A stretch of 57,744 bases of DNA from a virus. Lineage: Duplodnaviria; Caudoviricetes. Where the stretch lies: positions 1 to 57,744 of IMG/VR virus record IMGVR_UViG_3300025525_000003. One strand, given 5' to 3'. Within the stretch, counting starts at the first letter, position 1; the number at the start of each line of letters is the position of its first letter. Below the pieces are notes generated by a model, which searched no databases, was not told where the DNA came from, and saw only the letters and a program-made list of their open reading frames with translations. Shown here piece after piece: positions 1 to 57,744 of the stretch. A program made the position numbers and the translations under genes.

Positions 1-93
1 TGATCCGATGCGGATGAGATAGCGCCCGTTTCCGACGCGCGATTGAACTGATAACCTGCCCGGGATTATAACGGCGTAGCGGCGATGAACTGC

Positions 94-110
94 TGATAAA
101 ATATGCCCCC
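94..110 (+). promoter_or_regulatory. Probable host tRNA promoter (extended -10 plus GC-rich discriminator), now separated from its tRNA by the prophage
   Basis: TGaTAAAAT at 94-102, then ATGCCCCC, then the tRNA 5' fragment CTCCTCGTAGTTCA at 114. Confidence 0.55.
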
Positions 111-113
111 ACT

Positions 114-127
114 CTCCTCGTAGTTCA
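114..127 (+). repeat. att junction (left): displaced 5' fragment of tRNA-Arg(CCT); core CCTCGTAGTTCA 116-127
   Basis: Identical to 57637-57648; CTCCTCG can pair with the 3' acceptor strand CGAGGGG of the tRNA at the other end (one G-U pair). Confidence 0.85.
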
Positions 128-177
128 GGAGGTAGAATTATGGCCTATGTTGTTGTTTCACATGGAACTACGTGGCG

Positions 178-200
178 TGCTATAGCAAATTCGTAGCATC
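178..200. promoter_or_regulatory. Putative integrase arm-type binding sites (left)
   Basis: TATAGCAAA (181-189) and CGTAGCATC (192-200) with 11-bp period, resembling the TGTAGCAGT pair at 57479-57498. Confidence 0.55.
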
Positions 201-3200
201 TCAAAATCCATAGGCCTTCTCGATCTGCTCGGCCCGGCCACGCGCCTGCTTCCGGGTCTGCTTCTTCCGGATGTCGGCACCCAGAATCTCCTCGGCGGTC
301 TTCTTCTGCACGGTCTTAGGATCCAGCCGGATGATGTCCTCCGGCTTGGCTTGTTCGTTGTGGCGCTGGATGTCTTCGTAGTGGCCAATCAAGCGCTTCT
401 CGGCGACCTTGGCGGCTTCGCTGTCGCCTTTCTGTTCGGCTCGGTAAATCTCTGCCCTGGTGGCGGCCACCTTTGAATACCACTCCCGCCGCTTATCGTC
501 TACTCCCCGTTCTGCCCGGCGACGCGAGTTCTCCATTTCGCGGTACTCGGCAACGTCGGCCGGCGTGAAGCCAACAGCCTTGAGTGCAAGGTCTTCTGTC
601 GTCAGTTTCTCAGGTGGAATTACCGGGCGGCCTGTGGCGGCCGATTTAACGCCTTCCTTCGACCAGGCCCAGGCTGTCATCGGGTGCTTGACGAAATTCG
701 GCATGAGCTCTGCCACGGCCAACATCGTTCGATCTCTCTGCTGGTATTCAACGGCCCGGCTCAGGCGCTTGTAAGTCAGGTCAAACGGCACGCCCAAGGC
801 ATCTTCATTGGCGGCTGGAAGCAAGTCTCCCATGCCGATACGGCGGGATATCTCAGGCATGCCCTCGATTGCCCGTGGCGCGCCATGCGAAATCAGTTCG
901 GCAATTTTGGCGGAGCCCGTCATTTCGGCGACGGCGACGCGCAGGTCTGTCTTCACGTCCTTGTCCTGGCTGGCCAGCTTCTTGTACAGGCTCTCGAACA
1001 GGTCGCGCAGATCCTCGGCACCGGGCAAGCCCCATAGTCCGGCCACAAAAAGCAGGGCCAGCATCATCAGGCCAAGCGCGACGTTTCCCTCTCTGCCGTG
1101 CAGTGTCGCCAACCGGCTGTAGAGCTCAAGCGTCTGCCAGGTGAAGCTCTTGAACTGCAGGATTGCCGTGCCGACGCCGCGCATCATGGCCGGACGATTC
1201 ACCTTGCCCATGCGGTAGTGCGTCTCGTCGATCACCCATTCGGCGAAGGCCTCCGGCGTGAATTCGGCCAATTCGGACTGCGCCAGCGCGTTGTCGGCCA
1301 TGATCGCCTTGGCGCGATCGCCGAAGCCTTCCCGTTTGGCCATGCGGTAGGCGGCGATGAACGTCACCAAGCGGTTCAGGCGCTCGGCCATCGTGAATTG
1401 CAGCGAGACGACTTCCATAGCCGTGCGGGTTTTCTTCGACAGGCCGCGCATCACCTTGGAACGGTTTTGCGCAAGCCCCATCATTTCGAACGTCTGGAGC
1501 GGCACGAAAAAACCCTGATCCCAGGCATGCTGCAGGGCTTCCCGCATGTCGGTCGGTGCCTTTGCCGGGTCGAAGATATCGAGCCCCTTTCTGACTGTCA
1601 GCATGGCCAGCGCGTCTTTGTAGGCTCTGGTCAGGGATGCCGTCACTTGGGCAGGGTTGGCGAACTGCGTCAGATATGGCGCCGTGATCATCGGCACCTG
1701 CGTTGCGTTCACCATGGCCGTCGCCGGCACGCCGGACAGGTAGTAGAAGAACACCGTCTGGCGCAGCGCGGAAAGCTCCTCTACAGGTGTATTGGCGTAT
1801 TTCTGGTAGTTCCGGGCATAGTCGACCAGTTGCGGCTTGGTCGAACTGATGCCTTCGATGGCGGCTTCCCACTTCGGCAGGTACTCGCGGCGCGCCAGGT
1901 AGCCGCTGATGCCGACGATGTAGTCGGCGATGGCGCGTTCGAAGTCCGCGCTGTAGCCTGGAATATTGCGGCTGCCGAAGAAGTGCTTTCTGAACCCAGT
2001 CGCTTTCTTGGCCTTGTCGAGTTGGTCCTTCACGGCATCCCAGACGTTCTCGTTGATCTGCGCCAGCTGGGCGAGATGGTCGAGAGCAATCATGTCCACG
2101 GTAGCCGCCTCTTTCGGGTCGGCCAGATTCACCAAGCGGATGTTGGCCCCCGGGTACTTGCCTTCCAGGGTGGCCAGCCGCTCCTTGACCTCGCGGACGT
2201 TGCCCAACCTGCGCTTGTCTGCTGAAAACAGGCGCTCCGCCTTGCCAGCCACGCTGTCCAGTTCGACCTTCTCGAAGTGCAGGGTCTTCTTCTCAGCGCC
2301 GACCGTCTTCTCGACGACGATACCGACCTTGCCCCATCTGGTGAATGGAACGTAGCCAGTACGTCTGGCCTGCTCGATCTCGCGGATGACGGCGGCGATC
2401 CTCATCAGTCGCTCGGCTTCGGCGCCATCGGTTTCCTGCTGGGCGAGCTCGAGGATGTCCTTCGCCGTCTTCACGTCGGCCGGCAGATCCTGTTCGCGCA
2501 GGAACTGGTCCCGGAACAGGTTGAGCGCCTTGTCCATGGCGCGGCGGACACCCCAATAGCCGGACTTCTCGGCGTCGGTCAGTTCCAGCGTGTCGCCGGG
2601 CTTGGAAAGCCGGGCATCCTGTCCGGTGTTCTCGGCGACGACCGGCTCCTTGCCGCGGCCAAAGACTTCGCCCTGGAGCCTGCCAAGCTCGAGCACGGCG
2701 CTGACGCGCTCCTTGCCGGCGCGCGGCAGGTCGAAGTACGGCTGCGCCTCGTGCTGGATCATGGCGGCGATCTCGTCGCGGCGCTCGAACTGGTCGGATG
2801 CCGTCTGGAATACCGGCGTGAAGTCCTTGTCCATGGCGGCGATCATGCGCGGGTGCAGGGCCAGCCGCTTGAACAGGTTCAAGTCCTTCGGCAGCGAGCG
2901 GTCGGCGCCGAACAGGTTGGAGACTTCCGGTGAATCCGGAATTCCGGCGTCGTCGGTCAGCGCGGCATTGGCTTCCTCGGCGGATTCCTTGGCGGCGCGG
3001 CTGAACTTCGCTGTGATCGTGACATCCTTGTCGTCGAAGATAACGAAGTTATGATGGCCCTCACCCTTGCTACGACTGATGCCATCGAGGTAGCGAATTC
3101 CGCGAATTCCGGTGGATCTCAGCGTTTCAGAAGCTTGTTTCTTTCCACCAACCTTTTCTGTCAGCGTTTCGTACAGATGAGAGCCAGTAGGTCCACCATC

Positions 3201-6200
3201 AAGCCCGTTCTTCTTCCATGACGAAGACGCCCATTTCTCAATAACCGGAGTGGTCTGCAACGCCTCCTTCACCTTTTCGCTCTGCTCAGACAGACGCTTG
3301 TCCCAATCGAGATATTCATCCTCTTTCGGTGCAAGCTCGACTTCATAAATTCGCCCGGTTCCAAATTTCCAGCCATCCGCTTCCAGAACCGGCTTGAAGA
3401 CTCTACGCACTTCGCTGGGTGTCCAATGCAGTCCGCTGTAGGTAGTCGTTCCACGATGGTACGGATCGCGCTTGGTGGCGTTCTTGTCGACATACCGCTC
3501 GACGGTGACATAGCCATTCTGCGCATCGTAGGAGAGCACCTTGTCGAACGAGCCACCCATGGTCTGCACCACGCGGCCAGGCTTGTAATACTCGGCAAGA
3601 ATCTCTTCGCCTCTCAGCGTTTTCCCGTCCTTCGATATGGAAAGCGTTCTGATCTCCGTTTGCCTGTCAGATAGTTTTTCCTTGTACCACTTGGCAACCT
3701 CCTGACGACCAGAGAAGTAGAGCCCCCATCCGTAGGCCTGGGCACCCTCTCCGCTTCCGATGTGTTCTGTCGAGAATTCTTCGAAGTCGTGCGGCCCACC
3801 ATGGAATGCACGATGATAGACTGGCGCCAATTGTCCGGACTCGCCAAACTGTCTGCCTTCCTCGACGAACGTCCGGGCGTCGGCCAGCACGGCAAGAACT
3901 TCGGCGTCGGTCTTTGCTTCCAGCCAGTCTGCCACCTGGTCGAAGCCGTTGGCGCGCAGCCATTCCTGCACCCAGGCGATCAGCTTCTTCAAGCCGGTGA
4001 TTTTCTCGCCGCTGCCGGCAATATCGGCCAGGGCTTCCTCGATCGACAGGAAGTGTGCATCCTTCGCCGCCATCTTGTGCTCTTTGATGACGTCCTGGTT
4101 TTCCCGGATCCACTTGGCGGCGCGCGACCGCACCTGCTTGTTCGCCGACCACAGGCGCTGCAGGACGGGTTCGAGTTCCTTGCCGAAGAATCCGCGCAGG
4201 CCGTAGTGCCCCAGGCCTTCGTGGAAGACCGTGAATTGGACGCGCTGCGGGTCGTTGAGATTGCCGGCAACCAGCCATATCTGGCCACGCCAGTAGGCGC
4301 CCTCAACGTCGGCGGGTGCCGGGAAAGGAAGATCGGCTACGGATTCAACTACAGAGATTCGTGGGGCGTTGCGCCAGTTCTCGCGGAGCCGCGAGACGAC
4401 TTCCTCTACTTCACCGGCAGATAGCGCGCCACGTTCTCCGCGACTGTAGAGGCGACCCTGAAGTGTGGGGCCGGCTGCATCGCCCTGCTGCTCAACCAAC
4501 TTGCCAAGAAGTGCGCGCCATTCGGCGCCATCAACCTTGCCCGATAGGACGGTGCCTGCCAGAGCACTTCTTTCCAGCGTAGTGCGCCCCGCGTGCGCCG
4601 CTCGCGCTCCGGCCCGTCTGGATAGAGCGACGAAATCACTGCCCGAATATTCTCGTCCAGTGCTGGCGTCGCGGAATTGTCCTGAATCGAAGTCATAGTA
4701 GATGTTCTTGATGCCGGGCAAGTGGTGCTTAACCGCATTATAGGATGCTTCCAGCATCTGATTCAAGTTGAACGCGGTGTCGCCGGTCTTCCACTGCATG
4801 CCAGGCCAGTAGAAAGGCTCGCCTCTGCGCTTGCCGTCTACCCTCTGCAACTGGTCTTCATGGGGTGCCAGAAAGTCAGTCGAGCCGAACTTCAGCGCCA
4901 GCGAGATCATGTTCTCCGTGCGCCGGTAGATGGCGGGATTCGATACCCCGCCAGGATCGGCCACGAACACATAGCCGTTGTTGTGCGCCCAATTGCCGAC
5001 CAAGGCATACAGAGCCGAACCGCCGGAGCGGCCCTCTTCCAGAAGGGCGGCATTCAGCCAGACTTCCTTCTTTACCTCGTCCGTCGTCACCGTGGCGACA
5101 GTGCCGTTCTCCATCACCACATTCCAGTAGTGATTGCGGTCGCTGTAGGCGGACGTGCCCATGTCGTCGACGTACATGGTCGGATCGACCTCAGCGGCGA
5201 TCTCGGCCATGCCGATTGCCTCTGACTTCGGGTACTTGAAGATGCCGTCCTGATCAGTCAGCAGTGTAAAGAGCGTCGTGACCTTGGTGTCTTCGCCGGT
5301 CAGTGTGCGGGAGAGTCTTGCCTTCCCAGTTCTGTCCAGCCAGGCCTCGCCCATTTCGTTGAAATACAGCGCGCCCGCCGCCCGGTAATCCACGGGCATG
5401 GGGTGCGAGTATTGACTGATCTCGCTGATATTGGTCGGACTTTTGACGACAGGCGACGGCAATCGGCGCCGCGCCATAAACCTTAATCCGTTCGCTTCGG
5501 CGAATCCGGTAAAACTCTGAGGTACGCGGACGCCTTTCGGGCCGGTAGCGATGGCTTCTCCTGTTTCGGTGACGCGGAGGTGGACGCCGGCTTCGGGTTT
5601 TTCCAAACCAGCCGCTTGACGGCGTAGATCGGCAAGTCTCTCCGCGTCGATAGTGGTGCGCTGCTCTCCGGTTTCGGGTAGGAATCCATCGCTTTCATTA
5701 TAGGCAGCACGACTGAACAGCGCCACGCCTTTGTCGGTTTCCTTTGTCTCTACCGTCTTGAAGAAATTGTCAAAGGCCGATCGGATTTCCGGCACTTCGG
5801 CAGCGACAGGATAGGGATAAGATCCTTCCTTTTTCATGCCCAACGCGGCAGCAGCGTTCCAGTAGTCCTCTGAGACGATGTTGGCAAGATAGTCGTTCGA
5901 TGCGCCCTGATCCTGCAGCTTTGCGACGACGTAACTCTCGAAGGCACGCGCCGCCATCTCGAGGCCGGTACTCCAGTACGGCTTCGCCCGCGTCTGATCG
6001 AGTATCTGCGCGCGAGCCTTCAGCGCCGTGCCGTTGATGGCACGCATGGCCAGCCTGAAAGCGGCAACCATTTCCGGCCTGACGCCTTCGCCTGCCGCCT
6101 GTGTTTCTGTCAAGTAGCCGCTCTTTGCGCCACCCATTCTCGAAAAATAGTTATCGACGGCATGGAACCACTCGTGAGCTAGTGAGCCTACACCGCGTTT

Positions 6201-9200
6201 CTTGGTCAGGTTGATGACGATCTGTCCGGGTTCGTAGTGTGCCAATGGCGCGTTCTTGCCGCCTGTGCCGCGCGCACCGAAGGCCAGGCCGAGTTCGCCG
6301 TTGAGCGATAGCGCCTTTGGCGGGATATCCAGCACGCCGGCCAAATCCATCAGGGCGTCGTAGGTTTCATTCAGATCGGCCTGGCGGCGGTTGTTCTCGA
6401 CATAGTTGCCGAACTGGACGCCGCGGAACCCGAAGCTCTCCATGAATCTGTCAGGAGTGACATCGGCTCCGCTGCGATGATCAGTGCCGACGCGCGGAGA
6501 GTTCTCGGCCTTGCGTTCGCTCGGCACCTCCTTGAACTTCTCCAGAAGACCGACAAGTTCTTCCTGGTTGGCATCCTTCCAGGCGCGGGCTTCCCGGGCC
6601 GACTCGAAGCCGGACTTCAATTCGACGACATGGGCACCGATTTTCTTGCCGACAAAGAACTTGCCGGCGCGCGAGTAGATGCCGAAGTCGATCTTTGCAT
6701 CGGCGCGGGAATCCTCCGGAGCCTTCAGCCACGTCGCCTTGAAGGCGGCAATGGCTTCCTCGCGGGTATCTCCGCTGGCCAGCGTCTTTGGCCAATGACT
6801 CATGGCCGTCTTGGCGGCCTTGGCTTCCACCGTCCAGATACGCTTCGGCGGGCTGTACTGCTGGCCGTTGAAGACGCCATAGTCTCCGGCTGCAATGCGG
6901 ATTCCCTTCAGGCTTTTCTCGTGCCCGACTTCCATGTACAGGTCGATGCGGCTCTCGACATCGCGCAGCGACTTCCACTTGTCGTCCTTCAGGAGTTCCT
7001 TGGCGCGTGCCGGATCGATCTCGCCGGAAAGCATCTTGGCGGCAGTGTCTCGCAACATCTCTACCTTACCGACCCATGATCTCAGCTTCCAAGCCTGCTG
7101 AGGTTTTGTTGGAATCTCGTCGCGGGCAGCGTGCATGAAACCGACCGCCCACCTGTCGGCGCCACCGTCGATCAGCTTCTGGTAGTCCGGCTCCGGCCAC
7201 GACTTTGACAGCGGCGCTGCGGCAATGTCGACCTCCCGGGCTTCGCGCAGTACGGCAGCGTAGTCCTTCCTGGCACCGGTGATTTTCTCGCCGAAGTCCT
7301 CGATCTTGCCTTGGGTGGAAACCTCCTGCTTGCCACCTTTTCGACCGCCGATAACGTCGCGCAATTTTCCGATTTTCTGTGCGACGGAAGACGATAGAGC
7401 AGGGTCTTTGCGCGAATCAGCCCATGCCTGATATGCCTCAAACAGGACTTCTGGCGCAACCTCGCCAACGATCTGCGCATTCTTCAGCAACGGCTCGCCG
7501 TCAGTGCCAACGCCCTGGATATCCCCCGTCAGCAGGTACGCGCCGGTCGCCCCGCGGAAATCCAGATAGTCGATGTAGTTGCTGACAGCGCCGCCAAGAT
7601 TCACCGGATGGCTTGGCGGCAAGGCGTCGTCGGCGGAAACGTAGACGTTCAGTCCGTCGTCGTTGCTCAATGCCACCACGGACAGGCCGGCCTCGCGCTC
7701 TTTGGTTGTCCATGTGGATGACCGCCTGCCGCGAGCGTCGCCCTCGGCGTCTTTGGTGAAGCGAAGGTACACCGGGCGGCCGCCAGCGCCATCCGCTATC
7801 TTGCGCGAAAGCCTGTCGAGTGTCGTGATGTCCGTAGATTTCCTGCCACCTTCCACGGTGGGCTTGTGCCCAAGCTCAGACTCCGCCACAGTCATGTAGC
7901 CATCCTGCTGCGTGCGGACTTCAAGCCTGCCGTCCGGCAGAATCTTGGTAACGGTGCCGGAGATATTGACGCGGCCATTCAGCCCAGGCTTGGTCAACTT
8001 GACCTGATCGCCGGCTTTGTGGCCTGCTGCCGTGCTGGCCGGACTGATTTTCTCCGCCTTCGCCAGCGCCGCCATCCCGTCGATCAGTTCCTGCTCGTAC
8101 TGATCCGGGTCGCCGCGCCCGCCGAATTCTTCCATGTCTTCTTTGAGGTTGCGGCGGTATTCAGCCACCAGATCAGCCAGGTCGGCATTGTCGGTTTCGA
8201 CGGCCAGCGCCTCGGCGGCGTCTGCCAGATCTTCGACCGTGCCGAGCGCGTCATCGCCCTCGTCGTAGCGGTCGAGCAGGGACTGGATGGGGTTCTCTGG
8301 CTGCGCAGTGTTCGCCGTCTCGGCGGGACTGACTTTCAGATCAGGGTAGTCTGCGAGAACGTTGGTTGGGACGGGCTTGCCTTGCGCCAGAGCATATTCA
8401 ACATGACGGCGATGCGCGGTAGCGTTGTAATCGCGCATGTACTGCTCTGCCTCATCAGGAGACAGATAAACATCCGTCTTGGAATTATGGGTTGTCTCGT
8501 ACAGTCCGCTCTCTGGGCTTGGCGCAACTACCATAACACCACGAGCACTTTTCCACCCTTTTGCGTTCAGCGAACTGCCAACCTCTTTCTTGGTCATCTG
8601 CCACGGCTCTAGCTCCGTGCCGGCATGACTGACTTTCTCGTCTACTAGCGAACTACTGATTTCCTCAGATTTAGTAGTTGCGGTGGCCCCTGGGTAATTC
8701 TCCAGCAAGCGCGACTTGTAGGTGGTGGTGATGCGCTCCGGCGCGCGCATTCCGCGCTTGTACCCCTCAATCGTGATTTCGCCGGTTTCCTCATTGAAGC
8801 CGACAATCGTTGCCCGGTCGTAGGTGGTAAGCCCCTTCCTGTTCCCGAGGTAGACTGACGCGCCGGCCCATGTGGTGCCAATCTTGATTCCTATCGCACT
8901 TGCGCCCCTAATGGCGTCATTCCGCGCGGCGCCTGCCTCGGCCTTCCTTTCGCTCTTCCATTTGCGCCCCTTCTCTGCCTCGGCGAGTATGGAGGTACGG
9001 TCGAAGTTGTACTGTGATCCGATCACCGCGCTCTCGATGCTGCCGTCGCCATTACTAATGTAGGCGACGTGCCATTTGTCGCCGTTCGGCCTGACGCTGA
9101 TTTCCATCACGATGGAATCGCGCGGAAGTTCCCTAGCTTTCGCCATCGCTTCCTGGCTGGCGAGTCCGGGGCCATACTGGTGTTCTTGATTTTGGGTGTA

Positions 9201-12200
9201 GGTAGCATCAGGCGCAGCACCATCCCGGGCGGTCGCTACTTCGCCGTCACCGGACTCTCGCGGGCTTTCGCCGACTTCTCCGGGGCTTGGGCTCTCAGCT
9301 ACGGGCGTGGTGCTGCGTTGCTCCTGATTCGCTTGGACGCTGACCTTTCCGGTCGGCGTGAATAGCCCGCCCTGCTGCGTCCGGCCGGTTTCCTTCTCCT
9401 GGGTCTGCGGCGTGAGGGTGAAGGCTTCGCGCTCGCGGTCGGCCGCCTCCCGGGCAGCAACCGTCTCGTCTTCGGCGCGCGACTGCTTGGCGGCGAGATC
9501 CGCCGCCGAATAGGCGCTTAGGACTTCTTGCTGGGCTGCTGCTGGGCTTCCGCCCGGCGCTTCTTCCGGGCTTCCTGCATCCCGGTCGACAGGCTGTTCA
9601 GCACGCGGTTCTGCTGGTGCGGCTTCAGCGACTTGAACTTCTCGAGTTTCTGCTTCATGGATTGCCTCCTTGAACAGCGGCGTGACGGCAGCGATGAATT
9701 CCGCCTCGCTGGCTTGTTCGTACTGGACGGCCAGCCTTTCCAGCAGATCGGCGGCAGCGTCCTCGCCTAGTGTAGCAAACAATTCCGTCTTCAGTTCATC
9801 GAATGCGGCGCGCTCGGCGTCGGACAGGCCGGCCGGCGCCACGGCCGTCCGGATGTCGAGCTCTGCCTCGATCTGCTCGAATGGTCTGGCCACGGTTCGG
9901 ATGCCGAGTTCCTTGGCCCTGGCAATGGTCGCCCGGCGATATTCCTTCTCCTGTTCCTCAGCCATTTTCCGCTCGGCAACGTCGTGTGGCCAGACTTTTT
10001 CACCGCCGAGCGCACGCTGAAGCAAGTCTGTCAGCTGGGCAACGCCGTCGGTATCGTCAGCCGCCTCTGGATCAATGGGGAAATGATCCTCCATTGCCAA
10101 GATTCTCGCCAGACTGTCGAGCCCGTCGCCGTCCTTCTTGAACAGGCCGAACGGCACACGCGCCTTGGCGACGTTCGACTCGCCTGTAATGTCCTGCAGG
10201 TAGCGCATATTGATGCCGCCACGACGGCGAATGACTTGCAGCAAATCCTCGCCGCGGTAGGCGCTGCCTTTCTTCTTGGCTTCCGCTGGCTTTGGCTGGG
10301 CTGCGGCTTCCGGCTTGACGGCCGGCTGCTCGACCGACGGGGCCTGTTCCTGATGGCCAGCCTCGACCACGGCATACTTGCCGGAAACTGTCGGATGCGG
10401 AATGGCTTTCGATGGGAAACCGTTCTTGGTCAGATGCGCGGCCAGGCGGCCGGCCTGCCCTTTCTCCAGGGCCTTCAGCGGCTGTTCGGCTACCGGTTGC
10501 CGATCGGCAGGAATGGTATTGGGAAGCGGCGCGGCCGGCACCTGGGCGGGTGCGGCCACACCTTTATCATCCATGCCGGCCGATCCACCCTGTTCTGCCA
10601 CCTGAGCAGGCGGCACTTGCGCATTCCCTTGAACATCATCGGATTCCCTCTTGGTTTCCGGCTTCTGGTAGGCGACCGGCTTGGTCGTTTCGCCCGTCTT
10701 CAACCACGCCTTGAACTCGTCCGTGCTCATTTCCGAGACGGCACCGATGCGGCGCATGCCGGAGCCGTCAGAGAAGCCAGCCTGGTAAGTCTTCACGGCG
10801 TCACTCGGCTGGTCGAAGCCGATAAGCGCCTTGTGCTCGTCGAAGTTGCCGGTCGCCGGGTCGATCTGGTCGACGACGAACACGCGCTGCGACTGCGGGT
10901 TGTCGCCGATGTAGACGTCCACCTGATCGCCGTCGGCTCCCTCGGTGCGCTTCACATAACCGTAGGCGGCAGGCATCTGAACGCGCCACTCGTTTCCGCC
11001 GGCATCACGACCGCTGCGCTCCGACCCCTTGGGGTTCTCGATACTGATGTCCAAGCCATGAATCTTGACATGGGCCTTGCTGTAGTTGCCGGCCTCCTTC
11101 TGTGCCTCGGTCGGCTGTGTTTCGACCTGCTGGGCGGCCTGTTCGACGTGGGCGGCGTGTTCCACCTGAACCGGGGCTTCCCGCGTTCCGTCTCCGAAAG
11201 CCTCTGGCACGACCTGATAGCCGTCCTCCTGCAGGAAGGCGTAGGTCTCGCCGTCGTCTGTCACGACGCGCGCATCCCAGCCATTCTCGGCAGGATGGAC
11301 AGCGGCCAGCGTACCGGCGACATCGCCGACCGCAACGCGACTCCCGATAGCCGGCAGGCCGAATTCCTGAGCGTTTCTGACAGATCGTTCCTGCGCACGG
11401 ACAGCGGCACCCTGCGCCTGCTCGTCTGCGATCATGGCCATGGATTCGCGGCTAGCCTCGGCCTGCCGCATTGCGGCGGCATCGCGTTCCTGTTGCTGCG
11501 CTGCCTGCTCTGCCCGGATGGATTCCAGCGGCCTGGGATCGTTCAGTACGTCCTCGAGATCTCCGCGTGATCCAGGCATGGGTTGCGGCTTGGCCTGCTT
11601 CGGGCCTGGCACGGCAGACACGGCAGCGAATGGGCCGGCTGCTGCCGAACCTGCGGCACCGGCGTTGAACCAGCGCAAAAGGCTCTCGTCCGTAACCAGC
11701 TTCTCGCCCGTCGCCGTCGTGACGGCGGCGTCTTTGACGACCTCCTGGCCGGCCTCGTTGATGAATTCCTCGACAAGGTTTGCCGGTACTTCGCGGCCGA
11801 GCCGTCTGAAATAGTTGCTGTCGACTTCCTTCAGGGTTGTACCGGTGACATTGCGCAGGGTTCTTCCCGCGGGGCCAAGAAAGTCCAGCGCGCCATACGG
11901 TACGGCGCCGACAACCGCCAGTCCGGCCTGATCTTCCTTGCTCTTCTCGATCAGTTCGCCCTGGATATCCCCAAGGCCCATGGCGTATCCGGAGCCTCCC
12001 AAGCCGATGGCCGCGCCGCCTGGCCCTCCAAGCGCGCCGCCGATCAGAGTAGACAACGCAGACGCGCTCATGTAGGGAAGGCCTTGGCCGAAGTTAAAGG
12101 CAAACCAGTCGCCAAAGCCTTTCACGTCTCGAACGTCGGTAAGGTTCGGTGTCCGGCCCTGGTGCTTTTTCAGTTCCTCGGCATAGGCTTTCCATGACTG

Positions 12201-12806
12201 GATCAGCGCATCCTTGATTTCCTGATTCTCGCCGACACGCTGGATAGCGGTTTCACGCAGTTTGGCGCGCATCTCCGGCGGAGAATTCTGGTACATCCGT
12301 GCCCGTTGCGCCACGAAGTCGCCGCCCAGCGTGCGCACGGCTTCACCCTTGTCGATGCGATCATAGGCGCCCAGTTCGCTGTTCAGCGTCTTCATGGCAC
12401 CAATGGTCGGAATGGTGCCGATGGCCGGCAGCATCTGCTTGGCGCCGGTCCAGCCTGTTTTCAAGCCTTTTGTGAATTGGCTGTCTGGTGACGGCACGGC
12501 ATCATCAATGGCAGGCTCGATGTCCGACACATTCAGCGGATCTGTTTGCGCTGCCGGAACGGAGACTGGCTTGGTGATGGAAGTCGTGATGGCATCGCGG
12601 GCGCGCTTCAGCAGGGAAGGCTGCTCCGCCGTCTTGGTGGCCTTCGGCGTGCGGGTTTTCAGGTGATCGACGATCTCGGCATCCGAATACCCGGATGTGC
12701 GTGCCGAGTCGATGTCGAAGCCGAGATCCGGCTTCGCCTTCACATGGTCGATGATTTCTGAGTCTGAGTATCCGGAAGCGCGGGCGCCGTCGAAGTCAAA
12801 GGTCAT
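201..12806 (-). CDS. Giant polyvalent internal virion/ejection protein, 4201 aa (inorganic pyrophosphatase-like, LPD5/LPD1-like, zincin HExxH-type, ADP-ribosyltransferase-like, PLxRFG-type C-terminus)
   Basis: Uninterrupted ORF, last in the virion operon. Motifs: GNYSKAH..IENPKGSERSG..YGYVKRTEGADGDQVDVY; KIEDFGEKITGARKD; FGFRGVQFGN..SLAHEWFHAVD..EMAARAFE; FHEGLGHYGLR; FHGGPHDFEEF..GEGAQAYGWGLYF..GIRYLD..NFVIFD; YVPFTRWG. Confidence 0.85.
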   Translation of the reverse strand: MTFDFDGARASGYSDSEIIDHVKAKPDLGFDIDSARTSGYSDAEIVDHLKTRTPKATKTAEQPSLLKRARDAITTSITKPVSVPAAQTDPLNVSDIEPAIDDAVPSPDSQFTKGLKTGWTGAKQMLPAIGTIPTIGAMKTLNSELGAYDRIDKGEAVRTLGGDFVAQRARMYQNSPPEMRAKLRETAIQRVGENQEIKDALIQSWKAYAEELKKHQGRTPNLTDVRDVKGFGDWFAFNFGQGLPYMSASALSTLIGGALGGPGGAAIGLGGSGYAMGLGDIQGELIEKSKEDQAGLAVVGAVPYGALDFLGPAGRTLRNVTGTTLKEVDSNYFRRLGREVPANLVEEFINEAGQEVVKDAAVTTATGEKLVTDESLLRWFNAGAAGSAAAGPFAAVSAVPGPKQAKPQPMPGSRGDLEDVLNDPRPLESIRAEQAAQQQERDAAAMRQAEASRESMAMIADEQAQGAAVRAQERSVRNAQEFGLPAIGSRVAVGDVAGTLAAVHPAENGWDARVVTDDGETYAFLQEDGYQVVPEAFGDGTREAPVQVEHAAHVEQAAQQVETQPTEAQKEAGNYSKAHVKIHGLDISIENPKGSERSGRDAGGNEWRVQMPAAYGYVKRTEGADGDQVDVYIGDNPQSQRVFVVDQIDPATGNFDEHKALIGFDQPSDAVKTYQAGFSDGSGMRRIGAVSEMSTDEFKAWLKTGETTKPVAYQKPETKRESDDVQGNAQVPPAQVAEQGGSAGMDDKGVAAPAQVPAAPLPNTIPADRQPVAEQPLKALEKGQAGRLAAHLTKNGFPSKAIPHPTVSGKYAVVEAGHQEQAPSVEQPAVKPEAAAQPKPAEAKKKGSAYRGEDLLQVIRRRGGINMRYLQDITGESNVAKARVPFGLFKKDGDGLDSLARILAMEDHFPIDPEAADDTDGVAQLTDLLQRALGGEKVWPHDVAERKMAEEQEKEYRRATIARAKELGIRTVARPFEQIEAELDIRTAVAPAGLSDAERAAFDELKTELFATLGEDAAADLLERLAVQYEQASEAEFIAAVTPLFKEAIHEAETREVQVAEAAPAEPRAEQPVDRDAGSPEEAPGGSPAAAQQEVLSAYSAADLAAKQSRAEDETVAAREAADREREAFTLTPQTQEKETGRTQQGGLFTPTGKVSVQANQEQRSTTPVAESPSPGEVGESPRESGDGEVATARDGAAPDATYTQNQEHQYGPGLASQEAMAKARELPRDSIVMEISVRPNGDKWHVAYISNGDGSIESAVIGSQYNFDRTSILAEAEKGRKWKSERKAEAGAARNDAIRGASAIGIKIGTTWAGASVYLGNRKGLTTYDRATIVGFNEETGEITIEGYKRGMRAPERITTTYKSRLLENYPGATATTKSEEISSSLVDEKVSHAGTELEPWQMTKKEVGSSLNAKGWKSARGVMVVAPSPESGLYETTHNSKTDVYLSPDEAEQYMRDYNATAHRRHVEYALAQGKPVPTNVLADYPDLKVSPAETANTAQPENPIQSLLDRYDEGDDALGTVEDLADAAEALAVETDNADLADLVAEYRRNLKEDMEEFGGRGDPDQYEQELIDGMAALAKAEKISPASTAAGHKAGDQVKLTKPGLNGRVNISGTVTKILPDGRLEVRTQQDGYMTVAESELGHKPTVEGGRKSTDITTLDRLSRKIADGAGGRPVYLRFTKDAEGDARGRRSSTWTTKEREAGLSVVALSNDDGLNVYVSADDALPPSHPVNLGGAVSNYIDYLDFRGATGAYLLTGDIQGVGTDGEPLLKNAQIVGEVAPEVLFEAYQAWADSRKDPALSSSVAQKIGKLRDVIGGRKGGKQEVSTQGKIEDFGEKITGARKDYAAVLREAREVDIAAAPLSKSWPEPDYQKLIDGGADRWAVGFMHAARDEIPTKPQQAWKLRSWVGKVEMLRDTAAKMLSGEIDPARAKELLKDDKWKSLRDVESRIDLYMEVGHEKSLKGIRIAAGDYGVFNGQQYSPPKRIWTVEAKAAKTAMSHWPKTLASGDTREEAIAAFKATWLKAPEDSRADAKIDFGIYSRAGKFFVGKKIGAHVVELKSGFESAREARAWKDANQEELVGLLEKFKEVPSERKAENSPRVGTDHRSGADVTPDRFMESFGFRGVQFGNYVENNRRQADLNETYDALMDLAGVLDIPPKALSLNGELGLAFGARGTGGKNAPLAHYEPGQIVINLTKKRGVGSLAHEWFHAVDNYFSRMGGAKSGYLTETQAAGEGVRPEMVAAFRLAMRAINGTALKARAQILDQTRAKPYWSTGLEMAARAFESYVVAKLQDQGASNDYLANIVSEDYWNAAAALGMKKEGSYPYPVAAEVPEIRSAFDNFFKTVETKETDKGVALFSRAAYNESDGFLPETGEQRTTIDAERLADLRRQAAGLEKPEAGVHLRVTETGEAIATGPKGVRVPQSFTGFAEANGLRFMARRRLPSPVVKSPTNISEISQYSHPMPVDYRAAGALYFNEMGEAWLDRTGKARLSRTLTGEDTKVTTLFTLLTDQDGIFKYPKSEAIGMAEIAAEVDPTMYVDDMGTSAYSDRNHYWNVVMENGTVATVTTDEVKKEVWLNAALLEEGRSGGSALYALVGNWAHNNGYVFVADPGGVSNPAIYRRTENMISLALKFGSTDFLAPHEDQLQRVDGKRRGEPFYWPGMQWKTGDTAFNLNQMLEASYNAVKHHLPGIKNIYYDFDSGQFRDASTGREYSGSDFVALSRRAGARAAHAGRTTLERSALAGTVLSGKVDGAEWRALLGKLVEQQGDAAGPTLQGRLYSRGERGALSAGEVEEVVSRLRENWRNAPRISVVESVADLPFPAPADVEGAYWRGQIWLVAGNLNDPQRVQFTVFHEGLGHYGLRGFFGKELEPVLQRLWSANKQVRSRAAKWIRENQDVIKEHKMAAKDAHFLSIEEALADIAGSGEKITGLKKLIAWVQEWLRANGFDQVADWLEAKTDAEVLAVLADARTFVEEGRQFGESGQLAPVYHRAFHGGPHDFEEFSTEHIGSGEGAQAYGWGLYFSGRQEVAKWYKEKLSDRQTEIRTLSISKDGKTLRGEEILAEYYKPGRVVQTMGGSFDKVLSYDAQNGYVTVERYVDKNATKRDPYHRGTTTYSGLHWTPSEVRRVFKPVLEADGWKFGTGRIYEVELAPKEDEYLDWDKRLSEQSEKVKEALQTTPVIEKWASSSWKKNGLDGGPTGSHLYETLTEKVGGKKQASETLRSTGIRGIRYLDGISRSKGEGHHNFVIFDDKDVTITAKFSRAAKESAEEANAALTDDAGIPDSPEVSNLFGADRSLPKDLNLFKRLALHPRMIAAMDKDFTPVFQTASDQFERRDEIAAMIQHEAQPYFDLPRAGKERVSAVLELGRLQGEVFGRGKEPVVAENTGQDARLSKPGDTLELTDAEKSGYWGVRRAMDKALNLFRDQFLREQDLPADVKTAKDILELAQQETDGAEAERLMRIAAVIREIEQARRTGYVPFTRWGKVGIVVEKTVGAEKKTLHFEKVELDSVAGKAERLFSADKRRLGNVREVKERLATLEGKYPGANIRLVNLADPKEAATVDMIALDHLAQLAQINENVWDAVKDQLDKAKKATGFRKHFFGSRNIPGYSADFERAIADYIVGISGYLARREYLPKWEAAIEGISSTKPQLVDYARNYQKYANTPVEELSALRQTVFFYYLSGVPATAMVNATQVPMITAPYLTQFANPAQVTASLTRAYKDALAMLTVRKGLDIFDPAKAPTDMREALQHAWDQGFFVPLQTFEMMGLAQNRSKVMRGLSKKTRTAMEVVSLQFTMAERLNRLVTFIAAYRMAKREGFGDRAKAIMADNALAQSELAEFTPEAFAEWVIDETHYRMGKVNRPAMMRGVGTAILQFKSFTWQTLELYSRLATLHGREGNVALGLMMLALLFVAGLWGLPGAEDLRDLFESLYKKLASQDKDVKTDLRVAVAEMTGSAKIAELISHGAPRAIEGMPEISRRIGMGDLLPAANEDALGVPFDLTYKRLSRAVEYQQRDRTMLAVAELMPNFVKHPMTAWAWSKEGVKSAATGRPVIPPEKLTTEDLALKAVGFTPADVAEYREMENSRRRAERGVDDKRREWYSKVAATRAEIYRAEQKGDSEAAKVAEKRLIGHYEDIQRHNEQAKPEDIIRLDPKTVQKKTAEEILGADIRKKQTRKQARGRAEQIEKAYGF

Positions 12807-13894
12807 CGCTCGAAGCTCGACAAGGGGGGTCGAGCTCCAGTATTGCCGGATTGACTTGGTGTCCCGCTATTCCAGACCTGTCCGGCAAGTCCTTGAGCCT
12901 TGCCAACCGGGTTTTTCTCGAGCGGATCGCCGATCAGTTTGCCGACCAGCGTACCGGCCAGCTTTCTGGCTTCCGGCCCCCTGATGGGACTGCCTTTCTC
13001 GTCCGTGGCCGTCTTGACCGTGCCGTCGCGCATAACCAGTATCAGTTCGCCGCGCTCATTGATCTTGGTCGATTGAACACGATTGCCAGTCGATCCGCCG
13101 CCACCGCCACTTGACCGCACCGGCCGCGCCGGCAGGTTCGGAATCTGCACCGGCTCGCCTTCTTCGGTAATGCCGACGCCGCGCATGGAGTCGTACCAGC
13201 GAATCTGCTTGTTCGGCGTGCCCATGCTCTTGGCAATGTCTTCCGGATTGCCGCCGCCCAGCACGGATTTGAAGGCTGCCTGCGCCTGACTGCCTTTCAG
13301 TCCAAGCTGATGCACGACCTGCGCCGCCCCGATGATCTTGGCCATTTGCCGGCGATTGCTGGCGATCTCCGGCGGCAACTCGATGCCGCGCTGGCGACCC
13401 CAATTCAGCGCCATCTGCACATCCGCCTCTGTCTTGGCGCTCCCCAGCATAGAGACGAACTTGTCGTCCATGGCGTCTGCAGCCTTCCGGTCTTCCTGCG
13501 CCAGACGAAAGGCCTCTGTGCCGGCCCCGCCTTCGACAAGCGTTCTGACTGCGCTGCCATTGCGCATCCGCGGAGAAGCGGGTGCCGCCGGAACCGCAGC
13601 TTGAGGAGGCGACGCAGGAGAAGGCGTCTGCTGCGGACCGGCGACAACCTGTGAGATCGGACTGGCCGGCGGCTGGTCTGCAGGCACCTGAATCTGCCCC
13701 GGTTGCTGCGCCACCACGCCAGAAATAGCGGGCTGGTCGTACATGCCCATGGCGGCCTGCCCGAGCGCCTTGTTCTTGACCTGCTCCTGCCTGCGCTGAT
13801 CACGGCGGTAATCGCGCTCCTCGCGCTGGTAGGCCGCATTCTCCCCGGCCTGCAGGGCGGCAATTGCCGGATTGACGGTGATGTAGTTAGGCAT
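12803..13894 (-). CDS. Putative DNA ejection/internal virion protein
   Basis: 363-aa Q/P/A/G-rich ORF overlapping the start of the giant gene; position matches P22 gp20-like genes. Confidence 0.6.
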   Translation of the reverse strand: MPNYITVNPAIAALQAGENAAYQREERDYRRDQRRQEQVKNKALGQAAMGMYDQPAISGVVAQQPGQIQVPADQPPASPISQVVAGPQQTPSPASPPQAAVPAAPASPRMRNGSAVRTLVEGGAGTEAFRLAQEDRKAADAMDDKFVSMLGSAKTEADVQMALNWGRQRGIELPPEIASNRRQMAKIIGAAQVVHQLGLKGSQAQAAFKSVLGGGNPEDIAKSMGTPNKQIRWYDSMRGVGITEEGEPVQIPNLPARPVRSSGGGGGSTGNRVQSTKINERGELILVMRDGTVKTATDEKGSPIRGPEARKLAGTLVGKLIGDPLEKNPVGKAQGLAGQVWNSGTPSQSGNTGARPPLSSFER

Positions 13895-13896
13895 GA

Positions 13897-14514
13897 TCAG
13901 CTGTCATAACGCGAACCGCGGTCGTCCCTGGCGAAGATGCTGCCGATATTCCCCAAGGTCTGCGCCCAAAGTGAGCCATTTGCGGTAGCCGCATTGGCGG
14001 TCGTGTCGCCCATGCCAGTCAGGGTATTGGCCGTCTGCTGGCCCAATTGGCTGGCCAGATTGGCTTGACCCGTAGCGGCACCCGTCGCCTGCCCGGCAAG
14101 GTTTGTCGCGGCCGTATCGACGCGGCCGCGGTTGCGCTCGACCATTCCGGACTTGGTGCGGTTCATCACGTCGTTGTGGACGCGCGCCACGCTGCGGCCA
14201 GCGCCACGCAGGCCTGACTTTGCCAAGCCAGCGTTCAGATTGCGGCTGGTGTCAGCCAACTGGATTTCCTGGGCAGGAGTAATCCGGTTTGGATCTCCGG
14301 CGACAATTTGCTGAAGGTGGGCTACGCCAGGCGCGGCATTGCGCTCGAGTTTTTTCAGGTGTTCCTGTGCGATCGCGTTGCCCTCGCGATGCGCCTGCAG
14401 TGCATTCCGGCTGGCCTCGATAGACGCATCCGCGGCTTCCTCGTTGGCATCACTGGCAAACATGCCGCCAATGAGCGACGCCCCTGCACCAATAAGATCG
14501 CCAAACCAGCCCAT
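13897..14514 (-). CDS. Putative DNA transfer (pilot/ejection) protein, P22 gp7-like
   Basis: Gly/Ala-rich amphipathic N-terminus (MGWFGDLIGAGASLIGGMF) and A/N/Q/G-rich body typical of podovirus ejection proteins. Confidence 0.65.
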   Translation of the reverse strand: MGWFGDLIGAGASLIGGMFASDANEEAADASIEASRNALQAHREGNAIAQEHLKKLERNAAPGVAHLQQIVAGDPNRITPAQEIQLADTSRNLNAGLAKSGLRGAGRSVARVHNDVMNRTKSGMVERNRGRVDTAATNLAGQATGAATGQANLASQLGQQTANTLTGMGDTTANAATANGSLWAQTLGNIGSIFARDDRGSRYDS

Positions 14515-14516
14515 GA

Positions 14517-15785
14517 TTACCTCGCCACGATCCGGCCGATGACAGGACTGCCGGCCATCGATTGAGCGATATCCGGATCGCCCATACCTTGTGACATCCC
14601 GGACTGCATGGGTTGCATGCCTCCTGGTTGCTGACCGACGGCAGCCTGCGCCATCTGCGGGTCATTCGCCACTTGGGCACCGGCGCTACCGAATTCGTCC
14701 ATGAATTCACCGTTGGCCATCGCCGCCTCGGCACCAAGTTCCGCCGAGTAGTTGATGCCCTCAGAGTAGATGCGCAGCGCCTCCTCGATATTTCCTGACT
14801 TGACGGCCTCTACGGCCGGCGCAATGAATTGGCCGAAGATATGCCTGTAGACTTCCTGTGCGTCTGGACGGCTATCGACGGCCTCGACGACATCGGGCGC
14901 CATCATGTAATACTGATTCACCAGCATTTTGCCCTGCGGGGTTGCAGACATCACGTTGTCGCGGAACCAGCGCAGGACGTTCAGCGGCTCGGATTGTTCG
15001 ACGGCCTGGTCATCCATGCCCATTCCGTTCATGGTGGCCTTGGTGATGTGGCAACCGCCAGCACCAGCACCGGCACCGGCACCGCCATCTGCGCTTGTAG
15101 TGCCATCCGCAGAATTCGCCGCACCGGAGTCGACTGCAGTTGAATTGTCCGAGGTTGGGGCTGTAGTGCCATCCGCAGAATTCGCCGCACCGGAGTCGAC
15201 TGCAGTTGAATTGTCCGCAACCGCAACGCTGTTGTTTGCGTTATTGGCGGCATCCACTTCACCGACAACTGAAGGAGGGTCTGGCGGGGCAACGGGTGAT
15301 ACTGTAGCCACGCTATTGGATGGGGCTACCGCACCTGTCGCCGGGCCATTCGTTACCCCTGTGTCGTTATCATTCGCATTGACGGCGGCCATGTGGTTCA
15401 TGACCAAACTAATCACCCCTAATGGCCCAAACGGGACGCTCGTCAATGCTTCAAGGCTGAATGGCGTGTTTGGTCCGTTCACGTTGCCCGGGGTTGAATC
15501 TGCATCACCACCCCATCCATAACTTGCATTGAAAGGGCTTTTGCTTTCACTGCGGCTCGCTTCTACTTGCGGCTGGGCGATCACGTTGGCAATCGGCAGT
15601 TGATAGTTCGGCGCCGCGCCATACAGCGCGGCGTAATTGGCTGGCACCAGATTGCCATAGGCGTCCGTGACCATGCCGCCGAACCCGGCCGCCCTGGTTC
15701 TGCCTGGCGTATAGGGTGAAATGGCCGTCGGTGTGTTTGTCTGCGCTGTTCCCGATCGATACGACGTGTTACGTCTGTCAGCCAT
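14517..15785 (-). CDS. Low-complexity virion-operon protein with a CFI-box-CTERM-like domain
   Basis: Gly linker then GCHITKA...LNVLRWFRDNVM..PQGKMLVNQYYMMAP, resembling the GCFIATA..LR.FRD..G..FV..YY..SP pattern. Confidence 0.6.
   Translation of the reverse strand: MADRRNTSYRSGTAQTNTPTAISPYTPGRTRAAGFGGMVTDAYGNLVPANYAALYGAAPNYQLPIANVIAQPQVEASRSESKSPFNASYGWGGDADSTPGNVNGPNTPFSLEALTSVPFGPLGVISLVMNHMAAVNANDNDTGVTNGPATGAVAPSNSVATVSPVAPPDPPSVVGEVDAANNANNSVAVADNSTAVDSGAANSADGTTAPTSDNSTAVDSGAANSADGTTSADGGAGAGAGAGGCHITKATMNGMGMDDQAVEQSEPLNVLRWFRDNVMSATPQGKMLVNQYYMMAPDVVEAVDSRPDAQEVYRHIFGQFIAPAVEAVKSGNIEEALRIYSEGINYSAELGAEAAMANGEFMDEFGSAGAQVANDPQMAQAAVGQQPGGMQPMQSGMSQGMGDPDIAQSMAGSPVIGRIVAR
15096..15217. 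repeat. Perfect 56-bp in-frame direct repeat, 66-bp period (encodes DNSTAVDSGAANSADGTT twice)
   Basis: 15096-15151 identical to 15162-15217. Confidence 0.9.
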
Positions 15786-15795
15786 TCTCGGCCTC

Positions 15796-16281
15796 CTATC
15801 GTTGAATCTGCCACGCGAACGTCACGCTGTTCGAGGTTCCCGGTGCCGCAGATACCGTGACGGTGAACGTCGTCGTGGTCTTTGCGACGGCTGTCACAGT
15901 GTAGGCTCCCACTGCTGGTGTCCCACTGGCAGACTGCGCGGTCAGCGCGACATGGTAGTTGGTGTTCGTCTGCGCCGCCGGCAGCGTAACCAGGGCGGTC
16001 GAATTGGTGCCGGAAACAGTCACCGTGCCGGATGGCATGGCATCCAGTCGTTCCTTTTGCTGGAGAGATAGCAGGAGGGCGATGTTTGCCGTGTTCTGCG
16101 CCGTCGCCACGGTTCCGCTTGCCGGATCGGTGAGCTCCGCGAATTCCGTAGATTTGGCGTAGGCTCCGCTTAATTCAACTGCCTTATAAAAGCCCCAAGC
16201 CCACTCTATGACGGCAGCCAGATCTGCATTCGGGTTCCCGGTCAGTCTGGGTGGGGTCGGAACTGAACGAACCTCAGCCAT
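15796..16281 (-). CDS. Putative tail needle/tail accessory protein
   Basis: Coupled to the gp10-like gene; helical N-part and Thr/Val-rich beta C-part. Confidence 0.5.
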   Translation of the reverse strand: MAEVRSVPTPPRLTGNPNADLAAVIEWAWGFYKAVELSGAYAKSTEFAELTDPASGTVATAQNTANIALLLSLQQKERLDAMPSGTVTVSGTNSTALVTLPAAQTNTNYHVALTAQSASGTPAVGAYTVTAVAKTTTTFTVTVSAAPGTSNSVTFAWQIQR

Positions 16282-17681
16282 CAGCCAATCGCCTCGACCA
16301 GCGCGTCAATCCGGCGAATCTCAACCTCGCAGGCGGCCGTAATCTCCCACTCGACCTGGAAGGTGTCGGCAATCCCCATGCCGCCGAATTCGATTGCCAT
16401 CTGTTTATGGCCGGCCCGCCCGAGCCCCTTGCGGCGCCAGCGTGTCCAGTCCTTGTTGTCACGACGCACCCGCACGCTGATTGCCGGCTCGTCGGCATCA
16501 GATCCCACAAGGCCGCGCTTGAGCGTGATCCGCATGTTGTCGACCCTGGTCGTAATCCCGAAACGGTAATGTGCGGTACGGCCAAGGACGCGGCGAGTCG
16601 TGCCGGCATTGGTATAGGCGTCGGCACGCATTTCATAGACGCGGCCGGCACCGCCGACAAAATGCCGGTTCCACAGGGAATAGTAGGACCACCCCGGCCA
16701 GCGCTCCGGCAGGCCAAGCCCGTCGTTCCAGCCAAACAGGTTGAACCACTTCTTCTGGCGGTAATCGTAGAGCGCTGTCACCCCCTTGGTTTCGTAGACA
16801 TTCATGGCCTGCGGCATCTGCAGGAGGATGAACTTCTGACCGAGGATATTGATCGGGACCGCCCAGGCATCCGTCCAGTCGTCGATCGCCTCCAGGCTCA
16901 TGCCGATACTGTCGGAGACATCATGCGACAGTTGCCCGGTGATCTTCACGAACTCCTTGAGACGATTGACAGCCCAGACGCCGTTATCCACGGCAACCGC
17001 GGTGTAGGGTGCATAGACGCCCTCACCGACAGACCAGCGCCGGAAGAACGGCGTGTCGCCGGATGGCAGCCGCTCGAACTGCTCTATGGATTCAGGCCCG
17101 GCCATGATGAGCTCGCGGAACGGCGTAACGATGGCGGCATTCAGGTCATCCGGCTTGCCTTCCGCCGAAAAGACATTGATCGGATCCCAAACCCTGTAGC
17201 CGTCAGGTTCTGAGTGGTAGAAGCGTCCGCTGTTCTTCTCGATGGCGACGACGTAGCCGTCGACAAACCTGGCATGCGTTGATTCCGGCGCCTCCCGCGC
17301 CAGCATCTCGGTCTCCATCTTGGCCAGCCGCACGATGGGACCGCCGGCGGCCATCAGGAGCTCGTTTTCTGTCCGGTCAAAGATGACGCGCTTGCCGCCA
17401 GCCACGGAGACAGCCGTCACGTCGCGCTTGTTGGCCAGTCGATCGATCAGCGTGACCCGGCCGTTCGTCACCGCGACCAAATCGCCGCGCCATTCGTCTA
17501 AATAGGTTGGTGCCGACCCACCCAATGTGGCGAAGTCGATAAGCCCAGGGAATGCCGAGACGCCGCCTTCATCCGTGGCAAAGCAGTTTTCCAGCGCGGC
17601 GTTTCCCTTGGTCAGAACGGCTTCCTTGACGTTCTGCATGAGGTTCCCCTTGCCCAGGGGGATTTCCTGCCATTTGGCCAT
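16281..17681 (-). CDS. Packaged DNA stabilization / tail hub protein (P22 gp10-like)
   Basis: Start MAKWQEIP at a TGATG overlap; FVDGY, F.AEG.PD, G..SIE and W..W...LG..G motifs typical of gp10 beta-propellers. Confidence 0.75.
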   Translation of the reverse strand: MAKWQEIPLGKGNLMQNVKEAVLTKGNAALENCFATDEGGVSAFPGLIDFATLGGSAPTYLDEWRGDLVAVTNGRVTLIDRLANKRDVTAVSVAGGKRVIFDRTENELLMAAGGPIVRLAKMETEMLAREAPESTHARFVDGYVVAIEKNSGRFYHSEPDGYRVWDPINVFSAEGKPDDLNAAIVTPFRELIMAGPESIEQFERLPSGDTPFFRRWSVGEGVYAPYTAVAVDNGVWAVNRLKEFVKITGQLSHDVSDSIGMSLEAIDDWTDAWAVPINILGQKFILLQMPQAMNVYETKGVTALYDYRQKKWFNLFGWNDGLGLPERWPGWSYYSLWNRHFVGGAGRVYEMRADAYTNAGTTRRVLGRTAHYRFGITTRVDNMRITLKRGLVGSDADEPAISVRVRRDNKDWTRWRRKGLGRAGHKQMAIEFGGMGIADTFQVEWEITAACEVEIRRIDALVEAIG

Positions 17682-19549
17682 CAGGACGACACGACCTCGA
17701 CGCCAGCCGTCCACTCGATGGTCTTGGCGGCGGCGCCCGTGACAAGAATCTGGATCTCGCCCTGATTGGCAGCGAAGTCGGCATTCCAGGCAGCATCCGT
17801 TTCAACCGCCGTCTCTATGCTGGCGGTAGAGCCGAGCAATGCAGCATTCTGCGGCGTCAGCGTGCCATTGACCGTGGCCGCCCCGCCCAGGGCGCCCGTG
17901 ATGGCCTCGTTGTTCAGGAAGACCCCGACGATATCGATCAGCGTCAGGGTTCCGGTGGCGCCGGAATCTGAATCCGCCACGATACGCGCCGTGGCTCCGG
18001 ACGTGCCGCCGGTAACGATCTCGCCCAAGGTGAAATTCGCAGTTTGCGCCTGATAGGCCAGCGTCGAACCCGGCCGGCGCGCCGAGCGCGCAATGTGGTA
18101 TCTGGCGTAGTCCTGCCCATTTCGCTGCCTGCCGATCACCACGGCACGGATGTTCACCACCTGTCCGGGTTCGAGGTTGATCGACCACGCCTCTGTTGCC
18201 GTAGCGTCTGCCGTCAGCCCGGCCGAAGCCGGCAGGGATTCCCATATCGACTGCCGGCGTATCCACTTGGCGCCATCGACGCCATTCACCGTCAGCGTGG
18301 CGTCCTCGACGCAATCCAGCACCAGAATAGGATTGGTGACGAGCGCCAGGGTGTAAGTACCGCCGGTCAGTTCCATGCCGGAGAACACGACATCCTGGCA
18401 CGTCCCGGCAAAGGTGCTGATTCCAGAATCGATGGCGCCATCCCGCAGGCGCAGGCCGATTACCTTGTTGTCGGTCTTCGTGGTGTCGTCATCGTCGAGA
18501 ACCTCCAGATTGTTGGTGTTGGCGTACCACCAGCAGCCGCCGAGCGTCGTCCAGCGCGCCCCCTTGATCTTGACTGCGGTTCCGGTGTTGCTCTCGAAAC
18601 CGACATCCGACAACGTATTGTGATAGACGCGCTTGTCCTCATAGGAGAGTTCGACGCCAATGCCGGTACAGGTTGTCACCAGACCGCCGTTCCAGCGGTT
18701 GTTGCTGAATTCCTCGCCATCCGACCCGCCGCCGGCATCGAGGTCGCCATGCAGTTTGGCCCCGGTAACGCAGTTGTCAATATAGAGATTCGTCCAATCG
18801 GCCGCGTAGCCACCCTTGTAGTAAAGACCTGTCTCGAAGCGCTTGACCAACACGTTGTCGAATACCGTTTCGTCGTTGGCTTTTGAGAATACGCCGACTG
18901 ACCCGGCCTGGAGGCTGACGCCATCCAGCGTCAGCGAGCGAAAGCCGGCGCCGTCTCCGGTGAGCGTGACGGCGCGATCCGCAACCTGCGACTGCAGAAT
19001 GGTGACGCCGCGCCCGCGGCCGCGCAGGACGACATTCTGCGGAATGGTGATCTGGTTGAACGGCCATGTTCCTTCCGGCACCAGCACTTCACCGCCGCTG
19101 ATGGCCGCTGCCGCGGCAATGGCGGCATTCAGTATGGCCGTGTTGCCGCTGGCCGACGATGCACTCAGCGTTCCGTAGGACTCGGCATTGATCTCGTCGG
19201 CCAGCACGTCTTCCAGGGCGCGCGCCTGCGGACCGTTGGCTGGCGTGACAAGCGCCTCGCTGGCATTCTCTCCGGACAGCGTGACAATCGGCGGGCGCTG
19301 CACGCCGGTTTGATCGGTCGAGTTGATTTCGAGTTCATAGGCCGCGCCGACATAGATCGGCAAGGTGAATTTGCCGTAGTCAGTGCCGTCAATGATCTTC
19401 GACGACAATACCTGCGGATTGCCGGCGGATATCGTCAGCGCCTCATCGAGGAAGCAGTTGAGCAGCGTGGTTGTCCCGGCCTGATATATCTTGACCGTTG
19501 CCCCGCCGTAGCCAGGCTGCCAGAGATCGAATTCCTGAACCCTCATCAT
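17681..19549 (-). CDS. Tailspike-like protein with pectin-lyase-type beta-helix
   Basis: NAESYG..NTAILNAAIAAA..GGEVLVPEGTW..LRGRGRGVTIL beta-helix entry motif; head-binding-like N-terminus. Confidence 0.7.
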   Translation of the reverse strand: MMRVQEFDLWQPGYGGATVKIYQAGTTTLLNCFLDEALTISAGNPQVLSSKIIDGTDYGKFTLPIYVGAAYELEINSTDQTGVQRPPIVTLSGENASEALVTPANGPQARALEDVLADEINAESYGTLSASSASGNTAILNAAIAAAAAISGGEVLVPEGTWPFNQITIPQNVVLRGRGRGVTILQSQVADRAVTLTGDGAGFRSLTLDGVSLQAGSVGVFSKANDETVFDNVLVKRFETGLYYKGGYAADWTNLYIDNCVTGAKLHGDLDAGGGSDGEEFSNNRWNGGLVTTCTGIGVELSYEDKRVYHNTLSDVGFESNTGTAVKIKGARWTTLGGCWWYANTNNLEVLDDDDTTKTDNKVIGLRLRDGAIDSGISTFAGTCQDVVFSGMELTGGTYTLALVTNPILVLDCVEDATLTVNGVDGAKWIRRQSIWESLPASAGLTADATATEAWSINLEPGQVVNIRAVVIGRQRNGQDYARYHIARSARRPGSTLAYQAQTANFTLGEIVTGGTSGATARIVADSDSGATGTLTLIDIVGVFLNNEAITGALGGAATVNGTLTPQNAALLGSTASIETAVETDAAWNADFAANQGEIQILVTGAAAKTIEWTAGVEVVSS

Positions 19550-19563
19550 TCACCCCGCTATCA

Positions 19564-20091
19564 TCATTCCGGCGCATCCTTCGTCGCCCAACTCGCTACG
19601 TAAATCCCCTGCACATGGCCCAGCAGTGCTGCGGCGAGATCAGTGATCTGCGCGACATCCATCTGATGCGTCACGTTGTCCATTGTGCGAACCGGCACTG
19701 TCGCGTCCGCCGGCAGGATGCCGACGTTGAAGGCCAACACATATCCTGTCATCTGCGCCTGGAAGACGGTATCGCAGTGCCAGCGGTTCCCGCCGTGCTC
19801 GAAGCCCGCCGCCATGGCTTCGTTGAGTTTTTCTTCCGCGCGCTGCCTGCGCTTTGCCCTCTTTAATTCCTTCACTTCTGCCGCAGGCTTCGGCGTGTTC
19901 ACCACGTAGGGCGGCTCGTCGATCTCCTGCACGAAATGCGTTTCTTCGCTTTCCCGCAGCGGATCCTGAATCTCAATGACATTGAACCTCTTGCGATTCG
20001 CGGGACTGGTCAGGTCTATTCCATGCTCGCCGGTTTCCGGGTCGTCGTAGCGCACATCGATATTGATGCGCCTGCCGTTCTTGATGAACAT
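19564..20091 (-). CDS. Tail fibre assembly-like protein (DUF4376-like)
   Basis: GFEHGG.RWHCD...VRTMDNVTH.MD..QI..L pattern; directly downstream of a fibre gene. Confidence 0.6.
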   Translation of the reverse strand: MFIKNGRRINIDVRYDDPETGEHGIDLTSPANRKRFNVIEIQDPLRESEETHFVQEIDEPPYVVNTPKPAAEVKELKRAKRRQRAEEKLNEAMAAGFEHGGNRWHCDTVFQAQMTGYVLAFNVGILPADATVPVRTMDNVTHQMDVAQITDLAAALLGHVQGIYVASWATKDAPE

Positions 20092-21680
20092 TACGGATTC
20101 CCTTCTGCGTTGTTGTACTTGAACACTCCGTCATTCGCCGCGACGGAAAACGTGTTGCTTCCCGCCGTGTTGTAGCTGGCGCTACTGGTGCGAACCTTGA
20201 AACCCCCTGCCAGTTTGTCGGCATGAGTTCCCCAGGTCACGGCGTTGCCGTTGATAGTCATGGAAGTTGGTGTGCCGTTGAGCCAAACGAACGGGCCATC
20301 TGCTGCCGCGTTTCCGGTGAATGAGCCGGAAGTGGTCACGCTGCCTGCTGGCCGGTTCTTCGTGTTGAGTGCCTTGAAGCCTGTCGGGGGCGTGTAGGCA
20401 AAGGCACGCTGGCCGAAGTTGAGTGTAAACGTACAAGTAACCGCTGAACTGCTTCCTCTCCCGACTGCCGGACTCCAAACACCAGATAGCCCTGTTGCAA
20501 CAGGATTGCCGGAATTAGCGGCAGTACCATTCACCGAGTAGTACAGTTTTCCAGCATCTACCCAAAATGCCAACAGCGCACCGTCTGACCATCCTGTGTA
20601 AGTTCCAACCGTCGACCCATTTACTACTACGCCACCAGCAGATGTGACATATATCCCGCCAGTACCAGACAAAGACGACGTGACAGCTAAATCTTCTCTA
20701 GCCAGTCCGACCGTGCCGTGCGTTGCATCATTAGTATCAGTCAGGATTTCCCAATACTTTTTATCAACCGTGGCGATATCAAAGAACTGAGAACTCTTTA
20801 TATGACTGTTCGCAATGGCATTAGTGTTTGTAACGCGCAGAGTGCCGTTGGAAATTGTGTGGTTTGACGCAGCCGCGACAGGATTTAATGTGCACCAGTT
20901 ATTCGTCGGCGTGTCTTCCATCCAGTCATCATTTACCCCGGCGCTGCGCGTGAAGTTGGTCAGCGTCCAGTTGTTGCCCTTGCCGGAGAAGTCGTAGCCA
21001 AGCGTGGTGGTGGATGTGCCGTCGTTGAAGTCCAGCATGAAGCTGTTGGTGCCACCGGCATCGACCACGGACTTGACGGCAGCAGCGGGCTTGCTGCGCC
21101 ACTGGCCATTAGGGTCGGTGTAGGCGAAGTTGGAAGCCGGAATCCTGGAGCCATAGACAAGGCATACCCGAGCCATGTACCCGCCTAAGTAGGTCGCTGC
21201 GGTTGCTTGCCTGCCAAGGTACTGGATGACTGCCGCCCCGAAGGACATATCTCGGTTCAATGCCGGATACGTCGCACCGCCGGCATGGGACAGGACGGCC
21301 CCGTTGACAGTAAAGACAACTCTGTCCGCAGCTGTCGCCTGAGTCGTATCCCACCCAACGACTACATGCAGCCATGCGGTCGGGTCACGATACTGTGCAG
21401 AAGTTTTAACCTGAGTTGTTCCAGCGGTAGAAATCAGTGTGAGAGTATTGTCACTCTCGAATCCGATCTGGTCATATGAGGAACCCTTGTCCGCCGACAA
21501 CAGCGGTTGTAGGGCAACAGAAAGTTCGCTGCGCTTGACCCACAGGGAGAGCGTGCCTATCTTCTGATCCGCCGCGCCGGCGGGGGTCTTGCTGATGTAG
21601 GCAGAGTCTGCCGAATTGAAGCGCAATGACCGCCCGATCTCCGGGAGTTGCGATCTTCCGCCGATATGCCCAACGATCAT
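20091..21680 (-). CDS. Tail fibre/receptor-binding protein with LamG (ConA-like) and SPRY-like domains
   Basis: Start reassigned to ATG at 21680 (TGATG overlap); RSLRFNS..TLSLWVKR..RDPTAWLHVVV; DFSGKGNNWT; DTPTNNWCTLNP; KKYWEI; LNFGQRAFAYTPPTGFKAL. Confidence 0.7.
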   Translation of the reverse strand: MIVGHIGGRSQLPEIGRSLRFNSADSAYISKTPAGAADQKIGTLSLWVKRSELSVALQPLLSADKGSSYDQIGFESDNTLTLISTAGTTQVKTSAQYRDPTAWLHVVVGWDTTQATAADRVVFTVNGAVLSHAGGATYPALNRDMSFGAAVIQYLGRQATAATYLGGYMARVCLVYGSRIPASNFAYTDPNGQWRSKPAAAVKSVVDAGGTNSFMLDFNDGTSTTTLGYDFSGKGNNWTLTNFTRSAGVNDDWMEDTPTNNWCTLNPVAAASNHTISNGTLRVTNTNAIANSHIKSSQFFDIATVDKKYWEILTDTNDATHGTVGLAREDLAVTSSLSGTGGIYVTSAGGVVVNGSTVGTYTGWSDGALLAFWVDAGKLYYSVNGTAANSGNPVATGLSGVWSPAVGRGSSSAVTCTFTLNFGQRAFAYTPPTGFKALNTKNRPAGSVTTSGSFTGNAAADGPFVWLNGTPTSMTINGNAVTWGTHADKLAGGFKVRTSSASYNTAGSNTFSVAANDGVFKYNNAEGNP

Positions 21681-22699
21681 CAGTACGGCCCGATCACCGA
21701 GCAGTAGGCATTTGTGCCATCGCTCGTATAGTCTATTCTGTAGGTGCCGGTTGCCGAGAGGATGGTCAGGTCGCTGGTGGAAATCTTCGTGTTGGCATGC
21801 GCACTGACGGCATAACTGCTGCCGTTTACGAAGATGACCGATCCGGAAATGCCATCGGACTGGTTGGCGAAGGTGAGCGTGACGGCGCCGGTAGGCGTGC
21901 ATTTGAAGTTCTGCTTCGCGCCGAGATCAAATGATCCGTCGTTGTCGGACAGATATGCCGAGCGCTGCGGCGCCGTGAAGTTCTGCGCGATATCGATGCC
22001 GGCCACCGTCAGACTGGCGTCAGGTAAGGTGATCGTGCGATCGTCTGTCGGATCTGCGACAACCACATCCGTCTCGAAGTCGTTGTCCGTCGCACCCTCG
22101 AACTTGATCTTCGTGCCGGCGCCCATGATCAGGTCGCCAGTCATGATGTCTCCGGCCTTGTCCAGCTTCGCGGCCAGGTTGGCTGAGAGATCGACGAAGT
22201 ATTTCCACTTGTTTGCCGCCAGGTCTGTGGCGAAGGTTCCCGACGTGTGGGCGGCCACGCACAGGTACATCACGTTCGAATAAACGGCGGTGTCGTTTCT
22301 CGCATAGGCGGTGGTCGTCAGCCAGTCGCCGCGGTGGCGGAATACGTAGTCTCCCGTGTCGTTCCAGGACGCGCCGCTGTCGAAGCTGTACTGCAGCTTG
22401 GCCGTGGCCTGATCGACACGGAATTCCGGCATGCTGCTGATGATTCCCGTATCGTGATCCGGCACGGTGATGCCGGAGATGGTGGCAACGACTGGCTCAT
22501 CGATGTAGATGGCGCCCTGGCTCTTGCCCTCGCTGTCCAGCAACATCGGGTTCTCGTGCTGGTCGCTGCCGGTTGGCGCCGTGTACAGCGTTGCATGCGT
22601 CGTGGTCTTGGCACCGCCCGAGACGGTCCAGAAGTCGACTTGGGCACCTGAATAGATCGGGTTGGCCAGACTGAATTCGATGATGGCTTTGCGTGGCAT
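21680..22699 (-). CDS. Tail fibre-like structural protein
   Basis: Head-binding-like N-terminus; HRGDW...YLCVAAHTSGTFATDLAANKW; FEGATDNDFET..DPTDDRTITLPD fibre motifs. Confidence 0.65.
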   Translation of the reverse strand: MPRKAIIEFSLANPIYSGAQVDFWTVSGGAKTTTHATLYTAPTGSDQHENPMLLDSEGKSQGAIYIDEPVVATISGITVPDHDTGIISSMPEFRVDQATAKLQYSFDSGASWNDTGDYVFRHRGDWLTTTAYARNDTAVYSNVMYLCVAAHTSGTFATDLAANKWKYFVDLSANLAAKLDKAGDIMTGDLIMGAGTKIKFEGATDNDFETDVVVADPTDDRTITLPDASLTVAGIDIAQNFTAPQRSAYLSDNDGSFDLGAKQNFKCTPTGAVTLTFANQSDGISGSVIFVNGSSYAVSAHANTKISTSDLTILSATGTYRIDYTSDGTNAYCSVIGPY

Positions 22700-22702
22700 G
22701 AA

Positions 22703-23428
22703 TCAGGCTCCCCAGGCTTGCGTGCGGCGAACGCCGCGCTTCTCGCGGTTGGAATAGGCCGTCAGGCGTGCACGCGACGTCTCAGCGTCTCGTTTGATGT
22801 CGTCGGTTTCGGATTTCATCAGGCGGCGCACCGGGCCGCTGCCGATGTCGGCTGCCGTCTGGTTGATGATCCAGCGCTGCCACTCGACAGGCCATCCGTG
22901 CGGGACATTGCCGCTCGTCGCCGCGCCAACCTTGACGGTGACGGTGTTGGCGTAGGTCTGGCAGACAAGGCGCAGGGTGTAAATGCCGGCCGAAACCGGA
23001 ACCGGATGGACGTAGAGATTCTGATCGTCCTTCAGGCGGTCGATATAGACTATCTCTGGCTTCCCGGTGGCATCCTTGTCGGTGATCGCCTCGTACTCGC
23101 GCCGGCTGACCAGCCTCACCTCGCCATCGTTGCCGCTGCTGTCGCGCAGGTAGGCGTCTGCCGGAAAGATGATGCCGTTGCCCGGGTAGCTCTGCCCGGC
23201 GGCATCTGAAAGATCATAGGAATTCGCGGTAGTCAGCGGGATATCGATGGTGACTGGAATCAGCCAATGGCAGCGCTCGGCGCCGACGAACTCGGCGATG
23301 GCCATATCCATCCAGAACAGGGTTTCATGCAGTTCCTCTGGATCGGCCGCCGTGTCGTTGATCGAGAAAGCCCCGATCTTGCGAAGCGCCCGCTCCGCAA
23401 GTTCCCTGGCGGAGAACAGGCGCGACAT
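22703..23428 (-). CDS. Head-to-tail adaptor (P22 gp4-like position)
   Basis: ELAERALRKIG N-terminus and GKP...Y...LYVHPVP motif typical of podovirus adaptors. Confidence 0.65.
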   Translation of the reverse strand: MSRLFSARELAERALRKIGAFSINDTAADPEELHETLFWMDMAIAEFVGAERCHWLIPVTIDIPLTTANSYDLSDAAGQSYPGNGIIFPADAYLRDSSGNDGEVRLVSRREYEAITDKDATGKPEIVYIDRLKDDQNLYVHPVPVSAGIYTLRLVCQTYANTVTVKVGAATSGNVPHGWPVEWQRWIINQTAADIGSGPVRRLMKSETDDIKRDAETSRARLTAYSNREKRGVRRTQAWGA

Positions 23429-23431
23429 CTA

Positions 23432-23947
23432 TCAAGCCGCCTTCTTCTTGATCAGCGGGGAATCCTCGATCACCTTCTCGATGCCGTCGAGTTCGGAGAT
23501 CTTGCCCTCTGAACCACGGGAGACACCTTCGTCTCTCCGGCTGGCAGTCTTGATGAAATCGATCAGTTCGGTATCGCTGGAGGTTTTCTTGAGCTCTTCC
23601 GAGCCAGGCAGAATCTTGGCGCGCTTCCACAGTGCCGCGCGGCTCAGTTCCTCGTATTCTGCAACGACTTCGCCTTCGCCCAGCTTGAGCGGCTGGCTGT
23701 CATCGCGCCTTGCCACCGGCTTCATGACGTTGCCCTTGGCGTCCTCGACGATGAATGCCTTGTCGACGAGGAACTTCATGGCATGGTCGAGCGGCATCTC
23801 GGTGTGCTCATCCGAGCGCAGCTTGTAAACCTTGGTGATGGGTTCTCCGCTCGGGATGACCTGGACGATTATTTCATGCGTGCGCGCCTCTCCGGGCCTG
23901 GCCATCGTGTCCCTGACGAACGCGACTTCTTCCTTTTCCTCTGCCAT
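23432..23947 (-). CDS. Hypothetical phage protein
   Basis: 171-aa ORF with AAGGAG SD, co-oriented in the late operon. Confidence 0.65.
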   Translation of the reverse strand: MAEEKEEVAFVRDTMARPGEARTHEIIVQVIPSGEPITKVYKLRSDEHTEMPLDHAMKFLVDKAFIVEDAKGNVMKPVARRDDSQPLKLGEGEVVAEYEELSRAALWKRAKILPGSEELKKTSSDTELIDFIKTASRRDEGVSRGSEGKISELDGIEKVIEDSPLIKKKAA

Positions 23948-23960
23948 GCGGTTCTCCTTG

Positions 23961-23986
23961 AAAAGCGGGGCAGGTTTCCCTGCCCC
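23961..23986 (-). terminator. Intrinsic terminator-like hairpin after the capsid genes
   Basis: 8-bp stem GGGGCAGG/CCTGCCCC with 4-nt loop, followed on the minus strand by GCTTTT. Confidence 0.6.
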
Positions 23987-24000
23987 TATGTACCGTGCGC

Positions 24001-24735
24001 TTACGCGGTGAGGATGTACGGAAGGATCAGGAACCCTTCCGCCGTGTCCGCAGCAGCGAGGAGCGTGTAGGTGATACTGACAGCGTTCGACCCGGTGATG
24101 ACGTGGGCCTCGTGGGTCAAGTCGCCGGCGTTTACCGAGTCCTGAACCTCGAACAGCGCTCCCAGCGTGTTGCCGGCGTTGGCGATGGTTGCCCGCACCA
24201 GTCCGACCGTCGCGCAGGAAACCGCGTCGATGAAGCCGTCGGCGTCACCGGCGGTCTCGCTCGACTTCAGGCCAGCTTCCAGGGTGATAGCGGCATCCGC
24301 GGTGGTGATGCGCACCAGCGGAGTCGGCAACACGGCCGCATAGAGCGGGAAGTCGAAGCCTGTATCTGTCTCTGTCGCCGCCGTGGTATCGGCGATTGAG
24401 AACGGAATCTTGGCCACCTGGTTGAGTTGCTGGGTGTCGACCGCGAAGTCATAGCCGCCGCTGCCCGGAACCACGCCTGTCTTGACGAGGAACTGGCCAC
24501 CGGGTGCCATGATGTAGAGGTCGACCGCATTGACCGTATTGGCGACGTAGAACTCCGCGCCGCCATTGGTCATGGAAACCGGGTTGGCTTGGGCTGTCCC
24601 GTCCTTTTTCAGGAGAGTTTCCTTCTGCGCATCCCCGGACTTTGCGACGTAGCAGACGCCACCGGCAGCGGTGATCATCTCGCCGGCCATTACGCCGGCG
24701 CCAACGCCATACAACTGGATATTGACTTTCTGCAT
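24001..24735 (-). CDS. Putative capsid decoration/minor head protein
   Basis: Directly after the major capsid gene, GGAGG SD, beta-rich A/T/G composition. Confidence 0.55.
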   Translation of the reverse strand: MQKVNIQLYGVGAGVMAGEMITAAGGVCYVAKSGDAQKETLLKKDGTAQANPVSMTNGGAEFYVANTVNAVDLYIMAPGGQFLVKTGVVPGSGGYDFAVDTQQLNQVAKIPFSIADTTAATETDTGFDFPLYAAVLPTPLVRITTADAAITLEAGLKSSETAGDADGFIDAVSCATVGLVRATIANAGNTLGALFEVQDSVNAGDLTHEAHVITGSNAVSITYTLLAAADTAEGFLILPYILTA

Positions 24736-24750
24736 CTTCGTATCCTCCGG

Positions 24751-25872
24751 TTAGTTGGCCGCGGCCGCAGTCTTGATCGACACGCAGCCGTAGTCCTCCC
24801 GCGACTGGTTGTCGAAGCGGGATTTGAACTGCGGCTTGAGCATGCCGACGATGCGGCTGATGCCAATGGCCGGCCGGTTGCCGTAGTCGGTGTTGTCCGA
24901 CTCGTTCATGCCGGGCGTGCCGTCGTTGAGTTCGGCGTAGCCCATGGCCTGCGCCCCCAGCAGCATGGCCTGCGCGCCGTGAATGGTGCCGCCGGCGCCC
25001 CAACGGTTGCCGCTGCCGAGGCCAAGGGTGTTGTAGACCTTCTGGTGGTCGTAGATCACGACATCCGAGATGATCTTCTTGGCGTTGTTGAACAGCGGGT
25101 TGTCGAGGCCGCGCGGCATGGCCTGGGCGTGCAGGGTCTTGTAGTCGCTCGACTGCTCGAGATCGCGGCACTGCTCGGTGCTGCAGACCAGGAAGTAGAA
25201 GTTGCGACCGCCAGCCCGCACGGGACGGATGCGCTTGCGCTTGGCGAAGGACTTGGCCTGAATCACCAGATCCCATGTCAGCTTGTCGGAGGCCGTAATG
25301 GTGGCTTCCGAAGTCGCTGCGCCGGCATGCATGACGCGGTTGGTGGAAGCCGCCGCCACGTCGGCCGCGAAGGATAACTGCGGCAGCTGGGAGCCGGTGC
25401 GGGTCGAGCCGTCCGTATTCACGGAGAAGGCGCGGCCGGCGGCCACCAGGAACTGCAGTTCGTCCAGCGTGTCGGCCAGCCAGAATGCCAGGGCATCCTT
25501 GCCTTGCGCGCGGAAGCGGATGACCGTCTGCTGTTCGCTCATGCGGCCTTTCGAGCGCACGCCGTTTCGCAGTTGGTCGATACGGATGGTCTGAGTATCC
25601 GCCAGCAGCGAAGCCTCATTCCCCTCCAATTGGTTGTCGCCCACCACGCCGCCGCCGGACAGATCCGCGACCAGCGGCATGACGCATTCCGTGCCACGCT
25701 CGGTCTTGGTCAGTTCGGTGACGCGCTGGACGGGCTTGGTCGTGTCGTTCGTGCCAGAAGACATGAAGCCGTTCGACATCCAGAAATTGTCGTCGCGGCC
25801 CTGCTTGCTGACTTGAAGCGACCAGACCTTTTTCTGGAGCTCGCTGAGAGCCCCAAAGTCAGTCGTTGCCAT
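24751..25872 (-). CDS. Major capsid protein (N4-gp56/DUF4043-like)
   Basis: ELTK..G...L.GGGVVGDNQLEGNE..L....IRIDQLRNGV and LLGAQA..DYGN motifs; follows scaffold. Confidence 0.85.
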   Translation of the reverse strand: MATTDFGALSELQKKVWSLQVSKQGRDDNFWMSNGFMSSGTNDTTKPVQRVTELTKTERGTECVMPLVADLSGGGVVGDNQLEGNEASLLADTQTIRIDQLRNGVRSKGRMSEQQTVIRFRAQGKDALAFWLADTLDELQFLVAAGRAFSVNTDGSTRTGSQLPQLSFAADVAAASTNRVMHAGAATSEATITASDKLTWDLVIQAKSFAKRKRIRPVRAGGRNFYFLVCSTEQCRDLEQSSDYKTLHAQAMPRGLDNPLFNNAKKIISDVVIYDHQKVYNTLGLGSGNRWGAGGTIHGAQAMLLGAQAMGYAELNDGTPGMNESDNTDYGNRPAIGISRIVGMLKPQFKSRFDNQSREDYGCVSIKTAAAAN

Positions 25873-25885
25873 TTTTCAACACTCC

Positions 25886-26920
25886 TTATCCTGTTCGTCC
25901 GAAAAGTTGCCCGTGCAACCGGGCTTTCACGGTCGGCATGGAATCCAGCATCGCCAGGGCTTCGTCATCGGTCATGCCATCCATCTTGGCCATGATCTCT
26001 GCGTCGCTCGGCGTCACACCGGATGCGGCCGACCCCATCTTCGATACGTCGGGCGGCATGGTTTCGGCGAGTTTCAGCTTTGCGTCACGCGCGGCTGCCG
26101 TATCGCTCAAACCTGCGGCCTTCTCGGGCGGCTGGCCGGATTCAGGAGTTTTGGGGGTTTCCCCATACAGGCGGGTTGCAATCTTCGCAATCCGTTCGCG
26201 CAGTTGCTTGGTGCCTTCGACACCGGCCCGGATCGGCTTGCCTTCGGCACGCGCCTCCTCGTAAGCCAGGGTTGCCAGCGATTGCGTCTGCGATTCGGTG
26301 AGCTTGTTGAGTACCGGGTATTTATTGACCAACTGGACGACATGCTCCTCCAGTGATTGATCATTTCGTACCACGTCCTCGTTGCGCCGGGATTCCTTGA
26401 TCTGGTCGATACTGTCAGACAGCTTCCGCTCCTCGCGCTTCCATTCGACGGCGCTGATTTCGCCCTTGTCGAACTTCTCCGCCAGTGCTTCCTGCTGCGC
26501 GTACAGGCCTTCCAGTGGATCATCGGGTTGTTCCGGTTCGGCTTGCCTGCCGGCGTCTGCCGGTTGCTCGCCTGGCCTGGCCATGGATGACAGGACTTCA
26601 ACCTGTCCTTCCAGTTGGGCGGCGCGCATTTCGGCTGCTTGCCGGAGCTTGCGCTCCTTGTAGACGGCCGATACGGGCACCTTCGGTTCATCCCGCTTTT
26701 CCGGCGCTTTCTGCTCTCCTGGCTTGGCTTCCCCTTGGGCCTCACCTTCGACCGGCTTGGTTTCCGGCTTGGTTTCCGCCTTGAGGGCTGCTTCGGCCGC
26801 CGCCAGTTCCGCTTCGTAGGGGTCTGACGGTTCCGCAGTCTGCGCGCTCTCCGGTTGCACCGGAGCCTGTTGTCCTTCCTCTGCCTTGATCGCTTCCGCG
26901 ACCTTCTCAATATCAGCCAT
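25886..26920 (-). CDS. Capsid scaffolding protein
   Basis: Acidic/Pro-rich N-terminus, VP.S..KERKLRQ coiled coil; immediately upstream of the capsid gene. Confidence 0.75.
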   Translation of the reverse strand: MADIEKVAEAIKAEEGQQAPVQPESAQTAEPSDPYEAELAAAEAALKAETKPETKPVEGEAQGEAKPGEQKAPEKRDEPKVPVSAVYKERKLRQAAEMRAAQLEGQVEVLSSMARPGEQPADAGRQAEPEQPDDPLEGLYAQQEALAEKFDKGEISAVEWKREERKLSDSIDQIKESRRNEDVVRNDQSLEEHVVQLVNKYPVLNKLTESQTQSLATLAYEEARAEGKPIRAGVEGTKQLRERIAKIATRLYGETPKTPESGQPPEKAAGLSDTAAARDAKLKLAETMPPDVSKMGSAASGVTPSDAEIMAKMDGMTDDEALAMLDSMPTVKARLHGQLFGRTG

Positions 26921-26949
26921 TGCCCTATCCTTTCCAGGTCGGATTCCCG

Positions 26950-27033
26950 TTCGCCCGCATGCTCCCGGCGGCGGAGTGTTGCCTGTTCAACGGACAGGCT
27001 CCGCTTTCGCCCGATTACCCCCGGCGGCAGGGT
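26950..27033 (-). ncRNA. Candidate cis-regulatory RNA: two tandem pseudoknot-like units in the scaffold leader
   Basis: Minus strand ACCCU-GCCGCCG-GGGGU-AAU-CGGGCGAA and ACUCC-GCCGCCG-GGAGC-AUG-CGGGCGAA, separated by hairpin GCCTGT/ACAGGC. Confidence 0.5.
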
Positions 27034-27064
27034 TGGCCGGCGGGCGCTACCCGCCAGACCTGAA

Positions 27065-27439
27065 TCAGTCGCGCTTCAGCGTGACGACGACGTGGCCGCG
27101 CGGCGAACCGCCCGAGCCGCCGCCAGTCACGGCAAGCGAAATTTTGTCGCCCCTGGCCACATTGGCCACAGGTTCGGTCGGCACGGCTTCGGCAATCGTG
27201 CCTGCGCCGGAACCCGCCGTCGGCAGCGTCACCACGCCACCCGGCACGGCCACGCCATTCAGGGATGTCGTGATGACGACATCGGCCGTACCGATCGCGC
27301 CATCCACGATCGCCTGGATCCGGGTCAGCCGACCCGGACACGGCGCGATCAGGTAATAGGTGGCATCGGCCGACAGGTCGGCAATCGGCTTGTGCAGGTA
27401 TTCCTCGACTCCACCGGTTTCTGGCGCTGCTGTACTCAT
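27065..27439 (-). CDS. Small beta-rich structural/decoration-like protein
   Basis: 124-aa ORF with GAGG SD; G/T/V-rich. Confidence 0.55.
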   Translation of the reverse strand: MSTAAPETGGVEEYLHKPIADLSADATYYLIAPCPGRLTRIQAIVDGAIGTADVVITTSLNGVAVPGGVVTLPTAGSGAGTIAEAVPTEPVANVARGDKISLAVTGGGSGGSPRGHVVVTLKRD

Positions 27440-27448
27440 GTCTTGTCC

Positions 27449-27991
27449 TCAGTTCGGTGTCAGCGAATATCTGGAGCTCTCGACGGCATGGGCGGCGCTG
27501 ATGGACTCGCCCTGGGCCAGCCGGACGCGCTGATTGCGGCTATGTTCCATGCCGTACATCCACTCCTTCCACTTGGCGATCATCTGTTCGCAGTGTTCGG
27601 CGAAGTCCTCCATTTCGAAGGCCTTCAGGCGTTCCATCGGCAATGGGAACTCCTCGACGATCTGCAGATCGCCGTCGCGGTCCTTCCACAGCAGGTAAAA
27701 TTGCTGGCCGATCCAGCCGGCCAGCCAAGCCCCGCCGTGGCTACTGCATTTGTTGACGAAACGGCAGATCTTGCGCGCCATTTCTCTGTGGTCGTTGTGC
27801 AGCAGACAGGGCTCCGGGAAACTGGCGTAACGCCATTTGCCGTCCATCTGCAGCGCACAAATCCACCATTGCGCACCGCGCGCCTCCTCGAACATCCAGC
27901 CGCGCACACGCGCGCCAAGCCAGGCGTCTGGCAGGCCGTGAGTGTTCTGCTCGCCTCGCAGGATGTCCGTCGTAATGACTTGCGTATCCAT
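27449..27991 (-). CDS. Hypothetical phage protein
   Basis: 180-aa ORF, GGGGTG SD-like sequence, co-oriented. Confidence 0.6.
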   Translation of the reverse strand: MDTQVITTDILRGEQNTHGLPDAWLGARVRGWMFEEARGAQWWICALQMDGKWRYASFPEPCLLHNDHREMARKICRFVNKCSSHGGAWLAGWIGQQFYLLWKDRDGDLQIVEEFPLPMERLKAFEMEDFAEHCEQMIAKWKEWMYGMEHSRNQRVRLAQGESISAAHAVESSRYSLTPN

Positions 27992-28014
27992 AGCACCCCT
28001 ATTCCATCATCGGT

Positions 28015-28028
28015 TTCTTGGTGTCCCC
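28015..28028 (-). promoter_or_regulatory. Candidate late-promoter element GGGGACACCAAGAA (copy 2)
   Basis: Exact 14-bp match to 39404-39417; both copies intergenic and upstream of late gene blocks. Confidence 0.5.
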
Positions 28029-28134
28029 TTGGAATCTTGCCGCCAGCCGACGAGCCTATTCAGTCAGCATTGAGGCAAACCAGCGATTATTTGTGACAAA
28101 TGCATGACGGGATATGCCGGCAGTCGCCTTATTG

Positions 28135-28317
28135 CTACCGCTCGGTATCACTTGGCTCGGTTTCTTTGAACCAGCCCTCCAACTCGGCGGCTTCACGTCT
28201 GGCAATGCCCTGGGTCATGGCCTGAAGCGCTTGCAGTGGAATCACGGGGTTGCTTTGCTTGGCGGCTTCCATGGCGGCTTCGTGCCCTACGATTTCGAGT
28301 CCGATCAGGTCAGCCAT
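28135..28317 (-). CDS. Small hypothetical protein
   Basis: 60-aa ORF overlapping the portal stop. Confidence 0.45.
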   Translation of the reverse strand: MADLIGLEIVGHEAAMEAAKQSNPVIPLQALQAMTQGIARREAAELEGWFKETEPSDTER

Positions 28318-30331
28318 TGAGCGGTGCTCCAGCAGCCATTGGATTCCCCTGAATCGGAGTCGGCGTCTGATCTGTCATGCCTTGGCCTGGCGCGGCAGCC
28401 ATGGGCTGACCCGGCATCGTCGCCGGTTGCGGTGCCATCGGTGCCGCCGTTCTGACCGGGATGCCTTGGGCGATTTGGATGGCGTTGATGCGCTGCTTGA
28501 TCTCGTCCTTGCGCGGCAGGCTGGAGATGTCCACGGCGATATCCTGAATCAGCGGGGCCGGCAACAAGCCCTTCTCAACCATGTCCATGAGTTCTTCGAA
28601 CTGCGCCGAGAGGAAATTTGCCGACAGCGGCGTCTCGTCTACGCTCACCGTGTAGTTCCCGACCGTTACGTCGTTGTGGATCTGGCCGGTGGCTAAGCGC
28701 AGGTTTATGGTTTCCTGAGTGATTTCTCCGCTGGGGTTGAGGATGCGGAAGCTGCGTTCCTCGCTCATGTGGTTCTGCACCATCTCCAGGTGTTTGCGCC
28801 CGCACATCTTGTTGCTGCGCTTGTTGTTGTCCATGTAGGTCTGAATCGACAGAACGGACTGGCGCTGGCGTGCCTCCAGGGCGCGGCCTGACTGCACGCG
28901 GTCGAGTTGGCCAAGGGCTGAATCGTTGATTCCGGAGATTTCCTTGAGATCGCCCGTTGCCTGTTCCTCCAGACGCTCGAAGGCCATCGGCGGCACGCCG
29001 GGTTCGATGCGGGACGGCTTCAGTCCGGGTTCACCCCGCCACTCGAGGTTGATGCCCGGCATGGCGCCGAATTCCTCGAGTTTCTGCTTCTCTTCCTCGC
29101 GCAGGCTGTCCTGGTGATACATCCAGCCGGCGTGTGCGGTTCGCGTGACGATATCCACGCGGGCGCTGCGACGCTTGTTGATCTCGACCTGCGGATCGAT
29201 CAGGTCATCAACCATGCCCTTGGTCTGGCCGCGGCGGAAATACGGAAAGAATGGAATCAGGGTGAATGTCTCGTAGGGGCTCCAGTTGTCGTAGACCAGC
29301 AGATCGCCAACCATGGTGGTCCAGCGCACGCGGCGCACGGGGCGAGTCACGACGCGAAACGGCGATACCGTGCCTCTTGAGCGGGCCAGTTCATCACACC
29401 AGGCCATGAGCTTTTGCAGCCTTGCGCCATCCCAGCTGTCAGGTATCGGTTCGCGGCGCCCGGATTCAAGATCTACGATGCAGCGCTGCCACGTTCTGAT
29501 GTAGTGCTGGCAGTCGATCAAGCGGATGTTCTTTCTGGCCGGGTCGTAGCAGTTGGCGAGGTAGGACTGGATGGAAGGCCCGCCCCGTTCCTGCCCGCCG
29601 AAGTTACGCCAGGGCGTGATTTCATCTTGAAATTCGGCCATCGAGAACGGAATGCCGCCGGCGTAGCCGCCGCGATGGACAAATCCCCACAGAAACTGTG
29701 AGGCCGACTTTCCGTAGGTGAATTCAACCTCGTCAAGATTGACCCATCGCCCCTCGAAGACGTAATTGCCTTCATTCAGGTCGTACTGATCGGCCTCCGG
29801 GTCCGGGTAGATGGCGAACGGATCTTTCGCCCGCGCCTTGATCTCGCCCAGGTCGTTGCGCTCGAAGTTGAGGCGGTAGTCGTAGTAGCCGCGCCCGGTC
29901 AGGATGCCGTCGAAGAACACTTCGGCGTCTACGTATTCCTTATCGTTTTCGTCGTTGGACTGCTTGACGATGCGGGTAATGGCCTCGGCGACGGTATGAC
30001 TGCCGGAGTTGTCGAAGGACGGCAGGTATTTTGTGTCCATCCTGTTGTTGCGGTGGTAGCCGAGCACCAGGCGCACCAAAGGCGATATCTTGTTGAACGT
30101 CAGCGCCGGCCGATCTTCGCGCTCCAGCTTCTTCAGGGCATCTTCTGACCACTGCTTGCCCTCGAAGAACTCGACGCACTGCTTGGCGCGATTTGCCCAA
30201 TCCTGCATGCCGTCACTGGCGTATTGGAAGCGTTCGGCCATGAGCAAGGTAAGATCGGTATTCACGCCGACCGGAAGGTTTTTGAGCACTTGTCCGTAAT
30301 CGTCCGGCACACCATTGACCTGAATAAGCAT
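28310..30331 (-). CDS. Portal protein (P22-like)
   Basis: F.EGKQW..RPALTFNKI; G.LTGRGY; GMVDDLIDPQ.EINKRRS; SG.AL..RQ; NDVTVGNY.V.VD motifs. Confidence 0.88.
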   Translation of the reverse strand: MLIQVNGVPDDYGQVLKNLPVGVNTDLTLLMAERFQYASDGMQDWANRAKQCVEFFEGKQWSEDALKKLEREDRPALTFNKISPLVRLVLGYHRNNRMDTKYLPSFDNSGSHTVAEAITRIVKQSNDENDKEYVDAEVFFDGILTGRGYYDYRLNFERNDLGEIKARAKDPFAIYPDPEADQYDLNEGNYVFEGRWVNLDEVEFTYGKSASQFLWGFVHRGGYAGGIPFSMAEFQDEITPWRNFGGQERGGPSIQSYLANCYDPARKNIRLIDCQHYIRTWQRCIVDLESGRREPIPDSWDGARLQKLMAWCDELARSRGTVSPFRVVTRPVRRVRWTTMVGDLLVYDNWSPYETFTLIPFFPYFRRGQTKGMVDDLIDPQVEINKRRSARVDIVTRTAHAGWMYHQDSLREEEKQKLEEFGAMPGINLEWRGEPGLKPSRIEPGVPPMAFERLEEQATGDLKEISGINDSALGQLDRVQSGRALEARQRQSVLSIQTYMDNNKRSNKMCGRKHLEMVQNHMSEERSFRILNPSGEITQETINLRLATGQIHNDVTVGNYTVSVDETPLSANFLSAQFEELMDMVEKGLLPAPLIQDIAVDISSLPRKDEIKQRINAIQIAQGIPVRTAAPMAPQPATMPGQPMAAAPGQGMTDQTPTPIQGNPMAAGAPLNG

Positions 30332-30334
30332 TCT

Positions 30335-30490
30335 CTAAACCTCGTAGCGGTCGTTTTCCCCGGTATCGGCAACCGGGGTTCGTACAGGGTGCATGACGAT
30401 CAAGCCGCGCACGGGAAGCCGGCCGGCAATAACGGGCGGCAGTACACCACCGGCGCCGTCACTCCACCACCAGAGAATCAGATGGAACAT
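30335..30490 (-). CDS. Small hypothetical protein (51 aa, MFHLILWWWS...), not in the ORF track
   Basis: ATG 30490 to TAG 30335 fills the gap between 30478-30723 and the portal. Confidence 0.4.
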   Translation of the reverse strand: MFHLILWWWSDGAGGVLPPVIAGRLPVRGLIVMHPVRTPVADTGENDRYEV

Positions 30491-30723
30491 TTGGCGATCT
30501 CGATGGCCAGGGCCACGGCCGGCTTTCCGGCGTCCGGGAAGGTCTTGCGCAGTCTGGCGTAGGCCTGATGGCGCTTGAATTCGCCATTGGTGCCTCTACA
30601 GGTCGATTCGATTTCGGCAATGACTGCGGCGGCGCGCGCCATCAGCTCTGGCGAGACGGCTGGCAAAGCCCCCATGTGCATGGCCAGGCGCAGGAACAGA
30701 CGGCCAATCTTCTGCTTGATCAT
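30478..30723 (-). CDS. Hypothetical phage protein
   Basis: 81 aa, ATGA-coupled to the upstream gene. Confidence 0.55.
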   Translation of the reverse strand: MIKQKIGRLFLRLAMHMGALPAVSPELMARAAAVIAEIESTCRGTNGEFKRHQAYARLRKTFPDAGKPAVALAIEIAKCSI

Positions 30724-31775
30724 GTCGGATCAACCTCCGTAATCGGGTCACGCGCGCCAGTCGTCACAGGCGCTTGCCAGGCCAAGGTAGCATCGTCTTC
30801 TTGGTAGACCTGCAGGTTTCCGCCGCTGATTCGCACCCGGTTTCGCAGGGCGCGCAGGGCATCCCGGACAAGACGGCCTGAGTTGCTGCCGCCAGCGATC
30901 GCTCTGGCCAAGATGGCGTCGGCAATCTTCTCGGCGGCGGCGGCTGACAGTTCTGTGGCACCGACCGCATCTGCGGCAAGCGCTGCTGAATCTATGGATC
31001 CAGCTGCAAAACTTGTCGATGAAATTCCACCAGCAGCAATAGACACCCCGTCTGCCAACAATTTGGCCCATACGGCGTCGGCCAGTGCATTCAGATCGAC
31101 GCCGCCGGTGCTCGCCGTGGAAAGCGCCTGCGCTGCATTCCCCGTGTCGGCGTAGTTGGCAAGAATGGCTGTCCATACCGCGTCGCGCAGCCCTTCGGGG
31201 GTGAGTTCGCCATATCCGACGATGGAAGCACCGATATCCATCAGCGCAGTGTTCCCGGCATTCACCGCACCCTCGCCAGCGATGGACGCCGCCAGATCGG
31301 CCAACCCTTGCGCGGTAGCTGCGACGCTCCCTGCGCCCGTCAGGTTCGCCGCCATCGTCGCCAGGGCTTCTATCGTGGCGGACGATACCGTACCGCTTCC
31401 GGCAATGGCCGCAGCAATCGAGACAATCAGGCCGATCTGGCACGGCGGGATGTCCCCGGAGCCGGAAATGGACGCCTCGATGTTGTAGCCGGACTGCCCA
31501 TCAGAAGCTGTAGCACCCGTACCGGTGATGGTATTGCGTGCCGATAGCAGGCCGGGTTTCTGCGGCATCACCCATGCGGCTGGATGACGATAGCCCGAAG
31601 GAATGCCGACCAGCGGATTATCAACGCCCTCCCCCGCCGCGAAATTCCTCTGCGCCCCCGTACGCTTCCAGTTCGCCGCCAGCGTGCCAGGTAATGCCCC
31701 GTTGGAGAGCGTCGGCCCTCCAGTAAATCCGGCCAGTCCGTAGCTGTCGCGGTAGCCGTTGTTGAGCAGCGCCAT
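30720..31775 (-). CDS. Ala/Gly-rich putative virion protein
   Basis: Start reassigned to MALLNNG (TGATG overlap at 31775); repeated A.AVW motifs. Confidence 0.6.
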   Translation of the reverse strand: MALLNNGYRDSYGLAGFTGGPTLSNGALPGTLAANWKRTGAQRNFAAGEGVDNPLVGIPSGYRHPAAWVMPQKPGLLSARNTITGTGATASDGQSGYNIEASISGSGDIPPCQIGLIVSIAAAIAGSGTVSSATIEALATMAANLTGAGSVAATAQGLADLAASIAGEGAVNAGNTALMDIGASIVGYGELTPEGLRDAVWTAILANYADTGNAAQALSTASTGGVDLNALADAVWAKLLADGVSIAAGGISSTSFAAGSIDSAALAADAVGATELSAAAAEKIADAILARAIAGGSNSGRLVRDALRALRNRVRISGGNLQVYQEDDATLAWQAPVTTGARDPITEVDPT

Positions 31776-31927
31776 CAGAGCGCCTCGGCGGCTTCCGGGA
31801 ACCCGGCATCGATCAGTTTTTGCCGGTCGATCTCCTTCTGCTTCTCCATCACCAGCACGGCGAGGCGGTAGCTGTCGCCCTTCCATTGGGCGAAGTCGGA
31901 AACGAGTTCAAGGATTTCGCGTTCCAT
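31775..31927 (-). CDS. Small hypothetical protein (50 aa, MEREILELVSDF...)
   Basis: TGATG overlaps at both ends; C-terminal part of the 31775-32905 ORF-track frame. Confidence 0.55.
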   Translation of the reverse strand: MEREILELVSDFAQWKGDSYRLAVLVMEKQKEIDRQKLIDAGFPEAAEAL

Positions 31928-32826
31928 CAGCCGCCCCACGCATAGTCGAAGTTCACAAACGCCGTCGAGCCGCTCGGCGTGGCCGCCGTATGAAAGCAGA
32001 TGAAGCGGATGTTCGCGCCGTCTGGAATCTTGCGCAGCGACGGCAGGGCATTGACGAAATCCAGCATGGTATGAATGCCGTTGGCAGGCACCGGGATGGT
32101 AAAGAGCGGCTTGACCAGATGAATCACCGCAGAACCGGAAGCGTGCGCCGTGCCGGACCATGTGAGGGTTTCGATGTCGCTGATGCCGGTGTCCCCGGCG
32201 GCGAGGCCAAGGAACGGATTGAACTTGTTGGCCGCAGCGCCGGAGTTGAGAATCAGGCCAGTAGCGCCTGAAGCCGTCGAGGTAAAGGCAATCGTTGCCC
32301 TGCCGGTTGTGCCAAGTGAGTTTGTATAGTTGACGATGCAGGTCGGCGCGTTCGCACCCATCGCACCGTTGGCGGAGACATACATTCTCAAGCCTTCGCC
32401 GTTCGGGTAGCGATCCACCTTGGCCGTCGTATTGCTGATCGGCGTCATGGTGATCGTCTTGGCCCCTGTGGTCGATACGTCCGTACCGGACAGCGGCACG
32501 TAGCCGACCATATCCACGGCCATGAGGCACCACGGCGCACCCGTGGCGTTGTACAGCGATCCACCTGCGGAAAGGAAGTGCTTGGTCGCAGGACTCTTGT
32601 CGCCGCCGGTGTAAATCGTGCCTTCTGACCAAGTGTCGTCCGTCGCTACAAAGGTGCGGGAAGCTCCGGCGTAGGTCGAGGCCGGAATACTGCCGCCCGA
32701 CACGCCGAAGTCCGTCCACGCGCCAGCGACGGCAGCGGCGGCCAGCGTTTTTTGATACACAACGGTATCCGTCTTGCCGTTGGTCGTGATCTGGTTGATT
32801 AGATCGTCTTGCGAAGTGAATCCCAT
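31927..32826 (-). CDS. Putative virion structural protein (paralog of 32836-33750)
   Basis: GAGG SD; RY..G.G.RM, Y.N..G, PF..LA.GD.G, LV.PL and I.DGA motifs shared with neighbour. Confidence 0.65.
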   Translation of the reverse strand: MGFTSQDDLINQITTNGKTDTVVYQKTLAAAAVAGAWTDFGVSGGSIPASTYAGASRTFVATDDTWSEGTIYTGGDKSPATKHFLSAGGSLYNATGAPWCLMAVDMVGYVPLSGTDVSTTGAKTITMTPISNTTAKVDRYPNGEGLRMYVSANGAMGANAPTCIVNYTNSLGTTGRATIAFTSTASGATGLILNSGAAANKFNPFLGLAAGDTGISDIETLTWSGTAHASGSAVIHLVKPLFTIPVPANGIHTMLDFVNALPSLRKIPDGANIRFICFHTAATPSGSTAFVNFDYAWGG

Positions 32827-32835
32827 TGTGTCCTC

Positions 32836-33750
32836 TCAGTTCCAGACGGTTTCGATGAATGCGATGAAGCGGCTGCCGGTCTGCCCACTGACCGAGTTTG
32901 GGCATTTGGATATCACCCCAAGAAACGCGCCGTCCTCAATATGAATGTTGGCGTAGTTGTGAATCAGGTTTTGATATTCGATTGGGGAACCAAACGAATC
33001 CAGGTTGCCGGTCGTGGTGCGGCGGCATTCCTGCGGCGCGTAGCCGAAGAACAAAGGCTGCACCAGCACAATCGCCGCCAGCCCGCCCCAATCTGCGGAC
33101 AACTGAACGGAAGTCACCGCCCGCACGCCGCTGTCACCAGGGGCGAGCGGGACGAATGGGTGTAAGTTTGATGCGTTCGCCGCGCCAAAGTTGGGGGCTA
33201 CACACCCTGACGCGGCATACGCCGCCCACATCAAATTCAACGAGACAGTCTTTTCAGCGCCGTCCTGGTTGATGTACTTGATGGTGATAACGGAGGTCGC
33301 GTAGTTGCCGTTCGACGCCTGTAGCACAAGCATCATGCGTACCCCGCGCCCGCTGGTGTAGCGCGGCAGGGTTATGGTGTTGTCCATAACTTGTTCATCG
33401 GTGGACACCAGGTCGATGAACGGGTAATACATCAGGTAGTCGCAGAGGATGAACGACTGGTTCTGGTTTGCTGTGCCGGTCGCGCCGTTCGCCGGAAGCA
33501 TAACGCGCAGGTTGTGCAGCCATTGCTTTTTCGGCGCAACACTCGGCACCGGGACGCGTTGGGAGGCAATAGTCGCGGCAGTCAGCGGGGCAGAAGCAAA
33601 ATAGTTCGGCTGCGGATAACCCGCGCCACCCGACCAATCAACCCATCCACCCTGACTGGACGCAGACGCACCCGCCTTGTTCATCATGCCAAACCAGTTC
33701 TGCCCGCCCTCTGCGGCGGCGGCATACTCGCCGACGTTGACAAAGCTCAC
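32836..33750 (-). CDS. Putative virion structural protein (paralog of 31927-32826)
   Basis: TLPRYTSGRGVRM, YINQDG, PFVPLAPGDSGV, LVQPL, IEDGA. Confidence 0.65.
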   Translation of the reverse strand: MSFVNVGEYAAAAEGGQNWFGMMNKAGASASSQGGWVDWSGGAGYPQPNYFASAPLTAATIASQRVPVPSVAPKKQWLHNLRVMLPANGATGTANQNQSFILCDYLMYYPFIDLVSTDEQVMDNTITLPRYTSGRGVRMMLVLQASNGNYATSVITIKYINQDGAEKTVSLNLMWAAYAASGCVAPNFGAANASNLHPFVPLAPGDSGVRAVTSVQLSADWGGLAAIVLVQPLFFGYAPQECRRTTTGNLDSFGSPIEYQNLIHNYANIHIEDGAFLGVISKCPNSVSGQTGSRFIAFIETVWN

Positions 33751-33784
33751 GCCTTCACCCCGCCTTTACCAGACAGGCACGCGC

Positions 33785-34015
33785 TCAGACACACCGTCCG
33801 GTTGCCCATGTCAGGAACTTGCGGATGTACCAGTCCACCCTCAGCCGGTACGGCACTCCGTTCATCGTCCCGTCGCCCGTCAGCAGGCTTTTCCTCGGCG
33901 CGTTTATCGTTGCTGTCGTGTGCTTGCATGTCCGTTTCACCTTGTCCTTTCTGACCTTCACCTTCGCGCCACACTCGGCGCAGCTATAGAGGTAGGGGTA
34001 TTGTGGGAGGATCAT
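33785..34015 (-). CDS. Small Cys-containing protein (CxxC...C.H), 76 aa
   Basis: ATGA overlap at 34012-34015; YSCAECG...RTCKH. Confidence 0.5.
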   Translation of the reverse strand: MILPQYPYLYSCAECGAKVKVRKDKVKRTCKHTTATINAPRKSLLTGDGTMNGVPYRLRVDWYIRKFLTWATGRCV

Positions 34016-34452
34016 GTCTCGGTGATCACAAGCGCATTGGCAAGGAATTGCGGCGTGATGGAAGCGTTTGCACCAATGGTGATCGGGCTGTTCAGCGCGC
34101 CGTAGTGCCACACCGCCGTGGCCCCGGAAACCGTTGTGCCGGTACTCACCGTATGCAGTGTTGCGCCCGTTGCGCCGGACTGCGGGAATTGCAGCAGGGC
34201 CGAGTTGGATGTAGACCCGCCAGAACCAGCCACCCATCCGGTAGAACGGGCCACCGCTTGGCGAGCATAGTTTGTGTAGGCAACCTCGTTCTCGGCCTGC
34301 GAGTTGGTCGCCGCCGTGAGCGTGGCTGTATGCAGGGCCACATATACGTTGGTGAGCGGGGAAGCGGCCGCGTTATCCGCGACGTTCGCCCAGGCCGCAG
34401 CGCGGTACATGAGGTTCAGAATCTTGTTACATGCGTCGGTTGATTTAGGCAT
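34012..34452 (-). CDS. Tail-fibre-associated structural protein
   Basis: Start MPKSTD after AGGAGG SD; VYVALHTA...NEVAYTNYARQAV.R...W...FP pattern common in phage structural genes. Confidence 0.65.
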   Translation of the reverse strand: MPKSTDACNKILNLMYRAAAWANVADNAAASPLTNVYVALHTATLTAATNSQAENEVAYTNYARQAVARSTGWVAGSGGSTSNSALLQFPQSGATGATLHTVSTGTTVSGATAVWHYGALNSPITIGANASITPQFLANALVITET

Positions 34453-34490
34453 CTGGTCCTTCCTCCTTTCGTTAGACTTCAATGTGTTTC

Positions 34491-34787
34491 TCAGTGCACA
34501 CCCAGCCTTAAATAGATCGCGCCCATCGTGTAATCAGCCGTCTTGCAGCCCATGCGGATCTCACATCCTTCATCTGTGACGTAGGACTTCTCGGCATTGG
34601 CGTCTGTCCAGGCATCCACGTCGCGCCAATTCACGCCATCCAGGCGCCGCTGCAGGGTGACAGTGCCGGCCGCGCCGCTGGCGAATGTCACCGAGAGGCT
34701 GCCGACATCGCCTGGCGAGACATGCAGGGCTTCCGTCCATTCGTTCGGGCCGGTGATCGTGGCCGTGACTGAGCGCCGTATACCCAT
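34491..34787 (-). CDS. Small beta-rich hypothetical protein
   Basis: 98 aa directly after terL; GTVTLQR.LDG.NW.DV. Confidence 0.55.
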   Translation of the reverse strand: MGIRRSVTATITGPNEWTEALHVSPGDVGSLSVTFASGAAGTVTLQRRLDGVNWRDVDAWTDANAEKSYVTDEGCEIRMGCKTADYTMGAIYLRLGVH

Positions 34788-36353
34788 TCATCTTCCCTGC
34801 CAGCCGCCGCTGCGCTTGGCCTGGAGCTTCTTCGCCCATTCAGGCCGGGCATTGAATTCGATCACGTCGGCCACGCTCTCGGCGAACGTCAGGCCGAGGG
34901 CATCGGCAATGTCCGGGGAGAACAGCAAGCGCTTCTTGATGGATTCCTTGGGCTCGAGGACCAGCCTCGAGTTGGCGTCGTAGCGGTAGCTTGTGGCGGC
35001 CAAGTGGCGCTGCCATTCGTCGGCATCCGGGATCTGCGCGCCGCCGGCATCTGTCAGCCACTCCTTCATGCGGCCGTACATCTCGGCACGCTTGTTGAGG
35101 TATTTGTCGGGCTCGGTCGCCGCACTGCCGAAATTGATGGCGCGCACGCGGTTATCGAATCCCATCTGGCACAGACGGTCATAGACGCCGGCTCCCAGGC
35201 CGGTAATGTCGATGAATGCCATCTTGGCCTGGCTTTCACGGATGGCCAGTGCGACGGCATCCGCCACGACCATGAGATCGTTTGAATCGATGACTTGGTT
35301 GCGACGCCCACCGGCAATGCGACCCTGCCGGCTGATGATGCGCGTAATGTCGCCACCGCCTCGCGCCACGTCGACGCCGAGCGCAACCGGCTGATGGTCC
35401 TGGTCTGGGGCCTTGAACTTGCGCGCCGCCATGATTGCCGAGGTTGGGATGTAAGAGTCGGCTCCGGATGTCTGGAAGGCGAGCTCCGGAGTTGCCGGAT
35501 ACTCTTGGTGGAAGCGCCAGCAGAGTTTGCCGGGCTCACCGCCGAGCTCGATGTTCTTGTCGTGCATCCACTGAACCTGTTCAGGCGACAGGCCATGGGT
35601 TTCGGCGTACTCGATCTCCTCATTGCTGGGCGTAAAGTCCGGCCGCAGCGGCTTCTGGTAGTCCTTGGCCCAATACCACGGGATGAAAATGGCGATGAAC
35701 GGGCTGCGCCCCTGCTCTGCCTGGATCCATTGCTCATAAAAGAAACCACCGACGCCATTGGCCGTACTCTCGTAGATGATCTCGGTGTCCGACAGATCCG
35801 GCACGGCCTGGACGATGCCGGCGGCGTGGTCATGGGCATTCGGCCAGAAGGCGACCTCGGAGCCATGGAAGTTCTGGATGGTGTCGCCGCGGCCGCGCGC
35901 CTTGGTCTTGGCCGTGCCAACCCGGTAGCCGGAATCCAGCTTTCCGAAGTCCAGTTCATTGGCGTTGTCGGCCGTGGCCACCGGCCGGTAGTCCCGCGCC
36001 ATGTTTTCGTGTATCCGCGAAACCATGTCGAACAGGTTCTGGGTGGCGGCATCTTCGTGAGTCAGGATGAAGGTGCGCTGCCCCATCCATAGCGTCGTCT
36101 TGTGGTAGAACCTGGCGCCGATATAGGTAGAGATACCGCGTTGCCGGGCCTTCAGCACCAGGGCTCGCACACGGCCCGTCGCCCGCTTTTGCTCCTCGAT
36201 CTGGCGATGTACGTAAGCCTGCTCGCGGTTCCAATAGAAAGGCTTGATCCGGCCGTCTTTGGTCTTGATTTTGATCAGGTTGGCGCAGTACATATCCAGA
36301 CGCTGCCGCATCAAGGCATCGGATTCGGCAAAGAGCCTTTCACTCTTTCCCAT
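34788..36353 (-). CDS. terL: Terminase large subunit
   Basis: Walker A-like LKARQRGIST, Walker B FHGSE, ESTANG, nuclease GVDVARGGGD and SPDIADAL. Confidence 0.92.
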   Translation of the reverse strand: MGKSERLFAESDALMRQRLDMYCANLIKIKTKDGRIKPFYWNREQAYVHRQIEEQKRATGRVRALVLKARQRGISTYIGARFYHKTTLWMGQRTFILTHEDAATQNLFDMVSRIHENMARDYRPVATADNANELDFGKLDSGYRVGTAKTKARGRGDTIQNFHGSEVAFWPNAHDHAAGIVQAVPDLSDTEIIYESTANGVGGFFYEQWIQAEQGRSPFIAIFIPWYWAKDYQKPLRPDFTPSNEEIEYAETHGLSPEQVQWMHDKNIELGGEPGKLCWRFHQEYPATPELAFQTSGADSYIPTSAIMAARKFKAPDQDHQPVALGVDVARGGGDITRIISRQGRIAGGRRNQVIDSNDLMVVADAVALAIRESQAKMAFIDITGLGAGVYDRLCQMGFDNRVRAINFGSAATEPDKYLNKRAEMYGRMKEWLTDAGGAQIPDADEWQRHLAATSYRYDANSRLVLEPKESIKKRLLFSPDIADALGLTFAESVADVIEFNARPEWAKKLQAKRSGGWQGR

Positions 36354-37026
36354 TAACCAGCCTCAAATGCGGAACATCAGGAATTTCAGGCGGATTCTGG
36401 GAGTAAGTACGGACGCGCTCCTCCACCGGCTTGTCGTCATTGCCACCCTCCCGGGAGTCAATACCAAAGGCTTCGCGCTCCAAGGTAATCAGCGTCTTGA
36501 GTGTGGTAGCCAGTTTCTCCATTGACCCCACCCGGCTTGGCAGGCTGATAGCCTTCATCATGGCTTGATAGCGCTGAGTACTCCTGTCGTCGGCCGTGAT
36601 GAGTTCGGCCAGCTGCTCGAGAAATTCGGCGCCATCGGTGCCGAGCTCAAGTTCCTCGGCCAATTTGTTACAGATGACCCGATAGCGCTGGATGTCCGTC
36701 CGATGGCTCAACCTGACCTGCACCTGGATGGCTGCATTGGCCTCGACAACCTCCTTTTCGGTTGCCAAGGCAATTTCTTTGGCAACCGCCTTCTTGGCAA
36801 CTTCCGTATCGGCCTTTTTCCGGATGCGTTCGGCCAAGTCCCTTGTCCAACCCTCCTTCTTGGCGCGCCTCTGGATTGCCGTATGGGACACCATCTGTTC
36901 CGAGCCGATCTGGCGATCAGTCTTGATGCCAGCGCAGTAATCTTTCCTAACGGCTTCCCAGTCGACCTTCCCGCGCCCGGATGGCTTCCTGGTCTTTGCC
37001 GAAGGCTTTGCGATAGCCTCAACCAT
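36340..37026 (-). CDS. terS: Terminase small subunit
   Basis: DWEAVRKDY.AG..T.RQI....VSHTAIQRRAKKEGW.R HTH and LEREAFGI; overlaps the terL start. Confidence 0.8.
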   Translation of the reverse strand: MVEAIAKPSAKTRKPSGRGKVDWEAVRKDYCAGIKTDRQIGSEQMVSHTAIQRRAKKEGWTRDLAERIRKKADTEVAKKAVAKEIALATEKEVVEANAAIQVQVRLSHRTDIQRYRVICNKLAEELELGTDGAEFLEQLAELITADDRSTQRYQAMMKAISLPSRVGSMEKLATTLKTLITLEREAFGIDSREGGNDDKPVEERVRTYSQNPPEIPDVPHLRLVNGKE

Positions 37027-37232
37027 CAGTGCAGTCTCTCGAATTGGCGAGGGGCTTCCTCAGCCGGCATGGAGTCGCGGACACCACAGGACGGGCATTC
37101 GAGGATGTTGTCCGGCGTGCCGAGCGATCGCATGGAGACCCATTCACGTCCGCAGGCAGCGCAGGCCATGTCCTCGACCGTCCAGATATCGCGCTCGTCT
37201 CGCAGGATGGGGATGCCGGCCACAGCACTCAT
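37026..37232 (-). CDS. Small zinc-ribbon protein
   Basis: CAACG...CPSCG; coupled to both neighbours. Confidence 0.6.
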   Translation of the reverse strand: MSAVAGIPILRDERDIWTVEDMACAACGREWVSMRSLGTPDNILECPSCGVRDSMPAEEAPRQFERLH

Positions 37233-37642
37233 TTGAACGACCGCTCTGTAACGCCTGGCTGCTGTATCGTCGCGCTCGGCACACGGATATTGACGTTCTG
37301 ATCACCGCCCGACTTGAGATAGGCACCAACTAGGCCAAGGCCCACCAGCGCGACAATGGCCAATATCCCGCCGATCACCCACCGCCTGGTTTCCAGCAAG
37401 GCCGGCATGTCGATTTCCAAGGTACGGATGCGGGTTTCATGGGCATCATGTCCTGCCTCGGTTTTTTTGATGGCCTCGAAGGCGCGCTCCAGCCCATCCC
37501 GCGTTTCGGCATGCCGTTGCTCGAGCATGGCCAATTGAGCCGTGTTCTCGCCGATCTTCTCGACGGCATCGGCGATTCGCTCGACGGCGCGCTCGACAGC
37601 TGAAACCCGGTGATGCAACACCTGGACGTCTGGATCACTCAT
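37229..37642 (-). CDS. Coiled-coil protein with C-terminal transmembrane helix
   Basis: Heptad-rich N-part, hydrophobic WVIGGILAIVALVGLGLVG; follows the spanins. Confidence 0.65.
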   Translation of the reverse strand: MSDPDVQVLHHRVSAVERAVERIADAVEKIGENTAQLAMLEQRHAETRDGLERAFEAIKKTEAGHDAHETRIRTLEIDMPALLETRRWVIGGILAIVALVGLGLVGAYLKSGGDQNVNIRVPSATIQQPGVTERSFK

Positions 37643-38205
37643 TTAGCTGCGGCTCCTATCTCTTTCAGGTAACTCTGTGCTGCCCGGAGTCGCGCTCGAT
37701 CGGCGTTGCAGGCTTCGGCGTTGTCGAGGGCGTTGGCGATGAGGGTGGTCGGGGTAACAGGATCGGCTCCGACGGGGGCACCATCAGGTCGGCAGGCACC
37801 GGCGGTCGCGGACAGACCGACACACAGCCCTGCATTCCAATGCTCGACGTAATCAGCGCCAAAGCGCACAGCGCTCGGAATGACCAGCTTGAACCCGCCA
37901 CCGGCGGGGCATTCAACGGCAACGGTTCCATGGTTCCTCCATTTCTCGACCTCGGCACGCAGCCGGCGGGTGTCGGCTTGGCGTTTGGCGGTTTCCTCGG
38001 CCAGGGCTTTGCCCAAGCCTTGCGCGATGTCGGTCAGGCGGGCGTATTCGGCCTGCTCGGCCTTGACCCGGACGGCTTCCTTGGCCTGGTAGTGGTTCTG
38101 CACCAGTTTGCCGCCAGCGAAGGCACCGGCAATGAACACAAGCAGGGCGGCCAGCGCCCAGGCGGCGATCCGCTGTCCCGCGGTCAGGGAGGGTGGCGCG
38201 ATCAT
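37639..38205 (-). CDS. i-spanin (Rz-like)
   Basis: N-terminal TM helix, coiled coil, C-terminal Cys; downstream of the endolysin. Confidence 0.7.
   Translation of the reverse strand: MIAPPSLTAGQRIAAWALAALLVFIAGAFAGGKLVQNHYQAKEAVRVKAEQAEYARLTDIAQGLGKALAEETAKRQADTRRLRAEVEKWRNHGTVAVECPAGGGFKLVIPSAVRFGADYVEHWNAGLCVGLSATAGACRPDGAPVGADPVTPTTLIANALDNAEACNADRARLRAAQSYLKEIGAAAK
37665..37931 (-). CDS. o-spanin (Rz1-like lipoprotein) embedded in Rz in another frame
   Basis: Hydrophobic RALCALALITSSIGMQG-C lipobox-like signal, then Pro-rich CPRPPVPADLMVPP; exact start uncertain. Confidence 0.6.
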   Translation of the reverse strand: MEPLPLNAPPVAGSSWSFRALCALALITSSIGMQGCVSVCPRPPVPADLMVPPSEPILLPRPPSSPTPSTTPKPATPIERDSGQHRVT

Positions 38206-38384
38206 GGTGCCGCCGGGCGCTGTTGGCCGAACCAGAAGCCGATGGCCAGCGCCAAGAGCGGCGACCAGACGGCGAGGTAGTCATTGAAGGCGATGGCGCC
38301 ATTCACCAGCCCCCAAGCCGAGACGGCCTGGACGCAGACGACGAGGAACAGTGTGAGGATGGCCATGAAACCGAGTTGTTTCAT
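38202..38384 (-). CDS. Small two-TM membrane protein (second holin/antiholin candidate), 60 aa
   Basis: ATGA-coupled start MKQLGF; two hydrophobic segments ending LAIGFWFG. Confidence 0.55.
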   Translation of the reverse strand: MKQLGFMAILTLFLVVCVQAVSAWGLVNGAIAFNDYLAVWSPLLALAIGFWFGQQRPAAP

Positions 38385-39028
38385 GTGCACACCCCCCTGC
38401 CCCAGGCCAGATACTTCGGCTGATGGCGTTCGATGATCCGCTTCGGGTAGCCCAGGTTCTCCGCGCAGTGCTTGACGCTGCGGCTCGCCCGGCCGCATTG
38501 GGCATCCACGCTTCCCCTATCCTTGGGGTCTGCGGTCAGGCGGGCCTCCTTGAGCCAGTGGCCGAGCCCGCCGTTGTAGCTGCGCAGGACCGCCCACATG
38601 ATGTTGCATTCGGCTCCGGCCATGGACAGCCGGTCCCACAACCAGCGGTCGTACTGGATCAGGGCGCGCATCGCCCAGGTCGGGTTCGTGGTATCGCAGC
38701 CGGCGGGCAGGTTCGGGTAGGCGCCGCAGATCCAGCGGGCGGTAGCCGGCATGAACTGCGCCATGCCCGACGCCCCCACCGGCGAGACGGCATCCCGTCT
38801 CCAGCCTGATTCCTGGTGGATCTGGCCGGCAAAGGTGGCGATCGGGGCATTTAGCCCCCATATCAGCCGCGCCTGGCGCGTCAGGTCCGCCCGATGGCGG
38901 TTCGCCTCGGCCGGGATTTGGCCGAAGGCGCCGCTACTCCACAGAACAAGGACGACCAGCAGCCAGACGCCGATGGCGACCGGCCAGGACGGCTCCCAAT
39001 CCCCGTCGAATGGGGCTCTACGCGCCAA
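38381..39028 (-). CDS. Endolysin, SLT lytic transglycosylase family, with N-terminal hydrophobic anchor
   Basis: QIHQESGW...AVSPVGASGMAQFMPAT and SYNGGLG motifs. Confidence 0.88.
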   Translation of the reverse strand: MARRAPFDGDWEPSWPVAIGVWLLVVLVLWSSGAFGQIPAEANRHRADLTRQARLIWGLNAPIATFAGQIHQESGWRRDAVSPVGASGMAQFMPATARWICGAYPNLPAGCDTTNPTWAMRALIQYDRWLWDRLSMAGAECNIMWAVLRSYNGGLGHWLKEARLTADPKDRGSVDAQCGRASRSVKHCAENLGYPKRIIERHQPKYLAWGRGVCT

Positions 39029-39284
39029 GGGACACCCCGATGATGCAGGCCGACACGATCAAGGCGCGGCGGATCTGCGCCCAGGCCGAAAAGTAGCCAT
39101 CCAGCCGGTCCGGCCGGCCATACGGAAATAATCTGCGATCCAGCCAGTAGCCGCCCGCCCCGGCGATGGCCAGCAGCGACAGCTTGTATAGGGTGACGCC
39201 GATCTGCTGCGGCGCAATGATGGCGATCAGTGTGCCAAGGATCACGGCACCGATCAGCCAGTCGTCCATTCGGAATCGTTTCAT
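39018..39284 (-). CDS. Putative holin (2/3-TM family)
   Basis: PQQ.GV.LYKLSL...GYWLDR.LFPY.RP...RRALIV; directly upstream of the endolysin. Confidence 0.8.
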   Translation of the reverse strand: MKRFRMDDWLIGAVILGTLIAIIAPQQIGVTLYKLSLLAIAGAGGYWLDRRLFPYGRPDRLDGYFSAWAQIRRALIVSACIIGVSLGA

Positions 39285-39306
39285 GGCACCCCCGCGTCCT
39301 GTGATT

Positions 39307-39383
39307 TGGTTGCGGGGGTCGGACTTGAACCGACGACCTCGGGATTATGACTCCAGCGCTCTAACCAACTGAGCTACCCCGCT
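39307..39383 (-). tRNA. Phage tRNA with CAT anticodon (Met/fMet/Ile2 identity ambiguous)
   Basis: AGCGGGG-TA-GCTC..GAGC-G-CTGGA-GTCATAA-TCCCG..GTCGG-TTCAAGT-CCGAC-CCCCGCA-A-CCA cloverleaf. Confidence 0.85.
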
Positions 39384-39403
39384 CACGCGATGGTATGTCG
39401 GGG

Positions 39404-39417
39404 TTCTTGGTGTCCCC
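39404..39417 (-). promoter_or_regulatory. Candidate late-promoter element GGGGACACCAAGAA (copy 1)
   Basis: 8 nt upstream of -10-like TACCAT, which lies 6 nt before the tRNA 5' end; identical to 28015-28028. Confidence 0.5.
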
Positions 39418-39451
39418 GCGAAGCTGTCCATCGCTTATTGCGAAGAACTTC

Positions 39452-39913
39452 TCACCGGCCTTCCTTATTCTCGTTTTTTGGCGGAACCAACATCGGCATC
39501 CAGTGCGTCGGTTCCACAGTTACCGGCTCCCTGTTCATGCCTTGGTAGAACTCGCCCGTAGTCCAGCACGGCAGATAGAAAACGTCACTTCTGATTCTGC
39601 GAACATCTCCGTTATCAAGAAGTCCGAGAATCCAACTTCCATCGCGCGGCGCCGACTCAATTAACTGCCATTCCGTCACACGTCGCAATCGTTCGATTTC
39701 ATCAGCAGCCATACCACAATCTATCGACGAGCAAGAACAATCTGAAACTGTGCCAATGCTGGATATTTCCCGCATTCTGGCGACTATATCCTTCCAGTCT
39801 GAATCACTCTGATTCTTCATAGCGATCTCCCGAATCAACGCATTTAGCACGACTAGCGCTGCCGCCTCATTCTCGCATGCCCTGATCTTTCTGAGAGCGC
39901 TCAGGACATTCAT
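39452..39913 (-). CDS. DUF551-like phage protein
   Basis: WQLIESAPRDGSWILG...PTHWMP; ATGA-coupled start at 39913. Confidence 0.65.
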   Translation of the reverse strand: MNVLSALRKIRACENEAAALVVLNALIREIAMKNQSDSDWKDIVARMREISSIGTVSDCSCSSIDCGMAADEIERLRRVTEWQLIESAPRDGSWILGLLDNGDVRRIRSDVFYLPCWTTGEFYQGMNREPVTVEPTHWMPMLVPPKNENKEGR

Positions 39914-40182
39914 TTGGGTTTGCAGCACCGGCACCACGCCGGGAAGATGTTGACGTCGACCTCTCTCGCGGCAACGTAGATGTACGGTTTCCCCGTTCGG
40001 CGCAAGCCTGTTTGCTTGACATTGCCACGCGACGCGAGAACGTGCATGTAGGTGGCTACCGCTGTTGTCGGCACGCCAAGCCGCTGCGCAATCTGCTTTT
40101 GGGTAAGCCCAGGTTCTTGGGAAAGAATGGCCACGATTCTGTTTCTCATGTGCTCTCTTTTTTCTTTCAGGCCACGCCGCAT
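39910..40182 (-). CDS. Winged-helix DNA-binding protein
   Basis: IVAIL...PGLTQKQIAQRLGV...V..YM..L...G.V. Confidence 0.7.
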   Translation of the reverse strand: MRRGLKEKREHMRNRIVAILSQEPGLTQKQIAQRLGVPTTAVATYMHVLASRGNVKQTGLRRTGKPYIYVAAREVDVNIFPAWCRCCKPK

Positions 40183-40183
40183 T

Positions 40184-40612
40184 TCAGATTTCCGTGACGA
40201 CGACCCCGTGGATGGCCTTCAACTGGCGCACCTTGATGCGGTACGCCTTCTCCTTGCGTGTGGCCGGGCTCTTGACATCCTCGATCACGCGCTTGCCGGC
40301 CTTCGTCTCGTACATGAAGTCGCAGCGGTACTCGGTATTGCCGGGCAGCCCGAACCGCACTTGACGCGCCAGCCAGCGGATCTCGCCGGCCCGCAGCATG
40401 ACGCCCAACTCACGCCAGCGCCGCTCTTCCTTCTTCGAGTCGTGCCGGAGGCCTTCGGCGTCGACAACGACGTGGTTGCGGTACTTCTTGTCCCCGGGCG
40501 GCTTCGGGATGGCGGCCGGCTTCTCGCCCTTGACCTGGCCGACGGCAATCCCCCATGCGCTTTTGTTGCGCGCCTGGAGGGCTTCAAACTCGGCTGGATT
40601 CAACTTCAGCAT
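40184..40612 (-). CDS. DUF1064-like PD-(D/E)xK nuclease
   Basis: KYRN...HDSKKEERR..EL...RQV.F...YRCDF.Y....IEDVKS. Confidence 0.8.
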   Translation of the reverse strand: MLKLNPAEFEALQARNKSAWGIAVGQVKGEKPAAIPKPPGDKKYRNHVVVDAEGLRHDSKKEERRWRELGVMLRAGEIRWLARQVRFGLPGNTEYRCDFMYETKAGKRVIEDVKSPATRKEKAYRIKVRQLKAIHGVVVTEI

Positions 40613-40915
40613 CTACAACTCGAGGCAATCGAGTTGTCGACTCACGCCGGACGCGATCTCGTCGAGCCTTCCTATCTGTTCGCGGATCCTGGCACTCAGA
40701 TCACACGACGACACCCGCGTCAGCTTGCTGCTATCCGGTGCGGTCGGTTCGACTCGCGTTGCCTTGGCCAGGCGGCCCTGCAGTCTGGTGATGCCGCCAT
40801 CCAGGCGAGAAATAGCCGCTTCCAATTCTGCGAGGGCCGACGGAATATCCGTTTCCTTTGGCGTGTTGACCCCTTCTGCTCCTCCGTACGATGGCGCCAT
40901 AGCTGCTCTTTCCAT
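40613..40915 (-). CDS. Hypothetical coiled-coil protein
   Basis: AGGAG SD; 100 aa, co-oriented. Confidence 0.55.
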   Translation of the reverse strand: MERAAMAPSYGGAEGVNTPKETDIPSALAELEAAISRLDGGITRLQGRLAKATRVEPTAPDSSKLTRVSSCDLSARIREQIGRLDEIASGVSRQLDCLEL

Positions 40916-40982
40916 GTTTCTCTCCTATTGGATTCACAAGCGACGCGCCGACATGGCGCGCCGCGATTTCGATTGACAAGGT

Positions 40983-41039
40983 TTAGCAGCCCTTCTTGCC
41001 GCCGCCCTTGCCCTTGCCGCCTTTGCCTTTCTTGGCCAT
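40983..41039 (-). CDS. 18-aa Lys/Gly micropeptide MAKKGKGGKGKGGGKKGC (not in the ORF track)
   Basis: Preceded by AAAGGAGGTGAT SD; all Gly codons GGC; followed by a 10-bp hairpin. Confidence 0.6.
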   Translation of the reverse strand: MAKKGKGGKGKGGGKKGC

Positions 41040-41044
41040 CTAAA

Positions 41045-41374
41045 TCACCTCCTTTCGTCTTTCAATCCGATGATGCCAGCACCCCACAGGTAGGCCCAGG
41101 TGCGGTGCATGGCGTAGCAAAACATTTCCCACTTGTCGGCGCGGGTCGCCTGATAGCGCCCGGTCGGATCCATGCCGGCCCCTCCGTGGTCAAGCCACGC
41201 ATGACAGCGACAGCATAGGTGTGCCGAGAAAATATCCATGGCCTTGAAACCAACCCCCTTGCCAAGGTGCTGCCGGTTCGCGTGGGCAGCAACCACGGTG
41301 CCGTCCTGTGCGCCACAGTTCTGGCAGCATGCACCATTGGCGTGGTCAAGGAGTTTTCGGGCGCGGATGGTCAT
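41045..41374 (-). CDS. DUF1364/YbcO-like Zn-binding HNH-type nuclease
   Basis: CQNC...TVVAAH.N....KG.G.K..D......C..CH..LD. Confidence 0.75.
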   Translation of the reverse strand: MTIRARKLLDHANGACCQNCGAQDGTVVAAHANRQHLGKGVGFKAMDIFSAHLCCRCHAWLDHGGAGMDPTGRYQATRADKWEMFCYAMHRTWAYLWGAGIIGLKDERR

Positions 41375-41814
41375 TTGAATCTCACCCAATCCACGCCGCG
41401 CGCCGCGTAGTCGGACACGGCCATGGCGATGCGGACGGCCTTGACGGCATCGGCGCCGGCCATCAGCGCACCCAGCGCGATTTCCTGTCCGGCGCCGTGG
41501 GCATGAACGCCAGATCGGTATTGCATATAAATCAACCGCGAGTTCAGCCGCCAGATGCGCCGCTGGTCGTCAATCACTACCGCACAGTCTCGCGCCTGAT
41601 CATCGGCCAGGCATGGGCTTGGTGGCGGAGCGTCACACCGCATCCAGCGCAGAACATCGGCACAAAAAGCGCCATCACCAGAGAAAGCAACAAGGAAAGT
41701 GCGCCCATCCAGTGATCTCAGACGATGAACCTTCCTCACTGGCTGATGCAAGCCGTTGCTCCACGCCCCCCTGTCTGCCGCCAGCGTTCGACCATCCCAA
41801 GCTATGGTGGTCAT
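41371..41814 (-). CDS. Ntn-hydrolase (HslV/proteasome beta-like) phage protease
   Basis: Start M-TTIAWDGRTLAAD (Thr N-terminus); HGAG...ALGALMAGADA..AV..A...D. Confidence 0.7.
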   Translation of the reverse strand: MTTIAWDGRTLAADRGAWSNGLHQPVRKVHRLRSLDGRTFLVAFSGDGAFCADVLRWMRCDAPPPSPCLADDQARDCAVVIDDQRRIWRLNSRLIYMQYRSGVHAHGAGQEIALGALMAGADAVKAVRIAMAVSDYAARGVDWVRFK

Positions 41815-42038
41815 CTCGCCCCCAACCAGTGATGCCTGAACCCGCGATACCAGCCGGCGGTGTAGATGAAGGCAAGACAGAAAATCCCCCACTGCCCTGC
41901 CTGCCAGGTGGCGTAGAACCACGCCGGCTGCGCGGCCAGCCCGAAGATGCAGGCCCATCGCCGCACCGGCTCCCTGGGGTCATTCGTCAGCCATACCGAT
42001 GTCAGGCCGCAAATGCCGATGATGATCTGCTCGATCAC
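41811..42038 (-). CDS. Small Trp-rich membrane protein (PnuC-like half transporter)
   Basis: Three short hydrophobic segments; GL..QP.W.Y....QWG. Confidence 0.55.
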   Translation of the reverse strand: MIEQIIIGICGLTSVWLTNDPREPVRRWACIFGLAAQPAWFYATWQAGQWGIFCLAFIYTAGWYRGFRHHWLGAR

Positions 42039-42505
42039 GACACAAACCCCATCCTCTTATTCGTCATTGCGTGTTCACCGAACCTAGCAGTAACCGCAGC
42101 ATCAAAAGCTGCTGCGGCCTCAGCTTCCGTATCAAACGTCCCAAGAGTTATTGTTTTCCCGTCAACACGGAGGACAGCGCAAAATCGTCCTGATGGCCGT
42201 CTGTAAACCCCCTTGTATCCTGATTTTCCCCACCCCCTGCGGTTAGCATTCTGGAGTGATGGAGTTACCCACCTGCAATTGCCTGGTTCATAGCCGACTG
42301 TAGGATCTATCCTGTCGATTTGAAGTGAATCATTTGCCTCTCCCATATCCTCTAAGAAATTAGCGAATGATTCCCATCGATCACATACGGTTATTCCGGC
42401 ACCGCCGTAGTATCTGTAGAACATGTGATTTTTGTTCCGGCAACGATCTAGCATCGCTCGCCAGGCGTTGTACGTCCTAGTGCTGAGCCTCCAATATCTG
42501 GTCAT
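42035..42505 (-). CDS. HNH endonuclease with AP2-like C-terminal domain
   Basis: W.AM..RC...YGGAGITVCDRW..F.NF..DMG....IDRID...YEPGNCRW...N; SGYKGV...LGTFDT..EAA.A.D; AT-rich. Confidence 0.85.
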   Translation of the reverse strand: MTRYWRLSTRTYNAWRAMLDRCRNKNHMFYRYYGGAGITVCDRWESFANFLEDMGEANDSLQIDRIDPTVGYEPGNCRWVTPSLQNANRRGWGKSGYKGVYRRPSGRFCAVLRVDGKTITLGTFDTEAEAAAAFDAAVTARFGEHAMTNKRMGFVS

Positions 42506-43017
42506 TGCTCGAACTCCTCAAGCACCTGTTCCATCATCTCGGCACGCTGCGCCTCATCAAGGTGCGGCCACAGGTACTTGGCGGCATGCGGACCGCGCAG
42601 GAACGTCACTACCTGCTCGTGGTACTGGCGGAATTCTTCCTCGTCAGCCTTGGCATAACTGATTGACCTTGGAATCGGCACCACGCCGCCTTTCGGGCCG
42701 GCCGCCCACGTCACCCAGCCGGCGCCAACTTTCAGCCAGTAGCGGAACATTTCAAAGTTGTCGAACCGCTCCTGGGCGTCGAACAGGTGTTGCTCGATGG
42801 CCATGTGGAAACGGTGGAATGGGCCGCTGCGCGGAAACACCATGTCGACGGCAAGCATTTCACCTGGCTCGGACTCGACGAGGCGTTTCCAGACACGACG
42901 CCAGGCGCGCTTGTCGTCTCTATTGAAGCCATCCAGTGCACCGAACAGCAGTTCGCGCGCCGCGTCCATGTTCGCCGGCATGGCCTTGTCAGTTCTCAAA
43001 ATTGTGATCTTGCTCAT
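42502..43017 (-). CDS. DUF1367-like nin-region protein
   Basis: PR...FHR...F..FR.WL..GAG....P.SISYAK.D..EF; ATGA-coupled start. Confidence 0.7.
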   Translation of the reverse strand: MSKITILRTDKAMPANMDAARELLFGALDGFNRDDKRAWRRVWKRLVESEPGEMLAVDMVFPRSGPFHRFHMAIEQHLFDAQERFDNFEMFRYWLKVGAGWVTWAAGPKGGVVPIPRSISYAKADEEEFRQYHEQVVTFLRGPHAAKYLWPHLDEAQRAEMMEQVLEEFEQ

Positions 43018-43328
43018 GCCGCCCTCCAAACCCGCTCCGGCCGGCCGGAAGCCGATAGCCTTTCCTCGCCCGTCGGCGCCGCCTTGCCGGCCTTCTGCAG
43101 GTCCGGCAAGCGGCGCGCAACCTGAACAGCAGTCAGATGCGTGCGCTTGGCGATTTCGTCGATGGTCTGGCCGCCATACTCGCGCAGCGTGGTCAGGATG
43201 ACGGCGCAGTGGCCGCTGGCGAATTCGCGCACCCTGGCTGCGGCTTCATGGCTGGTGCCGGGATCGCCGCGGCGCGCGTGCGTGCGCGCGTCGAACTCGA
43301 TGGCCAATTGGATGCCGGAAAATCCCAT
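43014..43328 (-). CDS. Winged-helix protein
   Basis: ARRGDP.TS..AA...IL..L...G..T.DEIA.......V.RRLPDL; start at a TAATG overlap. Confidence 0.65.
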   Translation of the reverse strand: MGFSGIQLAIEFDARTHARRGDPGTSHEAAARVREFASGHCAVILTTLREYGGQTIDEIAKRTHLTAVQVARRLPDLQKAGKAAPTGEERLSASGRPERVWRAA

Positions 43329-43414
43329 TACTTTCTCCACGCGCGTTTCTGCAACCACATGATCGCCTTGGTTATGGCGCGCTCGGCACGGGTCATTTCG
43401 ATGCCGAAGAACAT
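43328..43414 (-). CDS. Very small hypothetical protein (28 aa)
   Basis: Stop/start overlaps at both ends (MFFGIEMTRAER...). Confidence 0.4.
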   Translation of the reverse strand: MFFGIEMTRAERAITKAIMWLQKRAWRK

Positions 43415-43728
43415 CACGCCGCCCGCCTTTCCTCGGCACGCGCCGCCAGCGCTCTGGATTCGGCCGCCCTGGTCGCGGCGGCTGTCTTCGCCAGAAACTT
43501 CCTCGCCTCTCCCGCCGCCTCGGCAAGGTACTGGCGGGCACCGTCGGCGTCGGTCTTCCACCAGTGCCGGAAGTCGGCGCGCAGTTCCTCGACTTGAGCC
43601 TCGGTCCAGCCGATCGTCAGGTGATGGCATGAGAGGTCTTCCATGTCCTGCCTGGCCTGCTCGTCCAGGTCGCCGGCCTTGACGCGCATCTGCGAGAAGC
43701 GGGCCGCGGCGTCAGTCGTCTTCGCCAT
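43414..43728 (-). CDS. Hypothetical protein
   Basis: GGAGG SD; overlaps the dnaB end. Confidence 0.55.
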   Translation of the reverse strand: MAKTTDAAARFSQMRVKAGDLDEQARQDMEDLSCHHLTIGWTEAQVEELRADFRHWWKTDADGARQYLAEAAGEARKFLAKTAAATRAAESRALAARAEERRAA

Positions 43729-45094
43729 AGCGCCTCCGGGTCTTTGGCTTAAGTTCTGTCACGCGGCGCGTGCCCTGGTAGGCGCAGTCCTCGAAACGAA
43801 CGTACTGGCCAAGGAAGGTTAGCCGCGCCATGCCGGTCGCCCCCTGGCGCTGCTTGCGAATGAGGACTTCCGCCGTGCCGGCGTCGGGCGAGTCCGAGTG
43901 ATAAACCTCGTCCCGATAGACGAACATGATTACGTCGGCGTCCTGCTCGAGGGCGCCGCTGTCTCGCAAGTCCGACATCATCGGCCGCCTGTCGGTGCGT
44001 TCCTCGCACTTGCGCGAGAGTTGCGACAGCGCCACCACCGGCACATTCAGTTCCTTGGCCAGCGCTTTTAGGCCGCGCGAGATTTCCTCAAGCTGGCTGT
44101 TGCGGTTGTCGCCGTCGCCTTGCATGAGTTGAAGGTAGTCGACCACCACCAGCCCCAGGCCATGCTTGCGCCGACAGGAACGGGCCTTGGCGCGCACATC
44201 CATGACGGTGAGGGCCGGCTGATCGTCGATCACCACGCGGGCCTCGGAGAGCCGCGCGATCGCGCCTGCCATGCGGTCGGCGTTCTCGCCATGCACATGA
44301 CCGTGGATCACGTCCTGCAGCGGCACCCGGCCGACAGAGGCGAGCATGCGGCTGCCCAACTGGACTTCCGACATTTCCATCGACAGCACCAGCGGGATGC
44401 CGCCGTCCAGGGCGAAACTCTGCGCGATCTGCACGCCAAGCGTCGTCTTACCCATGGCCGGCCTGCCGGCGATCAGGACCAGATCACCCGGCTGCAGGCC
44501 ACCCGACAAGGCTTGATCGAGATCCGCCAGCCCCGTCGGTACGCCGATCACCTGGCCGTTCATGCGGCGATCCATTTCGTCGAGGACGGACACCAGCACG
44601 TCTTTCAGCAGGCGCGGTTCCCGCGGCGCGGCGCCTTCGGTGAGCGACATCACCAGCGCCTGCGCATGGTTCAGCTTGTCCATGACGCCGCGTGTTTTGT
44701 CATAGACCGTCGCCGCGATCTCGTCGCCCACCGCCATCAGGCTGCGCTCCAGCGCCCGCTCACGGACGATGCGCGCGTAGTTGTGGATGTTCGCCGCCGA
44801 GGCCGTGCTGGAGGCCAGATCGACGAGATAGGCCTGCCCGCCGGCATTGTCCAGGTCGCCGGACTCGCGCAGCGCTTCGGCCACCGTCAGGATGTCCGCC
44901 TCGCGTCCGCTCTGGATCTGGCCGACGATGGCGCGGTAGATGCGCTTGTGATCGTCGCGGTAGAAGTGTTCCGGTAGGACGCTGCCGATGCGGTCAATCG
45001 CCTCGTTGTCGAGCAGCAGGCCGCCCAGCAGGGATTGCTCGGCCTCGATGCTCATGGGCGGCAGTTTCAGTTCCGGCGCGTTGGGGTGATTCAT
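43712..45094 (-). CDS. dnaB: Replicative DNA helicase DnaB
   Basis: PP.SIEAEQSLLG; AGRPAMGKT; VVDYLQLM; ALSQLSR..E.R..RRP..SDLRDSG.LEQDAD. Confidence 0.95.
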   Translation of the reverse strand: MNHPNAPELKLPPMSIEAEQSLLGGLLLDNEAIDRIGSVLPEHFYRDDHKRIYRAIVGQIQSGREADILTVAEALRESGDLDNAGGQAYLVDLASSTASAANIHNYARIVRERALERSLMAVGDEIAATVYDKTRGVMDKLNHAQALVMSLTEGAAPREPRLLKDVLVSVLDEMDRRMNGQVIGVPTGLADLDQALSGGLQPGDLVLIAGRPAMGKTTLGVQIAQSFALDGGIPLVLSMEMSEVQLGSRMLASVGRVPLQDVIHGHVHGENADRMAGAIARLSEARVVIDDQPALTVMDVRAKARSCRRKHGLGLVVVDYLQLMQGDGDNRNSQLEEISRGLKALAKELNVPVVALSQLSRKCEERTDRRPMMSDLRDSGALEQDADVIMFVYRDEVYHSDSPDAGTAEVLIRKQRQGATGMARLTFLGQYVRFEDCAYQGTRRVTELKPKTRRRYGEDD

Positions 45095-45981
45095 GCGGCC
45101 TCCCGCGTGGCAAGGTCGGCCTGCCGGCCAACCGTGGTGAGGACAAACCCGTTATCGGCCGCGCGCCAGAGATCGAACCAGTTGCCCTCGATGGCGTTGA
45201 GGAAGTGCCGGCGCCAGTCGATGTAGCGCTTGGCCTTGTAGCCGGCGTCGTTGAGGTAGCGGTCGCAGAACTTCGCCCAGGCGATCTGGATCCAGTCCGG
45301 GTCAAGTCCGACCGCCTTGGCGTGGTCCCAAACCGGCTGATAGGTCGAGATCGGTTTCTCGCCTTTTGACTTGATGACTTCCAGCCATGCCTTGAAAATG
45401 ATTTTCTTCGGCTTTGGGGGGGTCTCTTTATTTCCGTTAGGAAATAAAGAGGGGGGTGTACACTGTTCCTGTTCCTGAATGCACATATTCTTGCCGATAG
45501 GCTTTCGCATAGGCTTTGCACAAGCCTTGTCGAATGCCTCGACGAATGCCTCTGGATTGTTACAATCCATTGATTTAAGGGTATTTCTTAGCGCCTCCCA
45601 AGCCTGTGCTTTGAGGTCACAATCGGGCAGCAAACTCCATGTTTTGCCCCATCCGATGACCACCTTCGGAGACTGCGGCAGGTTGTATTTCAGGGCGTTC
45701 GGCACCCAGATCAGACGGGCCTTGAAATCGGCTATGGCCAAGCCTTGCGCATAGACTTCCGCATAGGCTATGTCGAAGGCTTCAAGGGACCATTCCAGTT
45801 GTTCGGCCATGGCGGCGCGGCCGATCGACATCAAGCCGGGAATGTTCGAGGTTTGTTCGCCAACCAACAGCACCAACCAGAGGGACTGGCCGCAGGGCTG
45901 TAGTCTGGACAAGCTGCGGAACTTCTCATCGGCCCACATGCCGATCGAGACGCGCCGGTAAGGACTGAGTTCTCTACTCAC
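45091..45981 (-). CDS. Phage replication initiator (O-like)
   Basis: YR.V...MW.D.KF..LS N-terminus; DW...F.NA C-terminus; lies between the cII position and dnaB. Confidence 0.7.
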   Translation of the reverse strand: MSRELSPYRRVSIGMWADEKFRSLSRLQPCGQSLWLVLLVGEQTSNIPGLMSIGRAAMAEQLEWSLEAFDIAYAEVYAQGLAIADFKARLIWVPNALKYNLPQSPKVVIGWGKTWSLLPDCDLKAQAWEALRNTLKSMDCNNPEAFVEAFDKACAKPMRKPIGKNMCIQEQEQCTPPSLFPNGNKETPPKPKKIIFKAWLEVIKSKGEKPISTYQPVWDHAKAVGLDPDWIQIAWAKFCDRYLNDAGYKAKRYIDWRRHFLNAIEGNWFDLWRAADNGFVLTTVGRQADLATREAA

Positions 45982-45999
45982 ACTCCCCCCCTGGTTGAT

Positions 46000-46194
46000 T
46001 TAGTTGAATAGGTCGGGCTGACGCCGCGCAGGGAGGGAACGCCGCGTCAGTGGGGTATTTCCCCGTCCCGGTTGATTGATGGCCGCACGGATGGTTTTCA
46101 GCAGCAGCTGAATTTGGTAACGCTTGGTTTCCCGATGCTTGAGCAAGGGAATCCTTTGCGCCTGACTATTGGCGACTCGCCATAAATCAACCAT
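46000..46194 (-). CDS. Small basic hypothetical protein
   Basis: GGAG SD; overlaps the upstream stop. Confidence 0.4.
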   Translation of the reverse strand: MVDLWRVANSQAQRIPLLKHRETKRYQIQLLLKTIRAAINQPGRGNTPLTRRSLPARRQPDLFN

Positions 46195-46447
46195 GGTTCT
46201 CCCCTTGCCCCATTCCCGCCCTGCCCTGTTGCCGGTTCTGGATTAACCTGATCCTCCAGATGGTTCCGTACAGGTGGTCGTGAATGAGGTCACGCAGATA
46301 CTCGGAAACGGTTTGCCCATGCAGGACGGCCAGCGCCGACAGTCGGTCACGGTCTTCCTCGGACAGATGCGTCTTTGCTTCGGTAGTGGATTTTCCGGTC
46401 GGATTGCTGTTGGTGCTGCGCGCGAAAACCGGGTGTTCGTCGCTCAT
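46187..46447 (-). CDS. Ribbon-helix-helix-like regulator in the cII position
   Basis: ATGA-coupled to cro; L..LA...GQTVSEYLRDLI. Confidence 0.6.
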   Translation of the reverse strand: MSDEHPVFARSTNSNPTGKSTTEAKTHLSEEDRDRLSALAVLHGQTVSEYLRDLIHDHLYGTIWRIRLIQNRQQGRAGMGQGENHG

Positions 46448-46692
46448 GCCGCAGCCTTTCGTTTTCCGGATTCGCGGAGATATTTCCACTCGGCAAGGAG
46501 ATCAGGACGCAACTTCTCGCACGTCACCTTCTGGCCTGACTCCTGCTCTATGGCTACACACAGCGATTCGCCGAGCTTCTGGTTTGTCGAGATGGCCTTG
46601 CGCAGATAACCAATGGAAGTCTTGCACCTGGCAGCAAACTCATCGCGCTCGTCAGGAGATAGTGAATTGATGTATTCGAGTAATTCATTCAT
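46444..46692 (-). CDS. cro: Cro/YdaS-like antirepressor
   Basis: FAARCKTSIGYL...IE.ESG.KVT..LRPD; divergent from cI; start reassigned to ATG 46692. Confidence 0.8.
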   Translation of the reverse strand: MNELLEYINSLSPDERDEFAARCKTSIGYLRKAISTNQKLGESLCVAIEQESGQKVTCEKLRPDLLAEWKYLRESGKRKAAA

Positions 46693-46699
46693 GACGTCA

Positions 46700-46768
46700 A
46701 ATTTACCCGTGGGTAATGTATTTGTCAACCCGCAGGTTATTTCCCTGTGGGGAAAGGGAATTCACAAT
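46700..46768. promoter_or_regulatory. OR region: PR (minus, TTGACA-17-TAAATT), PRM-like -10 CACAAT, three 14-bp operators
   Basis: TTACCCGTGGGTAA 46703-46716, CAACCCGCAGGTTA 46726-46739, TTCCCTGTGGGGAA 46741-46754. Confidence 0.8.
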
Positions 46769-46775
46769 TGCAACG

Positions 46776-47456
46776 ATGGATAAATACGAGTACAGGCGAA
46801 CCAAATTAATCGAGGTTCGTGACAAAAAATGTGAAGGAAAGAACAGTGTTCTTGCCGCTGCTATCGGGAGAGAGCCATCTTACGTGTCGAGGATGCTTGC
46901 GGCCCCCGGGAAGGCGGGAAGAAAGCGCATCTCAGATGACATGATCGATGTTATCGAAGCTGCTTTCCCCGGCTGGCTTGGTCATGGCGGCCCTATTAGA
47001 TTCCGGGCCATAGAAACAAGCAGGGATGCAATAGACGTTCCTCTGATGAACGCAGTTGGCAGTATGGGAGTTGGGCGGCCCCTACCGGAGAACGATGCCG
47101 TGATAGATCACATGCGACTGACGCGCGCCTGGGTGCGCACAATGTTCCCATCCCTGAGTCACCCGAAGCATTTAGCCGTGTTGGCGGCTTGCGGAGATTC
47201 AATGCGCCCCACTTTCGACGATGGCGACTTGCTGTTGGTTGATACCGGTGTGGCGGACATCAAGATAGATGCGGTATACGTACTCGCGCTAGAAGATGAG
47301 TTGTACATCAAGCGATTGCAGCGCCGGCCGGACGGAAAGTATCTGATGATCTCAGACAACAAGAGCTACGAACCTTATGTCATTGATAACGGAGTGAAAC
47401 AGCGCTTTGCTGTGAAGGGGCGCGTGTTGTTTGCCTGGAACGGAAGGCGTCTGTGA
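46776..47456 (+). CDS. cI: CI-like repressor with S24 peptidase domain
   Basis: HTH LAAAIGREPSYVSRM; GDSMRPTFDDGDLLLVD (Ser) and YIKRL (Lys) dyad. Confidence 0.9.
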   Translation: MDKYEYRRTKLIEVRDKKCEGKNSVLAAAIGREPSYVSRMLAAPGKAGRKRISDDMIDVIEAAFPGWLGHGGPIRFRAIETSRDAIDVPLMNAVGSMGVGRPLPENDAVIDHMRLTRAWVRTMFPSLSHPKHLAVLAACGDSMRPTFDDGDLLLVDTGVADIKIDAVYVLALEDELYIKRLQRRPDGKYLMISDNKSYEPYVIDNGVKQRFAVKGRVLFAWNGRRL

Positions 47457-47626
47457 GCGACGCTCAATTCTCCTCACTCATGTTTTTGACTTTCTACCTT
47501 GGAGCCATGGTAATGGCATTCAAGCTGCCGCAAGTCTTTTGGTGGGTTGTCATCATTCTCTGGGCACTCTCTTTTGCGCTTAGTGGAAGCACAGAATGCG
47601 TTTCGTCTCGTTTCATCGACTGTTGA
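47453..47626 (+). CDS. Small two-TM membrane protein (57 aa), coupled to cI; not in the ORF track
   Basis: GTGA overlap with the cI stop; LMFLTFYLGAMVMAF and VFWWVVIILWALSFAL. Confidence 0.5.
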   Translation: MSDAQFSSLMFLTFYLGAMVMAFKLPQVFWWVVIILWALSFALSGSTECVSSRFIDC

Positions 47627-48294
47627 TTTTCTGCTCCGCGCTTCTTGCGCCGCCATGCTCGGCCATGGAATTCACGCTGGTTGGCAGCACACTGATTCTT
47701 TCTGGTGGCGTGGTCGATACTGATCTCGCAAAAATAAAAGATAACCTCGATCCGGCGAAAGTTAGGCTGATCGTACTCCACACCAATTACGGCGGAGATC
47801 TCTGGAATGCGCTGAGAATTGGCGAGAGATTAAGGGAAAGCGGTATTCACGTAACGACATCTGGCACTTGCATTTCGGCATGTGGATTAATCTTTCTGGG
47901 CGGCGCGAAGCGCACTTACAGCGATGGGCAGGAACTGAAAAAGGTAGTCGTTGGGTTGCATGGCACTTACGACAAGGATTCAAAGGAGTTAAAGACCACC
48001 AATTTGCCGCAAGTTACACACTACATTGAAAGGATGAGTGGCGGGAAATTCCCGCTCAATCTGATTGAGCGGGTGTTTCATAAACGAAATATTGAGGATG
48101 TCATTTTCTTTTTTCATCAGAAAGTGTTCAAGCGAACACCAGGCGGTGTCGTTGAATGCGTCCACGACAATAGCGGAAAGCGGATTTGCACATTAATTAG
48201 TGGCCTCGACTCGCTATCCGTTGGCGTCATCACGAGCCAGGAGATCACTATCCTTGACGATGAAGTCAAGGAGCGGCTGAAAAGCCTCATGTGA
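47596..48294 (+). CDS. Exported ClpP/crotonase-fold-like protein (COG3904-like), lysogenic conversion candidate
   Basis: Signal peptide; L.T.YGG....A..IG..LR; CISACGLIFLGG..R; VGLH; AT-rich. Confidence 0.6.
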   Translation: MRFVSFHRLLIFCSALLAPPCSAMEFTLVGSTLILSGGVVDTDLAKIKDNLDPAKVRLIVLHTNYGGDLWNALRIGERLRESGIHVTTSGTCISACGLIFLGGAKRTYSDGQELKKVVVGLHGTYDKDSKELKTTNLPQVTHYIERMSGGKFPLNLIERVFHKRNIEDVIFFFHQKVFKRTPGGVVECVHDNSGKRICTLISGLDSLSVGVITSQEITILDDEVKERLKSLM

Positions 48295-48402
48295 TGTGCC
48301 TCTTCATCCCCATCGATGCGTTGGCACTCAAACAGGCCATCAAAGGCCTGCTTTACTGTAACTAATCTCAAAAAATAGTCAGAAACACCCCGCGTAAAAA
48401 AA

Positions 48403-48444
48403 TAACCCGTGGGTATTGACTTAGAAGTTACCCGCGGGTAATAT
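48403..48444 (+). promoter_or_regulatory. PL promoter (TTGACT-17-TAATAT) with OL operators
   Basis: -35 at 48416-48421, -10 at 48439-48444; operators TAACCCGTGGGTAT 48403-48416 and TTACCCGCGGGTAA 48428-48441 match the OR consensus. Confidence 0.85.
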
Positions 48445-48462
48445 CTGCGCATCATTCAATGA

Positions 48463-48951
48463 ATGAGGGTGCAGGTGCAAACACATCTTGAGGATTTCCG
48501 CCTGGCCGCGATGGCCATCGAGAACCGCGCGAAGGAAGAGGCCTCCAGCGCGCTGACCGCAAACATCTACCTGGCCAGCGCCTTCAAGGCGCGCGCCGAG
48601 GAACTGGCGCGCATGGCGGACGCCGAGGCCGCCAATTTCCGGCTGGCCGTGCGCAATCCGGTGCGGCTGGTTGCTGCCTTCTGTGGCCAGGCCGGCGGAC
48701 CCAGCGCCGAGGATATCGGCAAGGTGCTGCGCGCCTTTTGTGAGTACCTGGCGGAGCGACCCGAGTTGGCTGACGTGCGTCTGCATGTCGAGCGCGCCGC
48801 CGAGGACGCCGAATCCGCCGCCGAGGCTGATCGCATCCGTGCCGAGGAAGACCTGGACGCCGCCGCTGCCGCCGCGTCAGACGAAGCCTACGACCGCAAG
48901 GTCGACGCCGGCCTGATCGGGCGCTGCCCACTGAACCCGGAGGTCGCGTGA
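48463..48951 (+). CDS. Hypothetical early protein (first gene of the PL operon)
   Basis: Ala/Glu-rich ORF directly after PL; start may be GTG 48475. Confidence 0.6.
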   Translation: MRVQVQTHLEDFRLAAMAIENRAKEEASSALTANIYLASAFKARAEELARMADAEAANFRLAVRNPVRLVAAFCGQAGGPSAEDIGKVLRAFCEYLAERPELADVRLHVERAAEDAESAAEADRIRAEEDLDAAAAAASDEAYDRKVDAGLIGRCPLNPEVA

Positions 48952-49058
48952 ACGACGAGCAGGAATTCGACTGGCTCGGCGACGCCCTCCTGTTGTTCGT
49001 TATTTGCGGCCTGTGCTTCTCGGTTGGTCTGGCAATTGGCTGGGGGGTATGGGCATGA
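48948..49058 (+). CDS. Small single-TM protein (36 aa)
   Basis: GGAGG SD; GTGA and ATGA overlaps. Confidence 0.5.
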   Translation: MNDEQEFDWLGDALLLFVICGLCFSVGLAIGWGVWA

Positions 49059-49234
49059 ATGCGAAGGTCAGGCTTTGGGACGAGGAAGACGAGCGCCGTC
49101 ACCGCGCGTTTCAGGAATGGGCAACCTCGCCCAGGCCACCCATTCAGGAAACCTACCCGCTGCACCAGATGGGTGCCGACGGCAAGCGCAAGGCGCGCTA
49201 CAGGAAGGGTGATAGCCATGAAAAAACGTCTTGA
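49055..49234 (+). CDS. Small hypothetical protein
   Basis: ATGA-coupled start MNAKVRLW. Confidence 0.45.
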   Translation: MNAKVRLWDEEDERRHRAFQEWATSPRPPIQETYPLHQMGADGKRKARYRKGDSHEKTS

Positions 49235-49400
49235 TCGCCTCTACCTGTTCTGGCTGCACTTCCTGCGCTACGCCGAATGGATCGAACTGGCCGGCGCGAA
49301 GCAGTCCGGCAACCTCAACGCGGTCGCATTTGGTCGCGTACGTATATCCCAACTGGACCAGCAGATCGACCAGATCAGCCTGTCCTGTGCCATCAACTAA
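49218..49400 (+). CDS. Small hypothetical protein
   Basis: GGGTGA SD; MKKRLDRL... Confidence 0.45.
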   Translation: MKKRLDRLYLFWLHFLRYAEWIELAGAKQSGNLNAVAFGRVRISQLDQQIDQISLSCAIN

Positions 49401-49412
49401 AGGAGAGCTTCA

Positions 49413-50402
49413 ATGAACATGCCAGAAGTGAAAAACCCGGTGGTCGGTTTCAGCGGCTTCCTCGAGAAATTCAAACCGCAACTCGCGCTGGCTCTGCCCT
49501 CGCACATGAACGCGAACCGCATGGCCAGGCTGGCGCTGACCGCATTCAGCTCTAGCGCGCAGTTGCAGAAATGCGACGCCAAGAGCATCGCCGCTTCGCT
49601 CATGACAGCCGGCCAGTTGGGCCTGGAGCCCGGCGTCAATGGCGCCGGCTTCCTGGTGCCTTACGGGACAACCTGCACCTTCGTTCCGGGCTGGAAAGGC
49701 TTGGTCGATCTGGTTGCGCGCAGTGGTCGCGGTACTGTCTTTACTGGCGTCATTTTCCGCGATCAGGAATTCACCTTTACCGACGGCGCTCGCCGCGATC
49801 TGGTGATCCACAACGAGACGGACATGGAAGAAGCCGAGGACATTACTCATGCCTACGCTATCGGTTGGGTGCGTGACGCCACATTGCCGATCATCGAACT
49901 GTGGCGCGTCAGCAAGATCAAGCGCCACCGCGACAAATACAACAAGGTAGGTCAGAAGCATTACTCCTACCGCGATTGGGAAATGTACTGCCGCAAGGTT
50001 CCGCTCCTGCAGGTTCTGAAATACATGCCTTGCTCGGTAGAGGTCGCCAACGCCATCGACATCAGCAACGCCGCCGAGAGGGGCCACACCGCCAACATCA
50101 TCGAGGGGGTCGTCATCGACACGGATGAAAGTGAGGCGGATGGCCGGCAGCAGGAGCGGGAAACCTACAAAGACGAGGACTTCAAAAAGAACCTGCCTGA
50201 CTGGAAAAAGCTGATCTCAGGCGGGAAGAAAACACCAGAACAAGTCATAGCCACGGTGCAAAACAAGCACCCGCTCACAGAAGAGCAGAAGGCAGCAATC
50301 ATGGCCATGGGTGCTGCGCCAAGCCCTGGCGGCGATGGCGTGATGACGGATGAGGAAGTAGCCGCCATCAAAGCCAGAGAAATGGCCGAAGCCGGCCAGT
50401 AA
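49413..50402 (+). CDS. recT: RecT-family single-strand annealing protein
   Basis: ALP.HM...RM.R.AL....L..C...SI....AGQLGLEP...LVPY...GWKGLVDL..RSG; W.EM..K..L...LKY.P.S. Confidence 0.9.
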   Translation: MNMPEVKNPVVGFSGFLEKFKPQLALALPSHMNANRMARLALTAFSSSAQLQKCDAKSIAASLMTAGQLGLEPGVNGAGFLVPYGTTCTFVPGWKGLVDLVARSGRGTVFTGVIFRDQEFTFTDGARRDLVIHNETDMEEAEDITHAYAIGWVRDATLPIIELWRVSKIKRHRDKYNKVGQKHYSYRDWEMYCRKVPLLQVLKYMPCSVEVANAIDISNAAERGHTANIIEGVVIDTDESEADGRQQERETYKDEDFKKNLPDWKKLISGGKKTPEQVIATVQNKHPLTEEQKAAIMAMGAAPSPGGDGVMTDEEVAAIKAREMAEAGQ

Positions 50403-50410
50403 CCATCAAT

Positions 50411-50472
50411 GGGGCGGCGAACGGCGATCTCGTCCATCGCTGCGAACCGGTAGCGTTCCACGGCGCCGCCCC
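50411..50472 (+). other. Intergenic multi-stem (three-way junction) structure between recT and yqaJ
   Basis: 9-bp closing stem GGGGCGGCG/CGCCGCCCC enclosing CGGCGAT/ATCGCTG and CCG/CGG stems; no U-tract. Confidence 0.45.
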
Positions 50473-50493
50473 TCCAAACACAAGGAGAGAGTA

Positions 50494-52110
50494 ATGCGCG
50501 AAATCCACGAACTCGATCAGGGCAGCGAAGCCTGGCACGCCCACCGAGCCAAGTACCTCAACGCATCGGAAGCCGCCGCCATGCTCGGCATCAGCCAGTA
50601 CCAGACCCGCGGCGACCTGTTGCGCCAGAAGGCGACCGGCTGGGTGCCTGAGGTCGACGCTGCCACGCAGCGCCGCTTCGACGACGGCCATGCGGCCGAA
50701 GCCGCCGCCCGACCGATTGCCGAAGGCATCGTCGGCGCCGACCTGTATCCGATCACGGCAACGCTGTATGTCGATGGCCTGCCCCTGTCAGCCAGCTACG
50801 ACGGCGCGACGATGGAAGAAGACATCATCTTCGAGCACAAGCTGGCCAACAAGGAACTGAAAGCCAGCCTCGCCGAGGGCATCATTCCCAACCAGTACCT
50901 GCCGCAACTGGAACAGCAACTGCTGATCCTCGGGGCAGAGAAATGCCTGTTCATGGCGTCGAACGGCGATGGCCAGTTGCACGCATGGTATGAGTCCGAC
51001 CCAGCCATGCGCGCCACCCTGATCGCCGGCTGGAAGCAGTTCGCGGAAGACCTGGCCAACTACGCGCCGCCCGAGGTCATCCCCGCCGCCGTCGCCGCGC
51101 CGCAGGCGTCCCTGCCGGCCGTCGCCGTCACCGTGACCGGCAGCATCGCCATCCGCGACAACCTGACCGTCTTTGGCGATGCCCTCACGACCTACGTCGA
51201 GCGGATCAACAGGAAGCCGGAAACCGATCAGGATTTCGCCGATCTGGAGGCGACCGCCAAGGCGCTCAAGACCGCCGAGGAAGCGCTTGACGCCGCCGAG
51301 AACAACGCCCTGGCGCAGACCGGCGACCTCGATGCCTTGCGCCGCACCATCAGCCAGTACCGAGATCTCGCGCGCCAGAACCGCCTGATGGTCGAAAAGC
51401 TGGTCAAGGCCGAGAAGGAGAACCGGCGCAACGCGATCATGCAGGGCGGAGTCACGGCGCTGCGCGCGCACGTCGACGCGCTGAACAAGCGGCTGGGCAA
51501 ACCCTACATGCCCGACACGCAATGGGCCAACTTCCCGGCGGCCATGAAGGGACTCAAGACCATGGCAAGCCTGCAGAACGCCGTGGACACCGAACTTGCC
51601 CAAGCCAAGATCAATTCCAGCGCCTGCGCTGATCGGATTGAGATCAACCTCAAGGGCTTGAGCGCGTTCTGCGGCGACACGGACTACGGTTTCCTGTTCC
51701 GCGATCTTCCCTCTCTGGTGCTGAAAGCGCCGGACGACTTCGCCGCAGCCGTGACGCTGCGCATCAACGAGCACAAGGTCGCCGAGGAAAAGCGCCTCGA
51801 AGCGGAGCGCGCCAAAATCCGCGCCGAGGAAGAGGCCAAGGCGGCAGCCAAACAGAATACTCAACCGGAGCCAGCTAAAACACCGGCGAACGAGGGAACT
51901 GGGGCTACTCCTGCTGGTGGCGCAGCAAAACCCCAAATGGTGCAAGCGGCTGCGACAGTAAGGCTGCCCACGGGGCGGCCGACGGATGACGAGATCATCG
52001 CCGCCGTCGCCCTTGCCTTCCGCGTCCATGAGAGCAAGGCAATCGAGTGGCTGCTTGACGTCGACCTGAACGCGGCATCCGATCGCATGGTGAAGGAGTT
52101 TGCAGCATGA
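50494..52110 (+). CDS. YqaJ-family (lambda exo-like) exonuclease with long coiled-coil C-terminus
   Basis: QGSEAW...R...ASEAAA.LG.S.Y; G...E..AR; SASYDG; EHK; Y..Q..QQL. Confidence 0.85.
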   Translation: MREIHELDQGSEAWHAHRAKYLNASEAAAMLGISQYQTRGDLLRQKATGWVPEVDAATQRRFDDGHAAEAAARPIAEGIVGADLYPITATLYVDGLPLSASYDGATMEEDIIFEHKLANKELKASLAEGIIPNQYLPQLEQQLLILGAEKCLFMASNGDGQLHAWYESDPAMRATLIAGWKQFAEDLANYAPPEVIPAAVAAPQASLPAVAVTVTGSIAIRDNLTVFGDALTTYVERINRKPETDQDFADLEATAKALKTAEEALDAAENNALAQTGDLDALRRTISQYRDLARQNRLMVEKLVKAEKENRRNAIMQGGVTALRAHVDALNKRLGKPYMPDTQWANFPAAMKGLKTMASLQNAVDTELAQAKINSSACADRIEINLKGLSAFCGDTDYGFLFRDLPSLVLKAPDDFAAAVTLRINEHKVAEEKRLEAERAKIRAEEEAKAAAKQNTQPEPAKTPANEGTGATPAGGAAKPQMVQAAATVRLPTGRPTDDEIIAAVALAFRVHESKAIEWLLDVDLNAASDRMVKEFAA

Positions 52111-52679
52111 GCGACGACACCGCAGAGTTACGCGAAATACCATTCCTCAATGGTCGGTATTTCGCAACGAGTGATGGCCGCATTTGGTCGAAGCGTCGAA
52201 AAAGATTTCGGTCACCGTCACTACAGATCACAGGTTACAAGACGGTAACGATTCGTGACGAGATTACAAAAAAAACCGTAACTATGTTAGTGCATCGACT
52301 CGTTGCTGCCGCATGGATACCAAATCCAGCTAAAGCACCACAGATAAATCACAAAGACGGTGACAAGACCAACAATGACGTAACAAATCTTGAATGGTGC
52401 GACGGCTCACACAACATGAAGCATGCGTGGAGGATCGGTCTGCAACCAGTGACTGCCGCAATGCAGGAAAGCGCAAGACGATGCGCAAGAAGCGGCGGAC
52501 TCAAGCGCCGGAAACTCACCGCAGAAATGATTGAGGCTGCGAGAACACGAGTTGCGTGTGGAGAGCAGCAAAAAGACATTTCATTGGAGTACGGCGTGAG
52601 CCAGGCATGTTTGAGTATGCACCTAAGCGGGAAAACCTATACAGGGTCCAACGAAACCAAGAAGGAGGAAGCGGCATGA
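52107..52679 (+). CDS. NUMOD4-like HNH endonuclease
   Basis: Y...DGRI.S; VHRLVA.AWIPNP...QINHKDGDKTNN...NLEW....N..H; AT-rich. Confidence 0.88.
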   Translation: MSDDTAELREIPFLNGRYFATSDGRIWSKRRKRFRSPSLQITGYKTVTIRDEITKKTVTMLVHRLVAAAWIPNPAKAPQINHKDGDKTNNDVTNLEWCDGSHNMKHAWRIGLQPVTAAMQESARRCARSGGLKRRKLTAEMIEAARTRVACGEQQKDISLEYGVSQACLSMHLSGKTYTGSNETKKEEAA

Positions 52680-52903
52680 CCGCGACGCAACCGCAATTCA
52701 CCTGGCTTGCGGTGATGGACTTCCTGTCCGGCGTGCCCAATGCCACAAACAAGGAAATAGCCGGACATTTCCGCGTGTCACTACAGGACGCCAGCAGCAT
52801 GACGCGCCTCATGCGCAGCGCCGGCGTGATCGATGGCAACAAGCTGCCGCAGACGATGGGCGCGGCGATCCGATATTTCGTCAACAAGGAGAAAACCGCA
52901 TGA
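52676..52903 (+). CDS. Small winged-helix-like protein
   Basis: GGAGG SD; ATGA overlap; PNAT.KEIA.HF.VS. Confidence 0.55.
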   Translation: MTATQPQFTWLAVMDFLSGVPNATNKEIAGHFRVSLQDASSMTRLMRSAGVIDGNKLPQTMGAAIRYFVNKEKTA

Positions 52904-53232
52904 GCAACATCCGCCCGGCGCAAGCCACCCTCAACGAACTGCGCGACGGCACCGTGATGAACGAACTCGCCGTCGCCATCCATGACGCCATGGCGGCGGT
53001 CGGCGAACACAACAAGGCCGCCACCGTCAATCTTTCCATCACCATCCGGCCGCTCGGCACCAAGGGCGTATCCGGCGCCTTTGAAATGCTGGCCGATGTC
53101 TCGACCAAACTGCCGAAGGCCGAGCCGCCGTCGACCCTGTTCTTCAAGGATGCCGACGGCAACCCGTCACGCCAGCAGGATCGCCAGCGCGATCTGCCGG
53201 GCCTTTCCATCGCTGAAAAAGGAGCCGCGTAA
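52900..53232 (+). CDS. YfdP-like phage protein (partner of DUF2303)
   Basis: L.ELRDG....L...V..H.K...V.L.I......LF..DADGN.SR; directly upstream of DUF2303. Confidence 0.65.
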   Translation: MSNIRPAQATLNELRDGTVMNELAVAIHDAMAAVGEHNKAATVNLSITIRPLGTKGVSGAFEMLADVSTKLPKAEPPSTLFFKDADGNPSRQQDRQRDLPGLSIAEKGAA

Positions 53233-53234
53233 CC

Positions 53235-54095
53235 ATGAATCCCCTGAACCCGCCAGCCCATACCGTCATTCAAGAATGCGACACCGCCGTCGCCCTCGAG
53301 GCCGGCCGCCAACTTGGCGCCGCAAAAGCCAACCCGATGAGGGACGGCATGCCCTATGCCGTCTTGAAGGATGCTCAGGGCCGCGAGCGCATCGAATACC
53401 TCGACGAAGGCCAGCAACGCCAGCCGCATCGCCTCTACGGCACTGTGAAACTGGCAGACGAGGAAAGTTTCTGCGCCTACTTCACCCAGTTCGGCGAGCC
53501 GGCGAACATCTATGCCTCGCTCGATCCGGCGCGCTTCGTGGCCGTTTTCAACGACCACAAGAAAGAAATGCCGGGGTTCCGCGATCACCGCGCCGTACTT
53601 ACGCTGGCGCATTCGCGCGAGTGGGAGGCGTGGAAGAGCATGGACGGCAAGAAATTCGACGGCAACGTCGCCTTTGCCGAATGGCTGGAGGACCAGGCGC
53701 CGGACATGGTGAAGCCCAGCGGGGCCGACATGATGCAGTTGGCGCTGAATTTCCGTGTCGCCGAGAAGATCGCCTTCGCCAACCCGACGCGGCTGCAGGA
53801 CGGCCAGACCGAACTCACCTACAGCCAGATCGTCGAGGGCTCATCGCAGAGCGCCAAGGGCGGCAAGGTGAAGATCCCGGAAACCTTCACCATCGAAATC
53901 CCCATCTTCGCCGGCCTCAACGCAGTCCGGCACGCCATCGAGGCGCGCTTCCGCTATCGCCTTGTCGGGGGTGTGCTGTCGATCTGGTATGACCTGGTGC
54001 GTCCGCACAAGGCCGTCGAGGAAGCCTTCCGCGCGGTTTGGGACTACATCCAGGATGAAACCCAAACCACGATCCTGCACGGATCACCAGAGTAA
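53235..54095 (+). CDS. DUF2303 (YfdQ-like) protein
   Basis: SF..Y; AVFNDH...FRDHRA; FAEWLED; IPETF.I.IPIF; ARFRYR. Confidence 0.85.
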   Translation: MNPLNPPAHTVIQECDTAVALEAGRQLGAAKANPMRDGMPYAVLKDAQGRERIEYLDEGQQRQPHRLYGTVKLADEESFCAYFTQFGEPANIYASLDPARFVAVFNDHKKEMPGFRDHRAVLTLAHSREWEAWKSMDGKKFDGNVAFAEWLEDQAPDMVKPSGADMMQLALNFRVAEKIAFANPTRLQDGQTELTYSQIVEGSSQSAKGGKVKIPETFTIEIPIFAGLNAVRHAIEARFRYRLVGGVLSIWYDLVRPHKAVEEAFRAVWDYIQDETQTTILHGSPE

Positions 54096-54105
54096 GGGGG
54101 AGCAC

Positions 54106-54330
54106 ATGAGAACACCCGGCAATCCCTATTCAGCGGTGCGCCTGATGCGCCACAAGACGCGCCTGAACCAGTCCGCCTTCTGGGGCCGCATCGGCGTCAC
54201 CCAATCGGGCGGCAGCCGCTACGAAACCGGCCGTCCGATTCCCAACCCGGTCAAGCTGCTGCTGACCCTGGCCCACGGTACACCGAAGGAGGCCAGGACG
54301 CTGTTCGACAAGCTGCGGGGCAAGGCATGA
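54106..54330 (+). CDS. RsaL-like XRE helix-turn-helix regulator
   Basis: LNQSAFWGRIGVTQSGGSRYETGR.IP.PV.LLL. Confidence 0.75.
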   Translation: MRTPGNPYSAVRLMRHKTRLNQSAFWGRIGVTQSGGSRYETGRPIPNPVKLLLTLAHGTPKEARTLFDKLRGKA

Positions 54331-54515
54331 CCCACCTGGAGCGCATCGAGAGAATCGAGAACGAAATCCGCGGCGTCGTCTCGCTCTACGGCATCACGTC
54401 CTGGGAGCGCGAATTCCTGAACAACGGAAAGACACGCCAGTTCATGACGGAAAAGCAGTTGGACATCCTTGCCGGGATCGAGAAGAAGGTATTCGGTGGT
54501 AACAAGGATGACTGA
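54327..54515 (+). CDS. Small hypothetical protein
   Basis: ATGA-coupled; T.WE.EFL...TEKQ..IL. Confidence 0.6.
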   Translation: MTHLERIERIENEIRGVVSLYGITSWEREFLNNGKTRQFMTEKQLDILAGIEKKVFGGNKDD

Positions 54516-54534
54516 TCGCGCATGGAGAAAAAGC

Positions 54535-54777
54535 ATGAGCAAACAACAGTATCGGCACAGAGAAGACTGCGCGATTGTGCGTGACCATCGTGATTATCCG
54601 GCAAGTGCGGTGCTGATGGACTGCGACGGCGATGTTGTCCATCGGTTTGACGAGGACTGGACGGACGACCAAATTTTTGCGGCGCTGGCCTTCGCAAACA
54701 AGGCGTATGCGACTGGTATAGAGGTAGGGCGGATGGAAAAGGCATATCAGATTCGGGCGGCGCTGAATGTGGCCTAA
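54535..54777 (+). CDS. Hypothetical protein; its stop codon lies in the attC core GCCTAAC
   Basis: GGAG SD; ends ...GTG GCC TAA C. Confidence 0.6.
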   Translation: MSKQQYRHREDCAIVRDHRDYPASAVLMDCDGDVVHRFDEDWTDDQIFAALAFANKAYATGIEVGRMEKAYQIRAALNVA

Positions 54778-54841
54778 CGCTTGAATTCAGGGGCGCGACG
54801 CAGCCTTATCGCGGCGCGTCCCTTCGCACGACGGGTTGTGC
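54772..54841 (-). repeat. Integron attC-type site 1 (70 bp)
   Basis: Minus strand: GCACAAC-CCGTC-GTGCGAAG-GGACGCGCCGCGATAAGGCTGCGTCGCGCC-CCTGAAT-TCAAGC-GTTAGGC; 5/6-nt spacers and strong central stem, but L boxes pair poorly. Confidence 0.75.
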
Positions 54842-55613
54842 GGCAACGGCTCAGAAGTCGGCGCTGGTGACACGGCGATGAAAGGAAAGCAGTGAATGAG
54901 TTGGCTCTTTTCGCGGGCGCTGGTGGCGGAATACTCGGCGGCAAGCTGCTCGGGTGGAGAACCGTCTGCGCCGTTGAGCGTGATGCCTACGCCGCACAAG
55001 TTCTGGCACAGCGGCAAAACGATGGATGCCTTGAGCCTTTCCCGATTTGGTCTGACGTGTGCAGTTTTGACGGAAGACCTTGGGCGGGAATTGTTGACGT
55101 TGTTTCTGGCGGCTTCCCTTGCCAAGACATCAGCAGCGCAGGGAAAGGAGAAGGACTCGACGGCGAACGCTCCGGCCTTTGGCGAGAAATGGCCCGGATT
55201 GTTGGCGAGGTTCGACCGAGATTCGTTTTTGTGGAGAACTCCCCAATGCTCACTCTTCGAGGACTCGGAACCGTGCTTGGAGACTTGGCCTCGCTGGGGT
55301 TTGATGCGCGCTGGGGAGTGCTGGGAGCTTCCGCCTTTGGTGCGCCACACAGAAGAGAGCGAATCTGGATTGCTGCCTACGCTGACCGTGATTTCGTGCG
55401 AGCACCCTGGGCGCTTCAAGATCAAGCCAGGGCAGCAGACGTGCATCTCGGCGGAACTGGCGAAGCGGGACGGGTGGAAAGTTGGTGGAAAGTACAGCCC
55501 GAGCCATGCAGCGTGGTTCATGGGGTGGCCGGAGTGGTGGACGAGCTTAGGCCGCTCGGTAACGGACAGGTTCCATGCGTGGCAGCAAGCGCATGGCGGA
55601 TTTTGACGCACAA
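54778..55613 (-). mobile_element. Gene cassette A (836 bp) carrying the split C5 methyltransferase, genes inverted relative to attC
   Basis: Core boxes flanking the genes are mutually complementary: GTTGTGCG (54835-54842) vs CGCACAAC (55607-55614). Confidence 0.7.
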
Positions 55614-55662
55614 CGTAGAAGGTGAGCGGGGGCGCGCTTGCGCGACCTCCGCTCGACCGTAG
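54892..55662 (+). CDS. DNA cytosine-5 methyltransferase, large (alpha) subunit lacking motif IX
   Basis: LFAGAGG (I), GGFPCQD (IV), VENS (VI), HRRERIW (VIII), LGNGQVP (X). Confidence 0.9.
   Translation: MNELALFAGAGGGILGGKLLGWRTVCAVERDAYAAQVLAQRQNDGCLEPFPIWSDVCSFDGRPWAGIVDVVSGGFPCQDISSAGKGEGLDGERSGLWREMARIVGEVRPRFVFVENSPMLTLRGLGTVLGDLASLGFDARWGVLGASAFGAPHRRERIWIAAYADRDFVRAPWALQDQARAADVHLGGTGEAGRVESWWKVQPEPCSVVHGVAGVVDELRPLGNGQVPCVAASAWRILTHNVEGERGRACATSARP
54896..55606 (+). CDS. Putative methyltransferase small (beta) subunit in the +1 frame, nested in alpha
   Basis: 236 open codons overlapping alpha; C-terminal SPSHAAWFMGWPEWWT resembles motif IX; stop abuts the attC core. Confidence 0.7.
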   Translation: MSWLFSRALVAEYSAASCSGGEPSAPLSVMPTPHKFWHSGKTMDALSLSRFGLTCAVLTEDLGRELLTLFLAASLAKTSAAQGKEKDSTANAPAFGEKWPGLLARFDRDSFLWRTPQCSLFEDSEPCLETWPRWGLMRAGECWELPPLVRHTEESESGLLPTLTVISCEHPGRFKIKPGQQTCISAELAKRDGWKVGGKYSPSHAAWFMGWPEWWTSLGRSVTDRFHAWQQAHGGF

Positions 55663-55670
55663 TGTTCGGC
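55608..55670 (-). repeat. Integron attC-type site 2 (63 bp)
   Basis: Minus strand: GCCGAAC-ACTAC-GGTCGAGC-GGAGGTCGCGCAAGCGCGCCCCC-GCTCACC-TTCTAC-GTTGTGC; L boxes pair perfectly apart from the canonical extra base. Confidence 0.85.
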
Positions 55671-55877
55671 GTATTACGGAGACTGACTTTATGAAGCTGA
55701 TGCAGCACGAAGGCAATTTCAGGCCGATAGCGATAGTGCTTGAGACAGAGGAAGACGCGGCCACATTCTGGGACATGGTACTGAGGATCGAGAAATGCAC
55801 GGACGTTGAGGCCGAGCATGACATGGCTGTGAAAATTTCCAACTGGTTCAGCAATCAGGCGAAGCTGTGACGCCGAA
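55614..55877 (-). mobile_element. Gene cassette B (264 bp), gene inverted relative to attC
   Basis: GTTCGGCGT (55664-55672) is the exact complement of ACGCCGAAC (55870-55878). Confidence 0.72.
55691..55870 (+). CDS. Cassette-borne hypothetical protein (59 aa, MKLMQHEGNF...)
   Basis: GGAG SD at 55678; stop TGA abuts the core site. Confidence 0.65.
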   Translation: MKLMQHEGNFRPIAIVLETEEDAATFWDMVLRIEKCTDVEAEHDMAVKISNWFSNQAKL

Positions 55878-55908
55878 CATTAAGTAGACCTTCCGTGCAA
55901 GGTAGACC
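55872..55908 (-). promoter_or_regulatory. attI-like recombination site
   Basis: Minus strand GGTCTAC-11nt-GGTCTAC-TTAAT-GTTCGGC: core G/TT, 5-nt spacer, L-like box and a direct repeat of that box; no attC hairpin. Confidence 0.55.
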
Positions 55909-56220
55909 ATGTATCGAGTGACCAAAAAAGCCGCAGCGCAGCGCACCAAGTTGGCGAACATTCGCCGGTCGCGCGACGCCGCCAGAATCGCCGAGCCGGC
56001 ACCGGACTATCCTGCCGTGCTGCCGGATCTGAGGCGGCGCATCACAATCGAAACATTCGACTTCGGCCATGAAATCCACGTCATCGAAATGTTCAGGTCT
56101 GACAGAATTGATTGCTTTCGCGTGGAGGTCGACGGCAAGCCATGGAAGGCGCGGATAGGCTGGTCACAAATCCTCGCCGGGTTGCGTAAGTCCATGCCGA
56201 GGGTGGGGGCGGCAGAATGA
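55909..56220 (+). CDS. Hypothetical protein
   Basis: 103-aa ORF, AAGG SD, ATGA-coupled to xis. Confidence 0.65.
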   Translation: MYRVTKKAAAQRTKLANIRRSRDAARIAEPAPDYPAVLPDLRRRITIETFDFGHEIHVIEMFRSDRIDCFRVEVDGKPWKARIGWSQILAGLRKSMPRVGAAE

Positions 56221-56468
56221 GCCTCGTCACCCAGATGTTCCTGCTCGACAAGTACGGACCGATTCTGTCTGTCGCCAACTTGGCCGACCTGATGGATCGC
56301 GACGAGCAGACCATCCGCAACCAGATCAGCGCCGGGGCATTCGAGATACCGACGACGCGCAACCGTAGCGGTCGCCGCGTCGCGCACTACCAGGATGCCG
56401 CCGCCTATATCGACAGTCTCAAATCCCCTTCGCCTTCTTCGCCTGCTCAAGCCGTTCGTGCAGCTTGA
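56217..56468 (+). CDS. Excisionase-like (PrtN/AlpA-type) DNA-binding protein
   Basis: LLDKYGP.LSV..LA..M.....TIRNQISAG.F.IP; last gene of the early operon, facing int. Confidence 0.7.
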   Translation: MSLVTQMFLLDKYGPILSVANLADLMDRDEQTIRNQISAGAFEIPTTRNRSGRRVAHYQDAAAYIDSLKSPSPSSPAQAVRAA

Positions 56469-57468
56469 TCGGGTCGATGTTGGTGTAGCGCTCCTGAACT
56501 TCCCATTTCCGCGGCCCACCGGCCGCCGTGATCTCCTGCGGGGTCAGTCCGAGCTCGGCCAGTGAACTGGTCGCCTCACGCTTCAAGTCGTGCAGATGCA
56601 GATTCTCGATGCCGCAGGCGTCGCAGGCCCATTTGAAATATTTGCTGACCGTGCCCGGCTTGAACGGAAAGATGCGTGGTTCGCCGTCGCGCCTTGGCTG
56701 GCGCTGGATGATCTCCCAGGCTTCGGCTGGCAGCAACACGAACTCGTCATTGCCTTCCTTTTTTCGCGGATGCTTGCGGTCGCGCACCACCACGCCGCGG
56801 CGCGCCGGATCAAGGTCGCGCCACTCGATGCGGGATACCTCTCCGCGGCGCAGGATGGACTGCCTGGCGACTTCTATGATGTCTTGCATGGGGATGTCGT
56901 ACTCGGGATGATCGCGGAACCAGCGGTAGATGCGTGCCAGTTCGTCGGCCTGTGGGCGCCTGGTGCGTTTCTTCGCCTCGGCGATCAGGCCGTAGTGCTG
57001 CAGGGTCGGCCGTGCCTCACCGACGATGTCCGGCAGGCGCAGGCGCAGCAGGCTGGCCGTGTGCTTGAGGACGGTGCCCAGCTTGGAGACCTCCATGTTG
57101 AGCGCCACAGGACCGCTGCCACCGCGCTTCCGGCCGGTGCCTTCGCGGCGCCGGCCCTGTGCCCAAGCCAGCAACTTGGCCGTGTCGAGCTCTGCCGCCG
57201 AATGGTGCCCAAGCCCATCGGCCAGGTGCGCGAGGATGTAGTGCTCGTTGCTTTTCGGGTTGATCGGCCGGCCCGAGGCGGCGCGGGCCTCGCGGTAAGC
57301 CAGAATGAGATCGGCAATCCTGGCGTTGCCGTGGTCGTTGCCGCCCTCGATCTCAAGCACCCAGCGCGCAGCTGCGGCTTTCGTCGGGAAGGTCTTTGAG
57401 ATAGACTTGCGGCCCGGCTGGCGGATCTGCGCGCGCCAGCGATTGCCGATCTTGAGAATGGATGCCAC
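56419..57468 (-). CDS. int: Tyrosine recombinase/phage integrase (not IntI)
   Basis: MASI.K....WRAQIR..G...SKTF.TK arm-binding N-terminus; LRRGEV, RDRKHP, HDLKRE, ERY. Confidence 0.88.
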   Translation of the reverse strand: MASILKIGNRWRAQIRQPGRKSISKTFPTKAAAARWVLEIEGGNDHGNARIADLILAYREARAASGRPINPKSNEHYILAHLADGLGHHSAAELDTAKLLAWAQGRRREGTGRKRGGSGPVALNMEVSKLGTVLKHTASLLRLRLPDIVGEARPTLQHYGLIAEAKKRTRRPQADELARIYRWFRDHPEYDIPMQDIIEVARQSILRRGEVSRIEWRDLDPARRGVVVRDRKHPRKKEGNDEFVLLPAEAWEIIQRQPRRDGEPRIFPFKPGTVSKYFKWACDACGIENLHLHDLKREATSSLAELGLTPQEITAAGGPRKWEVQERYTNIDPIKLHERLEQAKKAKGI

Positions 57469-57478
57469 ACCCGCCCCC

Positions 57479-57498
57479 TGTAGCAGTTTTGTAGCAGT
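57479..57498. promoter_or_regulatory. Putative integrase arm-type sites (right)
   Basis: TGTAGCAGT direct repeat at 57479-57487 and 57490-57498. Confidence 0.6.
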
Positions 57499-57634
57499 CG
57501 ATCAGGAGACGGGATTATAGAGTATCGGGGCAACGGTATAACGGACGGACCCGAAAAAAAGCAGGAACAGCATGAATTAAAAGGGATTTGCCAGCAACAT
57601 CAAAGGGTTGGTTCTTCCCATTGATGTACCCCCT

Positions 57635-57709
57635 CCCCTCGTAGTTCAATGGATAGAACGGCCGCCTCCTAAGCGGCAAATACAGGTTCGATTCCTGTCG
57701 AGGGGGCCA
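57635..57709 (+). tRNA. tRNA-Arg(CCT), containing the right att core (57637-57648)
   Basis: CCCCTCG-TA-GTTC..GAAC-G-GCCGC-CTCCTAA-GCGGC..ACAGG-TTCGATT-CCTGT-CGAGGGG-G-CCA. Confidence 0.95.
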
Positions 57710-57744
57710 GCCCGCAATTCCTCGGAGAAAGTCAGCACCATAGA

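Follow-up and report, generated by a model that had tools for sequence, protein, structure and literature searches.

Organization of the locus

The DNA analysed here, called the window throughout, is a 57.7-kb virus record. In the accessory part of the early operon, between a RecE-like exonuclease module and the xis/int genes, it carries an array of two gene-bearing segments, each of which begins with an imperfect palindrome. The features of the region are as follows, a slash within a motif marking the crossover position.

54535..54777, + strand: 80-aa backbone gene (ORF), whose TAA stop codon (54775-54777) falls within core GGCCTAAC
54771..54842, + strand (bottom strand on +): attC site 1, of the 'TGAATTCA' type; top match of model R2 in the window
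54778..55613, + strand: methyltransferase cassette of 836 bp, comprising site 1 and the methyltransferase gene, from AA/C to AA/C
54892..55662, + strand: C5 DNA methyltransferase ORF, 256 aa (PF00145, phrog_363)
55607..55671, + strand (bottom strand on +): attC site 2, of the 'GGTRAGCGG...CCGCTYGACC' type; top score of model R1
55614..55877, + strand: second cassette of 264 bp, comprising site 2 and the 59-aa gene
55691..55870, + strand: 59-aa gene (ORF only)
55871..55908, + strand: docking junction, with core CGCCGAAC (55871-55878), crossover between 55877 and 55878, then the leader of the 55909 gene
55909..56220, + strand: 103-aa conserved backbone gene with homologs in relatives, the docking-site marker
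56217..56468, + strand: excisionase-like gene (phrog_1300, 5e-8)
56419..57468, - strand: phage tyrosine integrase (PF00589, 6.6e-10; phrog_1, 4.8e-30)
57635..57709, + strand: tRNA-Arg(CCT) (ARAGORN), likely the attachment site at the prophage end

The methyltransferase was matched by PF00145 (3.8e-31) and by phrog_363 (5.7e-64, residues 1-240), and its match to TIGR00675 (3.1e-23) lay under the cut-off of that model. Its ORF has no stop codon within its own cassette and extends by 16 codons into site 2. Family matches in Pfam, PHROGs and NCBIfam were absent for the 80-aa, 59-aa and 103-aa genes. A homolog of the 59-aa gene (56% identity) was found in one relative (L003), where it is placed elsewhere, downstream of the 55909 homolog. 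L001 and L002 carry homologs of the 80-aa gene (61-63% identity) in contexts that differ from the window, and these two loci were ruled out as empty sites. A blastn search against a phage database matched the methyltransferase gene only and returned no close relative. TIGR02249, the model of the integron integrase IntI, did not match the phage tyrosine integrase, which is therefore not an integron integrase; moreover, it had no match throughout the 57.7-kb record, in agreement with the original prediction that IntI is missing from the window. No promoter-like site was found in 54300-56300, neither a T-run terminator nor a promoter-like site was found at either hairpin, and the hairpins had no family match in Rfam.

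Structure of the two attC sites

The two palindromes, which had been described as attC sites in canonical geometry on the minus strand, were located where they had been placed, each with a 5' core ending in AAC and a 3' core beginning with GTT on the + strand. The outer cores (+ strand) are GGCCTAAC (54771-54778) and GTTGTGCG (54835-54842) at site 1, and CGCACAAC (55607-55614) and GTTCGGCG (55664-55671) at site 2. With respect to the consensus RYYYAAC ... GTTRRRY, the invariant AAC and GTT are present at both sites; on the top strand, one 7-nt core (GTTAGGC) fits fully and the other three deviate at one degenerate position each. The counts of spacers and boxes fit the canonical geometry at both sites, but the pairing of L'' with L' held only in part. 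In site 2 the L boxes of the arms (GGTGAGCGG / CCGCTCGACC) are paired, with one extra G in the + strand 3' arm; extra unpaired bases on one particular arm are a feature of known attCs. Site 1 retains its inner stem, but its 3' arm is degenerate and its L boxes pair at about three positions. Because site 1 has lost this pairing, the methyltransferase cassette may be fixed and no longer mobile.

The folding of site 1 was no better than that of shuffled sequences (z -1.12, equalled by 25 of 200 shuffles) and that of site 2 was modestly better (z -2.33), and the flanking inverted repeats of the two sites are two among 51 such pairs within 1.9 kb. Hairpin stability and repeat length, neither of which sets the sites apart from chance, were both dropped as evidence, so that the case for attC rests on covariance models and on relatives.

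Two covariance models of our own, R1 (36 attCs) and R2 (27 attCs), were trained solely on bacterial attC sites of Burkholderiales that were chosen by sequence pattern, and they are distinct from the model of IntegronFinder. Ten of the 36 training sites of R1 came from an intI-bearing genome, G001 (eight at L200, where adjacency to intI is not established, and two at L210 beside intI), and two further sites came from beside intI in G002; seven of the R2 training loci are near intI. When both strands were searched, both palindromes were matched, each on the + strand, as had been anticipated for the bottom strand of attC, and nothing else in the 57.7 kb was. For site 1 the scores were 12.1 bits (E about 1) with R1 and 35.8 bits (E 1.2e-7) with R2, and for site 2 they were 50.7 bits (E 9.1e-12) with R1 and 21.1 bits (E 0.002) with R2; the best other match on either strand reached 14.4 bits (E 0.2). 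As judged from sequence and model scores, the two palindromes are attC-type sites whose canonical top strand is the minus strand of the window.

Cassette boundaries and linkage

The cassette sizes of 836 bp (54778-55613) and 264 bp (55614-55877) given in the original prediction are correct, and its statement that cores match across a gene rather than within one attC was borne out. The two cores of a single attC mismatch at 3 of 8 positions in site 1 and at 2 of 8 in site 2, whereas complementarity is perfect between GTTGTGCG and CGCACAAC, at the ends of the methyltransferase cassette, and between GTTCGGCG and CGCCGAAC, at the ends of the 264-bp cassette. Across the window and four relatives, 24 of 27 cassettes (2/2 in the window) had fully complementary cores on the two sides of the gene, and a perfect core match within a single attC was seen in one of the 27; shuffling the partners gave 2.0 on average and 8 at most.

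Comparison of flanks gave a one-sided picture. Among 61 type-B viral elements, no pair shared a left flank and 23 pairs shared a right flank; among 94 type-A viral elements, 43 pairs shared the right flank only (34 of them starting at GTT), 11 the left only and two both. In L035 and L044, for example, the attC and right flank are identical and the left flanks are unlike. These patterns suggest that an attC moves together with the DNA on its right. The rule has exceptions, since the cassette common to L003 and L409 is similar from core to core only, with attC bodies that differ on both sides, and since a homolog of the methyltransferase in run X4 also begins close to the 3' core of site 1. Few bacterial loci were searched for the cassette bodies: the one cassette shared was in a prophage of G216, and none was shared with intI-linked arrays.

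Contigs assembled from sequencing reads, which are of a kind unable to show circles or excision, bear on the same boundaries. In the source run (X1), a 267-nt contig covers exactly 55612-55878 at a depth of 62, compared with 24.7 and 25.4 alongside; the 264-bp cassette, a contig of its own, thus has 2.5 times the neighbouring depth and two contexts at either end, and the join of the window over this repeated cassette is beyond checking by contigs. Contigs of runs X2 and X3 match the window from exactly 55876 onward, and in run X4 a close homolog of the methyltransferase cassette is present in contig pieces spanning 54829-55118 and 55102-55607.

Gene direction and cargo

A usual integron cassette has its gene on the top strand, upstream of the attC that belongs to it. 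The methyltransferase and 59-aa genes, in contrast, lie downstream of their attC on its bottom strand, so that, as predicted from the sequence alone, each faces away from the attC of its cassette and is read in the direction of the phage operon. The same arrangement was found in most viral contigs. In the arrays, the 23 gene-strand ORFs matched 12 PHROG families and the 21 opposite-strand ORFs matched one, with two members. Elsewhere among viral contigs, ORF length favoured the gene strand in 46 of 55 and 67 of 87 comparisons; the PHROG matches of 51 gene-strand ORFs included methyltransferase families (phrog_67, eight members) and the Mom-like phrog_1384 (four), and a PHROG family was matched by two of 25 ORFs scanned from the opposite strand. 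The bacterial sets gave gene-strand to opposite-strand counts of 7 versus 24 for type A and 10 versus 17 for type B. The ORF-length control for gene direction was not clean, since the intI-linked type-B arrays (L200, L210 and L211) gave 9 gene-strand versus 5 opposite ORFs, all of them short, and GC3 was uninformative as a test of the coding strand in bacterial arrays. Methyltransferases of the C5 and Dam-like kinds and a weak match to Lar are among the cargo of the relatives, which, together with the C5 methyltransferase of the window and the Mom-like proteins above, points to anti-restriction accessory functions for the cassettes.

Distribution of IntI and bacterial counterparts

Both attC types of the window occur in bacterial arrays adjoining intI, and among the bacterial genomes that carry them IntI was detected above the TIGR02249 cut-off in 4 of 5 and 28 of 38. 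The site 2 type adjoins intI in G001 and G002, in which the orientation equal to the + strand of the window is the intI strand, that is, the bottom strand. Moreover, all 13 type-A sites at most about 5 kb from intI have the window + orientation on the intI strand. Because the + strand of the window equals the intI-strand orientation in bacteria, it is the bottom strand of the attCs that carries the phage genes, which are therefore inverted. Two narrow attC patterns matched 74 and at least 120 viral contigs, so attC sites in viruses are not rare. IntI (TIGR02249) was not found in 48 of 50 attC-carrying viral records, four of which have terminal repeats, and two prophage relatives with upstream attCs have IntI elsewhere in their genomes. 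The window, with two attCs 836 bp apart and no intI, fits the definition of a CALIN, for which two attC sites are the minimum according to the available text of Qi et al. 2023 (PMC9892861); a complete integron, in which intI stands beside the array, was not found in the window.

The docking site in relatives

Homologs of the 55909 gene were found at 37-75% identity in eight loci (L003, L004, L006, L007, L378, L379, L384 and L406), at 59% in L409 and at 45% in L410, and the arrays of relatives have 1 to 9 attCs upstream of the homolog, with 49 of 50 model hits on the gene strand. The expectation that relatives would hold other cassettes with junctions at AA/C was confirmed by their alignment at the docking spot: an AAC immediately precedes the conserved leader of the 55909 gene in 11 of 11 relatives, with unlike sequence to its left, and in three relatives the leader is identical, yet the sequence left of the AAC differs. 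The leader has two copies of GTAGACC (55884-55890 and 55902-55908). It also contains the ribosome-binding region of the gene, and its conservation therefore need not mean binding by IntI. The proposal that removal of both cassettes restores one empty site is arithmetically correct, but a natural empty docking site was found in none of the 11 relatives. The docking spot is thus a recurrent insertion point, with a putative attI-like role. Transcription would reach the array from the end opposite to this point.

Discussion

The present analysis argues for a short, integrase-less integron-type cassette array in the early operon of a temperate phage that is serviced by the IntI of a host, a reading to which we assign a probability of roughly three in four. 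Each cassette would consist of the attC first and then a gene reading away from it, with the phage coding strand equal to the attC bottom strand. IntI from a Burkholderiales-type host would fold this strand and cut the 5' AAC after its second A, and circular cassettes would be inserted or excised either at the AA/C that immediately precedes the 55909 gene or between two attCs. A role of host IntI in catalysis is suggested by the identity of the attCs and by the IntI found in genomes that carry these attC types, and the system may be active at present. The cassette genes would be expressed through read-through from the operon, because they run with it and no promoter-like site was found. For the broader proposal, namely that a widespread group of phages has reversed, integrase-less integron platforms in which one-way, attC-first cassettes with anti-restriction and unknown genes are docked at a fixed place of the early operon and serviced by host IntI, the chances seem about even.

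The array might instead be a static relic: an ancestral phage would have taken up a piece of a bacterial array, or cassettes that IntI had once dropped at a secondary site, and these would only have been inherited since, without further exchange or a dedicated docking site. The degeneracy of site 1 and the lack of an empty site among the relatives would suit such an origin, and the sources, as far as their available text goes, provide routes to it, in that off-target or illegitimate recombination has been proposed to explain certain attC clusters of phages (Qi et al. 2023, PMC9892861) and IntI insertion occurs at many GWT sites (Loot et al., bioRxiv 10.1101/2022.09.11.507474). It is nevertheless improbable, since the 11 relatives differ in cassettes and in cassette number at the same AAC, the gene orientation is mostly opposite to that of the bacterial sets, and the cargo matches phage families. 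Moreover, the two contexts of the 264-bp cassette in one sample and the identical attC and right flank beside unlike left flanks (L035 and L044) tell against it.

Use of these sites by a recombinase other than host IntI, either the phage tyrosine integrase or an unrecognised phage enzyme, is considered quite unlikely. In its favour, the phage integrase gene is 0.5 kb from the docking site, IntI is missing from nearly all attC-carrying viral records, and the window is a virus record without a host genome. However, the sites share sequence and structure families with attCs beside bacterial intI, and the crossover falls at the G/TT position of IntI as cited in the available text of Qi et al. 2023. 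In addition, the phage integrase is without an IntI signature and sits beside tRNA-Arg like an ordinary prophage integrase.

Phage mosaic joints often fall at gene boundaries. The idea that the hairpins are regulatory or boundary elements (terminators, RNA processing sites or linkers), with shuffling by homologous recombination at short shared sequences, draws on this and on their position between genes, as well as on attCs being thought weak terminators (Qi et al. 2023, PMC9892861, available text), but it is very improbable given the lack of terminator, promoter and Rfam matches at the hairpins and given that homologous exchange predicts neither the core complementarity across genes (24/27) nor the one-sided linkage of attCs.

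A host-serviced cassette array in a phage has partial precedents. According to the available text of Qi et al. 2023 (PMC9892861), phages carry attC clusters without an integrase, among them five methyltransferase cassettes, and IntI1 recombines phage attCs. The original prediction had known of no description of such a system; for phage attC clusters and methyltransferase cassettes this does not stand, while the inversion, the long arrays and the docking are unmentioned in that text. Their phage CALINs have in common with the present array the phage-borne attCs without intI, the methyltransferase cassettes and the proposed host integron integrase. In that text, however, cassettes mostly have the usual direction, whereas here the genes are on the bottom strand, at least nine sites run one way in relatives, and a temperate-phage group shares a docking point by a conserved gene near xis/int. 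IntI also inserts cassettes into genome positions that are not att sites (Loot et al., bioRxiv 10.1101/2022.09.11.507474), which gives rise to single attC sites or small clusters. Such attG insertions, as the available text presents them, resemble the array in having cassettes outside an integron, a minimal G/TT-type core and read-through expression from a neighbouring promoter; they are one-off events, whereas here the same site is reused across related phages with arrays and coincides with the TAA/C end of the upstream unit. Phage arrays are not mentioned in the available text of the IntegronFinder 2.0 paper (PMC9024848), and phage-borne arrays are not described in that of Darracq et al. (10.1101/2024.07.02.601686). 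Full-text literature searches and the available text of Qi et al. and Loot et al. yielded no mention of inverted gene direction, of long arrays running one way or of a docking site common to related phages, and these features appear to be new.

With the chromosomal integrons of Burkholderiales the phage array shares both attC types, the core rule with its G/TT crossover and the complementary cassette ends; it differs from them in having no intI, recognised attI or Pc, in its reversed gene direction relative to attC and in cargo that matches phage families. The 'moron' regions of lambdoid phages hold small, dispensable, variable genes between the recombination genes and xis/int. The array has the same genome position and kind of gene, but its variation is bounded by attCs with site-specific crossover and not by promoter-terminator units or mosaic joints.

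The attC-first build raises a mechanistic question, for which possible reasons include docking at a TAA/C stop codon, read-through expression, and the strand that is single-stranded in the phage. On the broader proposal, the many small genes of no assigned function in these arrays would be candidate anti-defence genes. According to the available text of recent work, bacterial integrons store anti-phage defence genes. If the broader proposal is true, the phage arrays would be the counterpart of those stores, drawing on a separate cassette pool whose direction is the reverse of the bacterial one, and integron recombination would serve both sides of the arms race, with phages swapping counter-defence cassettes by means of the integrase of their host.

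Genomic context and core sequences

The window, a virus record of 57,744 bp in IMG/VR with a completeness estimate of 96% and without attached host genome, contains the following features near its right end, in the order 80-aa gene, palindrome 1, methyltransferase, palindrome 2, 59-aa gene and 103-aa gene.

Features near the right end of the window
50494-52110 (+), RecE-like exonuclease
52107-52679 (+), HNH endonuclease
53235-54095 (+), DUF2303 protein
Between the DUF2303 protein and the 80-aa gene (+), small ORFs
54535-54777 (+), 80-aa gene
54771-54778 (+), core of site 1, GGCCTAAC
54835-54842 (+), core of site 1, GTTGTGCG
54892-55662 (+), C5 DNA methyltransferase (PF00145, 3.8e-31; phrog_363, 5.7e-64, residues 1-240)
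55607-55614 (+), core of site 2, CGCACAAC
55664-55671 (+), core of site 2, GTTCGGCG
55691-55870 (+), 59-aa gene
55871-55878 (+), third core, CGCCGAAC
55909-56220 (+), 103-aa gene
56217-56468 (+), excisionase-like gene
56419-57468 (-), tyrosine integrase
57635-57709 (+), tRNA-Arg(CCT)

This gene order, running from recombination genes to excisionase and integrase, places the palindromes in an accessory stretch of a temperate phage. A tRNA-Met gene is also present in the window (39307-39383, -).

The original prediction described an inverted, integron-like cassette array, and the cores were read in the window sequence where it had placed them. The two cores of one palindrome did not match each other (3 mismatches of 8 in site 1 and 2 of 8 in site 2), and the cores were paired perfectly across each gene, the methyltransferase and the 59-aa gene; cuts at AA|C result in units of 836 and 264 bp. 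Folding of site 1 was no better than that of shuffled sequence (z -1.12) and that of site 2 was modest (z -2.33), while the flanking inverted repeats of both sites were 2 of 51 such pairs within 1.9 kb; neither fold stability nor repeat count shows more than chance. No Rfam match was found at the palindromes, no T-run follows either hairpin, and no sigma-70-like promoter was found in 54300-56300. Site 1 looks worn, which leaves a fully formed attC only in the 264-bp cassette.

The contigs of sequencing run X1, the possible source of the window, included one whose ends, 55612 and 55878, enclose precisely the 264-bp cassette and the AAC. At a depth of 62 it exceeded both flanking contigs (24.7 and 25.4), and a second, unlike context joined it on each side. 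The 264-bp cassette is thus a repeat with ends at the cores, so that the window's join across it is not confirmable from contigs.

Identity of the sites as attC

In relatives recognized through the flanking proteins, elements of these kinds also separate other genes. Two sequence types were distinguished, written here in window + orientation.

Element types
Type A: ...AAC, 3 nt, TGAATTCA, stem, TGGAATGA, 3 nt, GTT...
Type B: ...YAAC, 5-6 nt, GGTRAGCGG, loop, CCGCTYGACC, 5 nt, GTT...

The inner pattern of type B occurred in 74 viral contigs, nearly all of which had the AAC and GTT flanks that lie outside the pattern. In bacterial contigs it was found in at least 120 stretches; 28 among the bacterial matches listed were properly flanked, mostly from Burkholderiales and relatives. 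An integron integrase above the TIGR02249 cut-off was encoded by 4 of 5 bacterial genomes with type B, and in two of these (G001 and G002) type-B arrays directly adjoin intI. Of 401 Burkholderiales genomes sampled, 38 had the type-A pattern (55 matches; none for the reversed-pattern control), and 28 of the 38 had IntI above the cut-off.

Two custom covariance models, distinct from those of IntegronFinder, were built from bacterial sites only (R1, 36 type-B sites; R2, 27 type-A sites) and scanned against both strands of the entire window with filters off. R1 gave 50.7 bits for site 2 (E 9e-12) and 12.1 bits for site 1 (E about 1), and R2 gave 35.8 bits for site 1 (E 1.2e-7) and 21.1 bits for site 2 (E 0.002); the top score elsewhere with either model was 14.4 bits (E 0.2). 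Since the training sites were chosen by a phage-derived pattern, the R1 score of site 2 is partly built in. This does not hold for the flank features, nor for the score that each site obtained with the model of the other type. The 14.4-bit score belongs to a weak full-length R1 match at 13109-13173 (-), which had no R2 match at E up to 10 and is probably due to chance.

The type-A stretch of site 1 (54769-54835) had very many contig matches in X3 and X4, one soil run and one activated-sludge run, with summed depths of 1686 and 436, respectively; type-A attC is abundant in these samples. The attC units of G001, in L210 beside intI and in L200, whose adjacency to intI is not established, were approximately 260-900 bp long, and their longest ORFs were often shorter than 70 aa on both strands.

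Orientation of the sites and direction of the genes

In integrons, intI is transcribed away from the array. The window + orientation corresponded to the intI strand in G001, in G002 and in 13 of 13 type-A sites that share a contig with intI and lie no more than about 5 kb from it, and it is therefore the attC bottom strand. The assignment is consistent with the single additional G of the 3' arm, given the arm that bears the extra base in known attC sites. The reversed orientation originally proposed was thus upheld, with the bottom strand of both sites on the phage coding strand, and the methyltransferase lies plainly on the + strand.

Gene-strand ORFs (window + orientation) starting within 200 nt after an attC were compared with opposite-strand ORFs ending there. 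In viral contigs, the gene-strand ORF exceeded its opposite-strand counterpart in length in 46 of 55 cases for type B and in 67 of 87 for type A. PHROG matches among 51 such gene-strand ORFs included methyltransferases (phrog_67 in 8, phrog_363 in 3, and others) and the Mom-like phrog_1384 (in 4), and only 2 of 25 opposite-strand ORFs scanned had any PHROG match. In bacteria, the usual direction was favored by ORF length in 24 of 31 type-A cases (6 of 7 near intI) and in 17 of 27 type-B cases from genome contigs. The contrast in direction between phages and bacteria appears strong but not clean, because 14 type-B sites called intI-linked (L200, L210 and L211) gave no clear answer (9 gene-strand versus 5 opposite, all short ORFs).

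The docking site and its arrays

An AAC core (crossover 55877|55878 in the window) immediately precedes the conserved leader of the 103-aa gene homolog in 11 distinct relatives, namely the window, L003, L004/L250, L006, L007/L390, L384, L378, L379, L406 and the prophages L409 and L410 in bacterial genomes. As predicted, other cassettes occupy the same spot: the sequence left of AAC was unlike in each of the 11, and three relatives have an identical leader yet differ directly left of AAC. Contigs of runs X2 and X3 likewise match this region from exactly 55876 on, with unlike sequence before. No empty docking site was found among the 11 relatives. The leader, which may act as an attI-like site, contains two GTAGACC copies, but the ribosome-binding region of the 103-aa gene lies in it as well.

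Model scans of eight of these loci gave 50 matches at E up to 0.05, of which 49 were on the gene strand; the sole opposite-strand match is a strong forward match read in reverse. Upstream of the 103-aa gene homolog there were nine attCs in L003 (and one downstream), eight in L250, five in L006, three in L384 and one each in L390, L378 and L379. Perfectly complementary 8-nt ends were found for 24 of 27 cassettes from the window and four of these arrays (one had a single mismatch and two failed); when partners were shuffled 2000 times, the mean was 2.0 and the highest count 8. Gene-strand array ORFs matched 12 PHROG families, including two C5 methyltransferases, one Dam-like enzyme and several phage families of unknown function, and one weakly matched the Pfam model of the Lar restriction-alleviation protein (E 3.9e-4); the 21 opposite-strand array ORFs matched one family.

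The downstream attC of L003 (4496-4557) is followed by an 84-aa ORF and a homolog of the 59-aa gene. This unit (4496-5030) ends in CGGCTAAC, after which a type-A attC starts but breaks off within a few bases; this may represent an additional insertion point or a site that has been truncated beside the integrase gene.

The methyltransferase ORF lacks a stop within its cassette and continues for 16 codons into the attC that follows (55612-55662). Of the two L006 homologs, one ends at the TAA in the following core and the second in the docking-site leader, so the methyltransferase tail depends on the next array element. Moreover, a 236-aa ORF in the +1 frame (54896-55606, +) covers almost the entire gene and matches phrog_1008, annotated as DNA methyltransferase (4.6e-18), and phrog_26627 (2.5e-5). 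In both methyltransferase genes of L006 the corresponding frame stays open over 156-164 codons, with a tblastn match there, and the gene is 70-85% identical in DNA across phages of very different hosts. Dual coding and mis-called frames in databases are both possible explanations.

Proposed exchange of the cassettes

With all elements set to window + orientation, 61 distinct viral type-B elements included no pair with a common 400-nt left flank and 23 pairs with a common right flank, in most of which the likeness starts at the initial base of GTT. Among 94 viral type-A elements, 43 pairs shared the right flank only (34 from GTT), 11 the left flank only and 2 both flanks. Right-flank sharing is what crossover at the 5' AA|C predicts, and this point corresponds to G|TT on the top strand, the IntI cleavage point given by Qi et al. 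(2023, PMC9892861). Each attC thus belongs with the phage gene that follows it. Two exceptions were noted. A small-gene cassette is shared by L003 (2831-3057) and L409 (9563-9785, a prophage in G216) at 88% identity from GTT core to AAC core only, with unlike attC bodies on both sides, which may reflect occasional 3'-core exchange (top-strand recombination) or attC replacement. In addition, a close methyltransferase homolog in X4 starts near the 3' core of site 1.

As originally stated, no IntI is present in the window, which contains no integron integrase model match; the integrase that it does encode is a tyrosine recombinase of the ordinary kind. IntI was found in 2 of 50 attC-carrying viral records (50 searched of 69), one of them at a provirus contig end, and in none of four terminal-repeat records rated complete. 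The host genomes of the prophages L409 and L410 carry IntI on other contigs. The simplest reading is that a host integrase would act on these sites. The observation of a cassette array was confirmed and most of its interpretation stands; the use of IntI is a step that we infer.

Qi et al. (2023, PMC9892861) report integrons or attC clusters in 21 phages, including five methyltransferase cassettes, and recombination of phage attCs by IntI1. Loot et al. (bioRxiv 10.1101/2022.09.11.507474) report cassette insertion by IntI at GWT sites in genomes, from which single attC sites and small clusters result. In the portions of the literature searched, including those of the IntegronFinder 2 paper and of Darracq et al., no account was found of arrays that are reversed, run one way and occupy a docking site common to related phages. 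The region is an attC cluster carried by a phage, apparently of a new variety: its cassettes are attC-first, its docking point is recurrent and its cargo looks anti-restriction.
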